Part shown: positions 1 through 64,000 of the stretch, one piece after another
Position numbering within the stretch: the stretch's first letter is position 1
Layout of the letters: each line of letters starts with the position of its first letter
Source: a phage
Strand: one strand, 5' to 3'
Assembly (NCBI GenBank): GCA_012439925.1
Contig: GCA_012439925.1_4519.1
Length of the DNA stretch: 64,000 nucleotides
The notes under the pieces: model-generated
What the model was told of the DNA's origin: nothing
Database searches by the model: none
Seen by the model: only the letters and a program-made list of their open reading frames with translations
Translations under genes and position numbers: made by a program

Positions 1-2
1 AG

Positions 3-347
3 ATGTGGTGCCGTGGTATGAGCTTTGACTTCCCGATCTTGGTCGATTTGATTCGTGACCTCTATCGTGATGAAGGTGTTCTTGAACCAGATATTGATAC
101 TGATAAATTAGAACCGGTTAAATTCTGGGCTCAACGCGATATTCGTACGGCAATCGAAGCTTACTCGTTGACACGAGGATTAAGTATGTGTCCATTACCG
201 ATGGGTACGCTGAAAGGATTCGTTGCCCATGATAGTATTCACGATTGTGCTAAAGATATTTTGATGTTAAAATATGCTCAGCGTTATGCGCTTGGCCTTG
301 AAGATGTCCCTGAGAATCCTGACCCGATAAGTGTAAAACAGCGATAA
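3..347 (+). CDS. C-terminal part of a DEDDh-type exonuclease-like protein (dexA-like), partial at window edge
   Basis: ORF open to the window edge; AHDSIHD fits the H-x4-D exo III motif of DnaQ-family exonucleases; position upstream of the gene 39 region as for T4 dexA. Confidence 0.3.
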   Translation: MWCRGMSFDFPILVDLIRDLYRDEGVLEPDIDTDKLEPVKFWAQRDIRTAIEAYSLTRGLSMCPLPMGTLKGFVAHDSIHDCAKDILMLKYAQRYALGLEDVPENPDPISVKQR

Positions 348-352
348 AATCA

Positions 353-382
353 GTTTACAACCAAGGATGGTTGGAGTATAAT
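353..382 (+). promoter_or_regulatory. T4-type early promoter
   Basis: GTTTAC at 353-358, 18-bp spacer, TATAAT at 377-382; about 30 bp upstream of ORF 414. Confidence 0.55.
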
Positions 383-413
383 CTTTCTATCTTAACCAAA
401 CAGGAAAAACATT

Positions 414-908
414 ATGAATATCAATACTACGGCTACTTACATCCTGAAAGACGAAAAACAAATCAACTGGTACAGTGCTTCAGTGCGAGCTTACGAAAAG
501 TTTTGTGAAATTTTAGGTGCCACTCAAGGCAATAGTTTCACTATTGTTAACTTCATCAAACAAGCTGAAGGCCCTTGGTTATTCTTAGAAATTAAAAATT
601 CATATGGTACAATTTCTACTACCGCCCTTCCAAGCACAGACTTTGAACTGTTGATTGAAGAAGTAGAACCCGTTAAAGACATCTGTATTGATATGGATAT
701 CGCTTGTATGTACGGTACTCTGATTAAGCCTATTGAGCCTACTGATTTGTTGTGTAAATATGTTTCAATTCGACGTCCGTTCGCAGGTCCAGTAAATGGA
801 TGGGTAACTGACCAGTGGATTGAAGACGGTGTTGAACTTCTGAACGTTGTTCATGCAGGTGATTTTAGTGTAGTTCCACGTAGTGCTGTGGTTAATATCC
901 TTAATTAA
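414..908 (+). CDS. hypothetical protein, member A of a tandem paralogue family
   Basis: 164-aa ORF with RBS; C-terminal module WxxDQWIEDGxxLxNVVxxGDFxVV shared with the next two ORFs. Confidence 0.6.
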   Translation: MNINTTATYILKDEKQINWYSASVRAYEKFCEILGATQGNSFTIVNFIKQAEGPWLFLEIKNSYGTISTTALPSTDFELLIEEVEPVKDICIDMDIACMYGTLIKPIEPTDLLCKYVSIRRPFAGPVNGWVTDQWIEDGVELLNVVHAGDFSVVPRSAVVNILN

Positions 909-970
909 TGTTGTATATCCAAGGATGGATGGAGTATAATGAATTCAATTTAAACAAAGAGAGAGAAATT

Positions 971-1456
971 ATGAATCTTGGTATTATTGGTGAAATCGTT
1001 CGCGTATCTAACAAATCTCGTTCTAAAGCCGCAGGAAAATTGGTCGAAGTTGTAAGTATTCAACTTAAAGAAGGCGTTAAAGATGAAGATTCTGAGGTAA
1101 AAGTTCGTATTATTCCTAGTTTTGGGACACAGGAAACCAAATTTGCTTATGTTCGTGCAAAGTTCTTGGAAACGCCTGTGAGTAGTGCTTTTGCTTCAAG
1201 AGAAAAAGTTGAATCCACAGAGCATAATGTACAGTTCAAATGGGCCCTTTGCAAAGGCGTTGAATTCCAGACTGATAAAGAATTTGACTTCATCGATGAA
1301 TACGGTTATCCAAGCAAAACTGATACTATGTGTGGCTTCATTAGTGACCAATGGGTTGAAGATGGTGAAAAGTTATACAATATCGTATTCTTAGGTGACT
1401 TCAGAGTTGTTAAAGAATCCGAAATCACTCGTTATGTGTCTCCTCGTAAAGCTTAA
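971..1456 (+). CDS. hypothetical protein, paralogue B
   Basis: Start trimmed to MNLGIIGEI (RBS AAGAGAGAGA); shares SRSKxAGKLVEV, FKWxLC and GFISDxWVEDGxKLYNIVF motifs with ORF 1466-1885. Confidence 0.6.
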   Translation: MNLGIIGEIVRVSNKSRSKAAGKLVEVVSIQLKEGVKDEDSEVKVRIIPSFGTQETKFAYVRAKFLETPVSSAFASREKVESTEHNVQFKWALCKGVEFQTDKEFDFIDEYGYPSKTDTMCGFISDQWVEDGEKLYNIVFLGDFRVVKESEITRYVSPRKA

Positions 1457-1465
1457 GGAATTATT

Positions 1466-1885
1466 ATGAATATTGCAAATCTCTCTATTGGTGATTATGT
1501 ACACGTATCAGATGCTTCTCGCTCTAAAGTTGCTGGTAAGTTGGTTGAAGTTCTTTATGTAAGTGATCCGGTTTTTGGTCGCAATGAAGTTAAAGTTCGT
1601 GATGCTGATGGCAACATTGGTTATGTTAAAAGCCAATTCATTGAACCGGAAGAAAAATCGTTCAAATGGGGACTATGCAGATCAGTTTCTGTTGAAAAAG
1701 ACCATGAATTCACTATTGCTGCGGCAACTGATGGAACACCATGGAAAACTAAGCAAATCGCTGGATTTATTAGCGACCGTTGGGTAGAAGATGGTGTTAA
1801 GCTTTATAACATCGTTTTCGCTGGACAGTTCATGGTAGTTCCTGAATTCCAAATTAAAAAATATAGCCCGGCTGCTTTCGCATAA
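1466..1885 (+). CDS. hypothetical protein, paralogue C
   Basis: 139-aa ORF, RBS AAGGA; clear paralogue of 971-1456. Confidence 0.6.
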   Translation: MNIANLSIGDYVHVSDASRSKVAGKLVEVLYVSDPVFGRNEVKVRDADGNIGYVKSQFIEPEEKSFKWGLCRSVSVEKDHEFTIAAATDGTPWKTKQIAGFISDRWVEDGVKLYNIVFAGQFMVVPEFQIKKYSPAAFA

Positions 1886-1889
1886 AGTT

Positions 1890-1918
1890 GTTTACTTCTC
1901 CTCTGGTTTTGATATTAT
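1890..1918 (+). promoter_or_regulatory. T4-type early promoter with embedded inverted repeat
   Basis: GTTTAC 1890-1895, TATTAT 1913-1918; inverted repeat TCCTCTGGTT / AACCAGAGGA flanks the -10 and overlaps the RBS. Confidence 0.5.
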
Positions 1919-1944
1919 AACCATATCAACCAGAGGAGAATAAT

Positions 1945-2469
1945 ATGTTAGTTTACCGCGTAGAACGTAGTTTTTGTACTCAACGTGAATCATTACCAGG
2001 AATTGCCATCGAAGACGGTAAAGCCGTCAGAATTTGGGAAACCTCTTGGAATAAAGAACCTCGCTCACCTTACGGTTGGTCTGGCACTGACAACTCTGAA
2101 GAAACATGGGAGTTCCTTGATAAACATGGAATACTCTCAGGTAACTTCTACCATCACGGCGACAACTATAATGTCCCTAATCGTCCTACAGTAAATGAAG
2201 ACAAACTCCTTGAACAAAATATCTTAAGATACCATAGAATTGAGCACACATTTGAATTGAACAAAGATTGGGCTCAAGAGTTCTATTTTGGATTTGAAAG
2301 TGTTGACGCGGTTTATGCATGGTTTGATGACCAGGTGGATGTTGAACTCTTGAAAGCTAAAGGATACTACATCGCGGTCTATGAAGCACCTGATTTCATA
2401 CTCGGAAGTTGTCAATTAATGTTTAGACGTTCATTGGCAGAACAAGTTGATTTTATTTTGCTAAAATGA
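1945..2469 (+). CDS. hypothetical protein
   Basis: 174-aa ORF with strong RBS GAGGAG; no recognisable motif. Confidence 0.55.
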   Translation: MLVYRVERSFCTQRESLPGIAIEDGKAVRIWETSWNKEPRSPYGWSGTDNSEETWEFLDKHGILSGNFYHHGDNYNVPNRPTVNEDKLLEQNILRYHRIEHTFELNKDWAQEFYFGFESVDAVYAWFDDQVDVELLKAKGYYIAVYEAPDFILGSCQLMFRRSLAEQVDFILLK

Positions 2470-2526
2470 TGTACAACAACTATGGTCTATGATACTATAG
2501 ACCTATCAAAACAAGAGGAGAATATT

Positions 2527-2754
2527 ATGAAACGTCAAATCATTAAAAACGTAACTACTGATTCAAACATCGATGAGTTTGAAGATGTTCTGTTTAATCC
2601 TGATTTAGTTGTTGTACAGAAAAACTGGACCGAATTTTTATGCTACACCGAAGTGGTTTACGTTTACGAAAAACTTGGCGATGAAATGCCTATCTACGGT
2701 ATCTTCCGTGAAATCACTGAAAACGGTACAACTTATTGGAAGGAAACTTACTAA
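2527..2754 (+). CDS. hypothetical small protein
   Basis: Start trimmed to MKRQIIKN (RBS AAGAGGAG); the ORF-track start at 2482 lies inside a promoter-like hairpin. Confidence 0.5.
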
Positions 2755-3164
2755 TGGCTAATAAATTCCGCGTTAACTCATGGTACCAATTTAAAGATAA
2801 ACGTGCCCAAGAAGAGTTTATTAAGGACCACACCGATAATGGGATTTATGCACGACGTCTTGGCATGGAACCATTTAAAGTATTAGATGTTGACCATCTT
2901 GGTCGTCCTACTAAAATTGTGACATCTACTGGCATGGTTGGATACGCAACAGGCGGTGATATTCTTGATGAAAACTTTATCTGGCTCTCCACGAATGAAG
3001 CAGAGTTCTTTGACGAAGTTGGAAATCCATATCAAGCGTCTGAAGAGCAAGACTCTGGAGAACTTGATGAATTGTCTGAATTTCCGGTGATGACGATTAC
3101 TATCAAAAATAACGACCAGGCATGGTCGTTGTATCAAATGTTGAAAGCACATTTTAAGGAATAA
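2754..3164 (+). CDS. hypothetical protein
   Basis: Start at MANKFRV with GGAAGGA RBS, overlapping the previous stop (TAATG). Confidence 0.5.
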
Positions 3165-3166
3165 TA

Positions 3167-3346
3167 ATGCCGTTATACGACTATAAATGCCAATCTGAAG
3201 ATTGTGGTCATGAATATGAAAAAATTAAAAGGATTTCTGAACGAGAAAACGATGTTTGCCCTGAATGTCATTGTCTGTCTACTCGTCGGGTTTCTGCTCC
3301 TAAACATGTGAACGGTGGTTTTTACGACTTACTTAAAAAGGGTTAA
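3167..3346 (+). CDS. FmdB-like zinc-ribbon small protein (59 aa)
   Basis: Not in ORF track (<60 aa); MPLYDYKCxxxxCGH ... CPECH two-CxxC pattern typical of FmdB-type zinc ribbons; tightly packed between flanking ORFs. Confidence 0.5.
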   Translation: MPLYDYKCQSEDCGHEYEKIKRISERENDVCPECHCLSTRRVSAPKHVNGGFYDLLKKG

Positions 3347-3348
3347 TT

Positions 3349-3774
3349 ATGGCTTTTAAAGGTTTTGAAGTTGGTAAGAAATATCATATTATCAAAGGTC
3401 AAGAAGATAATTTCTTGAGAATTCTTAATACGACTGGTAAACGTCTTAATACTAATCTGCATACTACTTTATTGTCCAAAGATTTTATTGTGGAAGAGAT
3501 GATTGGTTACGGTGTTTCGGTTATTGCTGTAGAAGCCGTAGGCGATTATGGCCGAACTATTCATAGTATGCAAGGTGATATTCTGCTTTATGGTGCAGAA
3601 TTTAAATTCTTTGAAGAAGTTCAGGAACCAGATACAGCTGTCGATTTCAAAAAAGGCTCTATAGAATTTGTTGATGGTTCGGTGATCGTATCAGGCGATG
3701 TGGTCATTACAGTTAAAAGTGAACAAGGGCGTTTGGCTGCAATTGATGCACTTCAGAAAATTAAATTTAAATAA
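3349..3774 (+). CDS. hypothetical protein (occupies the goF-like position upstream of gene 39)
   Basis: 141-aa ORF; assignment is by position and size only. Confidence 0.45.
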   Translation: MAFKGFEVGKKYHIIKGQEDNFLRILNTTGKRLNTNLHTTLLSKDFIVEEMIGYGVSVIAVEAVGDYGRTIHSMQGDILLYGAEFKFFEEVQEPDTAVDFKKGSIEFVDGSVIVSGDVVITVKSEQGRLAAIDALQKIKFK

Positions 3775-3795
3775 GGGCTTCGGCCCTTTTTGCTT
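3775..3795 (+). terminator. intrinsic terminator
   Basis: GGGCttcgGCCC hairpin followed by TTTTT. Confidence 0.65.
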
Positions 3796-3837
3796 TAGAT
3801 TTCGGATGATAGAATACCTTCATAACGAGGAGACAAC

Positions 3838-5655
3838 ATGATTAAAAATGAAATTAAGGTATTGTCAGATGTAGAACATATTAAGAAACGTAGTGGTATG
3901 TATATTGGTTCTTCTGCTAAAGAAGCCCACGAGCGTTTTTTGTTTGGTAAATATCAACAAGTTGAATATGTTCCTGGTCTGGTTAAATTAATCGATGAGA
4001 TTATTGACAACTCGGTTGATGAAGCTATTCGTACATCATTTAAGTTTGCAAATAAAATTGATGTGCAAATTAAAAATAATCAAGTTTCGGTGGAAGATAA
4101 CGGACGTGGTATTCCTCAAGGTTTAGTTACCGACCAAACAGGTGAACAAATTCCTGGGCCTGTAGCAGCCTGGACTATTCCAAAGGCCGGTGGTAACTTT
4201 GGCGATGACTCTGAACGCAAGACTGGTGGTATGAACGGCGTCGGGAGTAGTTTAACTAATATCTTCTCCACGTTGTTTACAGGCATCACGTCAGATGGTG
4301 AAAATGAAATCACTGTTAACTGTTCAAACGGAATGGAAAACAAATCATGGTCTTCTAAGAAATCTAAAGGTAAAGGCACTAAAGTAATCTTCACTCCTGA
4401 TTTCACTTCATTTGAAGAGCATAATTTATCTCAAATTTATTTAGATATTACTTTAGACCGACTTCAAACATTGGCAGTCGTTTATCCTGATATCAAGTTC
4501 ACATTTAATGGTAAAAAGGTTGATGGTAATTTTAAACGATTTGCTAAACAATTTGGTGAAGATAACATCATTCAAGAAAATGATAAAGTCTCTATAGCAT
4601 TCACAACATCACCAGATGGCTTCCGTCATTTAACTTATGTGAATAACATCCATACTAAAAATGGTGGTCATCATGTTGAATGTGTAATGGATGATATCTG
4701 CGAACATCTTTTGCCCGGTATTAAAAAGAAATATAAGGGTATTGAAGTCACTAAAGCTCGTGTTAAAGAATGTCTCACAATGTTGATGTTTATTAGAGAC
4801 ATGAGCAACATGCGTTTTGATTCTCAGACTAAAGAACGTTTAACGTCAACGTATGGTGATATTCGTAATCATATCCAATTAGATGCTAAGAAAATTGCTC
4901 AGGCGCTTCTTAAAAACGAAGCCTTGATTATGCCTATTGTTGAAGCAGCATTAGCTCGTAAATTGGCGGCAGAAAAGGCTGCAGAAACTAAAGCAGCTAA
5001 AAAGGCAACTAAAGCTAAGGTTCATAAGCATATTAAAGCTAACCAATGTGGTAAAGATGCAGATACGACATTGTTCTTAACAGAAGGTGATTCGGCAATT
5101 GGATATCTCATTGATGTTCGTGACCGTGAACTACACGGTGGATTCCCATTACGTGGTAAGGTGATGAATAGCTGGGGTATGTCATATGCTGATATGATGA
5201 AGAACAAAGAGCTCTTTGATATCTGTGCTATCACAGGTCTTATTCTTGGTGAAAAGGCAGAGAATACGAACTATCGTAATATTGCAATTATGACTGATGC
5301 CGATCATGACGGCCTTGGAAGTATTTATCCTGCTTTGCTTGCTTTCTTTAGTAATTGGCCTGAATTGTTTGAACAAGGACGTATTCGCTTTGTTAAAACA
5401 CCTGTAATTATTGCACAAATTGGCAAAACTCAAAAATGGTTTTATACTGTAGCTGAGTATGAAGAAGTTAAAGATACGCTGCCTAAGCATAGTATTCGAT
5501 ACATCAAGGGATTAGGCTCCCTTGAAAAGTCAGAGTATCGTGAAATGATTCAGAACCCTGTGTACGACGTAGTTAAACTTCCTGAAAATTGGAAAGAACT
5601 CTTTGAAATGTTGTTGGGTGATGATTCAGAACTTCGTAAAGAATGGATGTCCTAA
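3838..5655 (+). CDS. 39: DNA topoisomerase II large subunit (GyrB-like ATPase plus Toprim), single fused ORF
   Basis: 605 aa; GHKL ATPase motifs (DNSVDEAI, VEDNGRGIP) and Toprim (TEGDSA, MTDADHDG); T4 gp39 plus gp60 equivalent in one ORF. Confidence 0.9.
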   Translation: MIKNEIKVLSDVEHIKKRSGMYIGSSAKEAHERFLFGKYQQVEYVPGLVKLIDEIIDNSVDEAIRTSFKFANKIDVQIKNNQVSVEDNGRGIPQGLVTDQTGEQIPGPVAAWTIPKAGGNFGDDSERKTGGMNGVGSSLTNIFSTLFTGITSDGENEITVNCSNGMENKSWSSKKSKGKGTKVIFTPDFTSFEEHNLSQIYLDITLDRLQTLAVVYPDIKFTFNGKKVDGNFKRFAKQFGEDNIIQENDKVSIAFTTSPDGFRHLTYVNNIHTKNGGHHVECVMDDICEHLLPGIKKKYKGIEVTKARVKECLTMLMFIRDMSNMRFDSQTKERLTSTYGDIRNHIQLDAKKIAQALLKNEALIMPIVEAALARKLAAEKAAETKAAKKATKAKVHKHIKANQCGKDADTTLFLTEGDSAIGYLIDVRDRELHGGFPLRGKVMNSWGMSYADMMKNKELFDICAITGLILGEKAENTNYRNIAIMTDADHDGLGSIYPALLAFFSNWPELFEQGRIRFVKTPVIIAQIGKTQKWFYTVAEYEEVKDTLPKHSIRYIKGLGSLEKSEYREMIQNPVYDVVKLPENWKELFEMLLGDDSELRKEWMS

Positions 5656-5683
5656 GCTCCTTAGGGAGCTTCATTTTAATTTT
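5654..5683 (+). terminator. stem-loop / weak terminator after gene 39
   Basis: AAGCTCC-ttag-GGAGCTT hairpin followed by T-rich tract. Confidence 0.4.
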
Positions 5684-5697
5684 AATAAGGCTTAATT

Positions 5698-6798
5698 ATG
5701 AAAGTTATGTTTATCCCATCTCGCGCAGTCCCATTTAACCCAGAACGTGTACAAGGTGGTCTTGAAGCAGTACATTTAAATGTGTTGAAATATCTTGTGT
5801 CCATCGGTGCTGATATTGATTATATCGGCTTTGATAATGACACATTTGGTGATTGGAAGGTTAATCATCATCCTGTTGGTCATCTGACTAAATTCAGTCT
5901 AGGTATGAGTTATACTATGGCTCGTAAGATTGTTGAACTAGCCGGCATTAATGAGTACGATTTCGTTGTTACAATGGAACCGACCAAACTAACCGTTCAG
6001 GCAATTAAAGACGCAGGTCTTTCTAAAGTTCATAAGAATTTTATGGCAACACCATTTGAACCAGTATCTCGTGGCATTGTTCAAATTTGGGACCAGACTA
6101 TTCAAATTCATAAGAACGGTGGTAAGAGTTATGCTCCTACTAAAGCCTTCCGTGAATTTGAACGTAAATATTGTTATATGACTTCAGGTCTGACTGACAA
6201 AATTGATTATGATTATTGGCGAGCAAATCCGTTGTTTGAAGCCGAAGATTATCCGGTTATTTGTTTGAATGAGAAACCTGAAGTTCTTCCGGCGACTGAT
6301 CTGATTATTAGTGCACAACGTTATGACACTAAAATGCGTCGTACTGATGTTGCTCTTGAAGCGATTAAAGCACTAGGCGAAAATGGTATTGGTTATTGTC
6401 CTAGTAAATGGGCACCACCGGCTAAGTATCCTGTTATTATTGATGCTCCACACGGTGAAATCATGGAACGTCTTAAAACAGCTAAAGCACTTATCAATAC
6501 GTGTCCTGACACGGGTACGGTAGAGAATAGTTCTATTGAAGCCATCTCTAAAGGTGTCCCTGTAATTCAGTTAGTTTTTAAGGATTATCCTCATGCGACA
6601 TTCGAATACGACCCAGATACTGTGCGTGTAGAAATTGATTCCTCTACTCCTAAGAAAGAAGTAGTTGCGCTTTACACAAAAGCTGTATTAGAATTCACTG
6701 ACACATACGAAGCTCGAGTTAAACGTGCTGAAGCAGTATGGAAGAAGTATAACCGAGATGCAGTTGTTGCGATGTGGGATAAAATCTTCACAGCGTAA
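5698..6798 (+). CDS. putative GT-B fold glycosyltransferase (candidate DNA hydroxymethylcytosine sugar transferase)
   Basis: 366 aa; N-terminal Rossmann-like MKVMFIP...GGLEAVHLNVLKYL and C-terminal E-x7-E-like ENSSIEAISKGVPVI resemble GT4-type glycosyltransferases; located between gene 39 and rIIA, where T4 has no glycosyltransferase. Confidence 0.5.
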   Translation: MKVMFIPSRAVPFNPERVQGGLEAVHLNVLKYLVSIGADIDYIGFDNDTFGDWKVNHHPVGHLTKFSLGMSYTMARKIVELAGINEYDFVVTMEPTKLTVQAIKDAGLSKVHKNFMATPFEPVSRGIVQIWDQTIQIHKNGGKSYAPTKAFREFERKYCYMTSGLTDKIDYDYWRANPLFEAEDYPVICLNEKPEVLPATDLIISAQRYDTKMRRTDVALEAIKALGENGIGYCPSKWAPPAKYPVIIDAPHGEIMERLKTAKALINTCPDTGTVENSSIEAISKGVPVIQLVFKDYPHATFEYDPDTVRVEIDSSTPKKEVVALYTKAVLEFTDTYEARVKRAEAVWKKYNRDAVVAMWDKIFTA

Positions 6799-6890
6799 AT
6801 CCTGAATAGCCTGAGGCACTATTACACATAAGATGATAGATTATATGGTCTTTAGTAATAGTGCCCTAGGAATCTACTGAAGAGAATATT

Positions 6891-7091
6891 ATGAGAACAT
6901 ATAACGTGGACTTGGAACTTTTTGATAAAGCAGTGCTCCGGGAATTCCGGCTTATCCAAAGATTTTTTGATATCGAGTCAGCAGAGTCCTTTAAAGAACG
7001 CTTTAAAGAAATTCGATATAAAATACAAACCGATACAGCTACTAAAGAAGAACTTCTTGAAGTAGCAGAAATTTTTAAACGTAACTTGTGA
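6891..7091 (+). CDS. hypothetical small protein (rIIA.1-like position)
   Basis: 66-aa ORF with RBS GAAGAGAA; the overlapping minus-strand ORF 6866-7165 is judged spurious. Confidence 0.45.
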   Translation: MRTYNVDLELFDKAVLREFRLIQRFFDIESAESFKERFKEIRYKIQTDTATKEELLEVAEIFKRNL

Positions 7092-7103
7092 TGAGAGAAA
7101 AAT

Positions 7104-9317
7104 ATGATTATTGAAACGGCTAAAGAAACGATTATTGGTTCAGGCGGTAAGAGCACAGCATTCACTATTCAAGGCAATAGCAAAGTTTATAAGATTTTGT
7201 CTAATGACCTTTATACAAACAAAGAATTGGCTTGTGTACGTGAATTAATTACAAACTGTATCGATGGGCAAATTCTTAATGGTTGCACTGATAAGTTTAT
7301 TGTTCAGGCTCCAGGTCGTTTAGACCCACGCTTTGTAGTTCGAGACTTTGGTCCTGGTATGAGCGATTTCACCATTAGAGGTAATGACGAAGAGCCAGGA
7401 ATCTATAACTCATATTTTGCTTCAACTAAAACATCGAGTAACGATTTCATCGGTGGATTCGGACTCGGCTCTAAAGCTCCGCTAGCATATACCGATACGT
7501 TTAACCTTACGTCTTATCACAACGGCGAAGTTCGTGGTTACGTAATCTACCAAGATGACACGGGTCCACAAATTAAGCCGACCTTTGTAGATAAGATGGG
7601 TCCTGATGACCGTACTGGTGTAGAAGTAGTTGTACCGGTTAACCCGGAAGATTTTGAAAAGTTCGCATCCGAAATTGCATATGTTATGCGTCCTCTAGGT
7701 GATATTGCAGAAGTTCGTGGTGTTAAAGATATTAAATACTTCCCTGAATTTGACGATGTATATTTGGCCAAGGAAGCTCCATGGGGTGAACGTGGTAATA
7801 TCATGGCTGTTTATGGCGGTATTGTATATCCAATCGGAAGTGTTATTAAAGAACAAACATGGATGATGACACGATGCACTACAGCTTATATTAAATTCCC
7901 TATGGGTGAACTAGATGTAGCCCCGTCTCGTGAAGCATTGTCATTTGACAAACGTACAGTAGCAAATATCCATAAACGCGTTGCAGAAATCGATGCTAAA
8001 TTGTTCGCTGAAGATTCTAAGAAATGGATTGATTGTAAATACCCACGTCATGTGTTCCGTGAAATTGATTCTCTTGGCTATACCGCTCGTAAATACATGG
8101 AAAAGGCCGGGTCTAATATTGAATCACTGAAATACTCTAAAGAACAACTAACTTATTCTGAGTTGTACAAACGTTTTAAAATGGGGCCTGAGTGGTGTAA
8201 TCTTGGCGTCGTATACGATATCGTTGAATCCCCTCGTCTTCGTCGTATTCGTGAAAGTGGTAGCTCATCATCAACTATTTCAATTAACAGCCTGATTGGC
8301 ATTAACATTAAAAACGTTGAAATTGTTATTGACGACGTTAAGGGACGCGTTCCATTAATGCGAGCTCTTAATTCAATTGAAATGTCTAAAGACGAGGTTA
8401 AATTAACCGGTAAAGTTCCACGCGGTTTTGGTAAAAGTGTACTATTCGTTGACCCTACAGACGAAGATGCAATGAAACTTCTGGAACGCCTTAAAGTTAT
8501 CTTTGATGGCGACAACATTAACATGTACAAGACTTCAGAGCTTTTACAAATCGTTAAGCCATGGATTGAAGTCAGGAAACGGACTAATGAGCCTCGTCCT
8601 AAATCGCCAAGTGCTCATCGATTCTTTAAGAATGAAAACGATGTTTGGGTATCAGAAGACCTCTTTATTCCGGCAAGTGAAGCAGATGAAATCCAAGGTT
8701 ATGCTATAGTTCGTAATCGTTCTAATGCTGAATGTCTTGACGCAGATAAAGGTTGGTTGAACTATGACTCCAATTTCTTGACCCGTATTGCTGATTTGTC
8801 AGGTATTAAAGAGTTCACTGTAGTTCGTCCACAGATTGCTAAGAAAGTTCGTAAACTTGGTGAAGTAGAATGCTTGTTCGAAAAATCAATTAATGACTAT
8901 ATTACGCTAATCGATAAAGTGGATTATGATGAGTATGTATCACCAAGTCGTAGAGCACAGCCTTATTTGAATCATATTACTCGTAATGAAGAGCTTAACT
9001 TCCTTAGTAAGTATTTTAGCTCTAAAAACAAAGAAATCAGTAAAGATTTTGCAAAACTCTCAACAGTAAATAATCGTTGGGGATGGAATCGATTCTCAGG
9101 TGCTACTAACAGAGAACTGAATAAAAAGTTAGAATTGTGTGCTAAAATTTTCGATAAGCTTAAAGATAATGCTTACGATAATGATGATAAAATGGTTATT
9201 GAATTCGAAACCAATTATCATATTGTGTCAGACTACATGGGACGACGTGGTACTCTTTCTAAAGAACAGGTCGCTCAAATTGTTAAATTCATGAAGGCCG
9301 TGGAAGCGGCCAAATAA
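7104..9317 (+). CDS. rIIA: rIIA membrane-associated protein
   Basis: 737 aa (T4 rIIA 725 aa); synteny gene 39 - rIIA - rIIB; N-terminal sequence closely matches T4 rIIA as recalled. Confidence 0.85.
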   Translation: MIIETAKETIIGSGGKSTAFTIQGNSKVYKILSNDLYTNKELACVRELITNCIDGQILNGCTDKFIVQAPGRLDPRFVVRDFGPGMSDFTIRGNDEEPGIYNSYFASTKTSSNDFIGGFGLGSKAPLAYTDTFNLTSYHNGEVRGYVIYQDDTGPQIKPTFVDKMGPDDRTGVEVVVPVNPEDFEKFASEIAYVMRPLGDIAEVRGVKDIKYFPEFDDVYLAKEAPWGERGNIMAVYGGIVYPIGSVIKEQTWMMTRCTTAYIKFPMGELDVAPSREALSFDKRTVANIHKRVAEIDAKLFAEDSKKWIDCKYPRHVFREIDSLGYTARKYMEKAGSNIESLKYSKEQLTYSELYKRFKMGPEWCNLGVVYDIVESPRLRRIRESGSSSSTISINSLIGINIKNVEIVIDDVKGRVPLMRALNSIEMSKDEVKLTGKVPRGFGKSVLFVDPTDEDAMKLLERLKVIFDGDNINMYKTSELLQIVKPWIEVRKRTNEPRPKSPSAHRFFKNENDVWVSEDLFIPASEADEIQGYAIVRNRSNAECLDADKGWLNYDSNFLTRIADLSGIKEFTVVRPQIAKKVRKLGEVECLFEKSINDYITLIDKVDYDEYVSPSRRAQPYLNHITRNEELNFLSKYFSSKNKEISKDFAKLSTVNNRWGWNRFSGATNRELNKKLELCAKIFDKLKDNAYDNDDKMVIEFETNYHIVSDYMGRRGTLSKEQVAQIVKFMKAVEAAK

Positions 9318-9326
9318 GGAAACATT

Positions 9327-10262
9327 ATGTACAATATCAAATGCTTGTCCCAAGAAGAACAGTTAGAAGCTTACGGACTGGTTAAATCAGGCCAATGGAC
9401 TCGTCAGGAAATTGCTGATTACTTCAATATTTCCACCGACACTCTTCGTAAGATTGTTAAGAATTTTAAAGCTGAAGAGAAAGCCGCTGAATTTGAAGAC
9501 GAAGAACAGGTCCCAGAAAATAATGAACCTATTATTACAGGTCATCGTCCAGAAATCGTATGGAACGCGTCATCTAAATTTATTTCAATCATTGAAGGAC
9601 GCGTAGCATACAATGCGACCCCATCAAGTCATGCAAATTTTGAAGAAATTAAAGCTAATCTGGTCGCAGGAAACCTTAGTAAAGCTGTCGAACTTATTAA
9701 CATCAAGAAAGCTATTACTAAGTTTGTTGACGGTAATGTTACTATTGAAGGTGGTAGTTTATTTTATCAAGGTATAGAAATTCGTTCAGGACTGGTTAAT
9801 CGTATTATTGATTCCATGGAAAAAGGCGAAGACTTTAAATTCTATCTGCCGTTCCTTGAAAACCTGTTAGAAAACCCAAGCGAAAAAGCTGTACAACGTT
9901 TATTCGACTTCTTGGTTGCAAACGATATTGAAATCACTGAAGATGGGTATTTCTATGCGTGGAAAGTAGTTCGTAAAGACTATTTAGACTGCTATAGTGG
10001 TACATTTGATAACTCCCCAGGTAAAGTTGTTTCAATGCCTCGCACTCGAGTTAACGACGATGATACTCAAACCTGTTCTCGCGGTCTCCACGTTTGTGCT
10101 AAATCTTATATTCGCCACTTTGGTTCAAGCTCAGATAAAGTTGTTAAGGTTAAAGTTCATCCACGTGATGTTGTATCCATCCCAGTTGACTATGGTGATG
10201 CTAAGATGCGTACTTGTCGTTATGAAGTAATTTCAGACGTTACTGAATTATTTGCAGAATAA
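9327..10262 (+). CDS. rIIB: rIIB protein
   Basis: 311 aa (T4 rIIB 312 aa) immediately downstream of rIIA. Confidence 0.85.
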   Translation: MYNIKCLSQEEQLEAYGLVKSGQWTRQEIADYFNISTDTLRKIVKNFKAEEKAAEFEDEEQVPENNEPIITGHRPEIVWNASSKFISIIEGRVAYNATPSSHANFEEIKANLVAGNLSKAVELINIKKAITKFVDGNVTIEGGSLFYQGIEIRSGLVNRIIDSMEKGEDFKFYLPFLENLLENPSEKAVQRLFDFLVANDIEITEDGYFYAWKVVRKDYLDCYSGTFDNSPGKVVSMPRTRVNDDDTQTCSRGLHVCAKSYIRHFGSSSDKVVKVKVHPRDVVSIPVDYGDAKMRTCRYEVISDVTELFAE

Positions 10263-10267
10263 TAATT

Positions 10268-10290
10268 GGGGACTTCGGTCCCCTTTTTCT
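10268..10290 (+). terminator. intrinsic terminator after rIIB
   Basis: GGGGACttcgGTCCCC hairpin followed by TTTTTCTTT. Confidence 0.7.
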
Positions 10291-10302
10291 TTAGGGGTAA
10301 TT

Positions 10303-10590
10303 ATGATTCATCCATTTGACGTATCAGAATCCAAAATTGCTAATCTTCGTGGTCATCATAAGTGTAAATCAGTTTATTGTGCTAAATTGGTAAAACATCC
10401 TGGTGATGCACACTACGGCTGGTTAGAATGCGACGAAGTTGTTATTGAAATCCCACCGGTAGATGCTAACTATCTTGAAGAAGGAGACCGCATTTATTTT
10501 GGCGAACTACACATCAGAGGTATCTATGGTAAAGACGAACTTGGGACTGTTGAGACTGAAGAATCTTCCGACATTTATCCTGTCGAATGA
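10303..10590 (+). CDS. hypothetical protein
   Basis: Start trimmed to MIHPFDV with RBS AGGGGTAA just after the terminator; 96 aa. Confidence 0.5.
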   Translation: MIHPFDVSESKIANLRGHHKCKSVYCAKLVKHPGDAHYGWLECDEVVIEIPPVDANYLEEGDRIYFGELHIRGIYGKDELGTVETEESSDIYPVE

Positions 10591-10606
10591 GTTTTTGACT
10601 AGTGAA

Positions 10607-11083
10607 ATGAAAGTGAAGATTGCTGACACCGCTCGGTATTCCCTGAGCCAAAATCCAGACCAAAACAAAGAAGATGTAGTTCGACGTTGTAAGGTTGCAG
10701 TCTTTGCAGAGTATGTAGTAGCAAATTGGCTAGACGGATATGTTAATAAAGGTATTGAAGATGTAGAAGACCCGTACACGTATGCATGGGACGTGTTAGC
10801 CCATCCCAAATATTGTGGAATTCGTGTAGAAGTCAAGACACATCAGATGGATTCTAAATGGATTTCTGTTACCACAGGATACAGTGGTGATTATCCGGGT
10901 GGCAACGGAATCAACATAGGGCCCTTCCTTAATCATCGAGTCGCTGACTGTATTATTATATTGAATGTCAAAGAAACCTCACCTGACGTCTTCTCTTATT
11001 CTATAAAGTTCGTGGGAGACCATGAAGACCTAAAGAAAATCGTCCGCAAGAGCAACTACAACGGGTGGTATCTTCATCTTTAA
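10607..11083 (+). CDS. hypothetical protein, possible denB-like (endonuclease IV) by position
   Basis: 158 aa from ATG 10607 (upstream part of the track ORF overlaps the previous gene); lies between rIIB and ndd as T4 denB does; no motif verified. Confidence 0.3.
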   Translation: MKVKIADTARYSLSQNPDQNKEDVVRRCKVAVFAEYVVANWLDGYVNKGIEDVEDPYTYAWDVLAHPKYCGIRVEVKTHQMDSKWISVTTGYSGDYPGGNGINIGPFLNHRVADCIIILNVKETSPDVFSYSIKFVGDHEDLKKIVRKSNYNGWYLHL

Positions 11084-11095
11084 TTTCATAAAAGT

Positions 11096-11125
11096 GTTTA
11101 CAACTAAGTAGGACTATGATATAGT
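11096..11125 (+). promoter_or_regulatory. T4-type early promoter with embedded inverted repeat
   Basis: GTTTAC 11096-11101; -10-like TATAGT near 11120; inverted repeat AGGACTA / TAGTCCT spans the -10. Confidence 0.5.
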
Positions 11126-11151
11126 AGTCCTATCTAAAAGAGGATAACATC

Positions 11152-11415
11152 ATGAAATTTAAATTTTTCTACGCAAAACATAAAGTAACAGGCGAATTTG
11201 TTTCAATGTACAACACCGCAGATGACGAAGGGATGATTTATACTCATTTAGGTCTATCTCATTGGGACTCAGACGTGCCTTATATGTCATCCGAAGCCGA
11301 AATAACTCGTTTAGTTAATGGACATATGAATGACCATTTTGGTGTTATTCTTTCTAAAGACCTTAAAGAGGTTATCAACAAAGGATATATGGAACTCACG
11401 GAAGTTGAGATATGA
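11152..11415 (+). CDS. hypothetical small protein
   Basis: 87-aa ORF with RBS AAGAGGA. Confidence 0.5.
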   Translation: MKFKFFYAKHKVTGEFVSMYNTADDEGMIYTHLGLSHWDSDVPYMSSEAEITRLVNGHMNDHFGVILSKDLKEVINKGYMELTEVEI

Positions 11416-11607
11416 GCTCTAAAATGTGGATAGGAATATGGTTGCTTAGTATCCCAATGATTTGTATAATATTTTCAATTGTGTTGAGGTACTTATGAAA
11501 AATGCACTTCTTATTGTACTAAGAACATTTTGTGATACGGTTTTTTACATTGCATGTTCGTTCACTGGAACATGGTTGGCTTTAACATATTTTAATGTAA
11601 TTTAATT

Positions 11608-11638
11608 GTTTACAACACAATAGGATTATGGTATAGTA
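11608..11638 (+). promoter_or_regulatory. T4-type early promoter-like element
   Basis: GTTTAC 11608-11613 followed by AGGATTATGGTATAGTAGTCCT, a variant of the cassette at 11096. Confidence 0.4.
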
Positions 11639-11666
11639 GTCCTACTTAAACATGAGGAATACAAAA

Positions 11667-11867
11667 ATGGCTAAGCTTTTTAAAGATGTTGAAATTGGTG
11701 AAAAATTTGTCCTGAATAATGGACAGCAGCTTATTCGTGTAGCTTCTATAGCTGGACAAACTCATAACTGCATCGCCCCAACGTGTTGGACCCGATTCTT
11801 TATCGAGGATGACACTGAATGTTTAACTGTCGAAGAGCTTTTTGAACGTTCTGATATGGCCGAATAA
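11667..11867 (+). CDS. hypothetical small protein
   Basis: Start MAKLFKD with RBS GAGGAA; 66 aa. Confidence 0.45.
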   Translation: MAKLFKDVEIGEKFVLNNGQQLIRVASIAGQTHNCIAPTCWTRFFIEDDTECLTVEELFERSDMAE

Positions 11868-11869
11868 AA

Positions 11870-11899
11870 TTGTACAAACTCTTGAGAGCAGAGTATAAT
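11870..11899 (+). promoter_or_regulatory. early promoter-like cassette with inverted repeat around TATAAT
   Basis: TTGTAC -35-like, TATAAT 11894-11899, flanked by GAGAGCA / TGCTCTC; near-identical cassette at 40193-40228. Confidence 0.45.
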
Positions 11900-11944
11900 G
11901 CTCTCATGGATTACAAAAAACATTAATCAATTGAGGAAATTAGC

Positions 11945-12391
11945 ATGTCCAAATATTTAACTCGTAAAGACCTTCTGGCAGTTGGCGGTGAAGTTGTTGC
12001 AGTAGTTCGTAATGGCGAATACGGTTCTGAAGTTTCTAAAGAGTTTCGTTCTCGTGAAGGTTTTTACTTCTTTGTTAAAGGTTCATCTGATTGGCGACAA
12101 GTGGCAGCACGATTCTTTGTAGGACGTCAACGTTCTAAACAAGGGTTGGATGCAATTCTTTCTCACATTCGTCAAGGCCGTTCGCAACTAGCCCGTACCA
12201 TGGGTACTAATAATATTGAATATGACGTAATCTTTGTTTCAGCCAAGAACATGAAACCCCTGACTACTGGTTATGGTAAAGGACAATTGGCTCTAGCGTT
12301 CACTCGCAACCATACATCAGAATATCAAACACTCACTGAAATGAACCGTCTTCTGGCCGATAATTTCAAATTTATTCTGCAGAGTTACTAA
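11945..12391 (+). CDS. ndd: nucleoid disruption protein
   Basis: 148 aa; strong similarity to T4 Ndd as recalled (FYVGxQRSKQG, SHIRQxRSQLART, [21 protein letters not shown], MNRxLADNFKF). Confidence 0.8.
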
Positions 12392-12397
12392 TTTATA

Positions 12398-12427
12398 CAG
12401 GCCTAACTTAATAGGCCTTTAATTTAT
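12398..12427 (+). terminator. stem-loop / terminator after ndd
   Basis: AGGCCT-aacttaat-AGGCCT hairpin followed by TTAATTT. Confidence 0.45.
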
Positions 12428-12443
12428 TTGTGAGGTAATTAAA

Positions 12444-12590
12444 ATGGTATCATGGATTATTGCATTGTTGTGTTGGTCGTTTTTATTCGTTAACACTTTA
12501 GTTACAGGCGAAACAACAGTATTTCAACAGGCCGTATCACAAGGCACCTTAGCGGTCTTAGCTCTTTTTAACGTGTTAAAAGGCGAGTAA
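12444..12590 (+). CDS. small hydrophobic membrane peptide (48 aa), ac/52.1-like position
   Basis: Not in ORF track; RBS GAGGTAA; predicted single transmembrane helix (WIIALLCWSFLFVNTLV). Confidence 0.4.
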   Translation: MVSWIIALLCWSFLFVNTLVTGETTVFQQAVSQGTLAVLALFNVLKGE

Positions 12591-12730
12591 TGATTAAGAA
12601 AATCTTAGCAGGAGCCTTCGGGCTCTTGTTGTTGCTTACGGTTCTGTACTATGGTGTGTTGTTTGGACTAATCCAAGTAGTGCTTTTCATTTCAGATGTT
12701 ATAATGGATATTCGTTCATTAATATGGTGA
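12590..12730 (+). CDS. small hydrophobic membrane peptide (46 aa)
   Basis: Not in ORF track; start overlaps previous stop (TAATG); hydrophobic core AGAFGLLLLLTVLYYGVLFGLIQVVLF. Confidence 0.4.
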   Translation: MIKKILAGAFGLLLLLTVLYYGVLFGLIQVVLFISDVIMDIRSLIW

Positions 12731-12734
12731 AAAT

Positions 12735-14060
12735 ATGCAATTGAATTCTCGTAATCTAAAAAGTATTATTGATAACGAAGCCTTAGCATATGCGATGTAC
12801 ACCGTTGAAAACCGTGCAATCCCAAACATGATTGATGGATTTAAGCCGGTTCAACGTTTTGTGGTTCATCGTGCATTAGATTTGGCTCGTGGTAATAAAG
12901 AAAAATTTCATAAACTTGCGTCAATTGCAGGCGGTGTTGCAGATTTAGGTTATCACCATGGTGAATCTTCTGCACAAGATGCAGGTGCATTGATGGCTAA
13001 CACATGGAACAACAACTATCCACTGTTAGATGGCCAAGGCAACTTTGGTTCTAGAACAGTCCAAAAAGCTGCAGCATCTCGTTATATTTTTGCTCGTGTA
13101 AGTAAAAATTTCTATAACGTATATAAAGATACTGAATATGCTCCAGCTCATGAAGATAAAGAACACGTTCCACCAAAATTCTATCTTCCTATTATTCCGA
13201 CAGTTCTTTTGAATGGTGTATCTGGTATTGCAACCGGTTACGCAACAAATATTCTGCCTCATAGTTTTAAATCGGTAAAAAAGGCTGTATTACAAGCTCT
13301 TCAAGGTAAAAATGTCACTAAGCCAAAAGTTGAATTCCCGGAATTCCATGGTGAAGTACATGAAGTTGATGGGCGTTATGAGATTCACGGAACATATAAG
13401 TTCACATCTCGCACTCAAATGCAGATAACTGAAATCCCATATAAATTCGACCGTGAAACGTATGTGAGTAAGGTTCTTGACCCGTTGGAAGACAAAGGTC
13501 TAATCTCATGGGAAGATGATTGTGGTGAACACGGCTTTGGGTTTAAGGTGAAGTTCCGTAAAGAGTACTCGCTTCCTGATGATGAAGAGCTACGTCATGA
13601 AAAAATCATGAAAGATTTTAGTCTCATCGAACGTCGTTCACAAAACATCACAGTGATTAATGAAAAGGGTAAATTAGCAGTCTACGATAACGTAGTGGAC
13701 TTAATCAAAGATTTTGTTGAAGTCCGTAAGACTTACGTTCAGAAACGTATTGACAACAAAATCCTTGAATCTGAAAAAGCATTTAAACTGGCTTTTGCTA
13801 AGGCACACTTCATCAAAAAAGTTATCAACGGTGAAATCGTGATTCAGGGCAAGACTCGTAAAGCTTTGACTGAAGAGCTAGCACAAATCGAAATGTACAA
13901 AGAACATGTCGATAAACTGGTGGGTCTTAACATCTTCCATATCACTTCCGACGAAGCACGTAAACTAGCAGAAGAAGCTAAAGCTAAGAAAGAAGAAAAT
14001 GAGTATTGGAAGTCTACTGATGTTGTGACAGAGTACACTAAAGACTTGGGGGCACTTTGA
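12735..14060 (+). CDS. 52: DNA topoisomerase II medium subunit (GyrA-like breakage-reunion domain)
   Basis: 441 aa (T4 gp52 441 aa); GyrA-like N-terminal motifs; synteny ndd - 52 - motA. Confidence 0.9.
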   Translation: MQLNSRNLKSIIDNEALAYAMYTVENRAIPNMIDGFKPVQRFVVHRALDLARGNKEKFHKLASIAGGVADLGYHHGESSAQDAGALMANTWNNNYPLLDGQGNFGSRTVQKAAASRYIFARVSKNFYNVYKDTEYAPAHEDKEHVPPKFYLPIIPTVLLNGVSGIATGYATNILPHSFKSVKKAVLQALQGKNVTKPKVEFPEFHGEVHEVDGRYEIHGTYKFTSRTQMQITEIPYKFDRETYVSKVLDPLEDKGLISWEDDCGEHGFGFKVKFRKEYSLPDDEELRHEKIMKDFSLIERRSQNITVINEKGKLAVYDNVVDLIKDFVEVRKTYVQKRIDNKILESEKAFKLAFAKAHFIKKVINGEIVIQGKTRKALTEELAQIEMYKEHVDKLVGLNIFHITSDEARKLAEEAKAKKEENEYWKSTDVVTEYTKDLGAL

Positions 14061-14136
14061 GTGCCCTAGCCTTAGGATTTCTCGGTGCAATAGCTGCACT
14101 AGTGATTTGGCTGTATTGGTTGGACAAACATGATTA

Positions 14137-14158
14137 GGGAGCTTCGGCTCCCTTTTGT
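14137..14158 (+). terminator. intrinsic terminator after gene 52
   Basis: GGGAGCttcgGCTCCC followed by TTTT. Confidence 0.7.
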
Positions 14159-14179
14159 GCATTTTTTTCTCACAAAACA

Positions 14180-14208
14180 GTTTACATGTGCTTCAAACAT
14201 GATATTAT
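14180..14208 (+). promoter_or_regulatory. T4-type early promoter
   Basis: GTTTAC 14180-14185, 17-bp spacer, TATTAT 14203-14208; downstream TATAGACCTATCAAAACAA also occurs at 2495-2515. Confidence 0.55.
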
Positions 14209-14247
14209 AGACCTATCAAAACAAAACAGCCAAATTGGAGAAATAAA

Positions 14248-14880
14248 ATGTCTAAAGTTACTTACATCATCAAAGCTTCTGAAAACGCTCTGAATGAAAA
14301 AACTGCTGCAATAATGGTTTATATCATTAAGAACAACTTCACCACTGCTGCCAATGTCCGTGAAGCTCTGGAAGCAGAATACAGTGCATCAGTTGTTAAC
14401 TCTAACATTGGTGTATTGATTAAGAAAGGTTTAGTCGAAAAATCCGGTGATGGACTTGTAGCAACAGGCGAAGCAATGGATATTATCCAAAAAGCTGCAG
14501 ACCTCTTTGCCCAAGAAAATGCTCCAGAACTTCTTCAGAAACGTAACACCAGAAAAGCACGTGGAGTTACTCCTGAAATGCATGAATTAGCAAACTTTGT
14601 TTTTGAAAATATTAAAGATAAAGTTGAAGTTAAAGAAATTGGTGAAAACCGTAGTAACTTAGAAGTTCGATTCGCTAAACGAGTTCTAGGCATTCGCCAA
14701 ATTGAAATTCGACGAGATGGCGCTCTTAGAATCTTTGCATACAACATGTCAGAAACTGAATCAAAGCTGTTTACTTCTCTTGAAAATGATGTTAAGATTA
14801 AGATCGGTGGTAAATATACTTACATTGACTTCCCTAATGTGTCTAAAGAAATCATTACCCTTGTAACTAACGTACTGTGA
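14248..14880 (+). CDS. motA: middle transcription activator MotA
   Basis: 210 aa (T4 MotA 211 aa); N-terminal MSKVTYIIKAS...VVNSNIGVLIKKGLVEKSGDGL matches T4 MotA as recalled. Confidence 0.85.
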   Translation: MSKVTYIIKASENALNEKTAAIMVYIIKNNFTTAANVREALEAEYSASVVNSNIGVLIKKGLVEKSGDGLVATGEAMDIIQKAADLFAQENAPELLQKRNTRKARGVTPEMHELANFVFENIKDKVEVKEIGENRSNLEVRFAKRVLGIRQIEIRRDGALRIFAYNMSETESKLFTSLENDVKIKIGGKYTYIDFPNVSKEIITLVTNVL

Positions 14881-14890
14881 GGAATACATA

Positions 14891-15220
14891 ATGAATAAGC
14901 TGAATATTATTAACGAACTTCGTAAATGTGCAGAACCTACTCAGGAAGGATGGGATATTTGGTACCACGGGGCTTATTTAGGGACAATTGTAAAGATTAA
15001 AGCAGGCCAATATACGGTTATTCGTGAAAATAATGACGCGCCATTTGGCCTTCGTAAAAACTACATGGCAGCGATCAGTTCATTTGTTGATGCAGCTTAC
15101 GAAATCTATAAAGAAGATTATAAAGAATATCAGCAGTCACAACCGGTTATTCGTTCGATTGGTGTAAATAAACAAGCACAAAAATCTATTTGGCAACGTA
15201 TTAAGGAATGGTTTAAATGA
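14891..15220 (+). CDS. hypothetical protein
   Basis: 109-aa ORF, RBS GAGGAA. Confidence 0.5.
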
Positions 15221-15678
15221 AAACTTTTAAAGAACGTTTAGCTCTGTTAGATAAAGCTTTGTCGCGTGAGACTCCGGAAAGTCTGGCTGCTAAATTAGCT
15301 TCTTACGGTGGTGAATATACAGAACAAAATGTTTTAGACGAAGTTCCTGAAATCTGTTGGCAGACTCTGTATTGGGATGAAAACCAAAAGTATCAACGAC
15401 GAATTGTCTGCGCAGCCAACCGTTTTAAATTAAAAGATGGACGAACTCTTATTATTCCAGGTGCTCGTCATTATTCTAAAGATATGGCAGAAGTTTTAGA
15501 TGTAGTTAAACCTCAATTAGTTACTCAACAAGTTTGTGATGATGACCAAGGGTTTATTGACCAATATAGTAATTATTGGACACGTGAAGAAGCAATGATT
15601 ATTGCAACTTACGCTGGACAAGTACGTATTGAACGTGGTGGTAATGAAAAAGAACTTTACTCTGAGGACCTTTACTAA
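15217..15678 (+). CDS. hypothetical protein
   Basis: 153-aa ORF, start overlaps previous stop; no recognised motif. Confidence 0.5.
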
Positions 15679-15959
15679 TGAATCTTAAACAACTCCAGAT
15701 TGATGCTATTGAAGCCCACATTAATCATATCAAACGCCTGAATGTTATGATGGAAGAAAATTATGGTATGTATGCTAATCAGCCTGGTTGGGATGCTTTA
15801 GATCATCCTTATTTGGTTAATTTATGTAAAGGTGATACGTTAGCAATTATTCGTGATGGGTTAAAACCTTTCTTGCGCGACATGTATATTAAAATGAACG
15901 AAGAAATTATTAGCTCGTTGCAATATCAATTAAGGAAATTAGATGATGAGAATAATTGA
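15678..15959 (+). CDS. hypothetical protein
   Basis: 93-aa ORF, start overlaps previous stop (TAATG). Confidence 0.45.
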   Translation: MNLKQLQIDAIEAHINHIKRLNVMMEENYGMYANQPGWDALDHPYLVNLCKGDTLAIIRDGLKPFLRDMYIKMNEEIISSLQYQLRKLDDENN

Positions 15960-16170
15960 TTCTAAAGCAGATTATTTTAATTCTGTTAATGATAAGAATA
16001 AAGCTTTAATTCGCCACTTTATTACTGAGATGGGTTATACTGACTCTAAAGATTTGAAAGAACACATCATCGAATGTTCTGTGGCTAAAAAGTTTTCTTT
16101 TACCGATAAATGTTTAAATGAGGTTATAAATCATTATGAACAATCTTGTAGCAAAACACGATTTCAATAA
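15943..16170 (+). CDS. hypothetical small protein
   Basis: 75-aa ORF overlapping the previous stop. Confidence 0.4.
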   Translation: MMRIIDSKADYFNSVNDKNKALIRHFITEMGYTDSKDLKEHIIECSVAKKFSFTDKCLNEVINHYEQSCSKTRFQ

Positions 16171-16244
16171 GGCTTCTGTCCATAAGGACAAGAAGAAAGT
16201 AGAACTCCAATCTAAACGTAAACAAAAACACAAGGGTAAAGACT

Positions 16245-16532
16245 ATGTTTACTAAAATCAAAGAGAATCCTGCTACTGAACTGGTTATTCGCTGCGAAGA
16301 ACTTGTAGAGCTCTATCACGTCAACAAGAACGTATATCGTAGTGTTGTTGCAGATATGGCAGATGAAGTTTGTTCTCGAATTCCATTTAGTGTTGATTTT
16401 GATCGTACAGCACCGGGAGAAATCACTATCGTCTTTGGTTCTGACTATACTGAAGAACGGGCTCTTAATGCCCTAGAATATGAAATGTCATTCTTTGACA
16501 TACAGGACTACATTGATAGTTATAAGGAATGA
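16245..16532 (+). CDS. small acidic protein, possible Arn-like anti-restriction protein
   Basis: 95 aa with about 20 acidic versus 9 basic residues; lies between motA and asiA where T4 arn lies; sequence identity not verified. Confidence 0.3.
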   Translation: MFTKIKENPATELVIRCEELVELYHVNKNVYRSVVADMADEVCSRIPFSVDFDRTAPGEITIVFGSDYTEERALNALEYEMSFFDIQDYIDSYKE

Positions 16533-16533
16533 T

Positions 16534-16695
16534 ATGAGCCATAATCTGCAGAACGTAGTAGAGGCAGAACGTGAGCGTGAGGCTTTAGTCTATAATGAAC
16601 TATTAGCCACGTTCTTGGCCTTACACTCGTATGAACAGGAAGACTACACTGATTACGTTAAAAGTGTAGAAAAAGCTGTTTACAATCAACACTGA
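16534..16695 (+). CDS. hypothetical small protein (53 aa)
   Basis: Start MSHNLQ chosen downstream of the previous stop. Confidence 0.35.
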   Translation: MSHNLQNVVEAEREREALVYNELLATFLALHSYEQEDYTDYVKSVEKAVYNQH

Positions 16696-16741
16696 TAATG
16701 GTACTATACTCATATCAACAAAATGGAATGAATAAAACGTT

Positions 16742-17014
16742 ATGAATAAAGATATTGAAATTGTACGTGAAATTATTACGGTTGCTTCTATTTTGATTAA
16801 ATTCTCTAGGGAAGATATTGTTGAAGACCGAGCAAATTTCATCGGATTCTTGAATGAGATTGGAATTAAAAAAGATGGTCGGCAGCTAAATCAGAATTCG
16901 TTCAGAAAACTAATTACAAATTTAACTGCCGAAGAAAAGAAAACACTGATTAGTGAATTCAATGAAGGTTTTGAAAATATTTATCGCCATTTGACGATGT
17001 ATTCTAACAACTAA
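16742..17014 (+). CDS. asiA: anti-sigma-70 factor AsiA
   Basis: 90 aa, identical in length to T4 AsiA; REIITVASILIKFSREDIVE and EFNEGFE motifs match T4 AsiA as recalled. Confidence 0.85.
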   Translation: MNKDIEIVREIITVASILIKFSREDIVEDRANFIGFLNEIGIKKDGRQLNQNSFRKLITNLTAEEKKTLISEFNEGFENIYRHLTMYSNN

Positions 17015-17674
17015 TTATTTAGCCCGCCCTAATATCCTTGCTGCTTGGTTGCATATTGCAGCCAAGCGTTCTTCATTTAATACATCCGACCCCTTATACC
17101 AATACATAGAAACAGTTCCCGCATATATGTTATCCAAATTGAAGTAAGGACAACTATACATATACGCCAGTTCAGGAGTTTTTGATTTGGTAGGTAAGAA
17201 AGCAAAATCTGTTTTAGAAGTAAAGTGAAGTCCACTTAAATGGACCGAATATTCTGCTGTCGTTTTATCGACAGGAAATCCTCCCATAGATTTTTCAGTT
17301 ACTGTGCTAGGTAACTTACCTTCATACGCAATAAGGTCGACGAAATAATTTAGATTTTTAGGTCTGAAAGAATACACCGAACTAAAATCCGCCCTTGATG
17401 TGACGTGGACTATTTGTAGTTGTTCTAAAGCCGCAGATTCAAATCGTGTATTTCTTTCTTTTTGAATTACTTCTGTGTAAGTATCATATTTCGACCTCAC
17501 GTAATAATCCATAAAAATATTCCCTTTGTACCATATTAGTGCCATTAGGAACAAAAGAACTACAACAGCAACTCTTGAAATAAGAATATTTCCAGAGGCG
17601 TTATCTTTGAAAATGCGGTCTAGCAACCCAAATAAAATATCACTAGGCGAAAATGATACTTTTGGTGCTGCCAT
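17015..17674 (-). CDS. t: holin
   Basis: Start trimmed to MAAPKVSFSPSDILFG (T4 T begins MAAPRISF); 219 aa; single N-terminal transmembrane segment and large periplasmic domain; SD GGGAGG. Confidence 0.9.
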   Translation of the reverse strand: MAAPKVSFSPSDILFGLLDRIFKDNASGNILISRVAVVVLLFLMALIWYKGNIFMDYYVRSKYDTYTEVIQKERNTRFESAALEQLQIVHVTSRADFSSVYSFRPKNLNYFVDLIAYEGKLPSTVTEKSMGGFPVDKTTAEYSVHLSGLHFTSKTDFAFLPTKSKTPELAYMYSCPYFNLDNIYAGTVSMYWYKGSDVLNEERLAAICNQAARILGRAK

Positions 17675-17693
17675 ATTACCTCCCATTTATCAA

Positions 17694-17701
17694 TATTTAT
17701 A
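17694..17701 (-). promoter_or_regulatory. late promoter TATAAATA for gene t
   Basis: TATAAATA on minus strand, about 20 bp upstream of the trimmed t start codon. Confidence 0.55.
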
Positions 17702-17719
17702 ATTGAGAGGTATTATCGT

Positions 17720-18493
17720 TTAAATCCAGGAGCCGTAGATTGTGCCTGTAGCACCCCATGACGGTGAACTTCCGAATACTGCTCTGCCAGGAGCACCACC
17801 GCCAGATCTAGATAAGTGATTACCCCATCCATCTCCGCCCCGACCCCCAGCATCGCCACCATTACCACCGCCGAATTGGGAAGTGTAACCGGCACCACCA
17901 GGCGCGTCATAACTAGCATTACCACCCGGCCAATTAACGCCACCTCCGCCGATGCCAAATGGTCTACCACCACCGCCACCTGCTGTAGCATTTGGCGCCC
18001 AGCTATTCTGTAATGACACTGCACCACCTCCGCCACCGCCTGATGCAATAACACCATAGTTCCAAATACGAAGTCTTCCGCCGATATCATTTTGGATTAC
18101 ATCGCCACCATTAGTGCCTGGGTTTCCGTTTACAGTACCGTTACCACCTCGTCCCCACATATGAACTCCACCATGAATATTCAAAGTAACATATTCATTT
18201 GGCGTATCGCCATACATAAAGAATAATGGAACATCTTTACTATATGATACCAAATTTCCGGTGATATTAAACACTATAGGTGCACTACCCGCCTCAAAAC
18301 ATCTATCTCGGAACCATTGACCGTTGAAGTTATGGTCTGCTCCAAGTGTGTGAATTATTTCAACAGATCGACCTATCATATTACTCATCCAAAACGGAAT
18401 TCCCATTCTCAATCTCTGCGCGGCACCACCCATCCAATTTTGTCCTGTATTAACTACTGCAGACGATCCTACCCACGGTCCTGTTACTGCCAT
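17720..18493 (-). CDS. 38: T2-type gp38 tail fibre adhesin with glycine-rich motifs
   Basis: Start [13 protein letters not shown]; 257 aa (T2-type gp38 about 260 aa, T4 chaperone-type gp38 183 aa); multiple poly-Gly motifs separated by variable segments. Confidence 0.85.
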
Positions 18494-18505
18494 ATAAACC
18501 TCCAA

Positions 18506-18519
18506 GGGGCCGAAGCCCC
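18506..18519 (-). other. TTCG-loop hairpin immediately upstream of the gene 38 Shine-Dalgarno
   Basis: Minus-strand GGGGCttcgGCCCC followed by TTGGAGG-N7-ATG; no U-tract, so not a classical terminator. Confidence 0.5.
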
Positions 18520-18524
18520 TCTTA

Positions 18525-21500
18525 TTATTTTAACAATGATTTAACTAATGCTTTAAGTTCTTCAATTTCTGATTTAAGTTCCGCAATTTCTGCAGTATGC
18601 TCATTGATTGCAGCTGTATTTAAACCAATTACACCGTTATAGTTCAAACGAAGTAAAGCTTCACCATCCGGGTCGCCTTCAACTAATTCTGGTAAAATAG
18701 CTTGAACTTCTTGAGCAATTAAACCGGCGTTAGGTTCCCATTTCTGATTGCCTTCTTCGTCCGTTCCACGTTTCTGCATATAAGTGTAACCGTTAATTTT
18801 AGAAAGCTTCTGAGAAGCATTTTCAAATTTAACGAGGTCTTTTTTAACACGAATATCAGAGCGGACATAAACATCACGGACAAACGTTGAATAGCTGTCA
18901 TTCGCCTGAACGAGATGCCCATGAGAAACGATAGCTCTTCCAACTTCTGTCCAAAAAGCACCGGTTGAATCCCAAAGCCCAGGATGAGATTGATAGCCTG
19001 CTCCCCAGTTTGCAATATGTATACCATTGGCAACCATATTGATTCGGCCGTCACCACCATGAACTAATCCAGTATCATTATCGCCAATAACAAGACATGG
19101 TCCAGTCCACACCGGGTCACCACCGCCAGCCGATAATCTTGCTCCAGTTTGTACCATGTTAGGAGCATACATAACTCCATTGTGGTGGAATTCATAGATA
19201 GCTTGTGGATCGCTAGCATTTTCCTGGTTACCAACACGAATAATAGCCTGAGCCCATTGGTTAGTGGTACGGCGCATACCAAAATCAACACCAGATACGT
19301 ATCCTTCATTCGTAATAACAGATTTTCCTTTGATAATTGGATAATAACTATCATTACCGACATAGCCAAAATCCACAAATACGGGGGCTTCTAAGCCCCA
19401 TTGGTCGCCCCAAGCGCCAGATTTATGTGCAACCCATTGACTAGCATTTATATAAAGGCGGTCTCTATTAAAATTAAATGTTCCTTGTCCTTGAGGAGAA
19501 AGCGATATTTCACCGGTATTTGTTATGTATACACCGCCTTGTGTAATGTAACTGTAAAAACCTAGACCATTGTCGGCACCGCCTTTACCAATATACCAAT
19601 TATTGGCCCCGGCCGTATCAGAACGAATAAATGATGAATCACTGGTCAAAGGAGGATTAAGAACTATTCCAGCGGCATCTTTATTAATCCAAAGAGTGCC
19701 GGTCATCGTGTCGCCTTCTTTCGAAACACGAGTCGCAATAGCATCGCGAATATTTGTAGTATCACCGGCAGAAGTAAACGTTTTCCAGATATCAGACCAG
19801 ATATTACCATTGCGAGCAATAGTAGCTTCACCGCCGCCAACAGCAACGTTATCTGGGAAGTTAACAGTACCGTCTTGATTAAAACGAGACGTATGGCCTT
19901 GTGAACCATCTTCTTTCAGATGATGAATAACGAATGTACCCGAATTAATTTCAGTACCTAAAGACCAAACGGCTTTACCATTTAAAAACTTCTGTTTAAC
20001 AATAGGATAATATTTGCTTACAGCATCATCATCAATTTCCTGGAAAATAGGAGCCGCTTGGGCATATTGAATATCATATCCACCTGCGCCAGCGCCATGA
20101 CCAACAAATTTAATATAGCCGTTCGCTGCGAACGTATTGTAACTTGATTGTAAATCTGGAATAGTAACTTTACCGGTATCTAAAGCCATACTAAACGGGC
20201 GAAGTGGACCGATATCACCATTTTTGCCTTCACCGTAAGCAGTTGGAATAATATGAAGACTACCTTCTGAACGTCTAAAAATGGCTCCATAATCTGCATT
20301 CCAAATGCGAAGTGCATTCACTGCTCCAGATGAAATTTCACCTGTTGTGTGAACTCCTCTATCTCCAGCAGTAACACCAGATGATTCAAATGAACCATTA
20401 ACGTTCATTTCTACTTCGCCAGTAGTAAGTCTTTGAATATAGCTCATCCAGCTAGTTGCATCAGAAATTTCCATAATGTTTTTACGGATACCTCCGCTTG
20501 GATCAACAAACGTATTACCCCAAACTTTAATATCCATATTATCAACCGAGCTGTATCCTGTTGTGTTGCCTCTAAACATTAGTGTAGAAGAATTATTTCT
20601 ACCATCTATATTTACAGAACCGCCAATAACGTCAATATTACCAGGAGTAACTAACAAACCGCCGTGAGTATTAATGTTTGTAGTACCCTTGCCGCGGAAA
20701 TAATGATGATAGTTACCGCCTTGATAATATCCCAAAAGAGTCTGACCATCTCCAAACGCGTTATTATCGTGATATGTCACAACAGTAGCAAGAGCATAGT
20801 TTTCAGTTGGAGGAGTAGTTAAATCGGTTCCATTAGTAGAATATCCAGCTACAAATTTTCTTAGGCTAGTTGTTTCGCTAGGATTAAATAAAAACGTTTT
20901 TGTTCCATTATTAACGCTGAAATAATATCCGTCTTGATGCCATTTAAATCCAGTATCATTATCTCCTAAAGCAATGCTAGATGGTCCTAATATTGAATAA
21001 TCTTTATTACCTGGTGTTAAACCGATAGAAATTGAGTGACTTGATTTAATTCCGCCGCTCCAGGTAAATGACCAAAGATAAGCATCTAATCCATCTCCAC
21101 TATACCAAGTTATTCCATCATTATCTTTAACTTCATGGAAAATACCAGAACCAACGGCATTACGCATGACACGAAGATGATTAATAGCAGTAGTGCTTTC
21201 AGACAATGGAACATTGTCTGCCATCGAATAGATGTCATAATCACCCGTAGATTTATTATTAGTAATGACTTTGTTGGTTAGAATTTGTGGAGACGAAATA
21301 GATTTCCATGCTGATACTTCAGGTGAAGTAAATAGTCCACTGCCTGAAAATGCATAAGTGCTTTCGCTACCAGCGGCATAGTCTTGAACCCTGATATTAA
21401 GTACTTGTGTAGTTAAACCATCATTAGCCGGGGCATAAATGATTCCGCGTTCGCGACTATTGTTATCGAAAAAACGAACATGTGCTGTGCCTGAACTTTT

Positions 21501-21839
21501 TGTAATAAGTTCACCGCCTTCAGTCATAATCTGCCCGGCGGCAAAAATATCGCGAGTTACTCGAGCAATACCAGTTAAATTAAAATTACCCGTCTGTGTG
21601 AAGACGCCATTTAAAGTATAATCACCAGTTTGGTTGTAATTGCCAGTATGAATAACATTCCCGTCAATACTACCACCTTTAGCAAAACCTAGATCAATAA
21701 TATTTCCTTGGTCATCTTTAGTAAAAAGTACACGGTCTTTTAAGTTTATAGCCAATTCACCTTCGGCTAATACTGAAGCGGCAGGACGTGCTCCTGCAGT
21801 TTTGCTTCTTTTAAATTGTATTTGTTTTAAAGTAGCCAT
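18525..21839 (-). CDS. 37: long tail fibre distal subunit with C-terminal intramolecular chaperone domain
   Basis: 1104 aa; N-terminus [13 protein letters not shown]...[18 protein letters not shown] matches T4 gp37 as recalled; C-terminal about 100 aa resemble the self-cleaving chaperone domain of tail fibre and endosialidase proteins. Confidence 0.9.
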
Positions 21840-21847
21840 AAGTCCTC

Positions 21848-22504
21848 TTAATAATAGCCGAAATCTTGAACAGAATCCTTAATAACAATTTGGTCAAATC
21901 GTGGAACATGCGATGGTTGAGATGCAGGATTCTGTGAGAAAAAGTTTGGGGCGGTTAGCGCGCCGGTCATCGTATCTCCTGAACGGAGTACACGACTGTT
22001 TGCATTAGCATTAACTGTATTTATTTGACTATCAACATAATCTTTGCGAGTAAGGTCGTAATTATTTAAAGGTGCTAACGTTGTGGCTCTGAATTGAGAT
22101 GCTTCAATAACGCCTTTAGAACTTATATTACCGGTGCGAGTATCAATTACAGCAGTTCTTTCACCTGTACCTTGAGATGATTTAAACCCAATACCATACC
22201 ACGAAACAATATCCATGTTTGTTTGGTCGAATGTCGCGGCGTCACCACCACCAGAAAAAATACCATTCGTTTGGTCATCTGCTGTTTTGACTGCAACACC
22301 TTCGTTAAAGATTACCTTTTTGAGATATGTCCCACCGTTTGCTTTAGATACGAAATCGTTATCAGCCGCTTTTGGCTTGTTATATTCGGTGTATAATTTA
22401 AATGTTTTATATAGGATGTCATCGCCAGCTGGCATTAAAGGAAAATTGCCTTGATGCCATATGACGGAACCACCAACTGTACTTCCGGCTTTTAAATCGG
22501 CCAT
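21848..22504 (-). CDS. 36: long tail fibre hinge/distal connector
   Basis: 218 aa (T4 gp36 221 aa); N-terminus MADLKAGSTVGGSVIWHQGNFPL matches T4 gp36. Confidence 0.9.
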   Translation of the reverse strand: MADLKAGSTVGGSVIWHQGNFPLMPAGDDILYKTFKLYTEYNKPKAADNDFVSKANGGTYLKKVIFNEGVAVKTADDQTNGIFSGGGDAATFDQTNMDIVSWYGIGFKSSQGTGERTAVIDTRTGNISSKGVIEASQFRATTLAPLNNYDLTRKDYVDSQINTVNANANSRVLRSGDTMTGALTAPNFFSQNPASQPSHVPRFDQIVIKDSVQDFGYY

Positions 22505-22530
22505 TTCGTGTCTCCTTATTAATATTAAAG

Positions 22531-22538
22531 TATTTATA
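22531..22538 (-). promoter_or_regulatory. late promoter TATAAATA for gene 36
   Basis: TATAAATA on minus strand between genes 35 and 36. Confidence 0.55.
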
Positions 22539-22540
22539 CG

Positions 22541-22562
22541 CGAAAAGGAGACCGAAGTCTCC
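22541..22562 (-). terminator. intrinsic terminator after gene 35
   Basis: Minus-strand GGAGACttcgGTCTCC followed by TTTTCG. Confidence 0.6.
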
Positions 22563-22563
22563 T

Positions 22564-23688
22564 TTATTCTGTGTACTCTTTAAATTCCTGCCCAAATACC
22601 TTACCTGTGTCGTTAGATAACTGAGTAGGCAAGTCCATTATATCATTACCGATTAATGATTCATCGATGTAATTAGCACGAATACCGTTTAGGCCAAACT
22701 CGGCGGGTTTTGCTATACTTCCGTTACATGATACTTCAGTGAAAATAACATTTCTTAGTCCACCTTGACCGACTGGGGCCGTACGGTAACAATATACTGT
22801 AAAGCCATCGGCTTCAGCTGGTATTTCAACATATTCTTCATATAGCTTCCACACCCCGGCAGTTCCGTCAAAGTTTATATCTTTAGATGATATAGGAGAG
22901 CTAGATGGAGACTTAAAGAAACGAATTGAAAGTCTTGTGGTTCCTTCCTCTAGTAATGCTTCATCAGCCATTAATTGAAATTTCAAATAAAGAAAATCTG
23001 TAGGCTTTAATCCATAGTTTGCGATAGGAGTAACAAGGGATGATGTAGGCACCCTTTTTATTTCATTGTTAGTTCCTCCAACAGGAGATAAAAACGTTTC
23101 TAGAGCTTCATATGTACGTCTAGGATAGCCGGTAGCACCTATATCAGCAATAGAGTCATATACAATATCTAATGGAGTTGAGTAATCAGAAATTGTTTTC
23201 TTATTACTGTATTTTATGTGTTCTAATGCAATAGTATTTTTACCTGAAACATAAAACGCTGAATATGAAATATCAACAAGACTAGCAACTTCAATTGACG
23301 GTATAACTGAACTCCCAGCAGCTTTAAACCATTCAATTATTTCTGGCGGCAAATTAAATTTGTTATTAGAAATAAATGCGAAAATGAAATTATCTGCGTA
23401 TGTATTAACAAACGAAATAAATGCAGCTGAAGTTGCATTATTTGTAGGCGCAAAATTGTATAATTTACTATCAACTATAGTTCCATTTTCCGGATTTATT
23501 ACCCTAACATTTAGTCCAATACCAAAAGACTGCAACCCTAAAGGCTCATTTTGGAACAAAATATACGGATTAGTTGTTGAAAGCGGGCATGAACCCGCTA
23601 TACTTAGCTTAAATCTAACTGAATTGCTTTCCGATAAAAACGGCGTTTGGACGTATCCTTGTCCAAACCTTGCCATAAATTTTTCCAT
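22564..23688 (-). CDS. 35: long tail fibre proximal connector (hinge)
   Basis: 374 aa (T4 gp35 372 aa), position between 34 and 36. Confidence 0.85.
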   Translation of the reverse strand: MEKFMARFGQGYVQTPFLSESNSVRFKLSIAGSCPLSTTNPYILFQNEPLGLQSFGIGLNVRVINPENGTIVDSKLYNFAPTNNATSAAFISFVNTYADNFIFAFISNNKFNLPPEIIEWFKAAGSSVIPSIEVASLVDISYSAFYVSGKNTIALEHIKYSNKKTISDYSTPLDIVYDSIADIGATGYPRRTYEALETFLSPVGGTNNEIKRVPTSSLVTPIANYGLKPTDFLYLKFQLMADEALLEEGTTRLSIRFFKSPSSSPISSKDINFDGTAGVWKLYEEYVEIPAEADGFTVYCYRTAPVGQGGLRNVIFTEVSCNGSIAKPAEFGLNGIRANYIDESLIGNDIMDLPTQLSNDTGKVFGQEFKEYTE

Positions 23689-23696
23689 ATAACCTC

Positions 23697-26600
23697 TTAT
23701 TCAACCCATATAAATTTAACTGTTTTGTTAACCGGGTCTGGAACAATTCTCACATTTCCTAATTGTAAGAAGTCTCGAACAGTAAGGTTTCCAATCACAG
23801 CATTATCGGACGGGATAGCACCGACATCGCTAGGTGAAGGTGGGTTGCCACTATCAAATACCATTGCAAATGAGGTCCAAGCATCTTTATTTTTCTGCCA
23901 GGTACGAGTATAACGAATACTACCACCATTTGCACCTGTAGGATAACAAATCCAATCCTGATAAAGCGAATCTAAGCTATTACCAAATTGAGTCAAAGTA
24001 CCAGGATATTTAATTTCTTGGTCACGGTTACCTTTGTTATCACGCGTCCAGTATCCAGGGAATTGGCTATATACAGCAGAATCGTTAATGTCAATAGACC
24101 AAAAACCTACAGTAGAAGCTGTTGGTTTATCGGTATAAACCGTGGCAGTTTTAACGCCGTTAGAAATAATCCTGTTATTTACAGTTAACCCACCGGTAGT
24201 TATTGTTGCACCACTTGTGATTTGAACACCGTTGTCAAGACGAACTAGGCCTGTGGCATTGTTAATCGTGATCGGGCGTAAGTTATTAAACGTCCCTGTC
24301 TGGTCACCTGAGTTAGTTAATGCAATATAAGAACTGTTACCAGCATTATAAAGCATAACACCATAGTTACCGTTAATAGCTCTGAATGCAATAGGAGAAC
24401 TAGAAACAATTTCGCCTGTAGCACTAATAGGCCCGGTAAAGGTAGAAACACCTGTAACGTTTAATCCATTTGTAGAAACAATGCCTGTTGAATAAAGTGT
24501 TCCATTAATATTAAATGATACTTTATTATCAGAAGCGCGCTGAGAATAGAAATGGTATCCAGTTTCGTCACCCGCTTCAAATACTGTATCACGGGCACCA
24601 TCTGTAGCGCTATTACCCCATGCTCTAACAACGAAATTCTCTTTATTACTAAGAGATTGAGTTCCTTTAGTGAAAACTATTTCGGAACCGCTAGAGTCAT
24701 TAAGAGTTAATCTACGAGTAACAGATGCTTCGGAACCAAAAGAAGCAGTGCTTGTAGATACTAAAGGAGCACTCAGGTTGGTCTGTTTAGTAAGACTTAA
24801 AGAACCATTAACAGTCTGGTCGATGTCTCTACGGATGAACTGAAGAGAATCTAGACCATCTAACAGATTACTATCTACGGCTTTAGCTTTCAATGGCAAA
24901 TAGTTAGCAAGTACACGGTTTAATTCATATGGAGAAATAGCATAACTATTTTTCTCGTAAAGATTCAGGTCCTGGGTACTACCTTGAGTATCGTCACCAA
25001 CGAATGTAATAGAACCAGATGAAGTTTTAACGAATCCACGAATTGCCGTAGTAGCAGCCCATGTTGGTTCATCCTGGACAATCCATTTTAAATTCTTAGG
25101 CGATACAGCAGTATTAGCAGAAGTTCCTGTTACAGTTTCAGCCTGAGTAGCAACCTTAATCACGCCTTCAGACGTTTCAGTGGACTTAGTCCCTAAAAGT
25201 TTTTTAGGAGTAATAAGAACATCATCTAAAGTTCCGGCATTAGATTCTGCCTGAGTCGCTACGCGAAGTGTACCACGTTGTGTTTCATTTGCTTTAGAAA
25301 TATCAAGAGTATAATGGTTCCACAAGGTTCCTTCTTCAATAAGTCCGGAATCAGAATTAACACTGGTACGGTCAGAAGAATCAAAATGAGTTTTAATTTT
25401 CAGTGGAGACGAGATACGAGTATCGTCAGTTCCAGTATCAAATTCAACTTGCGTAGCAATTTCGGCTATGCCGGATAATCCTTCCGTAGCTTTCCTATCA
25501 TTTAACGTCTTAGGCGTTACTGCTCTAGTATAATCAGTTCCAGTGTTAGTTTCTGCTTGCGTAGCAATTTCAATTAAACCAATACGTCCATCAGTAGAAG
25601 TTTTCTTATGTAGTGTTTCAGGGGTCACTACAGCATTAGCCCAACCGGCTTGTGATTCACCAGCGATAACTTCACTTTCAATAGCAAGAATTACTGCGCC
25701 CTGTTGAGTAGGGGTAGCTTTATACTGGTCAAGAGCCTTTGGAGAAATAGTTAAATTATCTACGGCTTTGTTATAAACGTTAGTCCCAGCATTACCACGA
25801 ACAGTAGCCGCTGTAGTACCAGTCGTAGATGTGTATTTTACAATACCAGATAAAACTTCAGAACCTTGACGGGCATCCAATTTCTTAGGAGTAATAATAG
25901 TGGTATCATCTATGCCAGCATTAGTTTCATCCTGAGTTGCAACTTCAGCAACACCTCTACGGGTTTCAGTTGCTGTACGTTCGTTCAATTTCTTAGGAGA
26001 AATAATCAAGTCGTCTTGGAATGCAAAATCGGTATTCTGGTTAACTTGTGCAGTTGTTGCAATACGAGCAATACCACGACGAGTTTCAGTTGCTGTACGA
26101 TTTGCTAATGTTTCCGGAGTAATAGCAAGTTCTTTACCAGGAGCATTTTCTAAATCGACATTTGCTTGCGCTTGAGAAGCAAGAGCAATAACACCTAAAC
26201 GAGCTCGAGTTGTATTGCTCGATGCATCGACTCGTTCGACGGTTACAGTGTTTTGTTGAACTACCCAATATTTTGTTTCAGATGAATAATCTTCTATATA
26301 AGCTAACTCAAGTACAGGTACATACGAAGTATCGCCATTAAATTCCAGCTCACTAACAGAAACCCATTGTGCATCAGGTGGATACTCTGAACGTTTTGGG
26401 AACTGTAATAAAGAAATACTGCTAGCAATTGTATCGCCTTCAGCAGCTTTAATTTTTACAGTTTGCCCTTTACGCATATAATTCAACGATATTTTAACAG
26501 TATCACCAGACAAAATATCTGTAGGCAAAGTAAGATTTACCGTCGAGATTGTATCATTATTAGTTCCAAAAACAAGAACTTCTTCATTAGGGCGTAAATC

Positions 26601-27530
26601 AGTATCATTACGAACTATACGTAAACGAGATTTCTGGTCACCTTCCCAAACACGCCATAAGCTATTAGCAGAATCATAAACAAAGAATGCTTCCGCAGTA
26701 TTACGTCCTTCTGCTACATGAACACCGGCTTCTCGTATAGAAGTTGTATCATCGTAAGTTTTGACAATTGTGTGATATAACGGGTTTAATTTGTCTAAAT
26801 CAACTAAATTAATAATATCACCATTATTAGCATTACGAGGCAATGTAATATTAATAGGAGCGGCTGATGTAAAACGTCGAATGATAAAATCATTAGGTTG
26901 CGCCTGATACGGCTTAGCAGGAGTTACTGTGACTGCATTACGTTCGTAATCAGAAACATACATTTGCCATAGGCGGTTGCTAAAAATGAAGACCATTTTA
27001 GATTTTGGGTGCGTCATTAAAACTGAACGAACCTGTTGTCCTCTAAAGTTTACAATACTTTGAGCCTCTGCAGTAATTTGAACTTTTACATAGCCTACTC
27101 TACCGCCAATATCAGACAAAATAACTGTATCGCCATTTAAAGGATTTTTAGGCAAAGTGAAATTAATATCAGTGCCAGCTGAAGTATCAACCACAATAGA
27201 GTTACCTACTGATAATTGGAAATCTCCGCCTTGAACTGTAATCCATTCTGCATCTGTACGAGTTGCCTTCCATTTAGCCAAAGAGAAAGGGCCTGCCGGA
27301 GCTGGAATATCGCTTAAAGCTTGATAAAAACGATTATCATAAAGAACAATAAAATCTTTTGTATACGCGCGCGTATCGTCATAATTCTGTACGGTGTTTT
27401 CTTGCACCAAAAAGTCAACGTTCACGCCATCGGTGCCAACTGTGCGGTCAGCAAGCGCAACGTTAACTATCTTATCACCGCCTGCGTCAAGACCATCTTC
27501 GGCCCTGAACTTACGTTTGATGTCAACCAT
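23697..27530 (-). CDS. 34: long tail fibre proximal subunit
   Basis: 1277 aa (T4 gp34 1289 aa); internal repeats of about 40 aa of the phage-fibre type; synteny. Confidence 0.9.
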   Translation of the reverse strand: MVDIKRKFRAEDGLDAGGDKIVNVALADRTVGTDGVNVDFLVQENTVQNYDDTRAYTKDFIVLYDNRFYQALSDIPAPAGPFSLAKWKATRTDAEWITVQGGDFQLSVGNSIVVDTSAGTDINFTLPKNPLNGDTVILSDIGGRVGYVKVQITAEAQSIVNFRGQQVRSVLMTHPKSKMVFIFSNRLWQMYVSDYERNAVTVTPAKPYQAQPNDFIIRRFTSAAPINITLPRNANNGDIINLVDLDKLNPLYHTIVKTYDDTTSIREAGVHVAEGRNTAEAFFVYDSANSLWRVWEGDQKSRLRIVRNDTDLRPNEEVLVFGTNNDTISTVNLTLPTDILSGDTVKISLNYMRKGQTVKIKAAEGDTIASSISLLQFPKRSEYPPDAQWVSVSELEFNGDTSYVPVLELAYIEDYSSETKYWVVQQNTVTVERVDASSNTTRARLGVIALASQAQANVDLENAPGKELAITPETLANRTATETRRGIARIATTAQVNQNTDFAFQDDLIISPKKLNERTATETRRGVAEVATQDETNAGIDDTTIITPKKLDARQGSEVLSGIVKYTSTTGTTAATVRGNAGTNVYNKAVDNLTISPKALDQYKATPTQQGAVILAIESEVIAGESQAGWANAVVTPETLHKKTSTDGRIGLIEIATQAETNTGTDYTRAVTPKTLNDRKATEGLSGIAEIATQVEFDTGTDDTRISSPLKIKTHFDSSDRTSVNSDSGLIEEGTLWNHYTLDISKANETQRGTLRVATQAESNAGTLDDVLITPKKLLGTKSTETSEGVIKVATQAETVTGTSANTAVSPKNLKWIVQDEPTWAATTAIRGFVKTSSGSITFVGDDTQGSTQDLNLYEKNSYAISPYELNRVLANYLPLKAKAVDSNLLDGLDSLQFIRRDIDQTVNGSLSLTKQTNLSAPLVSTSTASFGSEASVTRRLTLNDSSGSEIVFTKGTQSLSNKENFVVRAWGNSATDGARDTVFEAGDETGYHFYSQRASDNKVSFNINGTLYSTGIVSTNGLNVTGVSTFTGPISATGEIVSSSPIAFRAINGNYGVMLYNAGNSSYIALTNSGDQTGTFNNLRPITINNATGLVRLDNGVQITSGATITTGGLTVNNRIISNGVKTATVYTDKPTASTVGFWSIDINDSAVYSQFPGYWTRDNKGNRDQEIKYPGTLTQFGNSLDSLYQDWICYPTGANGGSIRYTRTWQKNKDAWTSFAMVFDSGNPPSPSDVGAIPSDNAVIGNLTVRDFLQLGNVRIVPDPVNKTVKFIWVE

Positions 27531-27564
27531 GGTAGTCCTCTTATCATTATGTGTTCTATTTTAC

Positions 27565-27572
27565 TATTTATA
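27565..27572 (-). promoter_or_regulatory. late promoter TATAAATA for gene 34
   Basis: TATAAATA on minus strand about 35 bp upstream of the gene 34 start. Confidence 0.55.
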
Positions 27573-27587
27573 AATGAGTAAAAGACT

Positions 27588-27617
27588 ATTTACGCTTTCG
27601 AACTAGTATGTTACTAT
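27588..27617 (+). promoter_or_regulatory. early promoter-like element upstream of rnh
   Basis: ATTTAC 27588-27593, 18-bp spacer, TACTAT 27612-27617. Confidence 0.35.
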
Positions 27618-27650
27618 AGTCCAAGTTGACTAACTGAACAAGAGGTTCAT

Positions 27651-28568
27651 ATGGATTTAGAAATGATGTTGAATGAAGATTACAAAGAAGGTATTGCACT
27701 TGCCGACTTTAGTAACATTGCATTGGCAGCTGCATTAAACAACTTTGAAGACGGTGATAAAATTACTGTTCCGATGGTTCGCCATGTAGTCTTGAATTCA
27801 ATTCGTAAAAACGTAGTGATGTTCCGTAAGCAAGGTTATACAAAATTTGTATTGTGCATGGATAACGCTACTTCTGGATATTGGCGTCGTGACTTTGCTT
27901 ACTATTATAAGAAAAATCGTAAAACCGATCGTGAAGCTTCAAAGTGGGATTGGGAAGGATATTTTACTGCACTTCATCAAGTTGTTGATGAGATTAAGAA
28001 ATATATGCCATACGTTGTAATGGATATTGACAAATACGAAGCGGATGACCATATCGGTGTATTAACTAAATATTTGTCATTAGCTGGTCATAAGGTATGT
28101 ATTGTTGCATCAGATGGTGACTTTACACAATTACACAAATATCCTAACGTTAAACAGTGGTCGCCACCACAGAAAAAATGGGTTAAAATTAAGAATGGTT
28201 CTGCTGAAATTGATTGCATGACTAAAATTCTTAAAGGCGACCGTAAGGATGGTGTTGCATCTGTTCGAGTTCGTGGTGACTTCTGGTTTACTCGAGTTGA
28301 AGGTGAACGAACTCCAAGCATGAAAACATCAATTATTGAAGCAATTGCTAACGACCGTTCTCAAGCTGAAGTATTATTAAGTGCAGAAGAATATAAACGG
28401 TATCAAGAAAATTTGGTTCTCATTGATTTTGATTATATCCCTGATAATATTGCTTCAACCATTATAGAGTATTATAACTCGTATAAACAACAACCTAAAG
28501 GCAAGATTTATTCATACTTTGTAAAATCTGGTCTTTCTAAATTAACAAGTGTAATTAATGAATTCTGA
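27651..28568 (+). CDS. rnh: RNase H (5'-3' exonuclease, FEN family)
   Basis: 305 aa, same length as T4 RNase H; conserved acidic FEN motifs (DGDF, YEADD). Confidence 0.9.
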   Translation: MDLEMMLNEDYKEGIALADFSNIALAAALNNFEDGDKITVPMVRHVVLNSIRKNVVMFRKQGYTKFVLCMDNATSGYWRRDFAYYYKKNRKTDREASKWDWEGYFTALHQVVDEIKKYMPYVVMDIDKYEADDHIGVLTKYLSLAGHKVCIVASDGDFTQLHKYPNVKQWSPPQKKWVKIKNGSAEIDCMTKILKGDRKDGVASVRVRGDFWFTRVEGERTPSMKTSIIEAIANDRSQAEVLLSAEEYKRYQENLVLIDFDYIPDNIASTIIEYYNSYKQQPKGKIYSYFVKSGLSKLTSVINEF

Positions 28569-28575
28569 GGTAAAC

Positions 28576-28845
28576 ATGGCTAAGAAAGAAGCAGTTGAAT
28601 TTAATCAAGATGTGCATGGTGAAGAACTGGCTAAACTAGTCAAGGAAGCTTCCGATAACAAACTTAAAATTTCTGGTTATAATGAACTGATTAAAGACAT
28701 TCGTACTCGTGCTAAAGAAGAGCTTGGTGTCGATGGAAAAATGTTTAATCGTTTGTTAGCTCTTTATCATAAAGATGCTCGTGACCAATTTGAAGCTGAA
28801 AACGAAGAGGTAGTCGAGCTTTATGACACAGTTTTCACTAAGTGA
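28576..28845 (+). CDS. dsbA: dsDNA-binding protein DsbA (late transcription enhancer)
   Basis: Start MAKKEAVEF with RBS GAGGT; 89 aa as in T4; synteny rnh - dsbA - 33. Confidence 0.8.
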   Translation: MAKKEAVEFNQDVHGEELAKLVKEASDNKLKISGYNELIKDIRTRAKEELGVDGKMFNRLLALYHKDARDQFEAENEEVVELYDTVFTK

Positions 28846-29161
28846 TATTAAACCGGTTGATGAGGCCGGTTTATCTGAACAAGAATTAGCAGTAAAACAT
28901 GATAAAGATGATATCGCTAAATTGCTTGACCGCCAAGAAAACGGATTCATTATCGAATCTATGGTTGAACAATTTGGTATGTCTTATTTAGAAGCAACAA
29001 CTGCTTTCTTAGAAGAAAATTCTATTCCAGAAACACAATTTGCTAAATTTATTCCTACAGGAATTGTTGAAAAAATTACAAGCGAAGCAATTGACGAAAA
29101 CATGCTTCGCCCGTCAGTTGCTCGTGGTGAAAAAACTAATACGTTAGATTTCTTATTATGA
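28823..29161 (+). CDS. 33: late transcription co-activator gp33
   Basis: 112 aa as in T4; synteny. Confidence 0.8.
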   Translation: MTQFSLSDIKPVDEAGLSEQELAVKHDKDDIAKLLDRQENGFIIESMVEQFGMSYLEATTAFLEENSIPETQFAKFIPTGIVEKITSEAIDENMLRPSVARGEKTNTLDFLL

Positions 29162-29811
29162 TTAAAATACGCATGCCTCCTGATGGAGAACGTTATATTA
29201 ACGGAAAATCGGTATACAAACTATACTTGATGTGCAAAAACCATTTTGGTGGTCGGTATGACGTAATCAAATATAACTGGTGCATGCGTGTTTCGGATAA
29301 TGCGTATCAAAAACGTCGAGATAAATATTTCTTTGAAAAACTAGCAGAGAAATATAAGTTAAAGGAACTCACTTTGATATTCATCAGTAACTTAGTTGCT
29401 AACCAAGATGCATGGATTGGTGAGATATCAGACGCTGATGCATTAGTTTTCTATAGGGAATATATTGGACGTCTCAAACAAGCCAAGGAGACGTTTGCTG
29501 AAGATGTACGTAACATCTACTATTTCAGTAAGAAAGTGGAAGTTAGTGCGCTTCAAGAGATATTTGATTATAATAATAAAGTTCAGTCGAGCTACATATT
29601 TAAATTGCTACAAAGCAATATAATTTCGTTTGAAACCTTCTTGTTGTTGGATTCATTCTTGAATATTATAGATAAGCACGACGAACTCACCGACAATTTA
29701 GTCTGGCAAAATTATTCTACCAAATTAAAGGCATATCGAAAAATACTTCAAATCGATGGAAATGCTGCTAAGAAATTGTTCATAGAAACAATCAAATCAT
29801 GTAAGTATTAA
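29158..29811 (+). CDS. 59: helicase loader gp59
   Basis: 217 aa as in T4; directly upstream of gene 32. Confidence 0.85.
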   Translation: MIKIRMPPDGERYINGKSVYKLYLMCKNHFGGRYDVIKYNWCMRVSDNAYQKRRDKYFFEKLAEKYKLKELTLIFISNLVANQDAWIGEISDADALVFYREYIGRLKQAKETFAEDVRNIYYFSKKVEVSALQEIFDYNNKVQSSYIFKLLQSNIISFETFLLLDSFLNIIDKHDELTDNLVWQNYSTKLKAYRKILQIDGNAAKKLFIETIKSCKY

Positions 29812-29840
29812 GCTTTATTTCTTGTGTGTTAAAATTACTT

Positions 29841-29848
29841 TATAAATA
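29841..29848 (+). promoter_or_regulatory. late promoter TATAAATA upstream of gene 32
   Basis: TATAAATA about 80 bp upstream of the gene 32 ATG. Confidence 0.45.
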
Positions 29849-29858
29849 AATCATACCA

Positions 29859-29927
29859 GCTACGAGGTATAAGTGTCGTAGCAACCAACTGTAAATAAAT
29901 TAAATAATCTAAATAAAGGTAAATATA
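29859..29927 (+). promoter_or_regulatory. gene 32 translational operator (hairpin/pseudoknot candidate plus A/U-rich tract)
   Basis: GCTACG-N12-CGTAGC hairpin followed by an unstructured A/T-rich leader, consistent with the T4 gene 32 autoregulatory leader. Confidence 0.5.
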
Positions 29928-30827
29928 ATGTTTAAACGTAAATCTACTGCTGACCTCGCTGCTCAAATGGCTAAACTGAATGGTAACAAAGGTTTCTCTT
30001 CAGAAGATAAAGGCGAATGGAAGCTGAAGCTAGATGCATCAGGTAATGGTCAAGCGGTAATTCGTTTCTTGCCAGCAAAAACTGATGATGCACTACCATT
30101 TGCAATTCTTGTTAACCACGGTTTCAAGAAAAATGGTAAATGGTATATTGAAAATTGCTCTTCTACACATGGTGATTACGACTCTTGTCCTGTATGTCAG
30201 TACATTAGTAAAAATGACCTGTACAATACCAACAAAACTGAATATTCTCAACTGAAACGTAAAACTTCTTATTGGGCTAATATTCTGGTTGTTAAAGACC
30301 CTCAAGCTCCAGATAATGAAGGTAAAGTATTTAAATATCGTTTCGGTAAAAAGATTTGGGACAAAATCAATGCAATGATTGCAGTTGATACCGAAATGGG
30401 TGAAACTCCAGTTGATGTTACTTGTCCGTTTGAAGGTGCTAACTTCGTTCTGAAAGCTAAGCAGGTTTCCGGTTTTAGCAACTATGACGAATCTAAATTC
30501 TTGGGTCAATCTGAAATTCCTCGTATTAATGACGAAGCATTCCAGAAAGAACTATACGACCAGATGGTAGACCTTACTACTTTGACGGCTAAAGACCAGT
30601 TCAAATCCTTTGAAAAATTAAATGAATCTTTCGCTAAGGTTCTTGGTACTGCCGCTCTTGGCGGTGCAGCAGCTGCCGCAGCTTCTGTCGCAGATAAAGT
30701 TGCTTCCGACCTTGACGATTTTGATAAAGACATGGAAGCCTTTAGTTCTGCAAAAACTGAAGATGACTTCATGAGTTCCTCGTCTTCTGACGATGGCGAC
30801 CTCGATGACCTGTTAGCTGGTCTATAA
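29928..30827 (+). CDS. 32: single-stranded DNA-binding protein gp32
   Basis: 299 aa; near-identical to T4 gp32 as recalled, including zinc-binding Cys/His cluster and acidic C-terminal tail. Confidence 0.95.
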
Positions 30828-30833
30828 TAAATT

Positions 30834-30857
30834 GGGAGACTTCGGTCTCCCTTTTGA
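30834..30857 (+). terminator. intrinsic terminator after gene 32
   Basis: GGGAGACttcgGTCTCCC followed by TTTT; identical hairpin at 45849. Confidence 0.7.
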
Positions 30858-30883
30858 GTATCTGTAAATTGCCGAAAAAAGTT

Positions 30884-30912
30884 GTTTACTTCTTCCCTGG
30901 ATGTGTTAGTAT
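30884..30912 (+). promoter_or_regulatory. T4-type early promoter
   Basis: GTTTAC 30884-30889, 17-bp spacer, TAGTAT 30907-30912. Confidence 0.55.
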
Positions 30913-30941
30913 AGACTTATCAACAACATGAGGAAATCAAA

Positions 30942-31334
30942 ATGGAAATCGGAAAATCTTATATCATTAACCCTTTATTTAAAGATGACTTTGTTCAAGA
31001 AGCACCACACAATAATGCTAAGATGTTAAAATTGATTGAACTCCACGGGCCTAGTTTTGTTGTAAACGGAATGGAACCTGATTATGATAGCGATACGTCA
31101 AACGTAGTAAGTGTAACTATGGAAGATGGTACGGTATGTTCTGCCGGTGGTGAAATTGAAACTTATTTTGAGATTTATCCTGACGAGTTCAAATACTTTA
31201 CTGAGGTAGATTTAGTAAAGCCTCAACCTACTAACGAAGGTATAACTTTAGGTGTAACAAAAATCCATTGTATCGTAGATGAAACCAACGTCGACGAAAT
31301 CATCAAACTTTTGCAAAAAACTTTTAAAAAGTAG
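30942..31334 (+). CDS. hypothetical protein (frd.x-like position)
   Basis: 130-aa ORF with RBS GAGGAAA. Confidence 0.5.
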   Translation: MEIGKSYIINPLFKDDFVQEAPHNNAKMLKLIELHGPSFVVNGMEPDYDSDTSNVVSVTMEDGTVCSAGGEIETYFEIYPDEFKYFTEVDLVKPQPTNEGITLGVTKIHCIVDETNVDEIIKLLQKTFKK

Positions 31335-31364
31335 TTTATAACAAGATAGGGCTATGTTATAGTA
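31334..31364 (+). promoter_or_regulatory. early promoter-like cassette with inverted repeat
   Basis: GTTTAT 31334-31339 followed by TAGGGCTATGTTATAGTAGTCCTA. Confidence 0.45.
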
Positions 31365-31386
31365 GTCCTATCAAATCAAAAGTGAA

Positions 31387-31641
31387 ATGGAGAATAAAAT
31401 GAGATTGCAACGTCAGAGCATCAAAGATTCGGAAGTTAGAGGTAAATGGTACTTCAACATCGTTGGTAAAGATGCTGAACTCCTTGAACAAGCTGAAGAA
31501 GCTTTACGTGAAATGGGTTGGAACGAAGAATGTGATGGATGTCCACTCTACGAAGATGGTATATCATCCGGATTCTGGATTTATCACTCGGATGTCGACC
31601 AATTTAAAGCTGATTGGAAAATTGTGAAAAAGTCTGTTTGA
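31387..31641 (+). CDS. hypothetical small protein
   Basis: 84-aa ORF. Confidence 0.45.
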   Translation: MENKMRLQRQSIKDSEVRGKWYFNIVGKDAELLEQAEEALREMGWNEECDGCPLYEDGISSGFWIYHSDVDQFKADWKIVKKSV

Positions 31642-31650
31642 GGAAATACA

Positions 31651-31902
31651 ATGAAAACACTAAATTTACTTAAGGTTGGGGAAGACATAGATATTGCTGA
31701 TATCTACAAAAATCTAACTTATTATGATAATTTATTTGTCGTTCAAACCTTAAATGGCGATTATTACACGGTTTCTTTAGTGCGAAATAAATTTAAAAAC
31801 AAATTTTACTTTTGTATTTATAATTATCATGGCCAACGCTCTAGCAATTATATTGAACCGTCTGACATATTTTATATTGAGGAATTAAAATGCTTAAATT
31901 AG
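31651..31902 (+). CDS. hypothetical small protein
   Basis: 83-aa ORF, RBS GAGGAAA. Confidence 0.45.
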   Translation: MKTLNLLKVGEDIDIADIYKNLTYYDNLFVVQTLNGDYYTVSLVRNKFKNKFYFCIYNYHGQRSSNYIEPSDIFYIEELKCLN

Positions 31903-32477
31903 TATTCGCATGCGCACCATCTAAAACAGTTGATGATAAACTGGAATATGCTTTTGGATTAGGTGATGGACTTCCATGGAAGCATATCAAACAAGATATG
32001 AGTAACTTTGTTGCTCGCACTAAAAACACTGTAATGGTTATGGGTGCTAAGACTTTTGCATCATTACCTCGTCTACTCCCAGATCGTACTCATGTAGTTG
32101 TCACCGATATGTCTAGAAAACTGCCTAGGACTAAAAGCGACGAACTTGCACGGTTCTATATCACCCAAGCAGAATTTATTACCCTGGTGACTGGTAGTGA
32201 AATTAACTTGTTCGGCCCTTCAACAGACGTACCATTTAAACTTTCTACTGAACATGTTGATGTATCTGTTATCGGTGGCCCGGCTCTATTAAAACAAGCA
32301 CTGCCTTATGCTGATGAAATTGTGATGACTAAAATCATTAAGAAATGTCGTGTTAATTCAGACGTTCAACTTGATAAAGATTTCATCCAAGATATTATGC
32401 TTCAACGTTCTATGGTAGAATCTCATTACTACAGAATCGATGAACTCACCGAAATTACTGAGAGCGTATATAAATGA
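31890..32477 (+). CDS. frd: dihydrofolate reductase
   Basis: 195 aa (T4 Frd 193 aa); AFGLGDGLPW, VMGAKTF and VIGGPALL motifs. Confidence 0.9.
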   Translation: MLKLVFACAPSKTVDDKLEYAFGLGDGLPWKHIKQDMSNFVARTKNTVMVMGAKTFASLPRLLPDRTHVVVTDMSRKLPRTKSDELARFYITQAEFITLVTGSEINLFGPSTDVPFKLSTEHVDVSVIGGPALLKQALPYADEIVMTKIIKKCRVNSDVQLDKDFIQDIMLQRSMVESHYYRIDELTEITESVYK

Positions 32478-33334
32478 AACAATACCAATACCTGATTAAT
32501 GATATCCTAGAAAATGGCTACGAAACAGACGACCGTACAGGCACAGGAACAATTGCCCTGTTCGGAACTAAATTACGTTGGGACCTGACTAAAGGATTCC
32601 CTGCAGTAACAACTAAGAAATTAGCATGGAAAGCTTGTATTGCCGAGTTACTGTGGTTCATGTCTGGTTCTACCAATGTTAATGATTTACGTATTCGTAC
32701 TCACGGTAGTCTTATTCAAGGTAAAACTATTTGGGACGACAACTATGAAAATCAGGCAAAAGACCTTGGATATCATAGCGGCGAACTTGGTCCTATTTAT
32801 GGTAAGCAATGGCGTGATTTTGGCGGTGTAGACCAATTGGTCAAAACTATCGACCGCATTAAAGCTCTTCCTAATGATCGTCGTCAAATAGTTTCTGCAT
32901 GGAATCCGGCCGAAATAAATCAAATGGCTCTTCCTCCTTGCCATATGTTCTATCAGTTCAATGTGCGTAATGGTCATCTTGATTTACAATGGTACCAGAG
33001 AAGTGTTGATGTTTTCTTGGGTTTGCCATTCAACATTGCCTCGTACGCTGCCTTGACTCATATTGTAGCTAAGATGTGTAATCTTATCCCGGGCGATTTA
33101 GTGTTCTCAGGCGGCAACACGCATATCTACAGCAATCATGTAGAACAATGCAAAGAAGTTCTTCGTCGTGAGCCTAAAGAACTGTGTGAACTTAAAATTG
33201 ATTGGCCTGAAGGATTCTCTGATTGGAGCACGACACTACAGCTTCATTGGGTAACAGAGCATATGAATCCGAGTGATTTCATTCTTAAAAATTACGAATC
33301 ACATCCAGCTATCAAAGCTAAAATGGCGGTATAA
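32474..33334 (+). CDS. td: thymidylate synthase, uninterrupted (no intron)
   Basis: 286 aa as in T4; active-site region LPPCHMFYQF; continuous ORF. Confidence 0.95.
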   Translation: MKQYQYLINDILENGYETDDRTGTGTIALFGTKLRWDLTKGFPAVTTKKLAWKACIAELLWFMSGSTNVNDLRIRTHGSLIQGKTIWDDNYENQAKDLGYHSGELGPIYGKQWRDFGGVDQLVKTIDRIKALPNDRRQIVSAWNPAEINQMALPPCHMFYQFNVRNGHLDLQWYQRSVDVFLGLPFNIASYAALTHIVAKMCNLIPGDLVFSGGNTHIYSNHVEQCKEVLRREPKELCELKIDWPEGFSDWSTTLQLHWVTEHMNPSDFILKNYESHPAIKAKMAV

Positions 33335-33335
33335 A

Positions 33336-33590
33336 ATGATTTTACGTTTTATTAATTCATATGGCACCACAATTTTTGAAATGAAAAATCCAAGTGAACT
33401 GGATATCCCTTCACCGAATAGTGAAATCACAGTTAAAGGTGAACGATTCATTTGTCATTCACACGAACGAATTTATGAATATCGTGAATTTTGTGGTGGT
33501 TACGGTATGGAAAAAGAACCGTTGGTTTATTTCAATATCACAGTCTTAACACCTAAAGAATACAAAGAAATTATTGCTAAGAATAATTAA
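33336..33590 (+). CDS. hypothetical small protein (nrdA.x-like position)
   Basis: 84 aa from ATG overlapping the td stop (TAAAATG). Confidence 0.4.
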   Translation: MILRFINSYGTTIFEMKNPSELDIPSPNSEITVKGERFICHSHERIYEYREFCGGYGMEKEPLVYFNITVLTPKEYKEIIAKNN

Positions 33591-33614
33591 CGCTTCAGTT
33601 TAAAAGTGTATAAT
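33589..33614 (+). promoter_or_regulatory. promoter-like element upstream of nrdA (MotA-box-like plus TATAAT)
   Basis: AACGCTTCA (imperfect MotA box) 11 bp upstream of TATAAT 33609-33614; followed by inverted repeat AACGGGATA / TATCCCGTT. Confidence 0.3.
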
Positions 33615-33677
33615 AAATTAACGGGATAAATACTATCCCGTTTGGAGTAATGTCTATCAACCTATACTGAGGAATAT

Positions 33678-35933
33678 ATGCAAGTAACTAAGAGCAGTGG
33701 GGTATCCCAAAATTTTGATGCACAGAAAATTATTCAAGTCTTAACTTGGCAGTGTGAAGGAACACAAATCGACCCATACGAATTGTATGAAGAAATTAAG
33801 ACTCATCTGGTTGATGGGATGAGCACCAAAGATATCCAGAAGATTTGTATTAAAGTTGCAGCTAACTCGATTTCTGTCGAAGAACCTGATTATCAATATG
33901 TTGCCGCTAAAGGATTAATGTTTGCACTTCGTAAAGATGTGTATGGACAGTTTGAACCTCCTGCTTTTATCGACCATATCTCGTATTGTGTTAATGAAGG
34001 CAAATATGATCCTGAGTTGTTGTCTAGATATTCTGCAGAAGAAATCATTTATCTTGATTCTCGGATTAAACATGAGCGAGATTTTGATCTGACTTATGCT
34101 GGTGCTATGCAGCTTAAAGAAAAATACCTGGTTAAAGATAAAACAACTGGGAAGATTTATGAAACTCCACAGTTTGCTATCATGGCCATTGGTATGGCCT
34201 TACATCAAGACGAAACTCATGACCGTTTGAAACATATTATTCGTTTTTATGATGCCGTTTCTACTCATCAAGTTTCGTTGCCTACTCCAATTATGGCAGG
34301 TGCTCGTACTCCAACTCGCCAGTTCTCTAGTTGTGTAGTTATTGAAGCTGGTGATTCGTTAAAATCTATTAACAAAACTTCAGCATCAATTATTGAATAT
34401 ATTTCTAAACGAGCTGGTATCGGTATCAACGTTGGTATGCTTCGTGCAGAAGGTTCTAAGATCGGTATGGGTGAAGTTCGACATACGGGTGTTATTCCAT
34501 TCTGGAAACATTTCCAAACTGCAGTAAAATCTTGTTCTCAAGGTGGTATTCGTGGTGGTGCTGCTACAGCGTATTATCCGATGTGGCACTTAGAAGTAGA
34601 GAACCTATTAGTTCTGAAAAATAACAAAGGCGTGGATGAAAACCGTATTCGACATATGGACTATGGAATTCAGATTAATGACCTCATGATGGAACGCCTT
34701 GGTAAAAATGATTATATTACTTTATTTAGCCCTCACGAAATGTCAGGCGAACTATACTACTCGTTCTTTGAAGATCAAGATAAATTCCGTGAGCTTTATG
34801 AGAAAGCTGAAAAAGACCCAACAATCAGAAAGAAAAGAATCAAAGCACTAGAACTCTTTGAATTGTTCATGACTGAACGTTCTGGCACTGCTCGAATTTA
34901 TCCACAGTTTGTTGATAACACGAATAACTACACTCCATTTATTCGTGAAAAAGCTCCAATTCGTCAGAGTAACTTATGTTGTGAAATCGCTATTCCAACT
35001 AATGATGTGAATGGCCCTGATGCTGAAATTGGTTTATGCACGTTATCTGCTTTTGTATTAGATAAATTTGATTGGCAAGACCAAGATAAAATTAATGAAC
35101 TTGCTGAAGTACAAGTACGTGCACTTGATAACCTGTTAGACTATCAAGACTATCCGGTTCCAGAAGCTTTAAAAGCCAAAAAGCGTCGAAACCTAGGTGT
35201 CGGTGTGACGAACTATGCTGCATGGTTAGCTTCTAACTTTGCTTCATATGAAGACGCTAACGATTTGACTCATGAATTGTTTGAGAGATTGCAATATGGC
35301 CTTATCAAAGCTTCAATCAAACTCGCCAAAGAAAAAGGATGTTGCGAGTATTATTCAGACACTAAATGGTCTAGAGGCGAATTACCTATCGACTGGTACA
35401 ATAAAAAGATTGACCAAATCGCAGCCCCGAACTACGTCTGCGACTGGGAAGAACTTCGAGCTGAACTCAAAGAACACGGAATTCGTAACTCAACGTTGTC
35501 TGCACTCATGCCATGCGAATCAAGCAGCCAGGTCTCAAATAGCACAAACGGTATTGAACCACCTCGTGGCCCAGTAAGTATTAAAGAATCTAAAGAAGGT
35601 AATTTCCGTCAAGTAGTTCCTAATATTGAACACAACATGGGTCTTTATGACTATGCGTGGAAACTTGCTAAGAAAGGTAATAAACCTTATTTGACCCAAG
35701 TTGCTATCATGTTGAAATGGGTGTGCCAATCTGCTTCTGCTAATACTTACTATGACCCTGCAGTATTTGAGAAAGGTAAAGTGCCAATGTCAGTAATGCT
35801 TGACGATCTGCTTTACTTCTGGTACTTTGGCGGAAAAAACCTCTACTATCATAACACTCGTGATGGGTCAGGTACAGATGACTATGAATTAGAAACGCCT
35901 AAAGCTGAAGATTGTTCTGCTTGTAAGCTTTAA
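33678..35933 (+). CDS. nrdA: aerobic ribonucleotide reductase large subunit
   Basis: 751 aa (T4 NrdA 754 aa); class I RNR motifs including catalytic region NLCCEIA and C-terminal Cys pair. Confidence 0.95.
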   Translation: MQVTKSSGVSQNFDAQKIIQVLTWQCEGTQIDPYELYEEIKTHLVDGMSTKDIQKICIKVAANSISVEEPDYQYVAAKGLMFALRKDVYGQFEPPAFIDHISYCVNEGKYDPELLSRYSAEEIIYLDSRIKHERDFDLTYAGAMQLKEKYLVKDKTTGKIYETPQFAIMAIGMALHQDETHDRLKHIIRFYDAVSTHQVSLPTPIMAGARTPTRQFSSCVVIEAGDSLKSINKTSASIIEYISKRAGIGINVGMLRAEGSKIGMGEVRHTGVIPFWKHFQTAVKSCSQGGIRGGAATAYYPMWHLEVENLLVLKNNKGVDENRIRHMDYGIQINDLMMERLGKNDYITLFSPHEMSGELYYSFFEDQDKFRELYEKAEKDPTIRKKRIKALELFELFMTERSGTARIYPQFVDNTNNYTPFIREKAPIRQSNLCCEIAIPTNDVNGPDAEIGLCTLSAFVLDKFDWQDQDKINELAEVQVRALDNLLDYQDYPVPEALKAKKRRNLGVGVTNYAAWLASNFASYEDANDLTHELFERLQYGLIKASIKLAKEKGCCEYYSDTKWSRGELPIDWYNKKIDQIAAPNYVCDWEELRAELKEHGIRNSTLSALMPCESSSQVSNSTNGIEPPRGPVSIKESKEGNFRQVVPNIEHNMGLYDYAWKLAKKGNKPYLTQVAIMLKWVCQSASANTYYDPAVFEKGKVPMSVMLDDLLYFWYFGGKNLYYHNTRDGSGTDDYELETPKAEDCSACKL

Positions 35934-35988
35934 GACTTTTGATTATAATTTACTCATGGATGAGTTAATAACTAAGTGAGAAAATATA

Positions 35989-37167
35989 ATGAGTACAGTT
36001 TTTAACACGCAACAAGTCGATGTTTTGAATGAACCGATGTTCTTTGGTTCTGGTCTTGGCCTCGCACGGTATGATATTCAGCGTCATAAAGTTTTCGAAG
36101 AACTTATAGAAAAATCCTTGTCATTTTTCTGGCGTCCAGAAGAGGTAAACTTGATGTTGGACTCTGCGCAGTTCAATAAGCTTCCTCAGTTCCAACAGGA
36201 CATCTTTACAAACAATCTTAAGTATCAATCATTATTAGATTCTATCCAAGGCAGGGCCCCATCTGCGGTACTTATGGCACTGATTTCTGACCCTTCATTA
36301 GATACATGGGTCGCAACATGGACATTCAGTGAAACTATTCACTCTCGTTCGTATACTCATATTATGCGAAATCTTTATACCGATCCATCGAAGGTATTTG
36401 ATGAAATTGTATTAGATGAAGCTATTATGAAACGCGCTGAATCCATTGGACGTTATTATGATGACGTTCTGATTAAAACCCGTGAATGGGAAAATGCTAA
36501 AGAAATTTTTAAGTGTTTTTCCGAAAATGAATATGATTTAGATGCATATTCAAATAGTCTTATGCACATGGAAGAATGTAAACATGACCTAATGAAGTCT
36601 CTTTATCTCTGTTTGCATGTTATCAACGCCTTAGAAGCTATTCGTTTTTACGTATCATTTGCATGTACTTTCAACTTCCATAAAAATATGGAAATTATGG
36701 AAGGCAATGCAAAGATTATGAAGTTCATTGCTCGTGACGAACAACTCCATCTCAAGGGTACTCAGTACATTATCCGTCAACTTCAATCTGGTACTGACGG
36801 TGATGAGTGGGTTCAAATTGCTAAAGAATGTGAACAAGAAGCAGTTGACATTTTTATGGAAGTAAATAGTCAAGAGAAGGAATGGGCTGCACACCTTTTT
36901 AAAGATGGTACATGTCCAGGTATCAATACGCAGAGTATGTGTGCTTTTGTTGATTACTTGACCGTGTCTCGTATGAAACAGTGTGGTTTGCCATGCCCAA
37001 TCACTGATGCTCCGACCAAGCATCCGTATCCTTGGATTCGTGAATATCTGAACTCTGATTTAGTTCAAGCAGCTCCTCAGGAAGTTGAAATCAGTTCTTA
37101 TCTTGTTGCACAAGTTGATAATGACGTAGACCAAAATGTAATCAATTCATACAAAAAATATTTCTAA
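35989..37167 (+). CDS. nrdB: aerobic ribonucleotide reductase small subunit, uninterrupted (no intron)
   Basis: 392 aa; di-iron ligand helices typical of R2; continuous ORF. Confidence 0.9.
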   Translation: MSTVFNTQQVDVLNEPMFFGSGLGLARYDIQRHKVFEELIEKSLSFFWRPEEVNLMLDSAQFNKLPQFQQDIFTNNLKYQSLLDSIQGRAPSAVLMALISDPSLDTWVATWTFSETIHSRSYTHIMRNLYTDPSKVFDEIVLDEAIMKRAESIGRYYDDVLIKTREWENAKEIFKCFSENEYDLDAYSNSLMHMEECKHDLMKSLYLCLHVINALEAIRFYVSFACTFNFHKNMEIMEGNAKIMKFIARDEQLHLKGTQYIIRQLQSGTDGDEWVQIAKECEQEAVDIFMEVNSQEKEWAAHLFKDGTCPGINTQSMCAFVDYLTVSRMKQCGLPCPITDAPTKHPYPWIREYLNSDLVQAAPQEVEISSYLVAQVDNDVDQNVINSYKKYF

Positions 37168-37171
37168 GGAC

Positions 37172-37192
37172 GGGACTTCGGTCCCACTTTAT
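37172..37192 (+). terminator. stem-loop / terminator after nrdB
   Basis: GGGACttcgGTCCC followed by ACTTTATT. Confidence 0.5.
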
Positions 37193-37193
37193 T

Positions 37194-37604
37194 ATGAAAG
37201 ATATTGCCGCCGAATATTCCTTTATTAAATATATAGAATTGGAGCTATTAGAAGATGCAACAATTAAAACCATTGATGCCCCTAATAAGAAAAATGTCAT
37301 ATACGCTATTGCTATAGATGACGAACTTGTGTATATTGGTAAAACCAAGAATTTAAAGAAACGCATTAACTATTATCGAACAGCCATAAATCGAAAAGAC
37401 CAGACTTCAGATTCAAGAAAATCACTTATGATTTTGGATGCCTTAATGCAAGGCAAAAAGGTTGAATTCTGGGCCCGCCAATGTTTTGACCTTTCAGTCA
37501 CTAACGAACTTGGTTCAATGACCATTGCAACAATGGACCTTGAAGAACCACTTTTTATCAAAAAGTTCAACCCGCCTTGGAATATCCAACATAAGAAAAA
37601 GTAG
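37194..37604 (+). CDS. denA: endonuclease II (GIY-YIG family)
   Basis: 136 aa as in T4; GIY-YIG motif VIYAIAIDDELVYIGKT...R. Confidence 0.85.
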   Translation: MKDIAAEYSFIKYIELELLEDATIKTIDAPNKKNVIYAIAIDDELVYIGKTKNLKKRINYYRTAINRKDQTSDSRKSLMILDALMQGKKVEFWARQCFDLSVTNELGSMTIATMDLEEPLFIKKFNPPWNIQHKKK

Positions 37605-37633
37605 TTTACATACCACAAGGATTGTGGTACAAT
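37604..37633 (+). promoter_or_regulatory. T4-type early promoter with embedded inverted repeat
   Basis: GTTTAC 37604-37609, TACAAT 37628-37633; inverted repeat CCACAA / TTGTGG. Confidence 0.55.
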
Positions 37634-37650
37634 TTAAAAAAACTAACTGA

Positions 37651-38784
<1,134 letters not shown>

Positions 38785-38786
38785 TG

Positions 38787-38816
38787 GTTTACAAACACCA
38801 AGGATGGTGTTACTAT
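38787..38816 (+). promoter_or_regulatory. T4-type early promoter
   Basis: GTTTAC 38787-38792, 18-bp spacer, TACTAT 38811-38816. Confidence 0.55.
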
Positions 38817-38846
38817 GGCTTTTATCAACAACACGAGGAGAAAATT

Positions 38847-39347
38847 ATGAATATGCAATTGATTACTAACGATATGGTTGTGGCAGCATTTGGTGATTCT
38901 ACAGATGGAATCCGAGTCTTTAAGAAAGGCCGTGCAGTCGGTTATCTTACAGACCTTCGTACTACTCTAGCGAAAAATGCTAAAAAGAAGTTAAAGCAAA
39001 AGGAATATTCAACACGTTACACCGAAGAGAAACGTGAAGCAATGCCGGAAGCAGTTAATGCTATGGTAGAATTTCTTCAAAACAATTTGACTAAATATGA
39101 CGCTAATGTGTTCATTAATATTAGTCAACCAAACGTACATATCGCAGGTATAAAATTCTACATTATTTGCGACCCTCTTACCGACAAATTCAACCGCCTC
39201 GGAATCTCAAGCCCGTATCATACAGCAGAAGAGTTGTGTGTATTGTTTGAATCGTACAAAATCCAGTGTGATGGTTTGAAAACCGTTCTTATCAATGGAT
39301 TATCCCGAGATGAAATCATTGAGATTATTAAAACATGCTTAAAGTAA
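38847..39347 (+). CDS. alc: Alc-like transcription termination factor (host transcription shutoff)
   Basis: Start trimmed to MNMQLITNDMVV with RBS GAGGAG; 166 aa (T4 Alc 167 aa); position between rnlA and pseT. Confidence 0.6.
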   Translation: MNMQLITNDMVVAAFGDSTDGIRVFKKGRAVGYLTDLRTTLAKNAKKKLKQKEYSTRYTEEKREAMPEAVNAMVEFLQNNLTKYDANVFINISQPNVHIAGIKFYIICDPLTDKFNRLGISSPYHTAEELCVLFESYKIQCDGLKTVLINGLSRDEIIEIIKTCLK

Positions 39348-39691
39348 ATCCGATTTATGCTATAGTAGCAGCTTTTGCTCTAGTTTCTACGGTAACAATA
39401 GTTGTCTTAAACAACAAAGTTGATTCGTTGAATACTGAATTAGCTTCTGTTAAAAAGACCGCTAAAAACAATGCTAAAGTATTAGACGACTTCAAAGCTC
39501 AATATCAGTCAATCGAAGAAATGACTTACAAGAATCGTGTTTTAGTTGACCAACTTAAGGCCGAAAATGAAAAGCTCCGTAAGGATTCGAAGAAGAAGAA
39601 CGTGGTGGCAAGTAAACCAGGATTGGTCGAAAAACAAATCAACAAGTCCTTCGATTCCTTTGCAGAAGACCTCAGGAAGCTCTCAGAATGA
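39335..39691 (+). CDS. i-spanin (inner-membrane spanin, pseT.3-like)
   Basis: N-terminal transmembrane helix followed by coiled-coil periplasmic domain; immediately precedes a lipoprotein ORF. Confidence 0.7.
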   Translation: MLKVNPIYAIVAAFALVSTVTIVVLNNKVDSLNTELASVKKTAKNNAKVLDDFKAQYQSIEEMTYKNRVLVDQLKAENEKLRKDSKKKNVVASKPGLVEKQINKSFDSFAEDLRKLSE

Positions 39692-39978
39692 TTAAATTAA
39701 CCGCAGTTGTATTATCTATTGGTATTTTGGCTGGATGTGCCCAGGATGTGCCCTTAAGCCCTAAAGAAACTTTACATCCGCCATGGCCTGAATCTATTGT
39801 TGAATATAACCAGAAATGGCAAGTAAAGGTTATTGATGGTAATCCATGGGTTGGAATGCCATTTGAAGACTCTCAAGAATTTCGTATCTGGTTAAACGAC
39901 GTAAAAAGATATGTACATGACCAGAAGACTATGATATGTTATTATCGTAGTGGTTTAAAAGAGGAAAAATGCCAATGA
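39688..39978 (+). CDS. o-spanin (outer-membrane lipoprotein, pseT.2-like)
   Basis: Signal peptide with lipobox LAGC; small proline-containing periplasmic domain; overlaps the i-spanin stop. Confidence 0.7.
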   Translation: MIKLTAVVLSIGILAGCAQDVPLSPKETLHPPWPESIVEYNQKWQVKVIDGNPWVGMPFEDSQEFRIWLNDVKRYVHDQKTMICYYRSGLKEEKCQ

Positions 39979-40193
39979 CTAAAGAACAGCATGAATACAT
40001 TAAAGGGCTTATCTATGAATCTGAAATGGCGGCTATGATTTATGGGCGCCAGATTCAACGATTAGAATCTTTGCCTCCGACTAATGACCGCTTGTTAGTT
40101 CAGTCTCGTGCTAATCTGAAAAATGAATATCAGAATAAGTGGGCAGTAGCGACTAAAGCTCTTCACGAGTATATTGAATCTTTAGTAAAATAG
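39969..40193 (+). CDS. hypothetical small protein
   Basis: 74-aa ORF overlapping the o-spanin stop. Confidence 0.45.
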   Translation: MPMTKEQHEYIKGLIYESEMAAMIYGRQIQRLESLPPTNDRLLVQSRANLKNEYQNKWAVATKALHEYIESLVK

Positions 40194-40228
40194 TTTACAA
40201 ACTCTCAGGAGCAGAGTATAATGCTCCT
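40193..40228 (+). promoter_or_regulatory. T4-type early promoter with inverted repeat around TATAAT
   Basis: GTTTAC 40193-40198, TATAAT 40217-40222, inverted repeat AGGAGCA / TGCTCCT; near-copy of 11870-11906. Confidence 0.55.
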
Positions 40229-40250
40229 ATGGATAATTGAGGAAATCTAA

Positions 40251-40549
40251 ATGAAAACATTACTAGAGAATTACATCAAACGGTCTGATGAGTATATTGA
40301 TATCTGCCGTGGAATGTCACTTGGCAATTATGACAAAGATGCAGCAAAGGCACTAGATGAAGCAGGTAAAGCTCTTCGTAAAGCTGCTAAAGAAAAAGGG
40401 TTGGATTTGCAACAACTCAAAAGTCATATGATTAAATTTATTTCTTCAAACGTTAGAAGTACGTCAATTAATAAAAACGTTGCTGAAATTAATAAAGACC
40501 GGCGCGAGCATAACATTCGTATTCTTGAAATTTTCTTAGGAATAAAATA

Positions 40550-40550
<1 letters not shown>
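40251..40550 (+). CDS. hypothetical protein
   Basis: 99-aa ORF, RBS GAGGAAA. Confidence 0.45.
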
Positions 40551-41636
<1,086 letters not shown>

Positions 41637-41637
<1 letters not shown>

Positions 41638-41828
41638 TGAAACGATTATATGAAGTGATTGAGGCCATAGAACAGCATAAAGAATATTTGTTTGTAGCCT
41701 GGCCTTTAGTAAATGGACAGTTCGGTATTGATGTGCTGGACTATGAGCATGAAGAACGTTTGGACGGTGGTATATTTGATAACGTCGACCAGGCAATTGA
41801 ATGGTTAAATGAAAACTATGTACGATAA
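41637..41828 (+). CDS. hypothetical small acidic protein
   Basis: 63-aa ORF, net charge about -9. Confidence 0.4.
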
Positions 41829-42033
41829 ACATCATGAAATCGAAGATGAAGCATACAAAATGCTTCGTAAACTAGTGGGACTTAATATGAGTCCTACATT
41901 AATCAACAAACTCGCAGGAATTCGTAATGATCTGAATACTCGTTACAAAGGCGAATATCATGTAGAGTTTGTTCCTGTAGGTGAACCGACCGAGCGATTT
42001 GTTGTTCGAGTTAAAGTAAATACTGTACACTGA
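41809..42033 (+). CDS. hypothetical small protein
   Basis: 74-aa ORF. Confidence 0.4.
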   Translation: MKTMYDKHHEIEDEAYKMLRKLVGLNMSPTLINKLAGIRNDLNTRYKGEYHVEFVPVGEPTERFVVRVKVNTVH

Positions 42034-42040
42034 GGTAATT

Positions 42041-42316
42041 ATGTTCCCAACTTATTCTGAAATTGTAAAGGTAGTCTTCAGTCAGATTATTGCTAATAAT
42101 ATGTTTGAAGTGCTTGATAATGCAGCCGAACTCAGAGTTCATGCTCAACTAACTCATGTACTCAATGCTTTGCTCCCAGACCAAGTAGATTCTATTGCTA
42201 TTACTCTTCTCCCTGGGTCTGCACACGTCATAGTGGTATTTGATCTTGACGGCGATTTAGTTATCCAATGTGATATCAATTTCGGTACACAAAAAATTGA
42301 ATGCAAAGCAATTTAA
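42041..42316 (+). CDS. hypothetical small acidic protein
   Basis: 91-aa ORF with RBS GAGGTAA. Confidence 0.45.
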   Translation: MFPTYSEIVKVVFSQIIANNMFEVLDNAAELRVHAQLTHVLNALLPDQVDSIAITLLPGSAHVIVVFDLDGDLVIQCDINFGTQKIECKAI

Positions 42317-42318
42317 TG

Positions 42319-42348
42319 GTTTACAACATGGTGGAGTTGTGATACTAT
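42319..42348 (+). promoter_or_regulatory. T4-type early promoter
   Basis: GTTTAC 42319-42324, 18-bp spacer, TACTAT 42343-42348. Confidence 0.55.
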
Positions 42349-42376
42349 AACTCTACCAACAAATGAGGAAATAGAA

Positions 42377-42613
42377 ATGCTAAGTGAAAACCCAATTACA
42401 GTACACGAATTTCAGATTAAAGTAAAAGAATTTGCTCAAGCACTCATCAATAAAGTGTCTGAACGTTTCCAAGATGCAACATTACGAGTTATTCAAGAAT
42501 CTCCACGTTCTTTTCTCATAATCGTTAATCCTAAAGATGGTGACCAAATTACTAATCTTAAATTAGGCAGTGATGGTCTTGTTGAAGCAACTCGAGTATA
42601 TGGAACACTATAA
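42377..42613 (+). CDS. hypothetical small protein
   Basis: 78-aa ORF, RBS GAGGAAA. Confidence 0.45.
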   Translation: MLSENPITVHEFQIKVKEFAQALINKVSERFQDATLRVIQESPRSFLIIVNPKDGDQITNLKLGSDGLVEATRVYGTL

Positions 42614-42733
42614 TGAGAGCTATCTCATTACTATCGAGAATGGTCATAAATCTGAGCACTACCAACTTAGCCTATCTAATCCGGTTAAAGGTATTGTTGA
42701 ATCAGAATCTGTTTATATCTCCTAAGGATTGTT

Positions 42734-43726
42734 ATGTTACCTGTCATCAGAAAACTTATTTCTCCAAAAGAACTGGCTGAGATTATTCCTTTGTCGGAAG
42801 CTTACGCATCACAAGTGGCTTCTCATCGCGAACAAGTTAATTCGATTATGAACGGTGAAGACCCACGCAAACTTATTGTTGTAGGTCCTTGTTCAATTCA
42901 TGACCCTATTGCTGCTGTTGAATACGGCAAACGTCTGGCTGAACTTCAAACTCGTCTTCCTAATGTTCTGTTAGTGATGCGCGTTTATTTTGAAAAGCCT
43001 CGAACTACCGTAGGTTGGAAAGGTCTTGTAAATGATCCATATCTTGACGGAAGTTTTGATATGAACCACGGTCTTATAGTTGCACGAACATTGTGTCGTA
43101 AACTTCTACGTATGGGACTTCCATTAGCAACTGAAGTATTAGACCCATTCACGATTAAGTATCTTTCTGGTATTTTCTCATGGGTTGCTATTGGCGCCCG
43201 TACGACTGAAAGTCAGACACATCGTGAAATTGCTTCAGGTCTACCGATGTGCGTAGGCTTCAAGAACGCAACCAATGGTTCTATTAAAGTAGCTACAGAC
43301 GCGATGTATAGTGCCGCCTGGCCTCATCGGTATATGGGTATGGACGTCGATGGTACTGTAGGCATTGTTGAAGCTGAAGGTAATCAGAATACGCATATCG
43401 TATTGCGTGGCGGGACCAACGGCCCGAACTATCATTCTTCTGATATTCAAGAAGCTTCTAACAAAGCAAGGGCAGTAGGTCTGAATCATTATGTAATGGT
43501 TGACTGTAGCCATGCAAACGCTGATGGGCATTATAGCAATCAAATTGGTATTGGTAAAAATTTAGCAGCTAATGATTTGGTCAAAGGAATTATGATAGAA
43601 TCATTCCTACATGAAGGAAATCAAAAAATTTCCGATAATATGTCCTATGGCGTTTCCGTTACCGATGCGTGCATCAGTTGGGAACAAACTAAAGAGCTGT
43701 TAACTTATATTAATAAGGTTCAATAA
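42734..43726 (+). CDS. class I 3-deoxy-D-arabino-heptulosonate-7-phosphate (DAHP) synthase, AroG/AroF/AroH-like
   Basis: 330 aa; signature motifs GPCSIHD, RVYFEKPRTTVGWKGL, GARTTESQ, DCSHAN, ESFLHEGNQ and DACISWE, with metal ligands (Cys, His, Glu, Asp) in place; shorter than E. coli AroG (350 aa), including at the N-terminus. Confidence 0.8.
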   Translation: MLPVIRKLISPKELAEIIPLSEAYASQVASHREQVNSIMNGEDPRKLIVVGPCSIHDPIAAVEYGKRLAELQTRLPNVLLVMRVYFEKPRTTVGWKGLVNDPYLDGSFDMNHGLIVARTLCRKLLRMGLPLATEVLDPFTIKYLSGIFSWVAIGARTTESQTHREIASGLPMCVGFKNATNGSIKVATDAMYSAAWPHRYMGMDVDGTVGIVEAEGNQNTHIVLRGGTNGPNYHSSDIQEASNKARAVGLNHYVMVDCSHANADGHYSNQIGIGKNLAANDLVKGIMIESFLHEGNQKISDNMSYGVSVTDACISWEQTKELLTYINKVQ

Positions 43727-44307
43727 TGAAAGCTAGCACATACCTTCAGATTGCATATCTGATTTCTCAAGAATCAAAATGTTGTTCATGGAAAGTTGGC
43801 GCAGTCATTGAAAAAGATGGGCGCATTATTTCTACTGGGTATAACGGTTCACCTGCAGGTGGCGTTAACTGTTGCGAACATGCATCTGAAAATGGTTGGT
43901 TGAAGAATAAACCAATCCCAGTCATCGTTGCTGGGCATAAAGAAGGCACTACAGCATTTGGACGGGCCGATAATTTTGTTTTGGCTAAAGAACATCGGGC
44001 TGCTCATAGTGCATGGTCTGCCAATAACGAAATCCATGCGGAACTGAATGCAATTTTGTTTGCAGCTCGTAAAGGTAATTCTATTGAAGGTGCTACGTTG
44101 TATACGACACTTTCTCCATGTCCTGATTGCACTAAAGCTATTACACAGTCAGGTATTAAAAAGGTTGTATATGCAGAATTATATGACCGATCTCCTGAAA
44201 ATTGGGCAGACATTCTTAAACAAGCTGGTATTGAAGTAATTCAGTACTCTCGTAATAATCTTCGTTCTCTGAATTGGGAACAAATCCGAAACTTTTGTGG
44301 TGAATAA
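43726..44307 (+). CDS. cd: dCMP deaminase
   Basis: 193 aa as in T4; zinc-binding HAE and SPCPDC motifs. Confidence 0.95.
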   Translation: MKASTYLQIAYLISQESKCCSWKVGAVIEKDGRIISTGYNGSPAGGVNCCEHASENGWLKNKPIPVIVAGHKEGTTAFGRADNFVLAKEHRAAHSAWSANNEIHAELNAILFAARKGNSIEGATLYTTLSPCPDCTKAITQSGIKKVVYAELYDRSPENWADILKQAGIEVIQYSRNNLRSLNWEQIRNFCGE

Positions 44308-44308
44308 T

Positions 44309-44605
44309 ATGATTTTAACTGAACAAGAAACTATGGTTCTTCGTGAACGTATTAAAACTATTCTGTCTGTAGGCGTTCATTGTGTTGTATTTGAAAAGGC
44401 TAACGGTGATGTTCGTACGATGTTTGCCTCCCGTGATGAACTTGAAGTCAAATACGAAAATAACAATCCGGCAACAGAAGTTCGTTCTGAACCTCGTGAA
44501 TCAGTTCGAGCATTCGATACCAAGTTAGGTCAGTGGCGTTCTTTCCGCCTTGATAAAGTAATTTCGGTTGATGGTACTCCGGTAGAACGTTTGCTTCTTA
44601 TGTAA
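44309..44605 (+). CDS. hypothetical protein
   Basis: 98 aa from ATG just after the cd stop. Confidence 0.45.
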   Translation: MILTEQETMVLRERIKTILSVGVHCVVFEKANGDVRTMFASRDELEVKYENNNPATEVRSEPRESVRAFDTKLGQWRSFRLDKVISVDGTPVERLLLM

Positions 44606-44662
44606 TATGCTTTACGAATAGTATGGTATTATTAATCTATCGTCAAACAACAAGGAAATAAG

Positions 44663-44995
44663 ATGTCTGAAGTACAACTCCCAATTCGTGCTGTTGGTGA
44701 ATATGTCATTCTGGTTTCTGAACCCGCTCAAGCAGGTGATGAAGAAGTTACCGAATCAGGACTTGTGATTGGTAAACGTGTTCAAGGTGAAGTTCCTGAA
44801 CTATGTATAGTTCATTCTGTAGGTCCTGATGTTCCTGAAGGTTTTGTTGAAGTCGGTGATTTGACTCCACTACCAGTTGGACAAATTCGAAATGTTCCAC
44901 ATCCATTTGTGGCTTTAGGACTTAAACAACCTAAAGAAATTAAACAGAAATTCGTAACATGCCACTATAAAGCTATTCCGTGTCTTTATAAGTGA
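44663..44995 (+). CDS. 31: co-chaperonin gp31 (GroES analogue for capsid folding)
   Basis: 110 aa; near-identical to T4 gp31 as recalled. Confidence 0.9.
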
Positions 44996-45119
44996 TATAA
45001 ATAACTATATGAAGAGAACACTCTTCTAAGCGGTAGCCTACAACTGAGAGACTTGTCGAAAGAAGGTGAAATTCAGACGAACGTGGCTACTAAATATTAT
45101 CTCGAATTGAGAATTTAAA

Positions 45120-45368
45120 ATGATTAAACAATTACAACACGCTCTTGAACTGCAACGAAACGCATGGAATAACGGTCACGAAAACTACGGCGCGTCAATT
45201 GATGTTGAAGCCGAAGCACTGGAAATCCTGCATTATTTCAAACATCTGAACCCGGTACAGGCAGCTTTGGCCTCTGAACTGGAAGCAAAAGATGAACTGA
45301 AATATGCTAAGCCTTTGGCTTCTGCAGCTCGTAAAGCAGTACGTCATTTTGTTATTACCCTTAAATAA
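45120..45368 (+). CDS. rIII: lysis inhibition accessory protein rIII
   Basis: 82 aa as in T4; MIKQLQxALELQRNAWNNGHENYGASIDVEAEALEIL matches T4 rIII as recalled. Confidence 0.85.
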   Translation: MIKQLQHALELQRNAWNNGHENYGASIDVEAEALEILHYFKHLNPVQAALASELEAKDELKYAKPLASAARKAVRHFVITLK

Positions 45369-45663
45369 GTTTTAGGTGATTCGCTACCTTAAGTGCGGCT
45401 AGAAAATCGAGGAGCCGTCGAACTGTCTGATTAATGATTTGCGAATCATTATAGTTTTAAGGCCCCGGCAGTTTTACGGTGTACCTCTTGAATGTATTTT
45501 GTACTATCACGCGTCAGAAAAAGGTTATCTGTCTAAGTCGTGGTTGGTATGATGACGGGTTTATGGTTATCCTGTCGTTAAATATCCAAAACCTATGTTC
45601 CCCTTGAGGGCTTGCGCAGGCAATGTCAATAAGTCCTGCATTTTCATTTAAAGAGAATTTATA

Positions 45664-45843
45664 ATGGCAAAACAAGCTAAAGCAAAGAAAGCAGTTGAAA
45701 AGAAAGTTGATGGTACCTCTAAACGCGCTGGATACAAGCGTGGGTCGAACTCTCGTATTAATCAAACAGTTGAGAAGATCATGCGCAGAGCACGTGCAGT
45801 TCTTCGAGATGATGCTTCTCGTTTTGGAAAGGTTGTTGCATAA
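45664..45843 (+). CDS. small highly basic protein (59 aa)
   Basis: Not in ORF track; Lys/Arg-rich (MAKQAKAKKAVEKKVDGTSKRAGYKRGSNSR...); ends 5 bp before a strong terminator. Confidence 0.45.
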   Translation: MAKQAKAKKAVEKKVDGTSKRAGYKRGSNSRINQTVEKIMRRARAVLRDDASRFGKVVA

Positions 45844-45848
45844 TTTTA

Positions 45849-45872
45849 GGGAGACTTCGGTCTCCCTTTTGT
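45849..45872 (+). terminator. intrinsic terminator
   Basis: GGGAGACttcgGTCTCCC followed by TTTT; identical to the hairpin at 30834. Confidence 0.7.
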
Positions 45873-45903
45873 GCGTTTAGGGCAGAAAAAGTTTAAAAAA
45901 GAT

Positions 45904-45932
45904 GTTTACTCTCCTGTAGGATGTGTTACTAT
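45904..45932 (+). promoter_or_regulatory. T4-type early promoter
   Basis: GTTTAC 45904-45909, 17-bp spacer, TACTAT 45927-45932; shares GGATGTGTTA-TATAGACTT with the cassette at 30884. Confidence 0.55.
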
Positions 45933-45974
45933 AGACTTGTACCACCTAATCAATAAAACAACCTGGAGAACAAA

Positions 45975-46343
45975 ATGAAAATCAATCTGAACTCATACAT
46001 CAAATGTAAAGACCACGATGGTTATAAAGCTATCGAAATTAAAGAATTCCAGTGGATGTTATACAAAGAGCAATTTGAGTTCGTAGGTTGTATGACCCCT
46101 GAAGGTCCTTCTGATGATTTCTCTTGGAAAATTGTGTTAGCAAACTTTTTCACAGGTGACACATACGAATTAAAAACTATTATTACAGGTAAAATTCGCT
46201 CAGAAACATATGTTGACGAAGAAACTGGTTACTCTGAAGATGTCACATGGTATCAAAATGGACGCATTACAGCAGATAACCTGATCGAAAAAATGAAAGC
46301 CAAAGGTGTTTTAAATTTAGACAATTGGATTAAAGTTGCATAA
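45975..46343 (+). CDS. hypothetical protein
   Basis: 122-aa ORF with RBS GGAGAA. Confidence 0.5.
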   Translation: MKINLNSYIKCKDHDGYKAIEIKEFQWMLYKEQFEFVGCMTPEGPSDDFSWKIVLANFFTGDTYELKTIITGKIRSETYVDEETGYSEDVTWYQNGRITADNLIEKMKAKGVLNLDNWIKVA

Positions 46344-46347
46344 AACA

Positions 46348-46376
46348 GTTTACTTTGGTACAGGTTATGTTATTAT
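46348..46376 (+). promoter_or_regulatory. T4-type early promoter with embedded inverted repeat
   Basis: GTTTAC 46348-46353, TATTAT 46371-46376; inverted repeat GGTACAGG / CCTGTACC flanks the -10. Confidence 0.55.
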
Positions 46377-46417
46377 AGACCTGTACCAACAAACAACTTA
46401 AACATCTGGAGAATAAA

Positions 46418-46783
46418 ATGAACTACATCAACTTCGAACGTAAATATGTTTCTAACGGTATCGCTGGTTCTTCTGAAGTTATTTGCTTATGGAAACATAA
46501 AAATGGTTCAGTATGTGAAATTGAGCAGTATATGACTCCTAATTACGTTTATATGCGATTTGAAAATGGCATCACGGTTTCAATCACGATGGAAGGTTCC
46601 AACTTCAAAATTGCATTAGATGACGATTTCCGTCAACGTGATTTAGGTACTCATCCTTGCTGGAACGGTGTTAATCGTAAACTTCTGGTTAAAACTTGGA
46701 TTCGTCATATCCTGAGTAACCGAGCTAAACCTGAACACCTGGAAGCAATCTTTGATGTAGTTCTGAACGAATTCGATATCTAA
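46418..46783 (+). CDS. hypothetical protein
   Basis: 121-aa ORF with RBS GGAGAA. Confidence 0.5.
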   Translation: MNYINFERKYVSNGIAGSSEVICLWKHKNGSVCEIEQYMTPNYVYMRFENGITVSITMEGSNFKIALDDDFRQRDLGTHPCWNGVNRKLLVKTWIRHILSNRAKPEHLEAIFDVVLNEFDI

Positions 46784-46790
46784 TTTAATT

Positions 46791-46806
46791 GGGAGCTTCG
46801 GCTCCC
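46791..46806 (+). other. TTCG-loop hairpin directly upstream of an RBS (no U-tract)
   Basis: GGGAGCttcgGCTCCC followed by ACTGAGGAAATT-ATG. Confidence 0.5.
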
Positions 46807-46818
46807 ACTGAGGAAATT

Positions 46819-47433
46819 ATGTTTAAAGTTAATACTTTTTATAAAATGAATTTTAAAAATGGGGATATTACTCCACGCCTTAAAAACATGTTCTCATATG
46901 ACCTTATCGAGCCTTTTGAAGTTTTAGAAGTTACTGATGCTGGCTCAGTTTGTGAAATTAGAACTTCTGAAGGTAAAATTTATCAGGCTGGTGTTGGTAA
47001 ATTCAGTAATTGTTTTACTTTAATATTCTCGACTGATTTAGATGAGCATTTTATTGAATGTCCTAACCCTAAGGTCCATGAAGTTCCACAACAAGAAACT
47101 AAGAAAAATGGCCCGCATGAATATACGAAGGTTGAAACTCCTCACGGCGATATGTGGCGTCATAACTCTCCTTTCGGAAGTAAAGGAACATTTGCTCAAC
47201 TGCCTAAACCGTATGACGATGAAAAATACATCGTCGCCTTTTTATCTGAACAGGGTACTCAAGACCGTGGATGTCAACGAAGTGGTTTACTAAGTGAACT
47301 TGAAGCTCATAACCAAGCACGTGAATTCGTTGAGAAAAATCCTGGTTCTGAAGCTCTAGTCATGAAAGCAATTACTCAATATATCACTGCTCAACCTGTT
47401 GTTCATCCGGTAGAAATTAATTTCATTAAGTAG
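46819..47433 (+). CDS. hypothetical protein
   Basis: Start trimmed to MFKVNTFYK (RBS GAGGAAA); 204 aa. Confidence 0.5.
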   Translation: MFKVNTFYKMNFKNGDITPRLKNMFSYDLIEPFEVLEVTDAGSVCEIRTSEGKIYQAGVGKFSNCFTLIFSTDLDEHFIECPNPKVHEVPQQETKKNGPHEYTKVETPHGDMWRHNSPFGSKGTFAQLPKPYDDEKYIVAFLSEQGTQDRGCQRSGLLSELEAHNQAREFVEKNPGSEALVMKAITQYITAQPVVHPVEINFIK

Positions 47434-47463
47434 TTTACATCCAAGGACGGATTAGAGTATAAT
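47434..47463 (+). promoter_or_regulatory. T4-type early promoter
   Basis: GTTTAC 47434-47439, 18-bp spacer, TATAAT 47458-47463; similar to the cassette at 353. Confidence 0.55.
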
Positions 47464-47487
47464 GATTTCTTTAGTAAGTGGAAAAAT

Positions 47488-47685
47488 ATGAAATTTTTAA
47501 TAGCACAAACAGTCCAATTAAAAGGTGTTGGAATTCCTGGGGTGATTTTTAAAGTTCTCCCTGAATTTAAAACCGCCGCTGGAATTATCAATGAAGCGTA
47601 TGCTGTTCAATGGGTTGATTGGACTTCTGACATACGTATGGGTAAAGAGTTATCTCCTATTAAAGGGTTGAAACATGTTGAATAA
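47488..47685 (+). CDS. hypothetical small protein
   Basis: 65-aa ORF. Confidence 0.4.
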   Translation: MKFLIAQTVQLKGVGIPGVIFKVLPEFKTAAGIINEAYAVQWVDWTSDIRMGKELSPIKGLKHVE

Positions 47686-47887
47686 ATTAATCCAGAAATT
47701 GTTAGGTATAGAAATGGTTGAAGTTACGTATCGTGTGACTGATGTAAGCCCATGGGCCCGAAAAGTTGAACCATATACTAAAACAATTAAAATGCTGAAA
47801 TATGACGGTGGATTATCTATCAAAGACCGTCTACCGGCTTATGGTCATTGGGCTGATGTTGAAATTATAAGTGTTAAAGATGTCTGA
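47675..47887 (+). CDS. hypothetical small protein
   Basis: 70-aa ORF overlapping its neighbours. Confidence 0.4.
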   Translation: MLNKLIQKLLGIEMVEVTYRVTDVSPWARKVEPYTKTIKMLKYDGGLSIKDRLPAYGHWADVEIISVKDV

Positions 47888-48338
47888 GTTAGAGATTAGA
47901 AGCAATTTTAGATGGCCGTCATGTGCATTAAGTAATTTTGCCCAGTGGCCTTTCGTTATGGATGGTATTCAATTCGGAGGTCTTGAAGGATTTCTCCAAG
48001 GATGTAAGGTGAAAAATGTTGAACAACAAAGACGTATATTTAGGCTGTCAGGACTGGCCGCACAGCAAGCTGGAAGGTCTTATGCAAGAGCTCAGGACCA
48101 TGGGACTCTCTTCTGGTTAGGAGTTCCATTTTCAAGATACTCTGAAGCATGGAAAGAATTATATACAAATGCATATTTTGAAGCAGCGATCCAAAACAAG
48201 GGGTTTCGCGATGCCTTACAAGCCTCTAAAGGAAAAATTTTGAAGCACAGCATGGCCAGCCACCTAACAAAAGATGATACAATATTAACTGAAGCTGAAT
48301 TTATTGATGTGTTAAACCTATTAAGAGACTCTTTATGA
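47871..48338 (+). CDS. NADAR (YbiA/DUF1768-like) domain protein
   Basis: 155 aa; LSNFAQWPFVMDG...GLEGFLQ resembles the E. coli YbiA core FSNFAAWPIKVDG...SEHYFQ. Confidence 0.5.
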   Translation: MLKMSELEIRSNFRWPSCALSNFAQWPFVMDGIQFGGLEGFLQGCKVKNVEQQRRIFRLSGLAAQQAGRSYARAQDHGTLFWLGVPFSRYSEAWKELYTNAYFEAAIQNKGFRDALQASKGKILKHSMASHLTKDDTILTEAEFIDVLNLLRDSL

Positions 48339-49159
48339 AGCCTACTATTTTGACTGATATTGATGGTGTATGTTTAAGCTGGCAATCTGGACTTCCTTAT
48401 TTTGCCCAAAAATATAATCTTCCATTAGAACATATTTTAAAAATGATTCAGGACGAAAAATTTATTTCTCCTGGTAAACTATTCAATACCGATGATAACC
48501 TCGGTAAACAATTAATAGAAAAATATAATCGCTCTGATTTTATTCGTTACTTAGCGCCTTATTCGGATGCTCTTCGAGTTATCAATAAACTAAAAGAAGA
48601 CTATAATTTTGTAGCCGTGACGGCGCTAGGTGATTCAATTGATGCTCGATTGAATAGACAATTTAATTTGAATGCTTTGTTCCCAGGCGCTTTCTCTGAA
48701 GTAATGATGTGTGGTCATGATTCTTCAAAGGAACAATTATTCGAACTAGCTAAAACAAAATACAACGTGATTTGTTACGTTGACGATTTAGCTCATCACT
48801 GTGACCATGCGGCAGAAATTCTTAATGTACCGATTTATTGGTTGGCTCGTGGTGAACGTGATGCTATTCCTCGTACTGCACAACGTGTACACACGTGGGA
48901 TGATATTGAATCTCGTTTGGTTCTGCCTAAGAATAATTCAGATTCAGATCGTGAAGACCTTTTAAAACGATTGGCGGATTTGCTTAAAGAATCTGGTGCA
49001 ACAAGTCCAGGTGCATGGCCTAATCAAATTGGTGGCCCCTCGACAACACGTACTCCATATACCTGGCGAACCCCAGGACCAACTGATATGCAGCCGTGGT
49101 GGACGATTCAAAACTTTCCTTTAGATTCGTCTAAATGGACTTGGTCTATAAATTGTTAA
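48335..49159 (+). CDS. HAD-superfamily hydrolase, possible 5'(3')-deoxyribonucleotidase, with unusual C-terminal extension
   Basis: 274 aa; HAD motif I ILTDIDGV and motif IV-like CYVDDL; C-terminal 80 aa are low-complexity and W/P-rich. Confidence 0.5.
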   Translation: MKPTILTDIDGVCLSWQSGLPYFAQKYNLPLEHILKMIQDEKFISPGKLFNTDDNLGKQLIEKYNRSDFIRYLAPYSDALRVINKLKEDYNFVAVTALGDSIDARLNRQFNLNALFPGAFSEVMMCGHDSSKEQLFELAKTKYNVICYVDDLAHHCDHAAEILNVPIYWLARGERDAIPRTAQRVHTWDDIESRLVLPKNNSDSDREDLLKRLADLLKESGATSPGAWPNQIGGPSTTRTPYTWRTPGPTDMQPWWTIQNFPLDSSKWTWSINC

Positions 49160-49168
49160 GGGTTAATT

Positions 49169-49438
49169 ATGTTTGTAGTTCATGATATTACAGATGGCAA
49201 AAATACCACACGTGACTACGGTCACGTTAACATGTTCTTTCGAGACTGGCCGGTGTTTCGTTCAGTAAAAGACGCAGAAATATTTAAAGAGTGTGTTGAA
49301 CAAGGGTTCATCTACATTTCAGAATATTATGTTGAAGGACTCGGTAAATGGATTACCACTTATCAGAAAACGCTGAAATCGCTTCTAGATGAAGTGGCTT
49401 ATAATAGAACCGTAACCAAAATCGAGGATATCAAATGA
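49169..49438 (+). CDS. hypothetical protein (30.x-like)
   Basis: 89-aa ORF whose stop overlaps the ligase start. Confidence 0.45.
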   Translation: MFVVHDITDGKNTTRDYGHVNMFFRDWPVFRSVKDAEIFKECVEQGFIYISEYYVEGLGKWITTYQKTLKSLLDEVAYNRTVTKIEDIK

Positions 49439-50928
49439 TTTTAGATATTTTAAACCAAATAGCTGCGATCGGTTCTACTAAAACAAAACAAGAAATCCTT
49501 AAGAAAAATAAGGACAACAAATTACTTGAACGTGTGTATCGTTTAACATATGCACGTGGTATCCAGTATTATATTAAGAAATGGCCAGGACCAGGTGAAA
49601 GGTCCCAAGCGTATGGTCTTCTTGAATTAGATGACATGTTGGATTTTATTGAGTTCACATTGGCCACTCGTAAACTCACCGGTAATGCTGCAATTAAAGA
49701 GCTCATGGGTTATATCGCTGATGGTAAACCTGATGATGTAGAAGTCCTTCGTCGTGTAATGATGCGCGACCTTGAAGTAGGTGCTTCAGTGTCTATCGCG
49801 AATAAGGTGTGGCCTGGACTTATTCAATTGCAACCACAGATGTTAGCATCTGCATATGACGAGAAATTGATTACTAAAAATATTAAATGGCCTGCATTTG
49901 CTCAATTAAAAGCAGATGGTGCTCGTTGTTTCGCTGAAGTTCGCGATGATGGTGTTCAATTCTTTTCTCGTGCCGGTAACGAATATCATGGTCTTACTCT
50001 ATTAGCGGATGAACTAATGGAAATGACTAAAGAAGCTCGTGAAAGACACCCTAATGGGGTTTTAATCGATGGTGAATTAGTTTATCATTCATTTGATATT
50101 AAAAAGGCTGTGAGCTCAGGAAATGACCTGTCGTTCTTATTTGGTGATAATGAAGAATCCGAAGAAGTACAAGTTGCAGACCGTAGCACTTCAAATGGTT
50201 TAGCAAATAAATCTCTTCAAGGGACTATTTCTCCTAAAGAAGCGGAAGGTATGGTTCTTCAAGCCTGGGACTATGTTCCTTTAGATGAAGTCTATTCTGA
50301 TGGCAAAATTAAAGGTCAGAAATACGATGTTCGTTTTGCTGCTCTTGAAAATATGGCTGAAGGCTTTAAGCGAATTGAACCAATTGAAAATCAGTTAGTT
50401 CGTAATCTTGACGAAGCTAAAGTGGTTTATAAAAAATATGTTGACCAAGGTCTTGAAGGTATTATCCTTAAAAACCGTGATTCATATTGGGAAAACAAAC
50501 GCTCTAAGAACCTAATTAAATTTAAAGAAGTTATTGATATCGCTTTAGAAGTTGTAGGATACTATGAACACTCTAAAGACCCTAACAAATTAGGTGGTGT
50601 CGAACTCGTATCACGTTGTCGTCGTATTACAACCGATTGTGGTTCAGGGTTTAAAGATACAACTCATAAAACAGTTGACGGTGTAAAGGTTCTTATTCCT
50701 TTAGACGAGCGTCATGATTTAGACCGTGAACGATTAATGACCGAAGCTCGTGAAGGTAAATTAATTGGACGTATCGCTGATTGTGAATGTAATGGTTGGG
50801 TTCATTCTAAAGGCCGTGAAGGTACTGTAGGTATTTTCCTTCCAATTATTAAAGGGTTCCGTTTTGATAAAACAGAAGCGGATTCATTTGAAGACGTATT
50901 TGGACCGTGGTCCCAGACAGGTTTATAA
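49435..50928 (+). CDS. 30: ATP-dependent DNA ligase
   Basis: 497 aa (T4 ligase 487 aa); adenylation motif region KADGARC; N-terminus matches T4 gp30 as recalled. Confidence 0.95.
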   Translation: MILDILNQIAAIGSTKTKQEILKKNKDNKLLERVYRLTYARGIQYYIKKWPGPGERSQAYGLLELDDMLDFIEFTLATRKLTGNAAIKELMGYIADGKPDDVEVLRRVMMRDLEVGASVSIANKVWPGLIQLQPQMLASAYDEKLITKNIKWPAFAQLKADGARCFAEVRDDGVQFFSRAGNEYHGLTLLADELMEMTKEARERHPNGVLIDGELVYHSFDIKKAVSSGNDLSFLFGDNEESEEVQVADRSTSNGLANKSLQGTISPKEAEGMVLQAWDYVPLDEVYSDGKIKGQKYDVRFAALENMAEGFKRIEPIENQLVRNLDEAKVVYKKYVDQGLEGIILKNRDSYWENKRSKNLIKFKEVIDIALEVVGYYEHSKDPNKLGGVELVSRCRRITTDCGSGFKDTTHKTVDGVKVLIPLDERHDLDRERLMTEAREGKLIGRIADCECNGWVHSKGREGTVGIFLPIIKGFRFDKTEADSFEDVFGPWSQTGL

Positions 50929-51116
50929 TGAAAGCTTATTTAGAAACAGTTATTGTAGCTAAGAAGGATGGTGGAGATGTTTCCACCTCTTGCTCTCAGA
51001 TTATATTAGATTTTCCTAATAACGATTCCTATAATATTTTTATGGACAATTTTGATAAGTACGAAAAAGGCCCTAATTTTGAAGTTTATCGTACTTTGCT
51101 TCCGATTGTGGATTAA
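50928..51116 (+). CDS. hypothetical small protein
   Basis: 62 aa from ATG overlapping the ligase stop (TAATG); followed by a terminator. Confidence 0.4.
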   Translation: MKAYLETVIVAKKDGGDVSTSCSQIILDFPNNDSYNIFMDNFDKYEKGPNFEVYRTLLPIVD

Positions 51117-51137
51117 GAGCCTTCGGGCTCTTTTTGG
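51116..51137 (+). terminator. intrinsic terminator
   Basis: GAGCCttcgGGCTC followed by TTTTT. Confidence 0.65.
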
Positions 51138-51151
51138 CATAAATATAAATT
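51138..51151 (+). promoter_or_regulatory. late promoter-like element upstream of alt
   Basis: CATAAATATAAATT contains near-consensus TATAAATA variants about 20-30 bp upstream of the alt ATG. Confidence 0.35.
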
Positions 51152-51171
51152 ATTACTAAAAGGAAAACACT

Positions 51172-53259
51172 ATGTCTGAACAAATAAACGAAGTGTTTGA
51201 ATCTGAAGGCAGTCTTCCTGTCGTCAATTTGAACCCTAAAGCTAAAGTTCCACAAGTCTGGAAAATTGGTGATATCGATACAAATATTGTAGTTCGTTTA
51301 TTCTCTTACCTTTCCGAAGGCGATGCTGTAAAACAAGTTAAACTCGGCGACAAATACGCTCATGTTGTTATTATGAGTCTGTCTGAAAAGGGTAATCTCG
51401 CTGAATTGAAAAATGGCCTTGGTCCTGCTCCTATTGATGCAATCAACACCATTTTCAATACAGTATATGAACAGGTTAAAGCTCTTCGTATGGATGCAGT
51501 TTTGTTCCGATTCCCTACCAAGAAATTGAAAGGACGTGGACAACAACTTCAAACTCTTCTTGCTCGTTTAGTTTCTACTAAAACTGGTGGTCGTTTTAAA
51601 GTATTGTCTGCAATGTATCAATTCACAGGTAAACACACATATGTGATGATGGTTCGTAAAAATGCCAACATTGAAGATATTAAAGGCATCCCTAACATTA
51701 ACACAGAGTTGTACACGAAAGTAGATTCTGATGTTGGTGAAGTTTATGTGAGTAAAAAGACTGGCGAAAAGGTCACCAAAGAAACGGCTATCGCTGGTTC
51801 TATTGCTGCTGTAGAAGAAAAACGTAAAGATAAGCCTGTTATTGCTCGTACTAAAATTTCTCGTCGCGCTATTGCCGCAAGTCAATCTTTAGAAGCTGAC
51901 CGCCAAGAAGGTGAGCTATTCCAGAAATACGAAAATTCTGCTAAAGAAGTTAGTGGCCCAGCTACAGCTGAATTACTTCCTGAAGCATATGAAATCGTAC
52001 TAGCCCAAGCATCGTCTACAGCAAAAGGCACTTTAGTTGCTGATATCGAAAATAAGATTTATAATCGTATTGATGAATCCTTTAGATTTGCTGATGAAGT
52101 TTCTTATGGTAGTGTTATTAAGCCGACTTTAGAAAAGTTTGCTAAGAAAATTAAAACCGAAAAAACAACATCTGTTAAAGCATTAGCTGCTTTTGTTGAA
52201 GCTGCAAACGAAATTGCAGACTCTATTAGAGACGAATGGTTTGAAGATTTTAGACGAGATAATTTCCAACTGGCTGATGACGTTTTAGCTGAAGTATCTG
52301 AAAAAACTTGGAAACAACGTAAATCAGCGTTCTTGACTAATGTGATGTATACTTATGCACGAGAATCGGCCAGAGGCACCTTTAATATAACAATGAATCG
52401 GGACCCTAAACAATACTCTATTGCCGAAAAACGAGCTATTCGTGAATATGCCTCTTCTGCATATACTGATATCAATAATATGTTGTTAGGACGTTATAAA
52501 CCGGATTTTTATGATGTTGCAGATGAAGATGAAGTTAAACGCGCTATTGATGGTCTTGATTCGGCGTTTTTAAATGGAGACCGTTTACCTGAAGGACTAA
52601 CGTTGTATAGAGCTCAGTCTATCAGAATGCCTATTTACGAAGCAATGGTTAAAAATAAGGTATTCTACTTCAGAAACTATGTTTCTACTTCACTAGCTCC
52701 TATTATTTTCGGCGGGTTTAAAGAGAACGTTGCCCTTGGACTTGCTCCTGAAGAAGTTCGCAAAGAGCTTAACATTGACAATAATGACGAAGGTGTTACT
52801 ATTTCTCCTAGTCAAGTAAGAACAGCTATGTATGCACCAGAACAAATCCGTGTTAACGTTGGATGGGCTATTGACGGCGCCCATAAAGTTAACGTGATTT
52901 ATCCAGGACAGTTGAGTAATCACCCTAATGAGCAAGAAATTATTTTGCCTAGAGGCATTCTCTTGCAGATAAATAAAATTACAGATGCGTCATCTGACAC
53001 TGGTGCAGGTTTAGAATCCAACCTTAAATTTATTCAAGCTGAAGTCATGTCCTCAGACCAGTTGGATGAAGCTGTCATTTACGATGGTGATGTTCTCATG
53101 GAAACAGGCGAGGTGGTTGCTATGACTGGTGAAATCGAATCGGATGAGCCGGTATCGTTCTCCTCATTTGTAGAAAAAACTAGTGCTCCTAAAGGATTGA
53201 AACTGTTAGCATCTTTAATGGATTTAGAATCGGTTCCGTTTAAATTTGTTCAAGGATAG
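51172..53259 (+). CDS. alt: Alt ADP-ribosyltransferase (virion-packaged)
   Basis: 695 aa (T4 Alt 682 aa); similarity to T4 Alt over the N-terminal half as recalled; ART-like C-terminal region. Confidence 0.85.
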   Translation: MSEQINEVFESEGSLPVVNLNPKAKVPQVWKIGDIDTNIVVRLFSYLSEGDAVKQVKLGDKYAHVVIMSLSEKGNLAELKNGLGPAPIDAINTIFNTVYEQVKALRMDAVLFRFPTKKLKGRGQQLQTLLARLVSTKTGGRFKVLSAMYQFTGKHTYVMMVRKNANIEDIKGIPNINTELYTKVDSDVGEVYVSKKTGEKVTKETAIAGSIAAVEEKRKDKPVIARTKISRRAIAASQSLEADRQEGELFQKYENSAKEVSGPATAELLPEAYEIVLAQASSTAKGTLVADIENKIYNRIDESFRFADEVSYGSVIKPTLEKFAKKIKTEKTTSVKALAAFVEAANEIADSIRDEWFEDFRRDNFQLADDVLAEVSEKTWKQRKSAFLTNVMYTYARESARGTFNITMNRDPKQYSIAEKRAIREYASSAYTDINNMLLGRYKPDFYDVADEDEVKRAIDGLDSAFLNGDRLPEGLTLYRAQSIRMPIYEAMVKNKVFYFRNYVSTSLAPIIFGGFKENVALGLAPEEVRKELNIDNNDEGVTISPSQVRTAMYAPEQIRVNVGWAIDGAHKVNVIYPGQLSNHPNEQEIILPRGILLQINKITDASSDTGAGLESNLKFIQAEVMSSDQLDEAVIYDGDVLMETGEVVAMTGEIESDEPVSFSSFVEKTSAPKGLKLLASLMDLESVPFKFVQG

Positions 53260-53288
53260 TTTACAAGCACATGGATGTGTGATACTAT
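53259..53288 (+). promoter_or_regulatory. T4-type early promoter
   Basis: GTTTAC 53259-53264, 18-bp spacer, TACTAT 53283-53288. Confidence 0.55.
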
Positions 53289-53317
53289 CATCCTATCAAC
53301 AACATGAGGAAAACGTT

Positions 53318-53611
53318 ATGAAATCTATGCTTCGCTTTAATGGTCAAGAACTAGTAGTTGAAGATGCTATCCCAGCGGATGATGTTTTTAACGAAGCTGT
53401 GATTGACGAATTGAATCGAGTATTCCCAGGTGCATTCCATATTGCTATGGAACCTCTTAAAAACTTTCGTGACCCTGAACACACTGATCAAATTTTTATC
53501 GGTGTACTGACAGGTCATTTAGAAACAGAGGTACCAATGGTCGTATTAGTTAAATACTCTAAAGATGATACTCCATTCCGAGCACCAGCATTTCTTTCAT
53601 TCCGTAAATAA
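53318..53611 (+). CDS. hypothetical protein
   Basis: Start trimmed to MKSMLRFNG (RBS GAGGAAA); 97 aa; followed by a terminator. Confidence 0.5.
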   Translation: MKSMLRFNGQELVVEDAIPADDVFNEAVIDELNRVFPGAFHIAMEPLKNFRDPEHTDQIFIGVLTGHLETEVPMVVLVKYSKDDTPFRAPAFLSFRK

Positions 53612-53620
53612 ACCCCTAAA

Positions 53621-53645
53621 GGGAGACGTTGTCTCCCTTTTTCTT
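53621..53645. terminator. bidirectional stem-loop terminator between convergent genes
   Basis: GGGAGACgttGTCTCCC followed by TTTTT on plus strand; lies between plus-strand ORF 53318-53611 and the minus-strand gene 54 end. Confidence 0.6.
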
Positions 53646-54606
53646 ATAGACCTAAAACTCTTGATGTAGAATTCACCATACCTGTCATTGTGTTTATATT
53701 AGACACACCTCCAGCAGTCCCACCTAATCTAGAAAGTCTTGATACTGCACTTCCTAGCCCAGAATCATTTTGATTATTCCCAAACATTCCTGAAACACTA
53801 CTAATAAGTCCTGATTCCAGCCATTCTAAAGCGGCCTGTCTATTTACAGCACCTGATTGCATAACGCGATAAGCAAATGTTACGTCAAAAACTGTTATCT
53901 GATTATCACCATCATACGTTAACTCAGGAGAAGAGACACTAACAGGAATACATCCAGTGAACATGACGGCGGTATGTGGTAAACCATTTCGTGCATGTAA
54001 ATTAACCTGAATATCTGCTTCGACGTCTTGTGGTAAAGCACGAAGACCTGTTACAGGGTCTTGGACAGAGTTTACCCAGTCTTGCATTGCTCTAAAGTTA
54101 GATGCTTCGGAATCCATTCTAAAGCTTATTACTAACGGGTCCATTTCACGACCGGTAATTCGGATGTTCGGTGAGTTATAGTTGAAATCTGTTTCATAAG
54201 ATAATCGGTTCTCAGGCATTTTTACAGAATAAATCATTAAACCTGTATTATTATATGCCATATTGAAGAAGTCTATCAGATAAGCTCCTACTGTGAACTC
54301 ACCTAACAAGCTTTGTACCGTACGTTGACTCATTGCTCCAATCAGATATTTACTTACACCTGATTTTCGAATTAATTTTTGTGTTCCTGCTGTAATCAGG
54401 GTTGTTACGCCCTGATTGATATCACCTTGAGTCAAGCCTAGCCAATCGGAATCCAACCCTAAGTTATTATAAGCAAAACTACCAATTGACGAAATTAGTG
54501 AAGACGATTTGGTCGACGGTGTAGTAGCAAATACACAACTAAACATATTGTTTCGTTGGAAATCTGCATTTATAGCTTGGTTATTAAATTCTTCTAAAGA
54601 GTACAT
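53644..54606 (-). CDS. 54: baseplate tail-tube initiator
   Basis: 320 aa as in T4 gp54; synteny 29-48-54. Confidence 0.85.
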   Translation of the reverse strand: MYSLEEFNNQAINADFQRNNMFSCVFATTPSTKSSSLISSIGSFAYNNLGLDSDWLGLTQGDINQGVTTLITAGTQKLIRKSGVSKYLIGAMSQRTVQSLLGEFTVGAYLIDFFNMAYNNTGLMIYSVKMPENRLSYETDFNYNSPNIRITGREMDPLVISFRMDSEASNFRAMQDWVNSVQDPVTGLRALPQDVEADIQVNLHARNGLPHTAVMFTGCIPVSVSSPELTYDGDNQITVFDVTFAYRVMQSGAVNRQAALEWLESGLISSVSGMFGNNQNDSGLGSAVSRLSRLGGTAGGVSNINTMTGMVNSTSRVLGL

Positions 54607-55715
54607 TAGAAAGTCCCCGCATAAAGTGAAGAACGGTTTAATGTAATAATTTCTCGCATTGTTATCTCTAACGTAAATGTTGATGGTAAGTTAGGAGCAA
54701 CGGCGAGACCATTAAATTGTCCATTTGGAGTTTTATCAAAACGTACGCTTTGAATTTGACATGGGCCAAATACATCAGTTAACCCGTCAAATTTAGATGT
54801 GTGTCCAAAGTTTTTAACCATCCAAATCGTAGGGTTGCTTACAACTAATACATTTGTTAATGACGCAGTAATCTTTTCAAATAATGTCTTATTTTTTACA
54901 GCATCGTCTGGTGTCATAGGCTCAATAAACGTTGAACGGTACCATTCGTCTAAATAACTTTTAATCTCTTGGGCGTATTGTGATTTACCAGTCTCACCAT
55001 AAGAGAAATAGTTAAAATACTGGTAAATGTTTATAATAGCCATAAGGTCTTCAGTTGAACGTGGAGTTAAATCCCATGTAAAGACTTTAGTACGGTTCTC
55101 AGCCCCGCCATACATACTACGAGAAGTCGTATAAATCTGTTCGTTATTATCGGCCATAAGCCCTTGAGTAATAGAATCTAATGCACCAAAAACTGCAGTA
55201 GAAGCAATGTTACTTAAAACACCTGTAGCAGTACCTCCACCTTTAGTAATAAGGCTATCACCGATATCATTAAAACGATGTGAAGTTGTATCAACGTCAG
55301 ATTTGGAACGTGGCAAAAGGATATTGGCAACAGGAGTTTTATTTATAGTAGATTTATTAGCTCCAGCAGGAAGCAATCCATTTGAGAATTTAGTCACTGC
55401 ATCTTTCACATTATCAGTTAAATCTGATATGATACCATTAGATGAAGTCCCGGCGTATGCCGGACGTAAATTTCTTAGGGATCCTGAATCGCGTGCAGAC
55501 ATATTGTACGCGGTAAATAATAATCCGTTCTTATAAAGGTCTGTTACCTGGAAGTCTCCTGTGGAGTCATTTCCGGCTGCTCTTCCTGTAGGAAATTGAG
55601 CAACATAAGTTTTAGTAGTTGTTTCGGTTTTAGTGCTTTGCCCAGCACTTTCTGAGACTGGGATTGCTTTATTTAAATCCTTTGCATCTACTACTATTTC
55701 TTTTACACTAATCAT
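54606..55715 (-). CDS. 48: baseplate tail-tube junction protein
   Basis: 369 aa (T4 gp48 364 aa); synteny. Confidence 0.85.
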   Translation of the reverse strand: MISVKEIVVDAKDLNKAIPVSESAGQSTKTETTTKTYVAQFPTGRAAGNDSTGDFQVTDLYKNGLLFTAYNMSARDSGSLRNLRPAYAGTSSNGIISDLTDNVKDAVTKFSNGLLPAGANKSTINKTPVANILLPRSKSDVDTTSHRFNDIGDSLITKGGGTATGVLSNIASTAVFGALDSITQGLMADNNEQIYTTSRSMYGGAENRTKVFTWDLTPRSTEDLMAIINIYQYFNYFSYGETGKSQYAQEIKSYLDEWYRSTFIEPMTPDDAVKNKTLFEKITASLTNVLVVSNPTIWMVKNFGHTSKFDGLTDVFGPCQIQSVRFDKTPNGQFNGLAVAPNLPSTFTLEITMREIITLNRSSLYAGTF

Positions 55716-55723
55716 AATAATCC

Positions 55724-57496
55724 TTAATTAACACCGGTGGCATGGAAAATTCCAGGAGCCGTTGTACTTGTTACAGGGGTCATATTCTGGACTACGGTAT
55801 TCTTTTTGACGACATTATTTGTGTTACTAATCGCCGCTACCGGTTGCTGTTGTTTAGATTCAGAAGCACGTCCTTTCTCTATTGACTGAACTTGTTTTGC
55901 TTCTGGAGATTTAGTCGAAGATTCAGGCTTAACTGTTGTCTGAGCTTTTTTGGCTTCAGCCATTTTATTATTTAGCTTTTCAAATCTAGCATCTAATTCC
56001 TTTTTAACAACAGGAGTTTTATTAAGTTCAGGGTCTTTAATAAGTTTACTTAAATCGGCATAAGACTTCTCAACGTTTTTAGCATTTTCCGGATTAGTCA
56101 TATCGATTTTATCGATATAATCCTCAAATCTAACTAAGGCTGCCCGAGTTTCATTAGCTTTTATATATGCCTCTTTACGTTCCTCTTCAGGTAACTCTTT
56201 TAATTTTGCCGATTCTGCAGCACGCTCATCGCTTGTACTAAACTCTTCTTTATTGTCATTACCACGAACCCAGTTAGTAACGAATGTTTTGCCGCGTTGT
56301 AACATATCAAGACCTTTAGAAACGGTTCCTAATTCCCCATCGTCACGCTTCATTTGATATTTAGCGACTTTCTCTTGGTCTTCTTTCTTTAATTTGTTCC
56401 CAGTAGTTTCTTGGAATCCTTCTAAAGCACGTCCTTCTATTTCGTCCGCGGTATCACCAAAACCTATAGCACGCAATATAGACGCGGAGAGTTTAGCCAT
56501 TCCTAATTGAATTAGTTCACCTAAGTTCATTAATGCTGTTCCTACACCTTTGACAATAGCAACGGTTAAACCACCCCAGTCTCCAGCTTCCCACAATTGT
56601 TTTATCGAGTCAATAGAAGTGAATATATCGCTTAAGAATTTACCCCACTCTTTAGCTTCATCGGAGAATTTAGTAAAGTTTTCATCAAATAAATCCCAGG
56701 CAGAAGTGAACTTGTCTGTCCAATATTTGAAATGGACTATCAATAAATCAATACCGATAACAATACCAAGAATAAGTGCGGCCATTTTTGCTGCTTCAAT
56801 AGCAGCCGTTATAGTGTATTTGAAAAGCATTCCAGCAATTCTGTCTGAAATTGATATTGATTTATTAAACCCGGTTTGAACTGTTTTAGTGAGCATTGCA
56901 ATTTTATCGCTCAATTTAAAGCTAATACCGCCTTTAGAATCGGAAGTAGAATTAGCACTTTCTTGAACCGGGACCGGGAAGAAATCTTCGTCTGGCTTAT
57001 TATCAATCTTTTCAGGTGTAGGTAATGCTTTAAACAACTCATCAGAAGTTTCGTTCTCAACCACTTTAACAGGTATCGCGTTCTCAATTACTTCAAGAGA
57101 GGTGCCTCCTGTATTTTGAATAGCGGTAGATGTTTGTAATTTTTGCTCTAATAATGTAGCTAATCGGTCTAACTTAGAGCTTATTGCACTAGAAACTTCG
57201 TTTATACTTTTAGTGACTTCAGTTTGTTTTTCAATAACTTCTGCGATAAGCTCTGTGCCTTCAGCAGTGTTATCTGTCGAATTCTTTAAGTCTCCAATTG
57301 ATTCAATAATTCCATTGCCTTTATCTTCTACACTTTGCGATGTGAGTTCAGACGCGGCTTGGACATCGTCTAGTTTTGATGAAATATCATTCAATGCTTC
57401 TAATGAATCGGTAGCTGCATCAGCAGCTACTTTTTGTGGTTTATTATCGGCAATGACCTTATTTCTACGCATGGATTTCATTTCTTCAGGTTTCAT
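55724..57496 (-). CDS. 29: tail length tape-measure / baseplate hub protein
   Basis: 590 aa as in T4 gp29; synteny. Confidence 0.85.
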   Translation of the reverse strand: MKPEEMKSMRRNKVIADNKPQKVAADAATDSLEALNDISSKLDDVQAASELTSQSVEDKGNGIIESIGDLKNSTDNTAEGTELIAEVIEKQTEVTKSINEVSSAISSKLDRLATLLEQKLQTSTAIQNTGGTSLEVIENAIPVKVVENETSDELFKALPTPEKIDNKPDEDFFPVPVQESANSTSDSKGGISFKLSDKIAMLTKTVQTGFNKSISISDRIAGMLFKYTITAAIEAAKMAALILGIVIGIDLLIVHFKYWTDKFTSAWDLFDENFTKFSDEAKEWGKFLSDIFTSIDSIKQLWEAGDWGGLTVAIVKGVGTALMNLGELIQLGMAKLSASILRAIGFGDTADEIEGRALEGFQETTGNKLKKEDQEKVAKYQMKRDDGELGTVSKGLDMLQRGKTFVTNWVRGNDNKEEFSTSDERAAESAKLKELPEEERKEAYIKANETRAALVRFEDYIDKIDMTNPENAKNVEKSYADLSKLIKDPELNKTPVVKKELDARFEKLNNKMAEAKKAQTTVKPESSTKSPEAKQVQSIEKGRASESKQQQPVAAISNTNNVVKKNTVVQNMTPVTSTTAPGIFHATGVN

Positions 57497-58026
57497 TCAA
57501 GCAATCCAATAATTTCTGCTATACCCTTAATAGGACCATTAGGGCCTGGAATAGCAATAGTTGTCGAAAGGTCTTCTGCCCATTTGATTACAAAAGCAGG
57601 CATCTCAAGGAAAGAAATTTCTTTCTCTTCGTCATTAACTTTTATTAAGCAATTTGATAACATTTCACTGATTGTAGCGAATTGTTCAAATTTGCCTGGA
57701 GGTCTAAAATAAAAAGTATTGCCTTGGAATTGGAATTCTGTTCGTTGGCATACATAGACGTCATCTAGTTTATATGTGAATCCGTCTTTTTCAACTTCAG
57801 ACTTAAGTTTGTTATTAAATTCCAATATATGTAGACATGCAAAATCAAAATCAGCAGGACTCATATTTTTACAAATAGAATCAGCTAAGATTTTCATGTT
57901 TTCATCAGGACCTTTAACATCCTTTAAAAGATTATAATGTTTGAGCCCTAATTTGGGAATCATTACCTTTTTATTAGACTGTGGTAGAATTATTTTCTTT
58001 AGAGGTAGAATCAGATTTAAGTTCAT
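57493..58026 (-). CDS. 28: baseplate hub distal subunit
   Basis: 177 aa as in T4 gp28; start may lie at a downstream Met because of overlap with gene 27. Confidence 0.75.
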
Positions 58027-59146
58027 TTTTAACCTTAACTGGGTTAACAGGTTCTAACACCATTGAGTTGGTAAACATGTACAGATGAGTTTGTGAGTTG
58101 TTATTTGATAACTCATGAATAACTTCATCCACGTAAAATTCGGATTTGAATTGGTTCTTTTGGTCAACAAATATAATTTTAGTAGCAGGCGTTATGTTAA
58201 AATTACCTGTAGTAGTGCATTTAGCATAACCGTCGTATTGAGCCATTGTCTGAAGACGACTTGCTTCTTCAAATCCGTTACGATAGGTCATTTCGGAATA
58301 TCCGCCGGATCTTGACACAAGAATAGCATTATCGCCGTCGCCAGTAACAATAACTGGAATAGATGTATCTAAAAATGAATGGGCGAATATTGTGGCGTTT
58401 TTAATAGGGTCTCTTGTAAATTGGTTGGCTTTAGTCATCCAGGTAAAATCCCATACTAATGGATACTCAAGCTCTTGAATATACTGACCTACAGTATTTG
58501 GCTCACCTACAATCATCTTAATGCCTTCTTGACCAATAAGAGTATCGTAGTCAATCATGTTTACGCCTAAAATATCTTGCCATACGAATACGAACTTATC
58601 ACTCGCTGTAGCAAGTCCTAATTCTCTGACATATGCCAAATAATCATCAAATGTGCTTGTCCAAGGAATATCAGGAACATAAGCATTAATAGTGTTTATT
58701 GGCGGAGTAATTAACGTACGGTCTTTATATATGACACCTAACATTTCACGTATAGATTCGCCTGCGTCCGGGAAGAACGGACGCCCAAATTTAAGGTTCT
58801 CTATAGAATGTATTGTTCCAAGCTCAATTGCAATAATATTGTCACCTTTTGAGTCCACAGACACAGAATAATGTCTACATCCGTAAATTCGAGTTCTAAC
58901 TTGGAGAGGTGTGTTTGAATTTGAAACAGAGATTTGGACTATCTGCCTACCATCCATTTTAGTGTGGATGTTTTTAGTGTCATAAAATTGAAGAATCCCT
59001 TCATTTCTTCCATATAGCGAATCTCGCATGGTTAAAGTTGTTATTGTTGCAGCGAGTTCAACGTATCTATTTTCTTGCCAAGCCGAATAATCTTGATATA
59101 ATTTAACGCTTAAGTTAGGATATCCTGGACGTTGGAATACTGTCAT
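57974..59146 (-). CDS. 27: baseplate hub subunit
   Basis: 390 aa (T4 gp27 391 aa); synteny 51-27-28. Confidence 0.85.
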
Positions 59147-59895
59147 TTTTTATGGTCCTTTTCTACTAATGTTAAAGCAATACCACGTTCAACAGGAATC
59201 ATTTGCATAATAGAATCCAACGTGTATTGACTCTTTACTAGTGAATGGTTTATCTGATAGAATGTAAAAATCTCATCAGGGTTAACTAACAATTTAAAAA
59301 CCTCTAAGATATCAGTATATGTTTTAACATGGCGTTCACAACAACCTAATCTAAGGGTCAAATTAATAGGGTTCATAGAAGCAATAACCTTCTCGAGAGA
59401 GTCAATGTCTATTGCTTCTATTACTTGGATTTGGTTCTCTTCAGTCAAATCATTCCATGGGTACCATTCATCATTATAATATATTTCTTTTATGTTTTCA
59501 CTTATCATTAATGCTTTATTGTCATAAAACTTTTCAGGGAAAGAAAAACGTATTTTTATACCAGCAACATCAAGTTCAGGTTCGACTAGTTCTTTTTGAT
59601 ATATCTCAAATGGTGCAGTTTTTTCTTTAGAGCATTTAGGGCAAGTGAAAATAACGGGAACTTTTGTTTTGCCTATAGAGCCTGCAAAAACTTGCAGGAA
59701 TATAAATGGTTGCCATGTTTTAGGGTACTCGCCAAAATAATCATCAATCAGATCGGCAATTATTTCTTTTTGTTCTTGTGGCGAACGATGTTCGATATCA
59801 TTTCTAACTAGTAAAAAGTCTCTATAATCCGCCACGGTGAACGGCTTGAAACGATGAACACCATCCGGTAATTTACAACGAATTATATTAGCCAT
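59143..59895 (-). CDS. 51: baseplate hub assembly catalyst
   Basis: 250 aa (T4 gp51 249 aa); synteny. Confidence 0.8.
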
Positions 59896-59912
59896 AATTA
59901 CTCCTTTTCTAT

Positions 59913-59920
59913 TATTTATA
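59913..59920 (-). promoter_or_regulatory. late promoter TATAAATA for gene 51 operon
   Basis: Minus-strand TATAAATA about 18 bp upstream of the gene 51 ATG. Confidence 0.55.
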
Positions 59921-59924
59921 AATA
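59917..59924 (+). promoter_or_regulatory. late promoter TATAAATA for genes 26-25
   Basis: Plus-strand TATAAATA about 19 bp upstream of the gene 26 ATG; overlaps the divergent minus-strand promoter. Confidence 0.55.
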
Positions 59925-59942
59925 CACAATAAAGGAGTTAAC

Positions 59943-60569
59943 ATGTACAAATATACGTTTACCGTACGTTTAGGCGATAAAGAAGTGAATTGTAGAGCCT
60001 TTACTTTAAAAGAATATTTAGGACTCATAGGTGCGCGGGCTACCGGTACTATTGAATCAGCAGTGAACAATATTATCACTAATTGCTCTAATGCTAAAAA
60101 CTTGACTAAACAAGAAGCCGAGCTATTGTTGGTAAATCTGTGGGCACATTCATTAGGTGAAGTGAATCAAGAACACACCTGGAATTGTTCCTGTGGGCAT
60201 TCATTTCAAGTCTATATGAATTTATTGCACACTCAATTAGATGAACAGGCGGATCCCTGGTATTCGTTCAGTGGTATTAAAATTAAGTTCCGTCAACCTA
60301 AATTATTTGATGATAAAAATATCGCATTAATGATTGCTTCATGTATTGAGGCTGTTTTTGTCAATGGAGAGTCCATCCCTGTTGAAGATTTAACTGAAGC
60401 AGAAATAAACGACCTTTACGGCCTTATAACAGAAGATGACATGATTAATATTAAAAATCTTTTGGTATCACCGTCAATTTATCTGGCAACCCCTATTAAA
60501 TGTCCCAAATGTGGGGCGTCACACGTTCACACAATACGAGGCCTCAAAGAATTCTTTGAGTTACTATAA
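59943..60569 (+). CDS. 26: baseplate hub subunit
   Basis: 208 aa as in T4 gp26; divergent from gene 51. Confidence 0.8.
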   Translation: MYKYTFTVRLGDKEVNCRAFTLKEYLGLIGARATGTIESAVNNIITNCSNAKNLTKQEAELLLVNLWAHSLGEVNQEHTWNCSCGHSFQVYMNLLHTQLDEQADPWYSFSGIKIKFRQPKLFDDKNIALMIASCIEAVFVNGESIPVEDLTEAEINDLYGLITEDDMINIKNLLVSPSIYLATPIKCPKCGASHVHTIRGLKEFFELL

Positions 60570-60967
60570 TGTCTAATATCAATAAACTTTATTCAGATAT
60601 CGACCCAGAAATGCGTATGGATTGGAACAAGGACGTTGCTCGTTCTGTAGGACTTCGTTCTATTAAAAATAGTCTTCTTGGTATAGTGACAACTAGAAAA
60701 GGCTCACGCCCCTTCGACCCTGAATTTGGATGCGATTTGGTTGATGAACTTTTCGAGAACATGACACCACTTACAGCCGATACGATTGAGCGTAATATCC
60801 AGGCAGCTGTTCGTAACTATGAGCCACGCATCGACAAACTTTCTGTAAGTGTAACGCCAGTATATGATGACTATACAGTTATAGTAGAGATTAGATTTTC
60901 GGTCGTAGACAACCCTGATGATATCGAACAAATCAAACTTCAGTTAGCGTCAAGCAATAGAGTGTAA
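60569..60967 (+). CDS. 25: baseplate wedge subunit (sheath-binding)
   Basis: 132 aa; near-identical to T4 gp25 as recalled. Confidence 0.95.
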   Translation: MSNINKLYSDIDPEMRMDWNKDVARSVGLRSIKNSLLGIVTTRKGSRPFDPEFGCDLVDELFENMTPLTADTIERNIQAAVRNYEPRIDKLSVSVTPVYDDYTVIVEIRFSVVDNPDDIEQIKLQLASSNRV

Positions 60968-60992
60968 TGCTTCAAGGCAACCTATGTATAAT
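60966..60992 (+). promoter_or_regulatory. MotA-dependent middle promoter for uvsY
   Basis: MotA box AATGCTTCA 60966-60974, 12-bp spacer, TATAAT 60987-60992. Confidence 0.6.
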
Positions 60993-61047
60993 GGTTTTAG
61001 GTCCTTCCGATACAGCCGGGAGATTATTAGTTAAAAGAGAGAACATT

Positions 61048-61461
61048 ATGAAGCTGGAAGATTTACAGGAAGAGTTAGACGCAGACTTAGCTATTGATAC
61101 GACAAAGTTGCAATATGAGACGGCGAATAATGTTAAGTTATACAGCAAATGGCTACGTAAGCACTCATTTATTCGTAAAGAAATGTTGCGTATAGAGACT
61201 CAGAAGAAAACTGCTCTAAAAGCAAGATTAGACTACTACTCGGGACGAGGTGATGGTGATGAATTCAGTATGGACCGATATGAGAAATCTGAAATGAAAA
61301 CTGTCCTGGCTGCAGATAAAGATGTGCTTAAAATAGAGACTACTTTACAATACTGGGGAATTTTACTTGAGTTCTGTAGTGGTGCACTTGATGCAGTCAA
61401 GTCTCGTAGTTTTGCACTTAAACATATTCAAGATATGCGAGAATTTGAAGCGGGGCAATAA
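61048..61461 (+). CDS. uvsY: recombination mediator UvsY
   Basis: Start trimmed to MKLEDLQEEL; 137 aa as in T4 UvsY; near-identical as recalled. Confidence 0.9.
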   Translation: MKLEDLQEELDADLAIDTTKLQYETANNVKLYSKWLRKHSFIRKEMLRIETQKKTALKARLDYYSGRGDGDEFSMDRYEKSEMKTVLAADKDVLKIETTLQYWGILLEFCSGALDAVKSRSFALKHIQDMREFEAGQ

Positions 61462-61685
61462 TGCGTTATTCAATTGAAGATGCCTTTAATAATGATGAAG
61501 AATTTGAAACTGAAATTAAATTCTTAATGGAAAAGTATCGTCTACGACGTCAGGATATTCGTATCCTGACAGACCATCCTTGTGGCGAAGACGTCCTTTA
61601 TATTAAAGGGAAGTTTGCTGGGTATATCGACGAGTATTTTTATACAAAAGATATGGGTATCGATATGTGCATGCGAGTGGTATAA
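61461..61685 (+). CDS. hypothetical small protein (uvsY.-1-like)
   Basis: 74-aa ORF overlapping the uvsY stop. Confidence 0.5.
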   Translation: MRYSIEDAFNNDEEFETEIKFLMEKYRLRRQDIRILTDHPCGEDVLYIKGKFAGYIDEYFYTKDMGIDMCMRVV

Positions 61686-61688
61686 ATA
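61681..61688 (+). promoter_or_regulatory. late promoter TATAAATA
   Basis: TATAAATA about 30 bp upstream of small ORF 61718. Confidence 0.45.
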
Positions 61689-61717
61689 GATATGTAATTT
61701 CAACTTAGGAGGCAATC

Positions 61718-61885
61718 ATGTCAGATAAGATTTGTGTTGTCTGTAAAACTCCAATCGATTCTGCATTGGTTGTTGAAACAGACAAAGGTCCAGCACATCC
61801 TGGTCCTTGTTATAATTATGTACAACAATTGCCGGTTTCAGAAAGTTCAGAAGAGCAATTGAACGAAACCCAACTTTTACTATAG
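61718..61885 (+). CDS. small Cys-containing protein (55 aa, uvsY.-2-like)
   Basis: Not in ORF track; strong RBS AGGAGG; CVVC ... PGPC pattern suggests a metal-binding knuckle. Confidence 0.45.
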   Translation: MSDKICVVCKTPIDSALVVETDKGPAHPGPCYNYVQQLPVSESSEEQLNETQLLL

Positions 61886-61904
61886 TGTTACCTTTTTTGC
61901 CTAT

Positions 61905-61942
61905 GGTTTTTGGCCCTTCCAAAAAGGTCGGGCCTTTTTTTT
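61905..61942 (+). terminator. intrinsic terminator at convergent junction
   Basis: GGCCC-N13-GGGCC hairpin followed by TTTTTTTT. Confidence 0.6.
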
Positions 61943-61944
61943 AA

Positions 61945-62178
61945 TTAGAAGTCTTCTTCCACATCCTCATCATCGTCGCCTTCAAGTTCGGCACGCTTAC
62001 CTGCTAAGGCATCCCTGACAGAAATATCATCTGTATCTTTTAATTCCGTTTCTTTTATACGTTTCTTATAATAAGCTTCCAATTCTTCAAGCCCTTCTAG
62101 GGTATGACAACTAGCAATTTTACCCATGAATTCGTCAATAGATGCTTCGTATAAAAATTGTTTAAATTCAAGTACCAT
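61945..62178 (-). CDS. uvsW.1: UvsW.1 small acidic protein
   Basis: 77 aa, acidic; immediately downstream of uvsW as in T4. Confidence 0.7.
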   Translation of the reverse strand: MVLEFKQFLYEASIDEFMGKIASCHTLEGLEELEAYYKKRIKETELKDTDDISVRDALAGKRAELEGDDDEDVEEDF

Positions 62179-62191
62179 TTTTATCTCCTAA

Positions 62192-62203
62192 GGGCCGAAG
62201 CCC
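62192..62203 (-). other. TTCG-loop hairpin immediately upstream of the uvsW.1 Shine-Dalgarno
   Basis: Minus-strand GGGCttcgGCCC followed by TTAGGAGAT-N5-ATG. Confidence 0.45.
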
Positions 62204-63718
62204 TTATAAATTAATTGTTTTCATTACATAGTTAAATTTCTCATCAGCGTAACGCTGGATACGATCAATACCGTGTTTTAACAAGTAATTAAGATGAGTA
62301 TACTTCTTTTTAGTATTTAATGATTTAGGTTTTACACCTGCGTCATCGATGAGATCCCAAACTGTAGCAACAGCTTTAGAACCATGCTTACGAAGCACAC
62401 GACCTACTGTTTGAAGTACGATAATTTTTGATTTAACACCATGGGCAAAAATAACATGATGAAGATTCTTGACTGAAATACCGGTAGAGAATACTCCATA
62501 TGATGCGACAATAATAATGCCTTTACCATTTTCTGCCATGACTTTAAGTGCGTTACGTGTTTCAGTATCAACTTCACCTGATACGTAATAAACTTTTTCG
62601 TATCCAAGCTCTTTAATAGCTTCAAATATTTCTTTACCGTGTGTAACATGTTTAAACATTACAAAGGCGTTCTCGTCTTTCTTAGCCAATTTGACCGAAA
62701 GTTGAGCAATCCACTTTGTACGACGTTTTAGTCCGGTAATAATTTTAACTTCTTCTTGGTATGTTTTACCTTTTAATTTGGTGGCGAATTCGTCTGGATA
62801 ACGAAGGAAAATACTATTAATCTTAAGCTCAGTTACCTGTCCGTCTTCCATTAATTTAGACGTGCTAACAGGACGGAAGATTTCACCGAACATGCCTACG
62901 TACTGCATTACATTGGCTTTTCCGTCTCTTAATGAGCCAGATAAACCGAATTTAAACATGCAATTATTTAATCCTGAGATGATTGAAGAAATACTTTTGC
63001 CTGTTGCTAAGTGGCATTCATCGTTCATCATCATACCGAACTGAGAGAACCATTCTTTAGGCTGCTTAACTACCGTTTGCCATGTGCCAACAATAATCGG
63101 AGCGTCGTTTTTAGATTTGTCTGCTTTATCAGCACCACCGCCAATTTTCTTAATCATCGAATGACTAAACAAGCGATAATCAACAAAATCATTAGCCATT
63201 TGGGTTGTCAATGCTGTTGTAGGGACGATAATGAGAATTTTACCTTCATAGTTCTCTAGATAATACCGAGCTAAAAGTGCTTGGATTAGTGATTTACCTG
63301 CTGATGTCGGAAGGTTTAAAATTCGACGACGATTAACCAGACCTTCATATACTGCATCTTTTTGATACCAATGTGGTTCGATTTTGGCGTTGCCTGAATA
63401 AATTTCTTGTTTAGAAAGCCACGCGTCAAAATCTTCCCTGGTAAGGTCTTCAGTCTCAAAGATTTTAGGGTCAATCCATACAGAATAACTCATATTGTTA
63501 CAGAACTTTTTTATTTGACCTACAAGACCATATGGTAACAAACGATTGTAATCTAAAAGTCGAATTCTACCATCCCAGTTTCCATATTTGTAGCGAGGGT
63601 TAAATTTATACCCGTCAGCTTCAAAGCTAAAAAAGTCACGAAGTTCGTAAAACGTACTTTCGTCGCATTCAATGCGCACGTGACTAAAATCATGAAAATG
63701 TACTTTAATGTCAGTCAT
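62204..63718 (-). CDS. uvsW: UvsW SF2 DNA/RNA helicase
   Basis: 504 aa (T4 UvsW 503 aa); helicase motifs including Walker A SAGKS and DEAH-like NDECH. Confidence 0.9.
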   Translation of the reverse strand: MTDIKVHFHDFSHVRIECDESTFYELRDFFSFEADGYKFNPRYKYGNWDGRIRLLDYNRLLPYGLVGQIKKFCNNMSYSVWIDPKIFETEDLTREDFDAWLSKQEIYSGNAKIEPHWYQKDAVYEGLVNRRRILNLPTSAGKSLIQALLARYYLENYEGKILIIVPTTALTTQMANDFVDYRLFSHSMIKKIGGGADKADKSKNDAPIIVGTWQTVVKQPKEWFSQFGMMMNDECHLATGKSISSIISGLNNCMFKFGLSGSLRDGKANVMQYVGMFGEIFRPVSTSKLMEDGQVTELKINSIFLRYPDEFATKLKGKTYQEEVKIITGLKRRTKWIAQLSVKLAKKDENAFVMFKHVTHGKEIFEAIKELGYEKVYYVSGEVDTETRNALKVMAENGKGIIIVASYGVFSTGISVKNLHHVIFAHGVKSKIIVLQTVGRVLRKHGSKAVATVWDLIDDAGVKPKSLNTKKKYTHLNYLLKHGIDRIQRYADEKFNYVMKTINL

Positions 63719-63747
63719 GTCAAATTACCATGTAATAAATATAGTTA

Positions 63748-63755
63748 TATTTATA
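63748..63755 (-). promoter_or_regulatory. late promoter TATAAATA for uvsW
   Basis: Minus-strand TATAAATA about 30 bp upstream of the uvsW ATG. Confidence 0.5.
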
Positions 63756-63768
63756 ATGAGGAAATACT

Positions 63769-64000
63769 ATGATCGATAAAGACTATATTGAAGAGTTACG
63801 TGCTCTTTCCGATAAAAAGGAAGCCAAAGCTAAACTGTTCGAATATGCGGAACAATTTGGCATTAGTGTTAAGAAAACAAAATCATTCGATAATATTGTT
63901 GTTGATATCGAAGAAGCTCTTAACGCACTGGCTGATGAACCATTACCTGAAACTGATGGATTATCTATAACCGATTTAATTACTGCCGCAGATGATGTGG
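63769..64000 (+). CDS. hypothetical protein, N-terminal fragment running off the window
   Basis: ATG with RBS GAGGAAA; open to the window end; N-terminal region resembles a helix-extended-helix (Rho-N/SAP-like) motif. Confidence 0.4.
   Translation, partial: MIDKDYIEELRALSDKKEAKAKLFEYAEQFGISVKKTKSFDNIVVDIEEALNALADEPLPETDGLSITDLITAADDV

Follow-up and report, generated by a model that had tools for sequence, protein, structure and literature searches.

Two look-alike terminator-promoter units in an RB69-like phage are probably position-fixed members of a T4-like punctuation family

Two intergenic stretches of a T-even phage genome, located 15 kb apart, each combine a terminator-like hairpin with an early promoter and resemble each other so closely that an earlier note described them as a duplicated unit and as portable regulatory modules in front of unrelated small open reading frames (ORFs). 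Are they copies of one module that has moved, or separate members of a regulatory family that happen to look alike? The kind of element as such is already known. Promoter-early stem-loops (PeSLs) consist of an AT-rich region, a sigma-70-type early promoter, a stem-loop, and a Shine-Dalgarno (SD)/ATG sequence and are concentrated in hyperplastic regions (Arbiol 2010, PMC2839356; Comeau 2014, PMC4122927). Since these papers describe the composite element, the idea of the earlier note is essentially a published hypothesis.

The DNA analyzed here, a stretch of 64,000 nucleotides that is referred to as the window, belongs to a Mosigvirus, i.e., an RB69-like T-even phage (Tevenvirinae). Its identity with ATK47 and JS09 is 97 to 98%, and in the core genes it shares about 80% identity with T4-type phages. 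Unit 1 (positions 30828-30941) lies between gene 32 and an frd.2-like ORF on the same strand, and unit 2 (45844-45974) lies between 30.9 and 30.8, also on the same strand. Gene 32 (29928..30827, + strand), a 299-aa ORF for the single-stranded DNA (ssDNA)-binding protein, is situated in a region that is 98% identical to the gp32 region of ATK47, and the frd.2-like ORF (30942-31334, + strand; ATG at 30942) matches phrog_622. Gene 30.9 (45664..45843, + strand; 59 aa; phrog_1427) was named after the annotations of ATK47, JS09, and RB69, and ORF 30.8 (45975-46343, + strand), whose SD sequence GGAG occupies 45965-45968, matches phrog_1507. Unit 1 would accordingly close a transcription unit ending in gene 32, and unit 2 would close one whose last gene is 30.9. 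The frd.2-like ORF and 30.8 are unrelated to each other (BLASTP E = 7.7; PHROGs 622 versus 1507). Scanning of the whole window revealed no Rfam match at or above the gathering score and no tRNA or tmRNA.

Both units show the same order of parts, namely, stop codon, hairpin, TTTT, A-tract, -35, spacer with TGT, -10, AGACTT, leader, SD sequence, and ATG. The predicted terminator of unit 1 (30834..30855, + strand) has a GGGAGAC/GTCTCCC stem (30834-30840 and 30845-30851), a TTCG loop, and a T-run at 30852-30855; that of unit 2 (45849..45870, + strand) has the same stem and loop (stem, 45849-45855 and 45860-45866; T-run, 45867-45870). The RNA folds reach -13.4 kcal/mol (z = -3.7) for unit 1 and -14.1 kcal/mol (z = -3.8) for unit 2, and 0/200 shuffles folded as well as these hairpins. 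As in rho-independent terminators, a 7-bp stem with 5 G-C pairs is followed by TTTT, a T-run of only 4 nt, and the GenBank record of ATK47 contains annotated ARNold terminators at both orthologous sites.

The early promoters were read from the sequence, and their activity is predicted. In unit 1 (30875..30912, + strand), an A-tract (30875-30880) precedes the -35 element GTTTAC at 30884-30889 (TTTACT at 30885-30890), TGn at 30904-30906, and the -10 element TAGTAT at 30907-30912; transcription would start near 30919. The promoter of unit 2 (45886..45932, + strand) has two A-tracts (A5 at 45886-45890 and A6 at 45895-45900), followed by GTTTAC at 45904-45909, TGn at 45924-45926, and the -10 element TACTAT at 45927-45932. 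GTTTAC starts 32 nt past the stem in unit 1 and 37 nt past the stem in unit 2, and the stretch between hairpin and promoter is 20 to 30 nt of unconserved DNA with the A-tract at its end. The spacer between -35 and -10, counted from TTTACT, is 16 nt in both units. The leader of unit 1 (30918..30944, + strand) carries the 19-mer TATCAACAACATGAGGAAA and the SD sequence GAGGA (30930-30934), and both leaders are A/C-rich with a GAGGA or GGAG SD sequence before the ATG. A generic sigma-70/terminator scan, which gave no enrichment relative to shuffles and is poorly suited to T-even promoters, called a terminator-like element at 30834-30851 and listed neither promoter (8/12 hexamer matches each).

The sequence statements of the earlier note all hold within 1 to 4 nt. 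The hairpin reported to be identical at both sites, GGGAGACTTCGGTCTCCCTTTTG, is present without a mismatch at 30834-30856 and 45849-45871 on the + strand; it had 0 matches in 100 dinucleotide shuffles, and a copy with three mismatches lies at 22541-22563 on the - strand. The GTTTAC promoter that should follow about 30 bp later does so at the distances given above, and the block that the two promoters were said to share is found on the + strand at these two sites only (GGATGTGTTA at 30899 and 45919 and TATAGACTT at 30910 and 45930). The two further repeats that had been noticed were likewise recovered, i.e., the 19-mer TATAGACCTATCAAAACAA at 2496 and 14206 and the 19-mer TATCAACAACATGAGGAAA at 30918 and 53294. 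Ranked by length, the exact direct repeats of the 64-kb window are headed by these three (23, 19, and 19 nt).

The 14206 copy of TATAGACCTATCAAAACAA is part of a third full unit upstream of motA (14137..14224, + strand), in which the hairpin GGGAGCTTCGGCTCCC is followed by TTTTGTGC, the -35 element GTTTAC at 14180, and the -10 element TATTAT at 14203; motA (14248-14880, + strand) matches phrog_1345. The other copy belongs to a -10 element and leader (2484..2514, + strand) upstream of a cef-like ORF (2527-2754), a site with neither GTTTAC nor an upstream hairpin. The second copy of TATCAACAACATGAGGAAA lies in an early promoter and leader (53259..53312, + strand; GTTTAC at 53259 and -10 element TACTAT at 53283) with no hairpin upstream, and the ORF that follows (53318-53611) is of unknown function. 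Between 30.8 and 30.7, an early promoter (46348..46417, + strand) belongs, like units 1 and 2, to the TAnTATAGAC subfamily; it is conserved in T4 and RB69 and has an 11-bp inverted repeat around the -10 element (fold of -19.7 kcal/mol, z = -5.6).

The early leaders at 2505, 14215, 30918, 38820, 42350, and 53294 share the A/C-rich motif (C)TATCAA(C/A)AACA, after which GAGGA or GGAG stands 5 to 8 nt before the ATG. The motif might serve promoter escape, translation enhancement, or RegB-type cleavage at GGAG.

Alignment of the two units revealed identity in four blocks only, i.e., hairpin plus T-run, A-tract plus -35 element, TGn plus -10 element, and discriminator. Nothing aligned in the leaders, the coding flanks, the 5' portion of the spacer, or the DNA separating each hairpin from its promoter. 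In this alignment, the similarity is largely limited to the promoter and terminator consensus without shared flanks, the outcome that the earlier note had named as speaking against a duplication. The 15 GTTTAC promoters on the + strand of the window have a mean identity of 67% over a 45-nt core. Over the same core, the promoters of units 1 and 2 reach 0.80 and tie with three others out of 105 pairs; over +/-60 nt, they rank first of 105 (0.71 versus 0.68 for the next pair), and this only when the hairpin is counted in. In the -10 block, the two units share 17/20 positions (rank 2 of 120), and the promoter at 46348 shares 16/20 with each of them.

A recent duplication or transposition of a contiguous, portable regulatory module of about 100 bp would explain why no exact repeat in the window is longer than the 23-nt one, why blastn aligns unit 1 with unit 2 at about 74% over about 90 nt, and why the pair ranks first over +/-60 nt. 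It is difficult to reconcile with the stretch between hairpin and promoter, which measures 32 versus 37 nt and cannot be aligned, with the different leaders, and with the lack of shared flanks, terminal repeats, and target duplications. Moreover, blastn searches with the 114-nt unit retrieved a full-length match only at the orthologous Mosigvirus locus, and matches in other genera covered either the promoter half or the hairpin half, each at other loci.

The distribution among relatives bears on the same question. Both units are present at the same loci in ATK47, JS09, LF82-7, NHEP10, PHB12, and RB69, and the fact that each keeps its own locus-specific spacer in all Mosigviruses again argues against recent copying. 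Both hairpins are invariant in 7/7 Mosigviruses examined, and the promoter of unit 2 is identical or nearly so in 6 Mosigviruses and RB69. Both loci of T4 and QOTSP (Tequatrovirus) and of JS10 (Dhakavirus) already have this terminator-promoter layout, with a hairpin, a T-run, and an early promoter of differing sequences. The stems after gene 32 are GGGGACC..GGTCCCC in T4 and GGGAAGAC..GTCTTCCC in JS10, and those after 30.9 are GAGGACTCC..GGAGTCCTT in T4 and GGGACTC..GAGTCCC in JS10. Since the stems differ between genera yet are perfectly complementary at the same loci, these compensatory differences indicate selection on structure and a long-term fixed position, not mobility.

The units also do not behave like mobile elements of the MITE or IS type, given that their interior is unaligned, that full-length matches are confined to the orthologous locus, and that their positions are conserved. 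The first two of these observations led us to reject the reading as a recently duplicated or mobile module, which we regard as highly improbable; the resemblance does not stem from recent copying of a module of about 100 bp. What stands of the earlier view is the composite nature of the units and the unrelatedness of the ORFs behind them. Their portability and recent copying do not stand, and the term duplicated unit had to be given up for two stretches whose similarity is confined to functional blocks and which are fixed across Mosigvirus, Tequatrovirus, and Dhakavirus.

Regarding the identity of the hairpins, at least 120 IMG/VR contigs, whose GC contents are 30 to 51%, contain the exact 22-mer, and at least 71 unrelated flank contexts were counted among the 115 full-flank matches listed. 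Two invented control 22-mers, in which the stem was permuted and C(UUCG)G and TTTT were retained, likewise occur in at least 120 IMG/VR contigs each. Both controls reach the same lower bound as the exact 22-mer and lend no support to a specially favored GGGAGAC stem; they also teach the more general caution that exact identity of UUCG terminators over 22 to 23 nt is no proof of common descent. Within the window, 10/11 distinct terminator-like hairpin loci have a TTCG loop, and two further hairpins each have a second, identical copy (GGGAGCTTCGGCTCCC at 14137 and 46791 and GAGCCTTCGGGCTCTT at 12612 and 51117). The GGAGAC/GTCTCC stem occurs four times, twice before early promoters, once before a late promoter, and once at a convergent early/late boundary; these differing contexts indicate that the hairpin is an element reused independently of the promoter.

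The near-copy hairpin on the - strand (AAAGGAGACTTCGGTCTCCTTT, 22565-22531) is followed 5 nt on by the T4-type late promoter TATAAATA and then by the SD sequence and ATG of an ORF beginning with MADLKAGSTVGG, which presumably resembles gp36; the arrangement is a composite of a terminator and a late promoter. Among the IMG/VR matches listed, TATAAATA is found within 45 nt downstream in 20/115 contexts of the exact hairpin. At 53618-53640, AAAGGGAGAC-GTT-GTCTCCCTTT forms a perfect 10-bp hairpin with the GGGAGAC stem and is flanked by an A-run and a T-run. It is located just past the last early ORF of the + strand, approximately where the GC skew turns negative, and probably terminates transcription in both directions where early and late genes converge.

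In the Mosigvirus lineage, ectopic gene conversion (concerted evolution) could have copied short patches between cassettes 15 kb apart, which would have made the hairpins identical and given the gene-32 promoter its 30.9-like core. Such an exchange would be in line with the finding that the two hairpins are identical only in Mosigvirus and differ in T4, QOTSP, and JS10. In addition, a GGACTC-type stem at 30.9 is common to JS10 and T4, and the gene-32 stem of JS10, GGGAAGAC, is near the Mosigvirus stem; by this comparison, the 30.9 hairpin of Mosigvirus looks derived towards the gene-32 form. The core of the gene-32 promoter is AAACATGATAC in RB69 and JS10 and the 30.9-like GGATGTGTTAG in most Mosigviruses, i.e., AAACATGATACTATAG in RB69 and JS10 versus GGATGTGTTAGTATAG in the window, JS09, ATK47, and NHEP10, the latter being near the 30.9 promoter. 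Because the core of unit 1 in most Mosigviruses is nearer to unit 2 than to the RB69/JS10 state, some ectopic exchange is possible, and recombination between such elements has been proposed in the PeSL model.

However, the shared patches measure only 23 and about 20 nt and are separated by unalignable DNA, and the hairpin sequence arises independently in many unrelated phages. The promoter sequences are not peculiar to the pair either, as GGATGTGT is also present in the promoter at 53259 and TATAGAC in three other promoters. Furthermore, no change at one locus was tracked at the other, both hairpins being invariant in the seven Mosigviruses examined. We consider it unlikely that gene conversion equalized the hairpins and shaped the gene-32 promoter core. 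If it did, T-even regulatory cassettes would evolve in concert across 15 kb, and the pattern would represent comparative evidence for PeSL-PeSL recombination between far-apart and not just adjacent cassettes.

The earlier note had also proposed a comparison of the ORFs beside the units among related genomes, and their content indeed varies (ATK47, RB69, T4, and JS10). ATK47 possesses an extra, diverged tandem paralog of frd.2 directly after the gene-32 unit, which is found at 4044-4410 of the ATK47 sequence compared and is unannotated in the GenBank record. Its junction lies in the leader of unit 1 and corresponds to an insertion at window position 30923; the first 11 codons are the same as those of the frd.2-like ORF, and the leader with the SD sequence is repeated at the junction. 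In RB69, ORF245c is located between unit 1 and frd.2, together with a different promoter core. The first ORF past the gene-32 unit is frd.3 in T4, JS10 has frd.2a and frd.2b at this place, and the annotated genomes compared have anywhere from 2 to 7 ORFs between gene 32 and frd. JS10 lacks 30.8 and 30.7, which are both promoter flanked. In NHEP10 and PHB12, an unrelated 282-nt ORF takes the place of the 30.6A cassette (46825-47488), which is bounded by the hairpin at 46791 and the promoter at 47433. As expected for PeSLs, neighboring ORFs have thus been inserted, deleted, or replaced among close relatives, and these patterns fit the PeSL shuffling model.

It could be objected that the units are transcription signals only, which became alike by pure functional convergence, and that the variability of the nearby ORFs is unrelated to them. 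In favor of this explanation, the hairpin is generic and the similarity of the promoters is at the family level. Several indel breakpoints (e.g., 31648-31880 and 45368-45504) are located away from the terminator-promoter units, and unit 2 is stable within Mosigvirus, with no adjacent indel seen. Yet the junction of the ATK47 paralog falls exactly in the leader of unit 1, the 30.6A swap is bounded by a hairpin on one side and by a promoter and leader (47433-47488) on the other, and the exchange of the promoter core in RB69 coincides with ORF245c. The promoter-flanked position of the two ORFs that are absent from JS10 and the published detection of PeSL mini-circles in RB49 and phi1 by inverse PCR point in the same direction. 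A complete independence of units and ORF variability is therefore conceivable but doubtful.

The segment from 46789 to 47488 comprises an ORF of about 210 aa (30.6A type, named so in JS09 and TuIa) with its downstream early promoter (GTTTAC at 47433) and is cassette-like. Its breakpoints lie right after the hairpin at 46791 and at the next ATG (47488), and this hairpin (GGGAGCTTCGGCTCCC) has no T-run and abuts an SD sequence. RB69 has a short 30.6 ORF at the 30.6A position. The segment from 45368 to 45504 (about 136 nt, between rIII and 30.9), which has no long ORF, is missing in LF82-7 and NHEP10.

Overall, we assign a probability of roughly 80% to the reading that the two stretches are separate, position-fixed members of a T4-like family of terminator/early-promoter punctuation, i.e., PeSLs. 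Their likeness results from the narrow range of sequences open to strong UUCG terminators and, likewise, to T-even early promoters, and from the membership of both promoters in one local subfamily (TGTTAnTATAGAC). The stable C(UUCG)G hairpin with its U-run would end the upstream early transcript, which is the gene 32 message for unit 1 and the rIII-30.9 message for unit 2. The A-tract, the -35 element GTTTAC, the extended -10 element (TGn plus TAnTAT), and the discriminator AGAC would then restart transcription by the host sigma-70 RNA polymerase, and the short A/C-rich leader with its GAGG or GGAG SD sequence would drive translation of the next small early ORF. In a secondary role, the conserved blocks would offer short homology patches to the phage recombination system, and recombination at these patches would add, remove, or swap neighboring ORFs. 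Judged from the literature and from the comparative patterns described here, such a role as recombination linkers is probable. The current analysis adds little that is new, as it reidentifies PeSL-type terminator/early-promoter cassettes in an RB69-like phage. For genome annotation, the units are of use as marks of transcription-unit boundaries and of likely ORF-shuffling junctions.

Many early promoters have an inverted repeat around the -10 element, as observed in the + strand promoters with GTTTAC at 1890, 11096, 11608, 40193, 42319, 46348, and 53259 and also at 11867-11910, e.g., in the promoters at 46348 (TTGGTACAGGT..ACCTGTACCAA, -19.7 kcal/mol) and 42319 (-16.9 kcal/mol). Complementarity is higher between the two arms of one promoter than between arms combined across promoters (permutation p = 0.00055), and in the paralogous promoters 11886/40209, two stem positions differ and are compensated (GAGAGCA/TGCTCTC versus AGGAGCA/TGCTCCT). 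At 1890-1945 (+ strand), the promoter spacer TTCTCCTCTGGTT and the downstream SD region AACCAGAGGAGAA are perfect complements of each other over 13 nt (fold of -23.9 kcal/mol, z = -6.9). Read-through transcripts would hide the ribosome-binding site in this fold, and transcripts starting at this promoter would not. The arrangement resembles the known control of the e, soc, and 49 genes of T4.

Among known systems, integron attC cassettes and MITEs are similar to the units in being short, repeated noncoding units that flank small variable ORFs. In contrast to these, units 1 and 2 come without a dedicated recombinase, terminal inverted repeats, or a target-site duplication; they keep their positions, and their similarity is limited to transcription signals. 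T4 mRNA provided the first examples of CUUCGG hairpins (Tuerk et al. 1988, as cited in Hall 2015, PMC4371310), and the hairpins of the window have the same loop, a G/C-rich stem, an intercistronic site, and a U-run, with no material difference from what that account conveys; here, one stem is reused at four loci. The early promoters of T4 are "uber" UP/-35/TGn/-10 promoters with extra consensus regions (Hinton 2010, PMC2988021). Units 1 and 2 share the UP-like A-tract, the GTTTAC -35 element, TGn, and the -10 element with them, and the high pairwise identity of the promoters results from conserved positions that extend beyond the sigma-70 hexamers. The Mosigvirus subfamily, whose activity is predicted, is distinguished by TAnTAT plus AGAC(C/T)T and by the leader (C)TATCAA(C/A)AACA.

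The closest relationship is with the PeSLs, which in RB49 and phi1 were shown to promote and terminate transcription and, by inverse PCR, to yield mini-circles (PMC2839356); for units 1 and 2, termination and promoter activity are predicted from the sequence. Subsequent work on the T-even pair PST/T4 widened the PeSL concept and gave the promoter consensus as TTTACW N17 TAYWAT (PMC4122927). TTTACT N16 TAGTAT in unit 1 and TTTACT N16 TACTAT in unit 2, both with TGn, depart from this consensus by a spacer of 16 instead of 17 nt and, in unit 1, by a G instead of Y; both promoters fit the 15-member family of the window well. The stems of the published elements are AGNA..TCNT in PST/T4 and polyG/polyC in RB49, in contrast to GGGAGAC/GTCTCCC with a UUCG loop in the units, which moreover are fixed in position across genera. 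Other promoters of the window with a stem-loop between -35 and -10 or over the -10 element correspond to published PeSL subclasses; the inverted repeats around the -10 element match those with the stem-loop over it, and for T-even phages PMC4122927 gives stem-loops only upstream of the promoter. Units 1 and 2 agree with PeSLs in their intergenic site and in the order of stop codon, stem-loop, AT-rich tract, early promoter, SD sequence, and ATG, with A6 (unit 1) and A5 plus A6 (unit 2) as A-tracts and with two hairpins whose stability and T-run suggest that they terminate transcription. Their -35 element TTTACW and TAYWAT-like -10 element come near the T-even form, and they are likewise located among small, nonessential early ORFs that vary between close relatives; PeSLs have been proposed to insulate small early genes and to act as recombination linkers (PMC2839356; PMC4122927).

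Follow-up and report, generated by a model that had tools for sequence, protein, structure and literature searches.

Genes between pseT and cd

The window, a stretch of 64,000 nucleotides of phage DNA, belongs to a Mosigvirus, an RB69-like T-even phage. Its segment from 40700 to 44400 exhibits 99.4% identity to Escherichia phage FP43, and most of this segment is covered by 140 phage records. Between pseT and the gene for DAHP synthase (DAHPS), the original prediction described a cluster of small open reading frames (ORFs), and those of 63, 74, 91, 78, and 41 aa were all present at the same coordinates in our ORF listing. All five lie on the plus strand, as do the DAHPS gene and the cassette features described below. 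The tight packing that had been described for this cluster is confirmed by the geometry of stops and starts. ORF1 (41637..41828, 63 aa) opens in a TAATG that it has in common with the pseT stop codon. ORF2 starts before ORF1 has ended, with an overlap of 11 nt from its conserved start (41818..42033, 71 aa, beginning MYDKHH) or of 20 nt in the 74-aa form that starts at 41809. After a gap of 7 nt, and preceded by GAGG, ORF3 (42041..42316, 91 aa) follows, and a spacer of 60 nt containing a promoter-like site separates it from ORF4 (42377..42613, 78 aa). The end of ORF4 is overlapped by 14 nt by ORF5 (42600..42725, 41 aa), the ATG of which lies within a 51-aa ORF that opens with GTG. Finally, the DAHPS gene (42734-43726) begins 8 nt after ORF5 with AAGGA in front of it, and its stop codon has a TAATG in common with the start of cd.

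The computed net charges of the products of ORF1 to ORF5 are -9, +2, -7, -1, and -4, respectively, and that of ORF2 becomes +1 when translation from 41818 is assumed. The values for ORF1 and ORF3 agree with the predicted charges of about -9 and about -7. Two of the four real proteins are indeed strongly acidic, but the description of the whole set as mostly acidic was somewhat generous, as the other two are at +2 and -1.

This interval is the Mosigvirus version of the accessory early-gene block that lies between pseT and cd in T4. The gene families in it are already known from Pfam, from PHROGs, and from the annotation of T4 and RB69. What is new is confined to the anatomy of the DAHPS-bearing cassette and of the cd.2 remnant within it, which is a recombination scar.

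Conserved families in a variable block

ORF1 to ORF4 each match a phage protein family at E values from 1e-33 to 1e-41. By sequence comparison, ORF1, ORF3, and ORF4 have their respective orthologues in T4 Cd.4, Cd.3, and Cd.2 (T4p221, T4p220, and T4p219; UniProt P39500, P39499, and P39498), and we regard our overall explanation of the locus as probable. ORF1 exhibits 52% identity to T4 Cd.4 (BLASTP, E 3e-27) and matches phrog_2360 over residues 1-63 (E 2e-33), while its database homologues carry PF26883; the full-length match and the place directly 3' of pseT put it in the Cd.4 family. ORF3 is 79% identical to T4 Cd.3 and belongs to DUF7355 (PF24051), with a score of 119.4 bits (gathering cut-off, 27) and an alignment that spans profile positions 1-93 of 93. 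Similarly, ORF4 is 65% identical to T4 Cd.2 and belongs to DUF7320 (PF24005), for which it scores 121.5 bits (gathering cut-off, 27) and aligns with profile positions 1-77 of 78; its allele is of the T4/Dhakavirus type. The order and strand of the three genes between pseT and cd are identical in T4, and the lengths of the products are comparable (63/66, 91/91, and 78/76 aa in the window and T4, respectively). T4 differs from the window in possessing cd.5 before cd.4 and cd.1 after cd.2, and in lacking ORF2, ORF5, and the DAHPS gene.

ORF2 is 100% identical to ORF227c of RB69, which occupies the same place between cd.4 and cd.3. Its full-length match to phrog_3609 (E 3.5e-41, alignment from residue 4), together with this slot, makes it a member of the ORF227c family, of which no counterpart was found in T4. 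Relatives were detected by tblastn in 338 phage records, and the hosts of the phages bearing them include Escherichia, Klebsiella, Enterobacter, Salmonella, Citrobacter, and Serratia. Because the matches across genera begin at residue 3-4, the conserved start is placed at 41818, which is 9 nt 3' of the start annotated for ORF227c in RB69. The family is narrow, with 1.84e9 proteins yielding 5 clusters at 50% identity, and Dhakavirus, Gelderlandvirus, Marfavirus, and Kanagawavirus carry it at the corresponding place. With three orthologues of T4 genes and one member of a widespread RB69 family among them, the four ORFs are no lineage-specific novelties. A common helix-then-strands pattern could also be read as a sign that the four families are diverged tandem paralogues, but this was rejected at the sequence level, as the hhalign probability was at most 3% for every pair.

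Judging from their substitution patterns, ORF1 to ORF4 are real protein genes under purifying selection. Across genera, pN/pS ranges from 0.17 to 0.70 at saturated synonymous sites, and ORF2 matches the enzymes PseT and Cd in its low dN. Within Mosigvirus, substitutions in the four genes are also mostly synonymous.

A gene-content matrix built from 30 loci revealed a conserved backbone with variable slots. The backbone that is kept reads pseT, (cd.5), cd.4, ORF227c, cd.3, cd.2, (cd.1 or DAHPS), cd. In T4-like and Dhakavirus genomes, an extra ORF of 175-186 aa occupies the cd.3/cd.2 spacer; cd.4 is missing from Marfavirus (for example, Potts1), and the block is rearranged in Serratia phage 4S. 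In addition, alleles have been swapped at cd.3 and cd.2, both within and between genera, and this deep allelic replacement makes cd.3 the best candidate of the block for a host-specific role. The interval had been likened to a hyperplastic pseT.x/cd.x zone of T4. It is a plastic accessory zone and it does hold cd.x genes, but pseT.1-3 lie upstream of pseT (39335-40193 in the window); in the T4 record, the genes run alc, pseT.3, pseT.2, pseT.1, pseT, cd.5, cd.4, cd.3, early promoter, cd.2, cd.1, cd.

Within the cd.3/cd.2 spacer, a consensus scan identified a promoter-like site on the plus strand at 42320..42348 (TTTACA-17-TACTAT with TG). Its sequence has the elements of a putative T4-type early promoter, namely a GTTTAC-like -35, a 17-nt spacer, and a TAnnAT -10, and the predicted promoter aligns in both place and sequence with the corresponding spacer of T4, for which an early promoter is annotated between cd.3 and cd.2. 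The -10 element of the promoter-like site is overlapped by a hairpin of 13 bp at 42329-42358 (dG -17 kcal/mol, z -2.5). ORF1 to ORF4 would be read from upstream early transcription as well as from this conserved internal early promoter, and they are linked by overlapping or near-adjacent stops and starts. The original prediction was open to refutation if its ORFs lacked conservation or evidence of translation. For ORF1, ORF3, and ORF4 neither is lacking: the supplements of PMC9697503 class T4 cd.2, cd.3, and cd.4 as early RNAs and record the detection of their proteins, with Cd.2 grouped among the early proteins and Cd.3 and Cd.4 among the middle ones.

Possible roles of the small proteins

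Knock-down of T4 cd.1-cd.5 by CRISPRi-ART is scored 'Not Fit' in the supplements of PMC11879866, that is, without fitness effect in a laboratory host, and the same supplements list the function of these genes as unknown. Our search of the literature on cd.2, cd.3, cd.4, and the DUF families yielded omics tables only and no functional study. No membrane segments were found in the small proteins, and no catalytic motifs were found in the products of ORF1 to ORF4. Searches of PDB sequences, with single sequences as well as with profiles, gave no match for any ORF. The same was true of PADLOC, the models of which describe defence rather than anti-defence, and of NCBIfam, while Rfam gave no match across 39500-45500 at E values up to 1.

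The predicted models of Cd.3 and Cd.2 are compact sandwiches of a helix and four strands. When the Cd.3 model was compared with BFVD by Foldseek, other DUF7355 proteins were returned, followed by marginal gp25/IraD-like viral matches. The likeness of Cd.3 to the IraD anti-adaptor and to gp25-like proteins (GPW_gp25) is a weak likeness of fold at 12% identity. A Pfam search of ORF3 returned DUF7355 alone and neither the IraD nor the GPW_gp25 family, and a profile search of PDB sequences with Cd.3 found neither IraD nor gp25. With regard to charge, the acidity of Cd.4 is kept across genera (net -5 to -14 in 63-71 aa), as is that of Cd.3 (net -3 to -9); conserved acidity of this kind is absent from the ORF2 and Cd.2 families.

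In view of their size, charge, and timing, the absence of catalytic motifs, the exchange of alleles, and the generic folds, we infer that the products of ORF1 to ORF4 are most likely stoichiometric binders. As such, they would, in certain hosts, modulate a macromolecule of the host or of the phage, and their role would be in host takeover or counter-defence. It is conceivable, although we put this forward tentatively, that at least one of the four serves in counter-defence or host takeover as a stoichiometric binder that has so far escaped recognition, and the very acidic Cd.4 and Cd.3 would be the best candidates. On its modelled fold, Cd.3 would act as an IraD-like anti-adaptor; if this is true, it would block a host regulator or a protease adaptor in the style of an anti-adaptor. 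If counter-defence is indeed involved, the swapping of cd.3 and cd.2 alleles would reflect an arms race.

The net charge that Cd.4 and Cd.3 keep across genera would also suit DNA mimics, that is, anti-restriction acidic inhibitors of the Ocr or Arn type that block a nuclease of the host or some other DNA-binding defence protein. The early expression of the T4 orthologues and the dispensability of the genes on K-12-type laboratory hosts are consistent with such a role. However, no sequence or fold match to known DNA mimics was obtained, and the alpha/beta sandwich modelled for Cd.3 is compact and globular instead of forming an elongated charge array, so we consider DNA mimicry unlikely. A role as accessory subunits or regulators of the co-transcribed enzymes PseT, dCMP deaminase, and, where present, DAHP synthase appears less likely still. 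The block does occupy the pseT-cd interval in all genera examined, and cd.2 stands directly 5' of the DAHPS gene wherever the latter occurs, but T-even gene order is conserved genome-wide, which makes adjacency weak evidence. Moreover, T4 retains cd.2 without a DAHPS gene, and members of the block are freely lost or swapped, as illustrated by the loss of cd.4 in Potts1, the exchange of cd.3 alleles, and the rearrangement in 4S. Most likely stoichiometric binders, Cd.4, ORF227c, Cd.3, and Cd.2 stay among the conserved and expressed yet dispensable T-even early proteins without an assigned function.

The DAHP synthase cassette and its cd.2 remnant

The DAHPS gene is carried on a 1113-nt cassette (42623..43735) that comprises a cd.2 remnant, the gene itself, and the right copy of a direct repeat. 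The repeat that bounds the cassette, TAATGARAGCTA, is a 12-mer pattern with two occurrences in the 64 kb, at 42611 and 43724, against 0.02 expected. The left copy, TAATGAGAGCTA (42611..42622), holds the stop of ORF4 together with a duplicate of the cd 5' end, and the right copy, TAATGAAAGCTA (43724-43735), forms the right end of the cassette. At the left junction TAATGAGAGCTA runs into TCTCATT, and at the right junction TAATGAAAGCTA runs into GCACATA. Mosigviruses without the cassette read CTATAATGAAAGCTAGCACA at the cd.2-cd junction; RB69, mar005P1, and ECO111 5-P are such phages, with neither ORF5 nor the DAHPS gene. Because ATGAAAGC.AGCAC is the cd 5' end conserved in every genus, the left repeat copy can be recognised as a duplicated cd start. 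Homology to a second cd.2 allele begins right after this copy, at codon 8 of ORF5.

ORF5 is a chimera. For codons 1-4, the end of ORF4 is read in the +1 frame, and codons 5-7 run across the stop of ORF4 and the duplicated cd 5' end. Codons 8-41 represent the 3' remnant of the second cd.2 allele, which is of the Kanagawavirus/Marfavirus type, so that the open frame of ORF5 is a real one but is inherited from a cd.2 gene. The predicted product read from the ATG at 42600 begins MEHYNESYLITIE (MEHYNES...), and the duplicated cd ATG at 42613 (MRAISLL...) opens a 55-aa ORF that runs out of frame over the DAHPS start. ORF5 matches DUF7320 at 28.8 bits (cut-off 27, E 1.2e-6) over profile positions 44-76 only, which, judged by the ORF4 model, leaves an incomplete domain with strands 2-4 and without the helix or strand 1; hhalign against the cd.2 profile gives a probability of 95% (E 1.7e-8). 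Identity to the C-termini of Cd.2 is 54% for CIP9, 47% for Potts1, and 46% for PEi20, compared with 28% for the neighbouring ORF4. From these alignments, ORF5 is no independent family but the remnant of the 3' third to half of a second cd.2 allele, and on its partial DUF7320 match it drops out as the possible fifth member of the set in the original prediction. Two other origins within the cd.2 family were considered and rejected. A tandem duplicate of ORF4 does not agree with the lower identity to ORF4 than to CIP9 Cd.2, and a remnant of an ancestral Mosigvirus cd.2 does not agree with the cd.2 of RB69 itself, which is of the T4/Dhakavirus type.

CIP9, Potts1, and PEi20 also carry the closest DAHPS genes. 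The DNA of ORF5 is colinear with the 3' end of cd.2 in CIP9 and PEi20 through the start of DAHPS; more broadly, the 3' half of cd.2 and the DAHPS gene of Kanagawavirus (CIP9, PEi20) and Marfavirus (Potts1) are colinear with ORF5 and DAHPS in the window. In Kanagawavirus, the cd.2 stop is separated from the DAHPS ATG by 8-9 nt, as in the window, and the window DAHPS exhibits 77% identity to that of Kanagawavirus and 67% to that of Marfavirus. Unlike these two genera, the window retains only the last ~34 codons of this cd.2 allele, and the fragment lies behind a complete cd.2 of the T4/Dhakavirus type, to which it is joined via the duplicated cd 5' end. In the 7 records examined, drawn from six genera (Mosigvirus, Marfavirus, Kanagawavirus, Kagamiyamavirus, Winklervirus, and Bragavirus), the DAHPS gene lies directly 3' of a cd.2 or cd.2-like gene. 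The DAHPS gene had been described as a lineage-specific insertion. Its insertion is borne out by the three Mosigviruses that lack it, but its presence in the same slot in six genera speaks against lineage specificity. Altogether, 213 records match the DAHP synthase, of which 140 have the Mosigvirus type (at least 95% identity), and ORF5 is confined to the same number of records, all of them from Mosigvirus.

Synonymous diversity among the DAHPS genes is confined to 2-5 of 226 sites, whereas the corresponding counts are 16-30 of 186 sites for pseT and 16-31 of 130 sites for cd. When compared with RB69, the window contains a patch of ~6% divergence from ~42500 to ~44300, with flanks diverged by 0-3%. 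This low diversity, together with the diverged patch, indicates at the sequence level that the cassette spread recently by recombination among Mosigviruses. The DAHPS gene brought the cd.2 fragment along on the 1113-nt cassette. The right end of the cassette is homologous, lying in the cd 5' end, and the left end was joined illegitimately, with 10-12 nt of the cd start being duplicated. With respect to its history, the cassette may have been inserted into the cd.2-cd junction, or it may have been deleted between the repeats in RB69-like genomes.

ORF5 itself is most likely functionless, or would at most maintain the flow of ribosomes to the DAHPS start. Its intactness could be taken to suggest otherwise, namely that ORF5 encodes a functional micro-protein, a free three-stranded beta fragment that, for example, pairs with or poisons Cd.2 or binds DAHP synthase. 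The reading frame is intact in 140 of 140 cassette-bearing records at no less than 92% amino acid identity. The synonymous TAC>TAT change in ORF4 on which its ATG depends is present in every cassette-bearing genome examined and absent from cassette-less ones. Furthermore, most substitutions are silent when read in the ORF5 frame, and in the alternative frame they are non-synonymous. However, the cassette is almost without diversity, so that intactness carries little weight. Polymorphism within ORF5 amounts to 2 synonymous sites plus replacements confined to codon 13 (E13V and E13M), where E, V, and M are thus all found already, and so few changes do not allow a test of selection. The TAC>TAT change is part of a five-site haplotype tied to the cassette, and linkage thus explains the ATG. 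No Shine-Dalgarno sequence precedes ORF5, the predicted product has strands 2-4 only and misses the helix that would pack against the sheet, and Marfavirus and Kanagawavirus possess a DAHPS gene without such an ORF. On balance, a functional micro-protein is improbable. Programmed +1 frameshifting that would fuse ORF4 to ORF5 and yield a 115-aa Cd.2 carrying an additional beta unit is highly improbable. One metagenomic protein is exactly such a fusion, via a 1-nt frameshift (P0031, 115 aa), but it is a single member from a single 2.8-kb contig, as would be expected of a mutant or of an assembly error of 1 nt. Neither a slippery site nor a structure that would stimulate frameshifting is evident in 42580-42615, and cassette-less genomes make the 78-aa protein only.

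In existing records, ORF5 is annotated, in its 41-aa or 51-aa form, as a hypothetical protein in ~140 Mosigvirus genomes, and in one record as 'olfactory receptor-like'. This annotation should be flagged as a cd.2 remnant.

With a remnant of cd.2 rather than a gene of its own at its left end, the cassette bears on how metabolic genes travel among T-even phages. The T-even DAHPS gene travels together with the adjoining end of cd.2 as one unit, and in all 7 records compared it occupies one fixed slot. The Mosigvirus cassette represents a clean example of the spread of an auxiliary metabolic gene between phage genera by one homologous and one illegitimate crossover.

Allelic divergence and insertion around cd.3

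The cd.3 gene (ORF3) occurs as two deeply diverged alleles within Mosigvirus (window 41950-42300 and comparison loci L027-L030). Compared with phages LF82-2, AV112, ST2, and ECO111 5-P, the window differs at approximately 35% of nucleotides (pS ~0.7, pN ~0.18), a divergence confined to 41950-42300, while the flanks differ by no more than 3% in the same four phages. The divergence represents a localised allelic replacement.

The adjoining cd.3/cd.2 spacer contains a 13 bp hairpin (42329-42358; dG -17 kcal/mol, z -2.5) that overlaps the -10 element of a conserved early promoter, and T4 retains this hairpin, its stem altered at some bases. The spacer of T4-like and Dhakavirus genomes also holds an extra ORF of 175-186 aa (pseT-cd loci L005 4339-4866 and L016 4059-4619), for which a Pfam match was not found. 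This promoter-bearing spacer is a second insertion hot spot.

The ORF227c family and the pseT upstream region

The ORF227c family (ORF2, 41818-42033) is better conserved across genera than PseT; as one example, identity with Potts1 is 75% for ORF227c and 67% for PseT. Its N-terminus is near-invariant (MYxKHHEVEEEAYK), its C-terminus carries the motif V(H/N)TVH, and its clustered histidines could make up a metal site.

Further upstream, the top-scoring sigma-70-like site of the region, TTTACA-17-TATAAT (40194-40222; 11/12 matches), lies just upstream of a 99-aa ORF of the RB69 ORF231c family (40251-40550) and is probably an early promoter from which pseT and the cd.x block are transcribed. For pseT itself, the longest ORF begins with GTG 40738 and encodes 299 aa, matching the 301 aa of T4; a shorter product of 258 aa from an internal ATG is annotated in several deposited Mosigvirus records (FP43 and ST2).

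The DAHP synthase slot and its left boundary

The DAHP synthase gene occupies one slot in six T-even genera, immediately 3' of cd.2 and 5' of cd.1 or cd (window 42734-43726 compared with loci L017 and L021-L025), and synonymous diversity of its cassette in Mosigvirus is much lower than that of flanking pseT and cd. A single metagenomic protein, P0031 (Logan contig, 115 aa), fuses ORF4 and ORF5 via a 1-nt frameshift near ORF4 codon 68; this fusion could reflect either misassembly or natural variation. Where ORF4 stops, the TAATG contains a duplicated cd start codon, from which an out-of-frame ORF of 55 aa (42613-42780) extends past position 42734, the DAHP synthase start. Re-initiation by ribosomes at this duplicated codon, if it happens, could interfere with translation of DAHP synthase.

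Follow-up and report, generated by a model that had tools for sequence, protein, structure and literature searches.

A T4-like phage clade of DAHP synthases with an altered inhibitor pocket and predicted insensitivity to aromatic amino acids

What would a T4-like coliphage gain from its own DAHP synthase (DAHPS), and does the enzyme still respond to the aromatic amino acids that restrain its bacterial relatives? The question is raised by a gene in a 64,000-nucleotide stretch of phage DNA (the window; GenBank assembly GCA_012439925.1, contig GCA_012439925.1_4519.1), for which a sequence-only reading had proposed a possibly feedback-insensitive enzyme. That reading overstated the novelty of the gene, as there are more than 200 annotated phage records, a family in PHROG (5045) and a homologue already called an auxiliary metabolic gene (AMG). 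We found homologues in 213 GenBank phage records, most of them named DAHP synthase, and a paper on Klebsiella phage KLB31 lists one as an AMG and hypothesizes a role in aromatic amino-acid supply (PMC11845039). The literature that we searched contained no biochemical or genetic work on any phage DAHPS. The gene is thus already known; what is added here is the analysis of the clade and of its altered regulatory site.

Family assignment and active site

The features on which the assignment rests are as follows.

42734..43726, + strand: DAHP synthase coding sequence, 330 amino acids, ATG start, TAA stop
42724..42728, + strand: Shine–Dalgarno sequence AAGGA, 5 nt ahead of the DAHPS ATG, read from the sequence
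42890-42892, 43511-43513, 43598-43600 and 43664-43666, + strand: codons of the catalytic residues C53, H260, E289 and D311, respectively, from alignment to AroG

Judged by its sequence, the product of 42734..43726 is a type I-alpha DAHP synthase of the AroF/AroG/AroH family, carried by a T4-like coliphage. The family match is well past chance level: the protein hits Pfam PF00793 (E=5e-75; 252 bits, cutoff 25.5), the NCBIfam aroFGH equivalog TIGR00034 (428.5 bits, cutoff 173.2), NF009395 (455.9 bits, cutoff 343) and phrog_5045 of the AMG category (E=2.5e-182; residues 1-330 on profile positions 8-337 of 341), and a PDB search matched it over its full length to the E. coli AroF structure 6agm (E=4e-105). 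It scores under the cutoffs of the AroH-specific NF009396 (386.7 bits, cutoff 463) and the AroG-specific NF006723 (364.5 bits, cutoff 568), and no KdsA family is among its NCBIfam matches at E<=0.01. A closer kinship to KDO8P synthase, which the sequence-only reading had kept in mind, is excluded by the passed aroFGH equivalog, the KPRT E4P motif (KdsA would have a KANRS-type motif there) and the lack of a KdsA match.

All six motifs named in that reading are present (GPCSIHD 51-57, KPRT 88-91, GARTTESQ 154-161, CSHAN 258-262, ESFLHEGNQ 289-297 and DACISWE 311-317), and profile searches and alignment agree with it on both the family and the catalytic residues. The metal ligands C53, H260, E289 and D311 correspond to AroG C61, H268, E302 and D326 and are kept in 25/25 sequences of the phage clade. 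The PEP residues R83, K88, A155, R156, K177 and R225 are equivalent to AroG R92, K97, A164, R165, K186 and R234 (the PEP/E4P residue list for the coding sequence also includes R90), and the E4P phosphate motif K88-P89-R90-T91 is equivalent to AroG K97-T100. Across the alignment, every phage homologue keeps four of four metal ligands, six of six PEP residues and the KPRT motif. We infer that the open reading frame encodes a catalytically competent, metal-dependent enzyme that would convert PEP and E4P to DAHP.

The protein is, as had been noted, about 20 residues shorter than AroG (330 versus 350 amino acids); 8 are gone at the N terminus, and the rest of the shortfall falls in two internal loops and the C terminus. 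The short N terminus is genuine, because no in-frame ATG, GTG or TTG lies upstream of the start.

Locus and cassette history

The surroundings of the gene comprise the following features.

42319..42348, + strand: early-promoter-like site upstream of cd.2, GTTTACA-17 nt-TACTAT, TG-extended (consensus scan, 9/12 with TG)
42377..42613, + strand: cd.2 homologue, 78 amino acids, DUF7320 (PF24005, E=1.5e-35; phrog_1504)
42600..42725, + strand: 41-amino-acid open reading frame (orf41), DUF7320 (E=1.2e-6, profile positions 44-76 of 78)
42629..43722, no strand assigned: segment of about 1.1 kb absent from RB69, a phage of the same genus (blastn against RB69)
43726..44307, + strand: dCMP deaminase gene cd, 193 amino acids (PF00383, E=1.5e-26; phrog_174), right flank of the cassette

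The earlier placement of the gene holds and can be refined. It is indeed not a T4 gene; its position among the cd.x open reading frames is more exactly the cd.1 slot, between cd.2 and cd, in which T4 has cd.1. The dCMP deaminase gene lies directly downstream (43726..44307, with PF00383 and phrog_174 matches), and frd (31890..32477) and td (32474..33334) are both inside the window, as had been stated. Together with nrdAB, the genes frd, td and cd share one early gene cluster.

In blastn, positions 41401-42628 of the window matched positions 2-1231 of the RB69 locus and 43723-44900 matched 1213-2393, with an overlap of 19 nt in RB69. The segment between them is bounded by 13-nt repeats, ATAATGAGAGCTA (42610-42622) and ATAATGAAAGCTA (43723-43735), and in each of them a stop/start overlap runs into the opening codons of cd. 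On the left, the cd.2 gene at 42377..42613 is the resident Mosigvirus copy, collinear with cd.2 of RB69 and T4. The adjoining 41-amino-acid open reading frame is missing from RB69, and its product is identical to Cd.2 of Kanagawavirus PEi20 at 18/32 positions, compared with 10/31 for the resident Cd.2; we interpret it as the C-terminal end left over from a second cd.2 of foreign origin and as the left-hand scar of an imported cassette. Between phages FP43 and SF the cd.2-orf41-DAHPS block is 99-100% identical, whereas the adjoining cd.3 and cd are 71% and 94.5% identical. The Mosigviruses acquired the cassette from a different T4-like lineage. Loss in RB69 was considered as well; the foreign cd.2 remnant at the cassette edge favours gain in the JS09-type phages.

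The DAHPS stop codon overlaps the cd start (TAATG), and the two genes are predicted to be translationally coupled; DAHPS adjoins and couples with cd in every genus examined. Transcription of cd.2, orf41, DAHPS and cd likely starts at 42319-42348, a function assigned from the consensus match. Between 40 and 44.4 kb the T4-early-type motif GTTTAC[AT] occurs only at this site and at 40193, and the T4 annotation has an early promoter, Pe133295, in the homologous place between cd.3 and cd.2. Promoter-like sites in the region overall show no excess (15, compared with 15.6 in shuffled sequence).

Distribution and selection

Over a 2.4-kb region the sequence matches Escherichia phage FP43 at 100% identity, and the protein is 100% identical to those of FP43, NBG1 and AV117. 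The rest of the window is only 74-98% identical to FP43, and its best tail-fibre match is to PECP20 (98.9%); because it differs from FP43 outside the 2.4-kb region, the window represents another mosaic Mosigvirus.

DAHPS proteins of T4-like phages form one monophyletic clade, always in the slot between pseT and cd, that branches beside AroF-like bacterial sequences. Carriers span at least six genera (Mosigvirus, Kanagawavirus, Winklervirus, Marfavirus, Bragavirus and uncultured lineages). The open reading frame is intact, with all catalytic residues, in 25/25 cluster representatives and in the 213 GenBank records, and no pseudogenized copy was seen among the phage homologues examined. Between genera, dN/dS is 0.16-0.20, close to the values for the flanking cd and pseT, and protein divergence (98/76/67/58/66%) follows that of the flanking core genes. 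The phage DAHPS is under purifying selection. RB69 and all Tequatroviruses, including T4, are without the gene and have the same hosts; since they grow on those hosts, the gene is dispensable.

One apparent further phage copy, aroF_2 of ‘Acinetobacter phage MD-2021a’ (47.6% identity), was set aside: it lies beside cobS and phpB, which marks the contig as bacterial.

Inhibitor pocket

The altered regulatory site maps to four stretches of the gene.

43154..43174, + strand: altered inhibitor-site loop, I141-K142 (AroG P150-Q151) and G146-I147 (AroG D155-L156)
43157-43159, + strand: K142 codon, the same substitution as yeast ARO4 Q166K
43244..43246, + strand: P171 codon (AroG S180, AroF S181); Pro in 24/24 phage sequences, Ser in 97/99 bacterial ones, where the Ser side chain touches the inhibitor main chain
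43331..43375, + strand: beta6a/6b regulatory hairpin with Y200 (AroG F209), G202 (AroG S211) and A214 (AroG T223)

From the N terminus to GPCS there are 46-51 residues in 25 phage sequences, compared with 56-93 in bacteria. The N-terminal extension is present and shortened by 8-11 residues throughout the T4-like clade; the missing residues cap the inhibitor site, and the equivalents of AroG D6 and D7 are absent. The beta6a/6b segment is retained, aligning without gaps over residues 200-214, and carries at G202 the Gly of Tyr-type AroF and Aro4. In type I-alpha enzymes this insertion and the N-terminal extension are the additions to the TIM barrel from which the regulatory site is formed.

We scanned all columns without bias, comparing 25 phage with 98 bacterial sequences in AroG numbering. 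Only seven columns were fixed and different between the groups (P150I, Q151K, D155G, L156I, S180P, F209Y and T223A). All seven belong to inhibitor-binding elements, and five are among the 11 feedback-site positions in the literature (hypergeometric p = 2e-7). Within the clade the replacements are held at K 24/25, P 25/25, I 24/25, Y 25/25 and A 25/25. The canonical Pro150, Gln151, Ser180 and Phe209 are 93-100% conserved in the 98 bacterial homologues; the phage protein has I141, K142, P171 and Y200 in their place and lacks residues 6-7, which the partner subunit contributes from its N terminus.

Several of these positions have known roles. Q151/Q152 and S180/S181 touch the main chain of the inhibitor, AroG P150L is completely feedback-resistant, and S180F and F209A/S are feedback-resistant (PMC9529685). 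The yeast ARO4 Q166K allele is employed as a feedback-insensitive DAHPS, and Aro4 Q166, AroG Q151 and phage K142 share one column in an alignment of PDB sequences. The proposal of a feedback-insensitive enzyme, made originally from the truncation, is thereby strengthened by pocket substitutions at known resistance positions, and the phage enzyme is probably an always-on version, insensitive to Phe, Tyr and Trp.

The effects of the Q-to-K, S-to-P and P-to-I changes are extrapolated from other substitutions or organisms (P150L, S180F and yeast Q166K). A review names a salt bridge between AroG ‘K127’ and D155; we make no claim of co-variation, as position 127 is an invariant Arg in the phage and bacterial groups alike.

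The substituted residues are invariant over a clade that spans 56-100% identity, and the region 136-180 is 94-100% conserved in phages, compared with 79-97% in bacteria. Such constancy is unlike the simple loss of a binding site and would be compatible with a new effector or with a structural function.

The altered pocket occurs in 10/10 T4-like loci in IMG/VR and otherwise only, separately, in Aeromonas phage HJ05 and one unverified faecal contig. A general rule that every virus-borne DAHPS loses the canonical pocket was rejected: in about 50 other IMG/VR loci, chiefly giant-virus MAG bins together with AroF-like contigs, P-Q-D-L..S..F..T is intact.

Proposed role and alternatives

The reading that we favour, with moderate confidence, is that the gene encodes a competent, early and feedback-insensitive DAHP synthase that would push carbon down the shikimate route once the host has been shut off. 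It would probably be transcribed before replication, from the early-type promoter upstream of cd.2 and within the nucleotide-precursor cluster, and translated in tandem with dCMP deaminase. The clade has lost the N-terminal lid, and other residues now stand where the pocket would grip the amino-acid moiety of Phe, Tyr or Trp; because of both changes, insensitivity to aromatic amino-acid feedback is expected. DAHP synthase is the flux-controlling step, with host isozymes that are feedback-inhibited and, after phage shut-off, no longer newly synthesized, so one gene could be enough to drive an otherwise constitutive pathway. The outcome would be Phe, Tyr and Trp, possibly with chorismate-derived folate or quinones, for virion production. 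Whether folate or aromatic amino acids are the downstream purpose is a matter of speculation. On the side of demand, proteins of the related phage FP43 that are homologous to the window region contain 10.1% F+Y+W. Enzyme activity, inhibitor insensitivity, expression timing and benefit to the phage are properties that we infer for this DAHPS.

Two other readings also grant an active enzyme, and we consider each unlikely. The enzyme might still be allosteric with a changed ligand, its pocket (Ile141, Lys142, Gly146, Pro171, Tyr200 and Ala214) having been retuned for a phage protein, a nucleotide from the phage dNTP pathway or some other metabolite (chorismate or prephenate, for instance). Shikimate flux would in that case depend on infection state and not on how much aromatic amino acid is present. 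The (near-)invariance of the replaced residues and the higher conservation of 136-180 in phages speak for constraint over decay, the new Lys adds positive charge to the pocket, and the gene is coupled to an allosteric enzyme, dCMP deaminase, in all genera examined. However, no data indicate a candidate ligand, the same Gln-to-Lys change in yeast Aro4 merely abolishes inhibition, and the neighbouring subunit no longer supplies the N-terminal lid that closes the site. The conservation may instead reflect packing that keeps the beta6a/6b-helix region in its active conformation, and the adjacency to cd is accounted for by a plasticity slot that holds cd.1 in T4 and nothing in RB69. A pocket retuned for a non-aromatic effector (a metabolite of the chorismate branch, say, or a nucleotide specific to the phage), making a virus-evolved allosteric switch that links shikimate flux to the infection programme, seems slightly less probable again. 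Alternatively, an active enzyme might have its value elsewhere, in pABA/folate (serving the phage td, frd and hydroxymethylase reactions), in quinones, or in a drain on PEP and E4P that redirects host central metabolism. T-even phages rely strongly on folate for dTMP and hm-dCMP synthesis, and the clustering of frd, td, nrdAB and cd, with DAHPS probably co-transcribed with nucleotide-precursor enzymes, is consistent with such a use. Yet the folate need is catalytic only, and E. coli sends most of its shikimate flux to Phe, Tyr and Trp; in the window and the compared loci DAHPS is accompanied by no pab or fol genes, and T4 and RB69 perform identical folate-dependent reactions without a DAHPS gene.

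The two remaining readings are less likely still. That it is a passenger (‘moron’) of little or no function, kept only by a recombination-prone slot between conserved genes, would fit its presence/absence polymorphism within one genus (RB69 is without it), the variable cargo of the slot and the FP43/SF block, in which identity above that of the neighbours points to a cassette moved by recombination. An intact gene in 25 representatives and 213 records from at least six genera, dN/dS of about 0.16-0.2, divergence parallel to that of core genes and the lack of any pseudogene among the homologues seen make this very improbable. We give least credence of all to a different sugar acid as product, made by a KDO8P-synthase-like reaction or from another aldose phosphate, for example for DNA or surface modification. 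PF00793 does include both DAHPS and KDO8PS, and Mosigviruses are known for unusual DNA sugar modification; against this stand the aroFGH equivalog passed with no KdsA match, the conserved KPRT and metal Cys, and 51% identity to AroF over the full length. A specific link to arabinosyl-hmC DNA was dropped because RB69, the reference arabinosyl-hmC phage, lacks the gene.

Were feedback insensitivity confirmed, an entire clade of T4-like phages would possess a DAHP synthase that is insensitive by nature. A virus would clearly have seized the one step that controls flux through an amino-acid pathway and stripped it of regulation, which would offer a concrete, testable example of AMG adaptation following capture. 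Metabolic engineering routinely employs feedback-resistant DAHP synthases, and a small variant already tested by evolution, with its seven co-adapted substitutions, could find direct use there. JS09/FP43-type phages and RB69 form a natural presence/absence pair, a nearly ready genetic system with which to gauge the worth of the gene, in genomes that differ elsewhere too.

Comparison with known systems

The closest characterized counterpart in our comparison is Tyr-sensitive E. coli AroF (6agm/6agl), which is 51% identical over the full length and shares the metal, PEP and E4P residues as well as the AroF-type Pro at AroG-147 and Gly at AroG-211. Shorter by 26 amino acids, the phage protein lacks roughly the first nine residues, among them AroF N8 and those ahead of I11; where AroF has P151, Q152, D156, L157, S181, F210 and T224, it carries I, K, G, I, P, Y and A.

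Among feedback-resistant alleles, AroG P150L, S180F and F209A/S match positions altered in the phage protein (150, 180 and 209), and the Gln-to-Lys change of ARO4 Q166K, at AroG position 151, is identical to that of the phage; AroF P148L and yeast ARO4 K229L complete the set. These alleles are single laboratory mutations, whereas the phage clade combines seven fixed changes with an N-terminal truncation, held by natural selection over deep divergence, and its insensitivity is predicted.

The open reading frame is a member of phrog_5045, the GenBank ‘phospho-2-dehydro-3-deoxyheptonate aldolase’ of the same family and locus, with examples in FP43 (QGT55367.1), JS09 (YP_009037555.1), PEi20 (YP_009190391.1) and Klebsiella phage KLB31 (PMC11845039). 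Existing phage records give a name only, or a hypothesis in the KLB31 paper, and none notes the altered regulatory site. As in the T4 plasticity slot, the cassette sits at the exact cd.2-cd junction (cd.1 in T4, nothing in RB69) and the stop/start overlap with cd is kept; whereas the T4 cargo is a small phage-specific open reading frame, here it is a 330-amino-acid metabolic enzyme of cellular origin.

A predicted DAHP synthase gene beside dCMP deaminase

The gene directly upstream of the dCMP deaminase gene (cd) encodes, by family models and motifs, a type I-alpha DAHP synthase (DAHPS) with an intact active site. It lies inside an early nucleotide-metabolism cluster, with frd, td, nrdA and nrdB 6–11 kb upstream, among the following features.

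40738–41637, pseT, upstream of DAHPS, with PNKP kinase and phosphatase domains
Further upstream genes: cd.4, an RB69ORF227c homologue, cd.3 (DUF7355) and cd.2 (DUF7320)
42319–42348, candidate promoter, GTTTACA-17-TACTAT, a T4-early-type motif at a site matching the T4 early promoter location
42600–42725, orf41, 41 amino acids, at the left edge of the DAHPS cassette; C-terminal portion of a protein in the Cd.2 family (DUF7320)
5 nt before the DAHPS ATG, + strand, Shine–Dalgarno AAGGA
42734–43726, + strand, DAHPS, 330 amino acids, ATG start and TAA stop
43726–44307, + strand, cd, downstream of DAHPS

No in-frame alternative start is present upstream of the DAHPS ATG. The stop codon overlaps the next start (TAATG), and DAHPS is translationally coupled to cd. 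The ORF listing agrees with the coordinates of the sequence-only reading, and the deaminase directly downstream is confirmed; each motif quoted there was found in its place.

The protein scores above the curated Pfam PF00793 threshold, passes the NCBIfam aroFGH equivalog TIGR00034 (428.5 bits versus 173.2) and subfamily model NF009395, and falls below threshold for the AroG- and AroH-specific NCBIfam models. Its closest solved structure is Escherichia coli AroF (6agm, E = 4e-105, residues 8–327 aligned). Alignment with E. coli AroG, AroF and AroH (MG1655) and eight phage homologues shows conservation of every metal ligand (four) and PEP-binding residue (six), and of the KPRT erythrose-4-phosphate motif. 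The class I assignment and catalytic residues proposed from sequence alone are thereby upheld. Closer kinship to KDO8P synthase, named there as the result that would change the interpretation, is excluded: KdsA models gave no match in the NCBIfam search, the aroFGH equivalog was passed and KPRT is conserved.

From its GTG start at 40738, pseT (40738–41637) encodes 299 amino acids, and the kinase domain is complete (AAA_33, beginning at residue 5); the record of Escherichia phage FP43 starts the homologue at an internal ATG (locus 40861), truncating the P-loop region. The same record (L005) names a 59-amino-acid T4 30.9 homologue ‘glycogen branching enzyme GH-13’ (45663–45842; window ~45664–45843) and a gp31.1 homologue (phrog_1086) ‘tail fibers protein’ (44309–44605; window 44297–44605), both annotation oddities of the public record.

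A remodelled regulatory site

Searching 5.8 billion proteins for homologues recovered 25 cluster representatives that form a tight group (319–343 amino acids, 55–100% identical to DAHPS); all members that could be placed have T4-like contexts. The next matches are bacterial enzymes of 341–388 amino acids with only 50–55% identity. The 25 phage sequences are monophyletic in a neighbour-joining tree, on a long stem adjoining AroF-like bacterial sequences. The distance from the N terminus to GPCS is 46–51 residues in this clade versus 56–93 in bacteria. Because the phage proteins start at approximately AroG residue 10, equivalents of AroG D6 and D7 are absent; the N-terminal lid is missing.

An unbiased scan for columns with one residue in at least 90% of phage sequences and a different one in at least 85% of bacterial sequences returned only seven across the whole alignment: AroG P150I, Q151K, D155G, L156I, S180P, F209Y and T223A. 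Five are among eleven positions named in a review (PMC9529685; hypergeometric p = 2e-7), and the other two, L156 and T223, adjoin D155 and V221. Q151 (AroF Q152) and S180 (AroF S181) bind the inhibitor main chain, D155 stabilises the inhibitor-site region, P150L confers complete feedback resistance, and S180F and F209A/S are feedback-resistant (PMC9529685). The phage pocket is changed at sites where one substitution is enough to remove inhibition. As yeast Aro4 Q166 (PDB 1hfb) occupies the AroG Q151 column, phage Lys142 repeats the Gln-to-Lys change of ARO4 Q166K, an allele that serves as a feedback-insensitive DAHP synthase in the yeast-engineering literature. With the lid absent as well, these substitutions substantially strengthen the earlier suggestion that the enzyme may be feedback-insensitive.

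The signature is specific to the T4-like phage clade. It occurs in all ten T4-like IMG/VR loci; approximately fifty other ‘viral’ DAHPS genes there, the majority from giant-virus MAG contigs, retain a canonical pocket. The GVMAG genes (L032–L094, for example L047:4001–5005 and L039:4001–4975) are type I-alpha, 40–48% identical to the phage protein, all with canonical inhibitor pockets and long N termini, and may be either genuine NCLDV metabolic genes or contaminants of the bins. Two deep-branching clade members have partly intermediate pockets: P0022 (L096:2517–3515, crustacean metagenome) keeps Pro150 and Leu156, although K, G, P, Y and A are already present, and P0020 (L098:6001–7032) has Arg151 and Asn155. 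These may record the order of remodelling.

Selection and locus history

DAHPS is intact and under selection. Between genera its dN/dS is 0.16–0.20 (dS saturated), similar to flanking cd and pseT. Protein identities to SF, PEi20, CHI14, PM2 and Marfa are 98, 76, 67, 58 and 66% for DAHPS, and its divergence parallels that of cd (99, 83, 70, 65 and 79%) and gp31 (99, 78, 66, 45 and 66%). The order pseT ... cd.3-cd.2-DAHPS-(0–2 small ORFs)-cd-31.x-31-rIII is conserved in every genus examined. Winklervirus CHI14 (L009:3498–3839) and Bragavirus PM2 (L010:3457–4016) have one or two extra small ORFs between DAHPS and cd, a slot that continues to gain cargo.

Mosigvirus departs from this order: in RB69, cd.2 directly abuts cd. 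T4 has cd.1 in the DAHPS slot. Relative to RB69, window 42629–43722 is an insertion flanked by the 13-nt repeats ATAATGAGAGCTA and ATAATGAAAGCTA. The product of orf41 matches Kanagawavirus Cd.2 at 18 of 32 residues versus 10 of 31 for the resident Cd.2. The cd.2-orf41-DAHPS block (42377–43726) is 99.3–100% identical to phage SF (L012), and that of FP43 99–100%, whereas beside it cd.3, cd and pseT are 71, 94.5 and 90% identical. Compared with SF and JS09 (L001), this region has a sharply mosaic structure within Mosigvirus. The affinity of orf41 and the contrast between block and flanks favour acquisition of the cassette by JS09-type Mosigviruses through recombination from another T4-like lineage, and suggest its recent recombinational spread among them.

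RB69 cd (L006:1216–1725) is annotated at 510 nt (169 amino acids) versus 582 nt (193 amino acids) in the window (43726–44307) and T4; the cd alignment has three gap openings, and either a frameshift in RB69 or a discrepancy in annotation may be responsible.

Predicted role and alternatives

Probably, DAHPS is active, insensitive to Phe, Tyr and Trp, and would raise shikimate flux. An abundance of aromatic amino acids leads TyrR/TrpR to repress the host genes for AroG and AroF, T-even infection halts host transcription, and the other shikimate enzymes are largely constitutive. DAHP synthase governs entry into the pathway in E. coli, where AroG provides ~80% and AroF ~20% of the activity, both feedback-inhibited (PMC5879953). 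Given these constraints on the host, a single deregulated phage copy would send more flux to chorismate and aromatic amino acids. FP43 proteins homologous to the window region contain 10.1% F+Y+W.

The substituted pocket residues are invariant in phages and segment 136–180 is very highly conserved, which allows for a pocket retuned to a new effector, a reading that we consider rather unlikely. We give similarly limited weight to a benefit through folate or quinone precursors, or through a drain on PEP/E4P. Conservation of the gene makes a functionless passenger improbable, and the motifs and family models leave synthesis of another sugar acid more improbable still.

Relation to known phage enzymes

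Phage genomes already carry annotated copies of this gene, with a predicted function. Its 2.4-kb region is 100% identical to FP43 and 98–99.6% identical to numerous Mosigvirus records, the majority naming the ORF DAHP synthase; the window itself is a mosaic Mosigvirus distinct from FP43. Homologues were found by tblastn in 213 phage records, 140 at ≥95% identity; the remainder (58–77%) belong to Kanagawavirus, Winklervirus, Marfavirus, Bragavirus and other T4-like phages of Klebsiella, Serratia, Erwinia, Edwardsiella, Enterobacter and Proteus. PHROGs places DAHPS in phrog_5045 (AMG category, E = 2.5e-182). One record in the phage collection, L014 (CAKLQH020000056.1, ‘Acinetobacter phage MD-2021a’), looks bacterial: its aroF_2, which has a canonical regulatory site, lies among cobS, phpB and a histidine phosphatase gene.

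A full-text literature search turned up no experimental work on DAHP synthases of phages; the Klebsiella phage KLB31 homologue has been named an AMG, with aromatic amino-acid supply proposed (PMC11845039). The unrelated Aeromonas phage HJ05 (L011:3899–5062; 79 kb, not T4-like) encodes an independently diverged DAHPS of 387 amino acids, 38% identical and extended at the N terminus by a long stretch; the catalytic residues are preserved, but the same regulatory positions are replaced otherwise (P150A, Q151H, D155P, S180P and F209V). What is new here is that the regulatory site has been remodelled across the whole T4-like clade, with a natural ARO4-Q166K-type substitution among the changes.

Follow-up and report, generated by a model that had tools for sequence, protein, structure and literature searches.

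The ToxIN abortive-infection system pairs an RNA antitoxin, ToxI, with ToxN, a ribonuclease that cleaves at AAAU motifs; from ToxI repeats in tandem, ToxN can process active units. Pectobacterium phage phiTE neutralises ToxN with an orphan pseudo-ToxI, and its escape mutants reportedly carry 4.5–5.5 ToxI units. The phiTE genome, from the Vequintavirinae, has 1.5 units in an element annotated as an ncRNA, “pseudo-ToxI; weak antitoxin to ToxN” (see Blower et al., 2011, 2012), and plasmid arrays have 3.5–5.5. For phiTE, one repeat alone was reported to be unable to form an active pseudoknot owing to phasing, and escape needed expansion (PMC3594212). Every type III antitoxin is a small pseudoknot (PMC5449768). 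Among the T-even phages, T2, T4, and T6 are strongly restricted by Escherichia coli toxIN and RB69 is the least restricted, and the protein TifA is a known counter-defence against this system (PMC9391042).

Other non-coding elements of T4-type phages are also close to the locus described here. They include the autoregulatory leader of T4 gene 32, with an H-type pseudoknot followed by an unstructured AU-rich tract up to the ribosome site; the PeSL cassettes of the plastic early region (Arbiol, 2010; Comeau, 2014); and T4 rnaC and rnaD (species 1 and 2), discrete processed RNAs of the tRNA cluster.

The spacer between rIII and 30.9

The window, a stretch of 64,000 nucleotides of phage DNA, belongs to a Mosigvirus (RB69-like T-even phage) and carries cd, 31.1, 31, rIII, the spacer, 30.9, 30.8, and 30.7 in this order. 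The rIII CDS (45120..45368, + strand) matches PHROG 1457, lysis inhibition accessory protein (E 7.6e-43), and the same gene is labeled rIII in near-identical phages. The 30.9 CDS (45664..45843, + strand) encodes a very basic protein of 59 aa belonging to PHROG 1427, of unknown function; the protein has no Pfam match, and single-sequence structure prediction gives two helices with a pLDDT of 73. The 295 bases in between (45369..45663, + strand) had been singled out by a sequence-only reading as a non-coding gap downstream of rIII, and both the limits of the gap and its non-coding character are borne out: rIII ends at 45368 and 30.9 starts at 45664.

Promoters are found upstream of gene 31 and of rIII, the latter being preceded by a MotA-type middle promoter (44608–44632), a late-promoter consensus TATAAATA (44996..45003, + strand), and a sigma-70-like site (45072–45100). 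A predicted intrinsic terminator, GGGAGAC-UUCG-GUCUCCC-UUUU (45849..45870, + strand), marked as such in near-identical phages, closes the rIII–30.9 unit, of which rIII is the cistron upstream of the spacer. After this terminator comes an early-promoter consensus (45905–45932), the two forming a PeSL-like pair just downstream of 30.9 (45849–45932). Within 45369–45663, scans for the T4 early, middle, and late promoter consensuses and for sigma-70 sites found nothing, nor did a terminator scan. The early consensus TTTACW-N17-TAYWAT has 14 exact and 19 one-mismatch matches in the window and the middle consensus has 10, none of them in the spacer. The T6 spacer has a one-mismatch early-promoter match, which in the window is broken by a 6-nt insertion. 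The suggestion that the gap encodes a discrete small RNA is not supported: neither a promoter of its own nor a G+C-rich hairpin with a U-tract is present in the spacer.

The absence of an ORF, noted in the single sequence, extends to the family: ORFs of 15 to 72 aa in 39 distinct homologous spacers are interrupted by 1-nt indels, and none is conserved in length or frame. The candidate leader peptide MMTGLWLSCR* (45549–45581) was rejected for its unconserved frame and length (1-nt indels in T6 and VR5, just M* in PG7) and the lack of a Shine-Dalgarno sequence, and the other small ORFs of the spacer were rejected as well. Many annotation pipelines fill this gap of ~300 bp with spurious “hypothetical proteins.” An Rfam scan, proposed along with the sequence-only reading, found no family: there was no hit in the 64 kb at the gathering threshold, and a permissive scan of the spacer gave only two chance snoRNA hits (E > 2). 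The lack of a match does not make an element unknown, because the gene 32 pseudoknot is also absent from Rfam (PMC10690425). ARAGORN found no tRNA or tmRNA in the spacer, and a degenerate tRNA composed of module A (see below) and the earlier-listed inverted repeats was discarded on this ground and because the pairings are not conserved. GGAG at 45411–45414 is probably not a RegB site, as it is part of a conserved stem and the bases after it are CCGUCGA instead of the A-rich consensus (PMC3014915, PMC1702504).

The spacer is the best-conserved segment locally. Its identity to T6 is 95% over aligned positions, vs. 85% for rIII, 92% for 30.9, 80% for the 31–rIII spacer, and 64% for the 30.9–30.8 spacer. 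Homologous spacers, of which 39 distinct ones come from about a dozen genera, range from 120 to 416 nt and differ by small RNA modules gained, lost, and reordered among T-even genera. The folding energy is −72 kcal/mol for the + strand and −58 for the − strand. Several positions have G-U more often than any other pair, which excludes the − strand. Like PeSL cassettes, the modules are small and non-coding and lie in an early region that is plastic, with mosaic junctions arising by shuffling. Unlike them, the spacer has no TTTACW-N17-TAYWAT promoter, and its modules are single-copy in the genome and conserved by RNA pairing, not as promoter or terminator signals. A copy of the spacer lies within a tRNA gene array in two contigs, a setting shared with rnaC and rnaD; these are likewise unexplained structured non-coding T-even RNAs, with no sequence similarity to the spacer found. 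Function at the RNA level is supported by the local conservation and by the covariation of several helices. The gap is very probably an untranslated spacer of the rIII–30.9 unit, predicted to be transcribed as a chain of small independent RNA modules on the + strand.

The ToxI-type unit and the inverted repeats

Module A, AGGTGATTCGCTACCTTAAGTGCGGCTAGAAAATC (45374..45408, + strand), begins 5 nt past the rIII stop codon. It is identical to the annotated phiTE pseudo-ToxI at 32 of 35 positions, including all of the first 26 nt. The blastn matches of the spacer number 76 in 53 E. coli genomes and 210 on 71 enterobacterial plasmids, and all of these matches are limited to query bases 1–44; the other modules have no plasmid or E. 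coli match even at E ≤ 1. At these places stand tandem arrays of 36-nt units, with a terminator and then a ToxN/AbiQ toxin gene downstream. For example, the arrays at 1432–1597 of L106 and 2506–2640 of L107 precede ToxN/AbiQ genes, with 30–32 of 37–38 aligned positions identical. The predicted stems of the unit pair GGUG (45375–78) with UACC (45385–88) and CGC (45382–84) with GCG (45395–97), both on the + strand, and AAAU motifs stand on either side (45363–66 and 45404–07, + strand). In a manually set alignment register, the CGC/GCG stem covaries across genera (CAC/GUG, UGC/GCA, AGC/GCU), with compensation both in phages and in genuine toxI arrays, while the GGUG/UACC stem has one compensatory variant (AGUG/UACU) and an A-G mismatch in the T4-type units.

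Judged by this homology, module A represents ToxI, a type III antitoxin RNA, with just one 36-nt unit, and is an orphan with no toxN nearby. It shares with ToxI and with phiTE pseudo-ToxI the 36-nt unit and possibly a pseudoknot-compatible fold, and like the phiTE element it is phage-borne, orphan, non-coding, and AAAU-flanked. The differences are that module A has exactly one unit, lies inside an mRNA, and belongs to the Straboviridae. No second ToxI unit was found in the spacer or elsewhere in the 64 kb. The module occurs in some Mosigviruses, is diverged in T2, T4, and T6, and is precisely absent in RB69; JN02, LF82-7, and ABTNLsp5 also lack it. Diverged, structurally compensated versions are found in about eight T-even genera, including T4. 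Because RB69 has no unit, the low sensitivity of this phage to toxIN cannot be explained by it. The restriction pattern of the phages and the single copy count against neutralisation of ToxN by module A.

Three inverted repeats had been listed in the gap before any comparison. The long-range repeat of TGATTCGC (45377–45384) with GCGAATCA (45441–45448) is correct in sequence and position, but it is not conserved among related phages: it has two uncompensated mismatches in T4 and T6, its 5′ arm is missing in JN02, RB69, and ABTNLsp5, and its 3′ arm is missing in ECO07P1 and STML-198. The enclosed GCGGCT/AGCCG hairpin is present with 5 bp instead of 6 (CGGCT 45396–45400 with AGCCG 45413–45417), and it does not survive comparison, as only 3 bp are left in T4 and it clashes with two covarying helices. 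The 5′ arms of these two repeats sit within the ToxI-type unit. The third, AATGATT-tgcg-AATCATT, is in fact an 8-bp hairpin of TAATGATT (45432–45439) with AATCATTA (45444–45451) and is upheld by compensatory changes. Two of the three repeats are thus contradicted by the comparative data, and the earlier-listed repeats are no commoner than in shuffled sequence: the gap has two perfect 8-bp inverted repeats against a shuffle mean of 0.46, and at least two occur in 12% of 1000 dinucleotide-preserving shuffles. The folding energy of the whole region is also unremarkable (z = −0.67) and not significant on either strand. The real structures of the gap largely differ from those first listed.

The upheld repeat forms the apical hairpin B, UAAUGAUU-UGCG-AAUCAUUA (45432..45451, + strand), of which two pairs are altered on both sides in ABTNLsp5, giving AUCGAUU/AAUCGGU. 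It tops a long interrupted hairpin (45409..45487, + strand) in which 45409–45427 pairs with 45467–45487. RNAalifold predicts 25 pairs here, four with compensatory changes and only two broken cells, and the folding z is −2.55; in ECO07P1 and STML-198 exactly the apical part is lost. Further downstream, the module D hairpin (45508..45542, + strand) has an inner stem of CAGA (45515–18) with UCUG (45528–31), a conserved loop AAAAGGUUA, and an outer stem of CACG (45508–11) with CGUG (45539–42) on the same strand. The inner stem becomes CAGC/GCUG in LF82-7, L038, and L059, and the outer stem becomes CAUG/CAUG in LF82-7. The folding z of module D is −1.67, and the module is missing from T4.

The pseudoknot E1 and the start of 30.9

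Module E1 (45546..45601, + strand; core 45552–45593) is a predicted H-type pseudoknot with an A-rich linker and invariant loop nucleotides. On the + strand, stem S1 pairs 45552–45559 with 45571–45578, and S2 pairs GGUU (45565–68) with AACC (45590–93), being only 4 bp in the window. Paired cells amount to 81–83% in two alignments vs. 33–51% with slid partners, and double-change cells number 53 and 57 vs. 21 ± 3 in shuffles, a level reached by none of 500; S1 folds with z = −4.45. Comparative evidence from both covarying stems strongly supports E1 as a new RNA motif. It is single-copy in the 64-kb window (71.9 bits) and never tandem, and the notion of a repeated operator was dropped for this reason. 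E1 is found in all 39 distinct spacers and at 39 of 40 rIII loci, in T4 at about 130,604–130,661. The sole exception, L097, lacks 30.9 and has a terminator and an early promoter after rIII. Such strict co-occurrence of E1 with 30.9 fits a cis role.

Between E1 and 30.9 are two small hairpins. E2 (45597..45616, + strand) pairs CCC (45601–03) with GGG (45608–10), followed by a conserved CUUGCG; it is conserved among genera, where the stem can vary (e.g., to CCUC/GAGG), and in four lineages it is found at the spacer's 5′ end. E3 (45616..45639, + strand) pairs GCAGG (45616–20) with CCUGC (45635–39) and has no proper U-tract. This position is always occupied by a hairpin, and the sequences are unrelated: GAACUGG/CCAGUUC, GGGAG/CUCCC, or a 60-nt GGGAGC...GCUCCC. 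E2 and E3 are thermodynamically not significant. In the 30.9 initiation region (45640..45666, + strand; AUG at 45664), a weak hairpin of AUUUUC (45640–45) with GAGAAU (45653–58) on the + strand covers the Shine-Dalgarno sequence; it has only −1.9 kcal/mol and is not significant. An analogous UCUCCA/UGGAAGA hairpin is predicted at the 30.9 start in other genera.

This arrangement resembles that of the gene 32 leader: in both, and in the same phage family, an H-type pseudoknot stands in the 5′ leader, 70–110 nt upstream of the start codon of a small protein of nucleic-acid-binding type; E1, which has the support of covariation, is presumed to act in cis as well. The likeness does not extend to sequence, as the E1 model R1, searched against the leader of T4 gene 32, has no match with E ≤ 10. 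Nor does it extend to the interval before the ribosome site, which holds the hairpins E2 and E3 downstream of E1. Furthermore, the gene 32 leader has autoregulation by its protein, whereas gp30.9, basic and helical, is a putative partner of E1.

Possible functions of the spacer

From the observed homology, anatomy, covariation, strand, and linkage to 30.9, we infer functions for two parts of the spacer. E1 to E3 would serve in cis, as a leader or operator, to control how the 30.9 message is translated, how stable it is, or both, and gp30.9, a small basic protein, may be the factor bound by this leader. The ToxI unit may be a weak decoy for ToxN-family toxins or, alternatively, a starting point for expansion and for recombination with toxI. 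A structured cis leader for 30.9 combined with orphan antitoxin-like decoy functions is a tentative proposal. The Shine-Dalgarno hairpin is weak, E2 and E3 are not significant, and S2 of E1 is short, all of which count against strong regulatory hairpins in cis; that the whole spacer folds no better than shuffles counts against the combined explanation. As a whole, the modular anatomy taken together with the proposed leader and decoy functions is the best explanation and on balance a fairly probable one.

The entire spacer could instead be an anti-defence RNA island. The ToxI mimic, E1, and X150 (a 138-nt RNA of other genera, known from about 400 sequenced phages) would then work in trans against RNA-binding abortive-infection toxins or sensors, as decoys or as mimics of antitoxins, and lineages would swap modules as hosts change; 30.9 would be linked to them by coincidence or would encode a partner protein. 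Module A is demonstrably an antitoxin homologue, E1 with its strong covariation is a small pseudoknot, as type III antitoxins are (PMC5449768), the modules are gained, lost, and reordered independently like accessory cassettes, and the spacer copy in the tRNA arrays is in stable-RNA territory. We nevertheless regard this as unlikely, since module A is the only one with plasmid or E. coli matches, E1 is never tandem, and the strict co-occurrence of E1 and 30.9 fits a role in cis. It is quite improbable that the spacer, or E1–E3, is excised from the mRNA as a stable small RNA whose targets in trans would be mRNAs or proteins of host or phage. The very high conservation of loops as well as stems would suit such an RNA, and the AU-rich single-stranded linkers, as read from the sequence, could be RNase E sites. 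According to a review, no trans-acting sRNA or riboswitch has yet been characterised in T4, and related genomes may reveal candidates (PMC3014915). Against excision stand the missing promoter and terminator, the imperfect U-tract of E3, the lack of similarity to rnaC or rnaD, and a search for complementary targets, not systematic, that found none.

The classical H-type geometry of E1, with its invariant loop nucleotides and A-rich linker, would also be compatible with a ligand-sensing aptamer of preQ1-I-like type (a hairpin and an A-rich tail pairing with the loop) controlling 30.9. A riboswitch is very improbable: at E = 10 no Rfam family is found on the spacer except the two chance snoRNA hits, there is no conserved terminator/anti-terminator alternative, and nothing in the annotation of 30.9 is metabolic. 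The lengths of 120 to 416 nt and the block insertions and deletions might suggest a neutral spacer, or a scar left by a mobile element, such as a homing endonuclease gene, that was lost. The junction in related phages, whose comparison had been recommended, is free of endonuclease insertions: none of the 39 distinct spacers has an endonuclease gene or remnant, no ORF is of conserved length, and the variation consists of small RNA modules. With many compensatory changes in the locally most conserved segment, this reading is already contradicted, and we consider it extremely improbable. Equally improbable is a site at the DNA level (origin, packaging site, or recombination hotspot). In its favour, the GenBank record ATK47 labels 10 bp here as “ori type 2 repeat,” the basis not given, and a circle-like rearranged copy of the spacer lies between 13-nt direct repeats in L101/L102. 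Against it, the covariation of the pseudoknot and the many conserved G-U pairs are specific to one strand and have the character of RNA, neither iterons nor repeated motifs were found in the spacer, and nothing found points to the replication or packaging site once suggested for the gap.

Neither the ToxI-type unit nor the E1 pseudoknot appears to have been described previously in T4-type phages. ToxI-like RNA in T-even genomes is unmentioned in papers of the Salmond laboratory (PMC3594212, PMC5449768), in those of the Laub laboratory (PMC9391042, PMC10853763), and in a review of post-transcriptional control in T4 (PMC3014915). T4 and its relatives have been studied better than any other phages, and E. 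coli toxIN vs. T4 serves at present as a model of abortive infection and counter-defence. The presence of the structurally constrained ToxI unit in some Mosigviruses, its divergence in T4, T2, and T6, and its absence in RB69 offer ready isogenic contrasts for tests of RNA mimicry in a system that is tractable. E1 gives a first handle on gene 30.9. Even if the functions prove modest, the annotation would be useful, with ~300 bp of structured RNA taking the place of “hypothetical proteins.”

A non-coding spacer within the rIII–30.9 transcript

The untranslated gap between rIII and 30.9 (45369–45663) is a co-transcribed, non-coding stretch of the + strand with a single unit homologous to ToxI, a long hairpin, and a pseudoknot that is linked to 30.9; the long hairpin and the pseudoknot both show covariation. 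The window comes from a T-even phage (genus Mosigvirus; 99.8% identity to phage p000y across 45000–46000), and rIII, 30.9, 30.8, and 30.7 are annotated in related records. The order on the + strand is an aroG-like gene (42734–43726), cd (43726–44307), gene 31.1 (44297–44605, between cd and gene 31), gene 31 (44663–44995), rIII (45120–45368), the gap, 30.9 (45664–45843), a terminator 3′ of it (45849–45870), 30.8, and 30.7. gp30.9 is a very basic protein of 59 aa with two predicted helices, and falls in PHROG 1427 (unknown function). The 42734–43726 gene, directly 5′ of cd, encodes a 330-aa AroG-type DAHP synthase (phospho-2-dehydro-3-deoxyheptonate aldolase); related Mosigviruses carry the same annotation, and nothing in T4 corresponds to it at that position. 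gp31.1 matches Pfam WYL_2, an Sm-like SH3 β-barrel (E 1.5e-9), and is possibly a nucleic-acid- or ligand-binding fold encoded near the RNA-rich rIII–30.9 region.

The gap is present in all Tevenvirinae genomes examined, with a length of 120–416 nt (244 nt in T4). Between the window and T6, 95% of its aligned positions are identical, compared with 87% in gene 31, 85% in rIII (65% at third codon positions), 92% in 30.9, 80% in the 31–rIII spacer, and 64% in the 30.9–30.8 spacer. Likewise, Salmonella phage STML-198 is 84% identical to the window in the 3′ core of the gap and 71% in rIII. The gap is a mosaic whose modules vary between genera in presence, absence, and order: the window carries A (the ToxI-type unit), the long hairpin with its apical hairpin B, D, E1, E2, and E3, and lacks F and X150. 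As the sequence-only reading had held, there is no credible ORF: those of 15–72 aa in 39 distinct homologous spacers are interrupted by 1-nt indels, and differing spurious “hypothetical proteins” are placed in the gap in some genome records. No Rfam family or tRNA was found in it.

Within the window, the T4-type early promoter consensus TTTACW-N16-18-TAYWAT has 14 perfect matches (1 expected; 13 on the + strand), the MotA-type middle promoter pattern has 10, and there are 11 late TATAAATA boxes; none of these is within 45369–45663. Closest to the gap are a middle promoter (44608–44632), a late box (44996–45003), a sigma-70-like site (45072–45100), and the 45849–45870 terminator with an early promoter (45905–45932) 3′ of it. 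Because signals flank the gap and none was matched inside, it is an internal spacer of the (31)-rIII-30.9 transcript. In T6, the 3′ strand of the long hairpin contains an early promoter with one mismatch (TTTACG-N17-TACTAT); a 6-nt insertion disrupts this promoter in the window. Pairs of a PeSL-type terminator and an early promoter at 45849–45932 and 46349–46376 separate 30.9, 30.8, and 30.7. The GenBank record of ATK47 labels 10 bp just 5′ of 30.9 as “ori type 2 repeat” (NC_055708 41135–41144, about 45644–45653 in the window) with no basis given, and no repeats or other origin-like features were found near 45644–45653.

The E1 pseudoknot and the covarying hairpins

E1 is an H-type pseudoknot (45546–45601, + strand), single-copy in the window. 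Stem 1 pairs AUGACGGG (45552–59) with CCUGUCGU (45571–78), and stem 2 pairs GGUU of the loop (45565–68) with AACC (45590–93) across an A-rich linker of 11 nt in the window (45579–45589). Stem 2, only 4 bp in the window, reaches 7 bp in other genera (CAAGGUU/AACCUUG, UUGUGAG/CUCACAA, and UUAGUAG/CUACUAA). Covariation was assessed in two largely independent alignments, of 31 sequences and 32 distinct sequences. Standard pairs fill 82.8 and 80.6% of the cells, respectively, compared with 72 and 70% in column shuffles and 35–50 and 33–51% when partners are slid by 1–3 columns. Double-change cells number 53 and 57; shuffles give 21 ± 3, and 0 of 500 reach either count. Two pairs in stem 1 (U-A/A-U; C-G/G-C/U-A) and two in stem 2 are never broken, and G-U is the commonest pair at several positions, so the RNA is that of the + strand.

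E1 occurs in all 39 distinct spacers (in T4, at ~130,604–130,661 of NC_000866); among the 40 loci retrieved via rIII, 39 have it. The exception, a T4-like genome (L097; IMGVR_UViG_2706796082_000001, 2226–2345), lacks 30.9 as well as E1: its rIII is directly followed by a strong terminator, a canonical early promoter (GTTTAC-N17-TATAAT), and an unrelated gene. By this natural control, E1 travels with 30.9, not with rIII.

Upstream, 45409–45427 pairs with 45467–45487 (+ strand) in a long interrupted hairpin whose apex is hairpin B (45432–45451). Four of its 25 pairs show double compensatory changes (RNAalifold), as in CCGU/ACGG to CCAU/AUGG via a G-U intermediate and AACUGUC/GGCAGUU to AAUUGUC/GACAAUU; its folding z is −2.55, and the loss in ECO07P1 and STML-198 is limited to exactly its apical part. 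The sequence-only reading had listed three inverted repeats here, all of which are indeed present where it placed them. Taken alone they are unremarkable: two perfect 8-bp inverted repeats arise in 12% of dinucleotide-preserving shuffles, and the folding energy of the 298-nt region is no better than that of shuffles (z = −0.67 on the + strand, −1.04 on the − strand). The one backed by covariation is AATGATT-tgcg-AATCATT, which is hairpin B. The long-range 8-bp repeat (45377–45384/45441–45448) and the GCGGCT/AGCCG hairpin are unsupported, since the long hairpin uses the AGCCG arm and the other side is taken by the GCG arm of module A. Module D (45508–45542, + strand) is a small hairpin with the conserved loop AAAAGGUUA and a stem varying from CAGA/UCUG to CAGC/GCUG; T4 lacks it.

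A proposed 30.9 leader and related modules

On the + strand 3′ of E1 lie E2 (45601–45610; CCC/GGG, then CUUGCG), conserved with stem variants and found at the opposite end of the spacer in four lineages, and E3 (45616–45639; GCAGG/CCUGC), whose position is always occupied by a hairpin of sequence and length unrelated between types. Furthermore, the Shine-Dalgarno region of 30.9 can pair with adjacent 5′ sequence (AUUUUC/GAGAAU in the window type, UCUCCA/UGGAAGA in other genera). Because these pairings are thermodynamically weak, the predicted E2, E3, and Shine-Dalgarno hairpins are suggestive only.

All functions of the gap are ones that we infer. E1–E3 would form a cis-acting leader governing translation or stability of 30.9, with gp30.9 as a candidate partner binding it, and the ToxI unit would be a decoy or a recombination seed. 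The closest analogue of such a leader is the gene 32 autoregulatory pseudoknot, although E1 has no sequence similarity to it and the region 3′ of E1 is structured. Rivals to the leader and decoy are that the gap is a multi-decoy anti-defence island, a source of processed trans-acting RNAs, a riboswitch, a neutral scar, or a site acting at the DNA level.

Other modules occur outside the window. X150, a highly conserved, unannotated structured RNA of ~138 nt, is found once in each rIII–30.9 spacer of 407 phage records (Jiaoda-, Marfa-, Kanagawa-, Karam-, Moon-, and Dhakavirus and some Tequatrovirus), for example ~120–257 nt into the spacer of Klebsiella phage LilPanda (L016; OK499980) and ~137–274 nt in VR5 (L008). 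It has 38 pairs, 16 with compensatory changes (RNAalifold), includes a GNRA hairpin, and apparently forms a pseudoknot between a loop and upstream sequence; it matches nothing in Rfam or E. coli, and its placement relative to E1 varies between genera. Module F, a hairpin CCCAC-CAUG-UGUACG-CAUG-GGUAAC with a conserved loop in the spacers of L016, L018, and L054, has a covarying stem (CAUG/CAUG, CUCUG/CAGAG, CUUUG/CAAAG). In the window, the 31–rIII spacer carries a long hairpin at 45032–45091 (GUAGCC...CUGA..ACUU-GUCGAAAG-AAGGU..UCAG...GGCUAC; z = −1.87) that overlaps the sigma-70-like promoter at 45072–45100. It is homologous to the long hairpin at the E3 position 5′ of 30.9 in Jiaoda-, Karam-, and Moonvirus (CUGA/UCAG to CCGA/UCGG), so one RNA module sits at different junctions across genera.

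In viral contig L101 (IMGVR_UViG_3300045988_074297, 1795–2139), and likewise in L102, an array of 13 tRNA genes contains, between tRNA-Gly and tRNA-Gln, a full T4-type spacer with the start codon of 30.9, joined to the 27 final codons of rIII. Direct repeats of 13 nt, TTTATTGGAGATT, bound this insert. At its 5′ end the tRNA-Gln (TGGAGATT) agrees with the beginning of the T4-type ToxI-like unit, and the arrangement looks like circle-type or microhomology recombination.

The ToxI-type unit

[quoted passage not shown] By blastn, the gap matched 76 places in 53 complete E. coli genomes, 72 of them on plasmids, and 210 places on 71 plasmids in PLSDB (Escherichia, Salmonella, Klebsiella, Pectobacterium, Hafnia, Serratia, and Yersinia), all confined to query bases 1–44. 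In pMB9_2, the match is a tandem array (36 nt × 4.6) of AGGTGATTTGCTACCTTTAAGTGCAGCTAGAAATTT; after it come a terminator and then a gene whose annotation is type III toxin-antitoxin ToxN/AbiQ toxin. The layout recurs in pU90-1 with units AGGTGATTCGCTACCTT(T)AAGTGCGGGACGAAAATCT. The phage unit AGGTGATTCGCTACCTTAAGTGCGGCTAGAAAATC (45374–45408) is 32/35 identical to a feature of Pectobacterium phage phiTE annotated [quoted passage not shown] and by these homologies module A is a ToxI antitoxin unit. Its helices GGUG/UACC and CGC/GCG had been deduced from phage comparisons before the ToxI match surfaced. The latter has compensatory variants CAC/GUG (T4, T6), UGC/GCA (Jiaodavirus), and AGC/GCU (Gelderlandvirus), and the UGC/GCA–CGC/GCG alternation also separates the genuine toxI arrays of pMB9_2 and pU90-1. 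ToxN cleaves at AA^AU; the window has a single unit, with AAAU motifs at 45363–66 and 45404–07.

The unit is facultative. RB69 (NC_004928 132343–132605; 12344–12606 of comparison locus L109), JN02 (L009), and ABTNLsp5 (L010) share an identical, precise absence of ~35 nt, giving TAAGTAAATCGAGG, and its presence is thus polymorphic within Mosigvirus and Dhakavirus. LF82-7 lacks both the unit and the long hairpin.

Evidence bearing indirectly on the activity of the unit points both ways. ToxI acts as a pseudoknot bound to ToxN (PMC5449768), and in phiTE a single repeat was reported incapable of an active pseudoknot, escape requiring toxI expansion or capture (PMC3594212). Restriction by E. coli toxIN carried on a plasmid is strong for T2, T4, and T6 and much weaker for RB69; the known inhibitor of toxIN is the protein TifA (PMC9391042; PMC10853763). 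The ToxI unit was rejected as the cause of the low restriction of RB69, because RB69 carries none and the restricted T2, T4, and T6 carry a diverged one. Across about eight genera the stem has changed by compensation, which favours an RNA fold under selection over a dead relic. The unit would fit as a decoy, either weak or specific to ToxN homologues, or as a seed from which expansion and recombination could start.

Pseudo-ToxI elements are already known as a class. The openly accessible literature that was searched makes no mention of a pseudo-ToxI beside rIII in T-even phages, of its structurally compensated divergence in T4, or of the E1 pseudoknot. Since that scope is limited and Rfam lacks even the gene 32 pseudoknot, all three are only provisionally unreported. 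Unannotated single ToxI-like units (88–94% identity over 30–38 nt) occur in many unrelated phage families, including T5-like Klebsiella phages, with examples in Salmonella phage 7-11 (HM997019, 37665–37701), Vibrio phage JSF10 (KY883654, 20044–20081), Klebsiella phage pzk-kv7 (OR231916, 47581–47615), and Acinetobacter phage PhT2 (MN864865, 135299–135329). Only one orphan pseudo-ToxI has been published, but such units may be spread far more widely.
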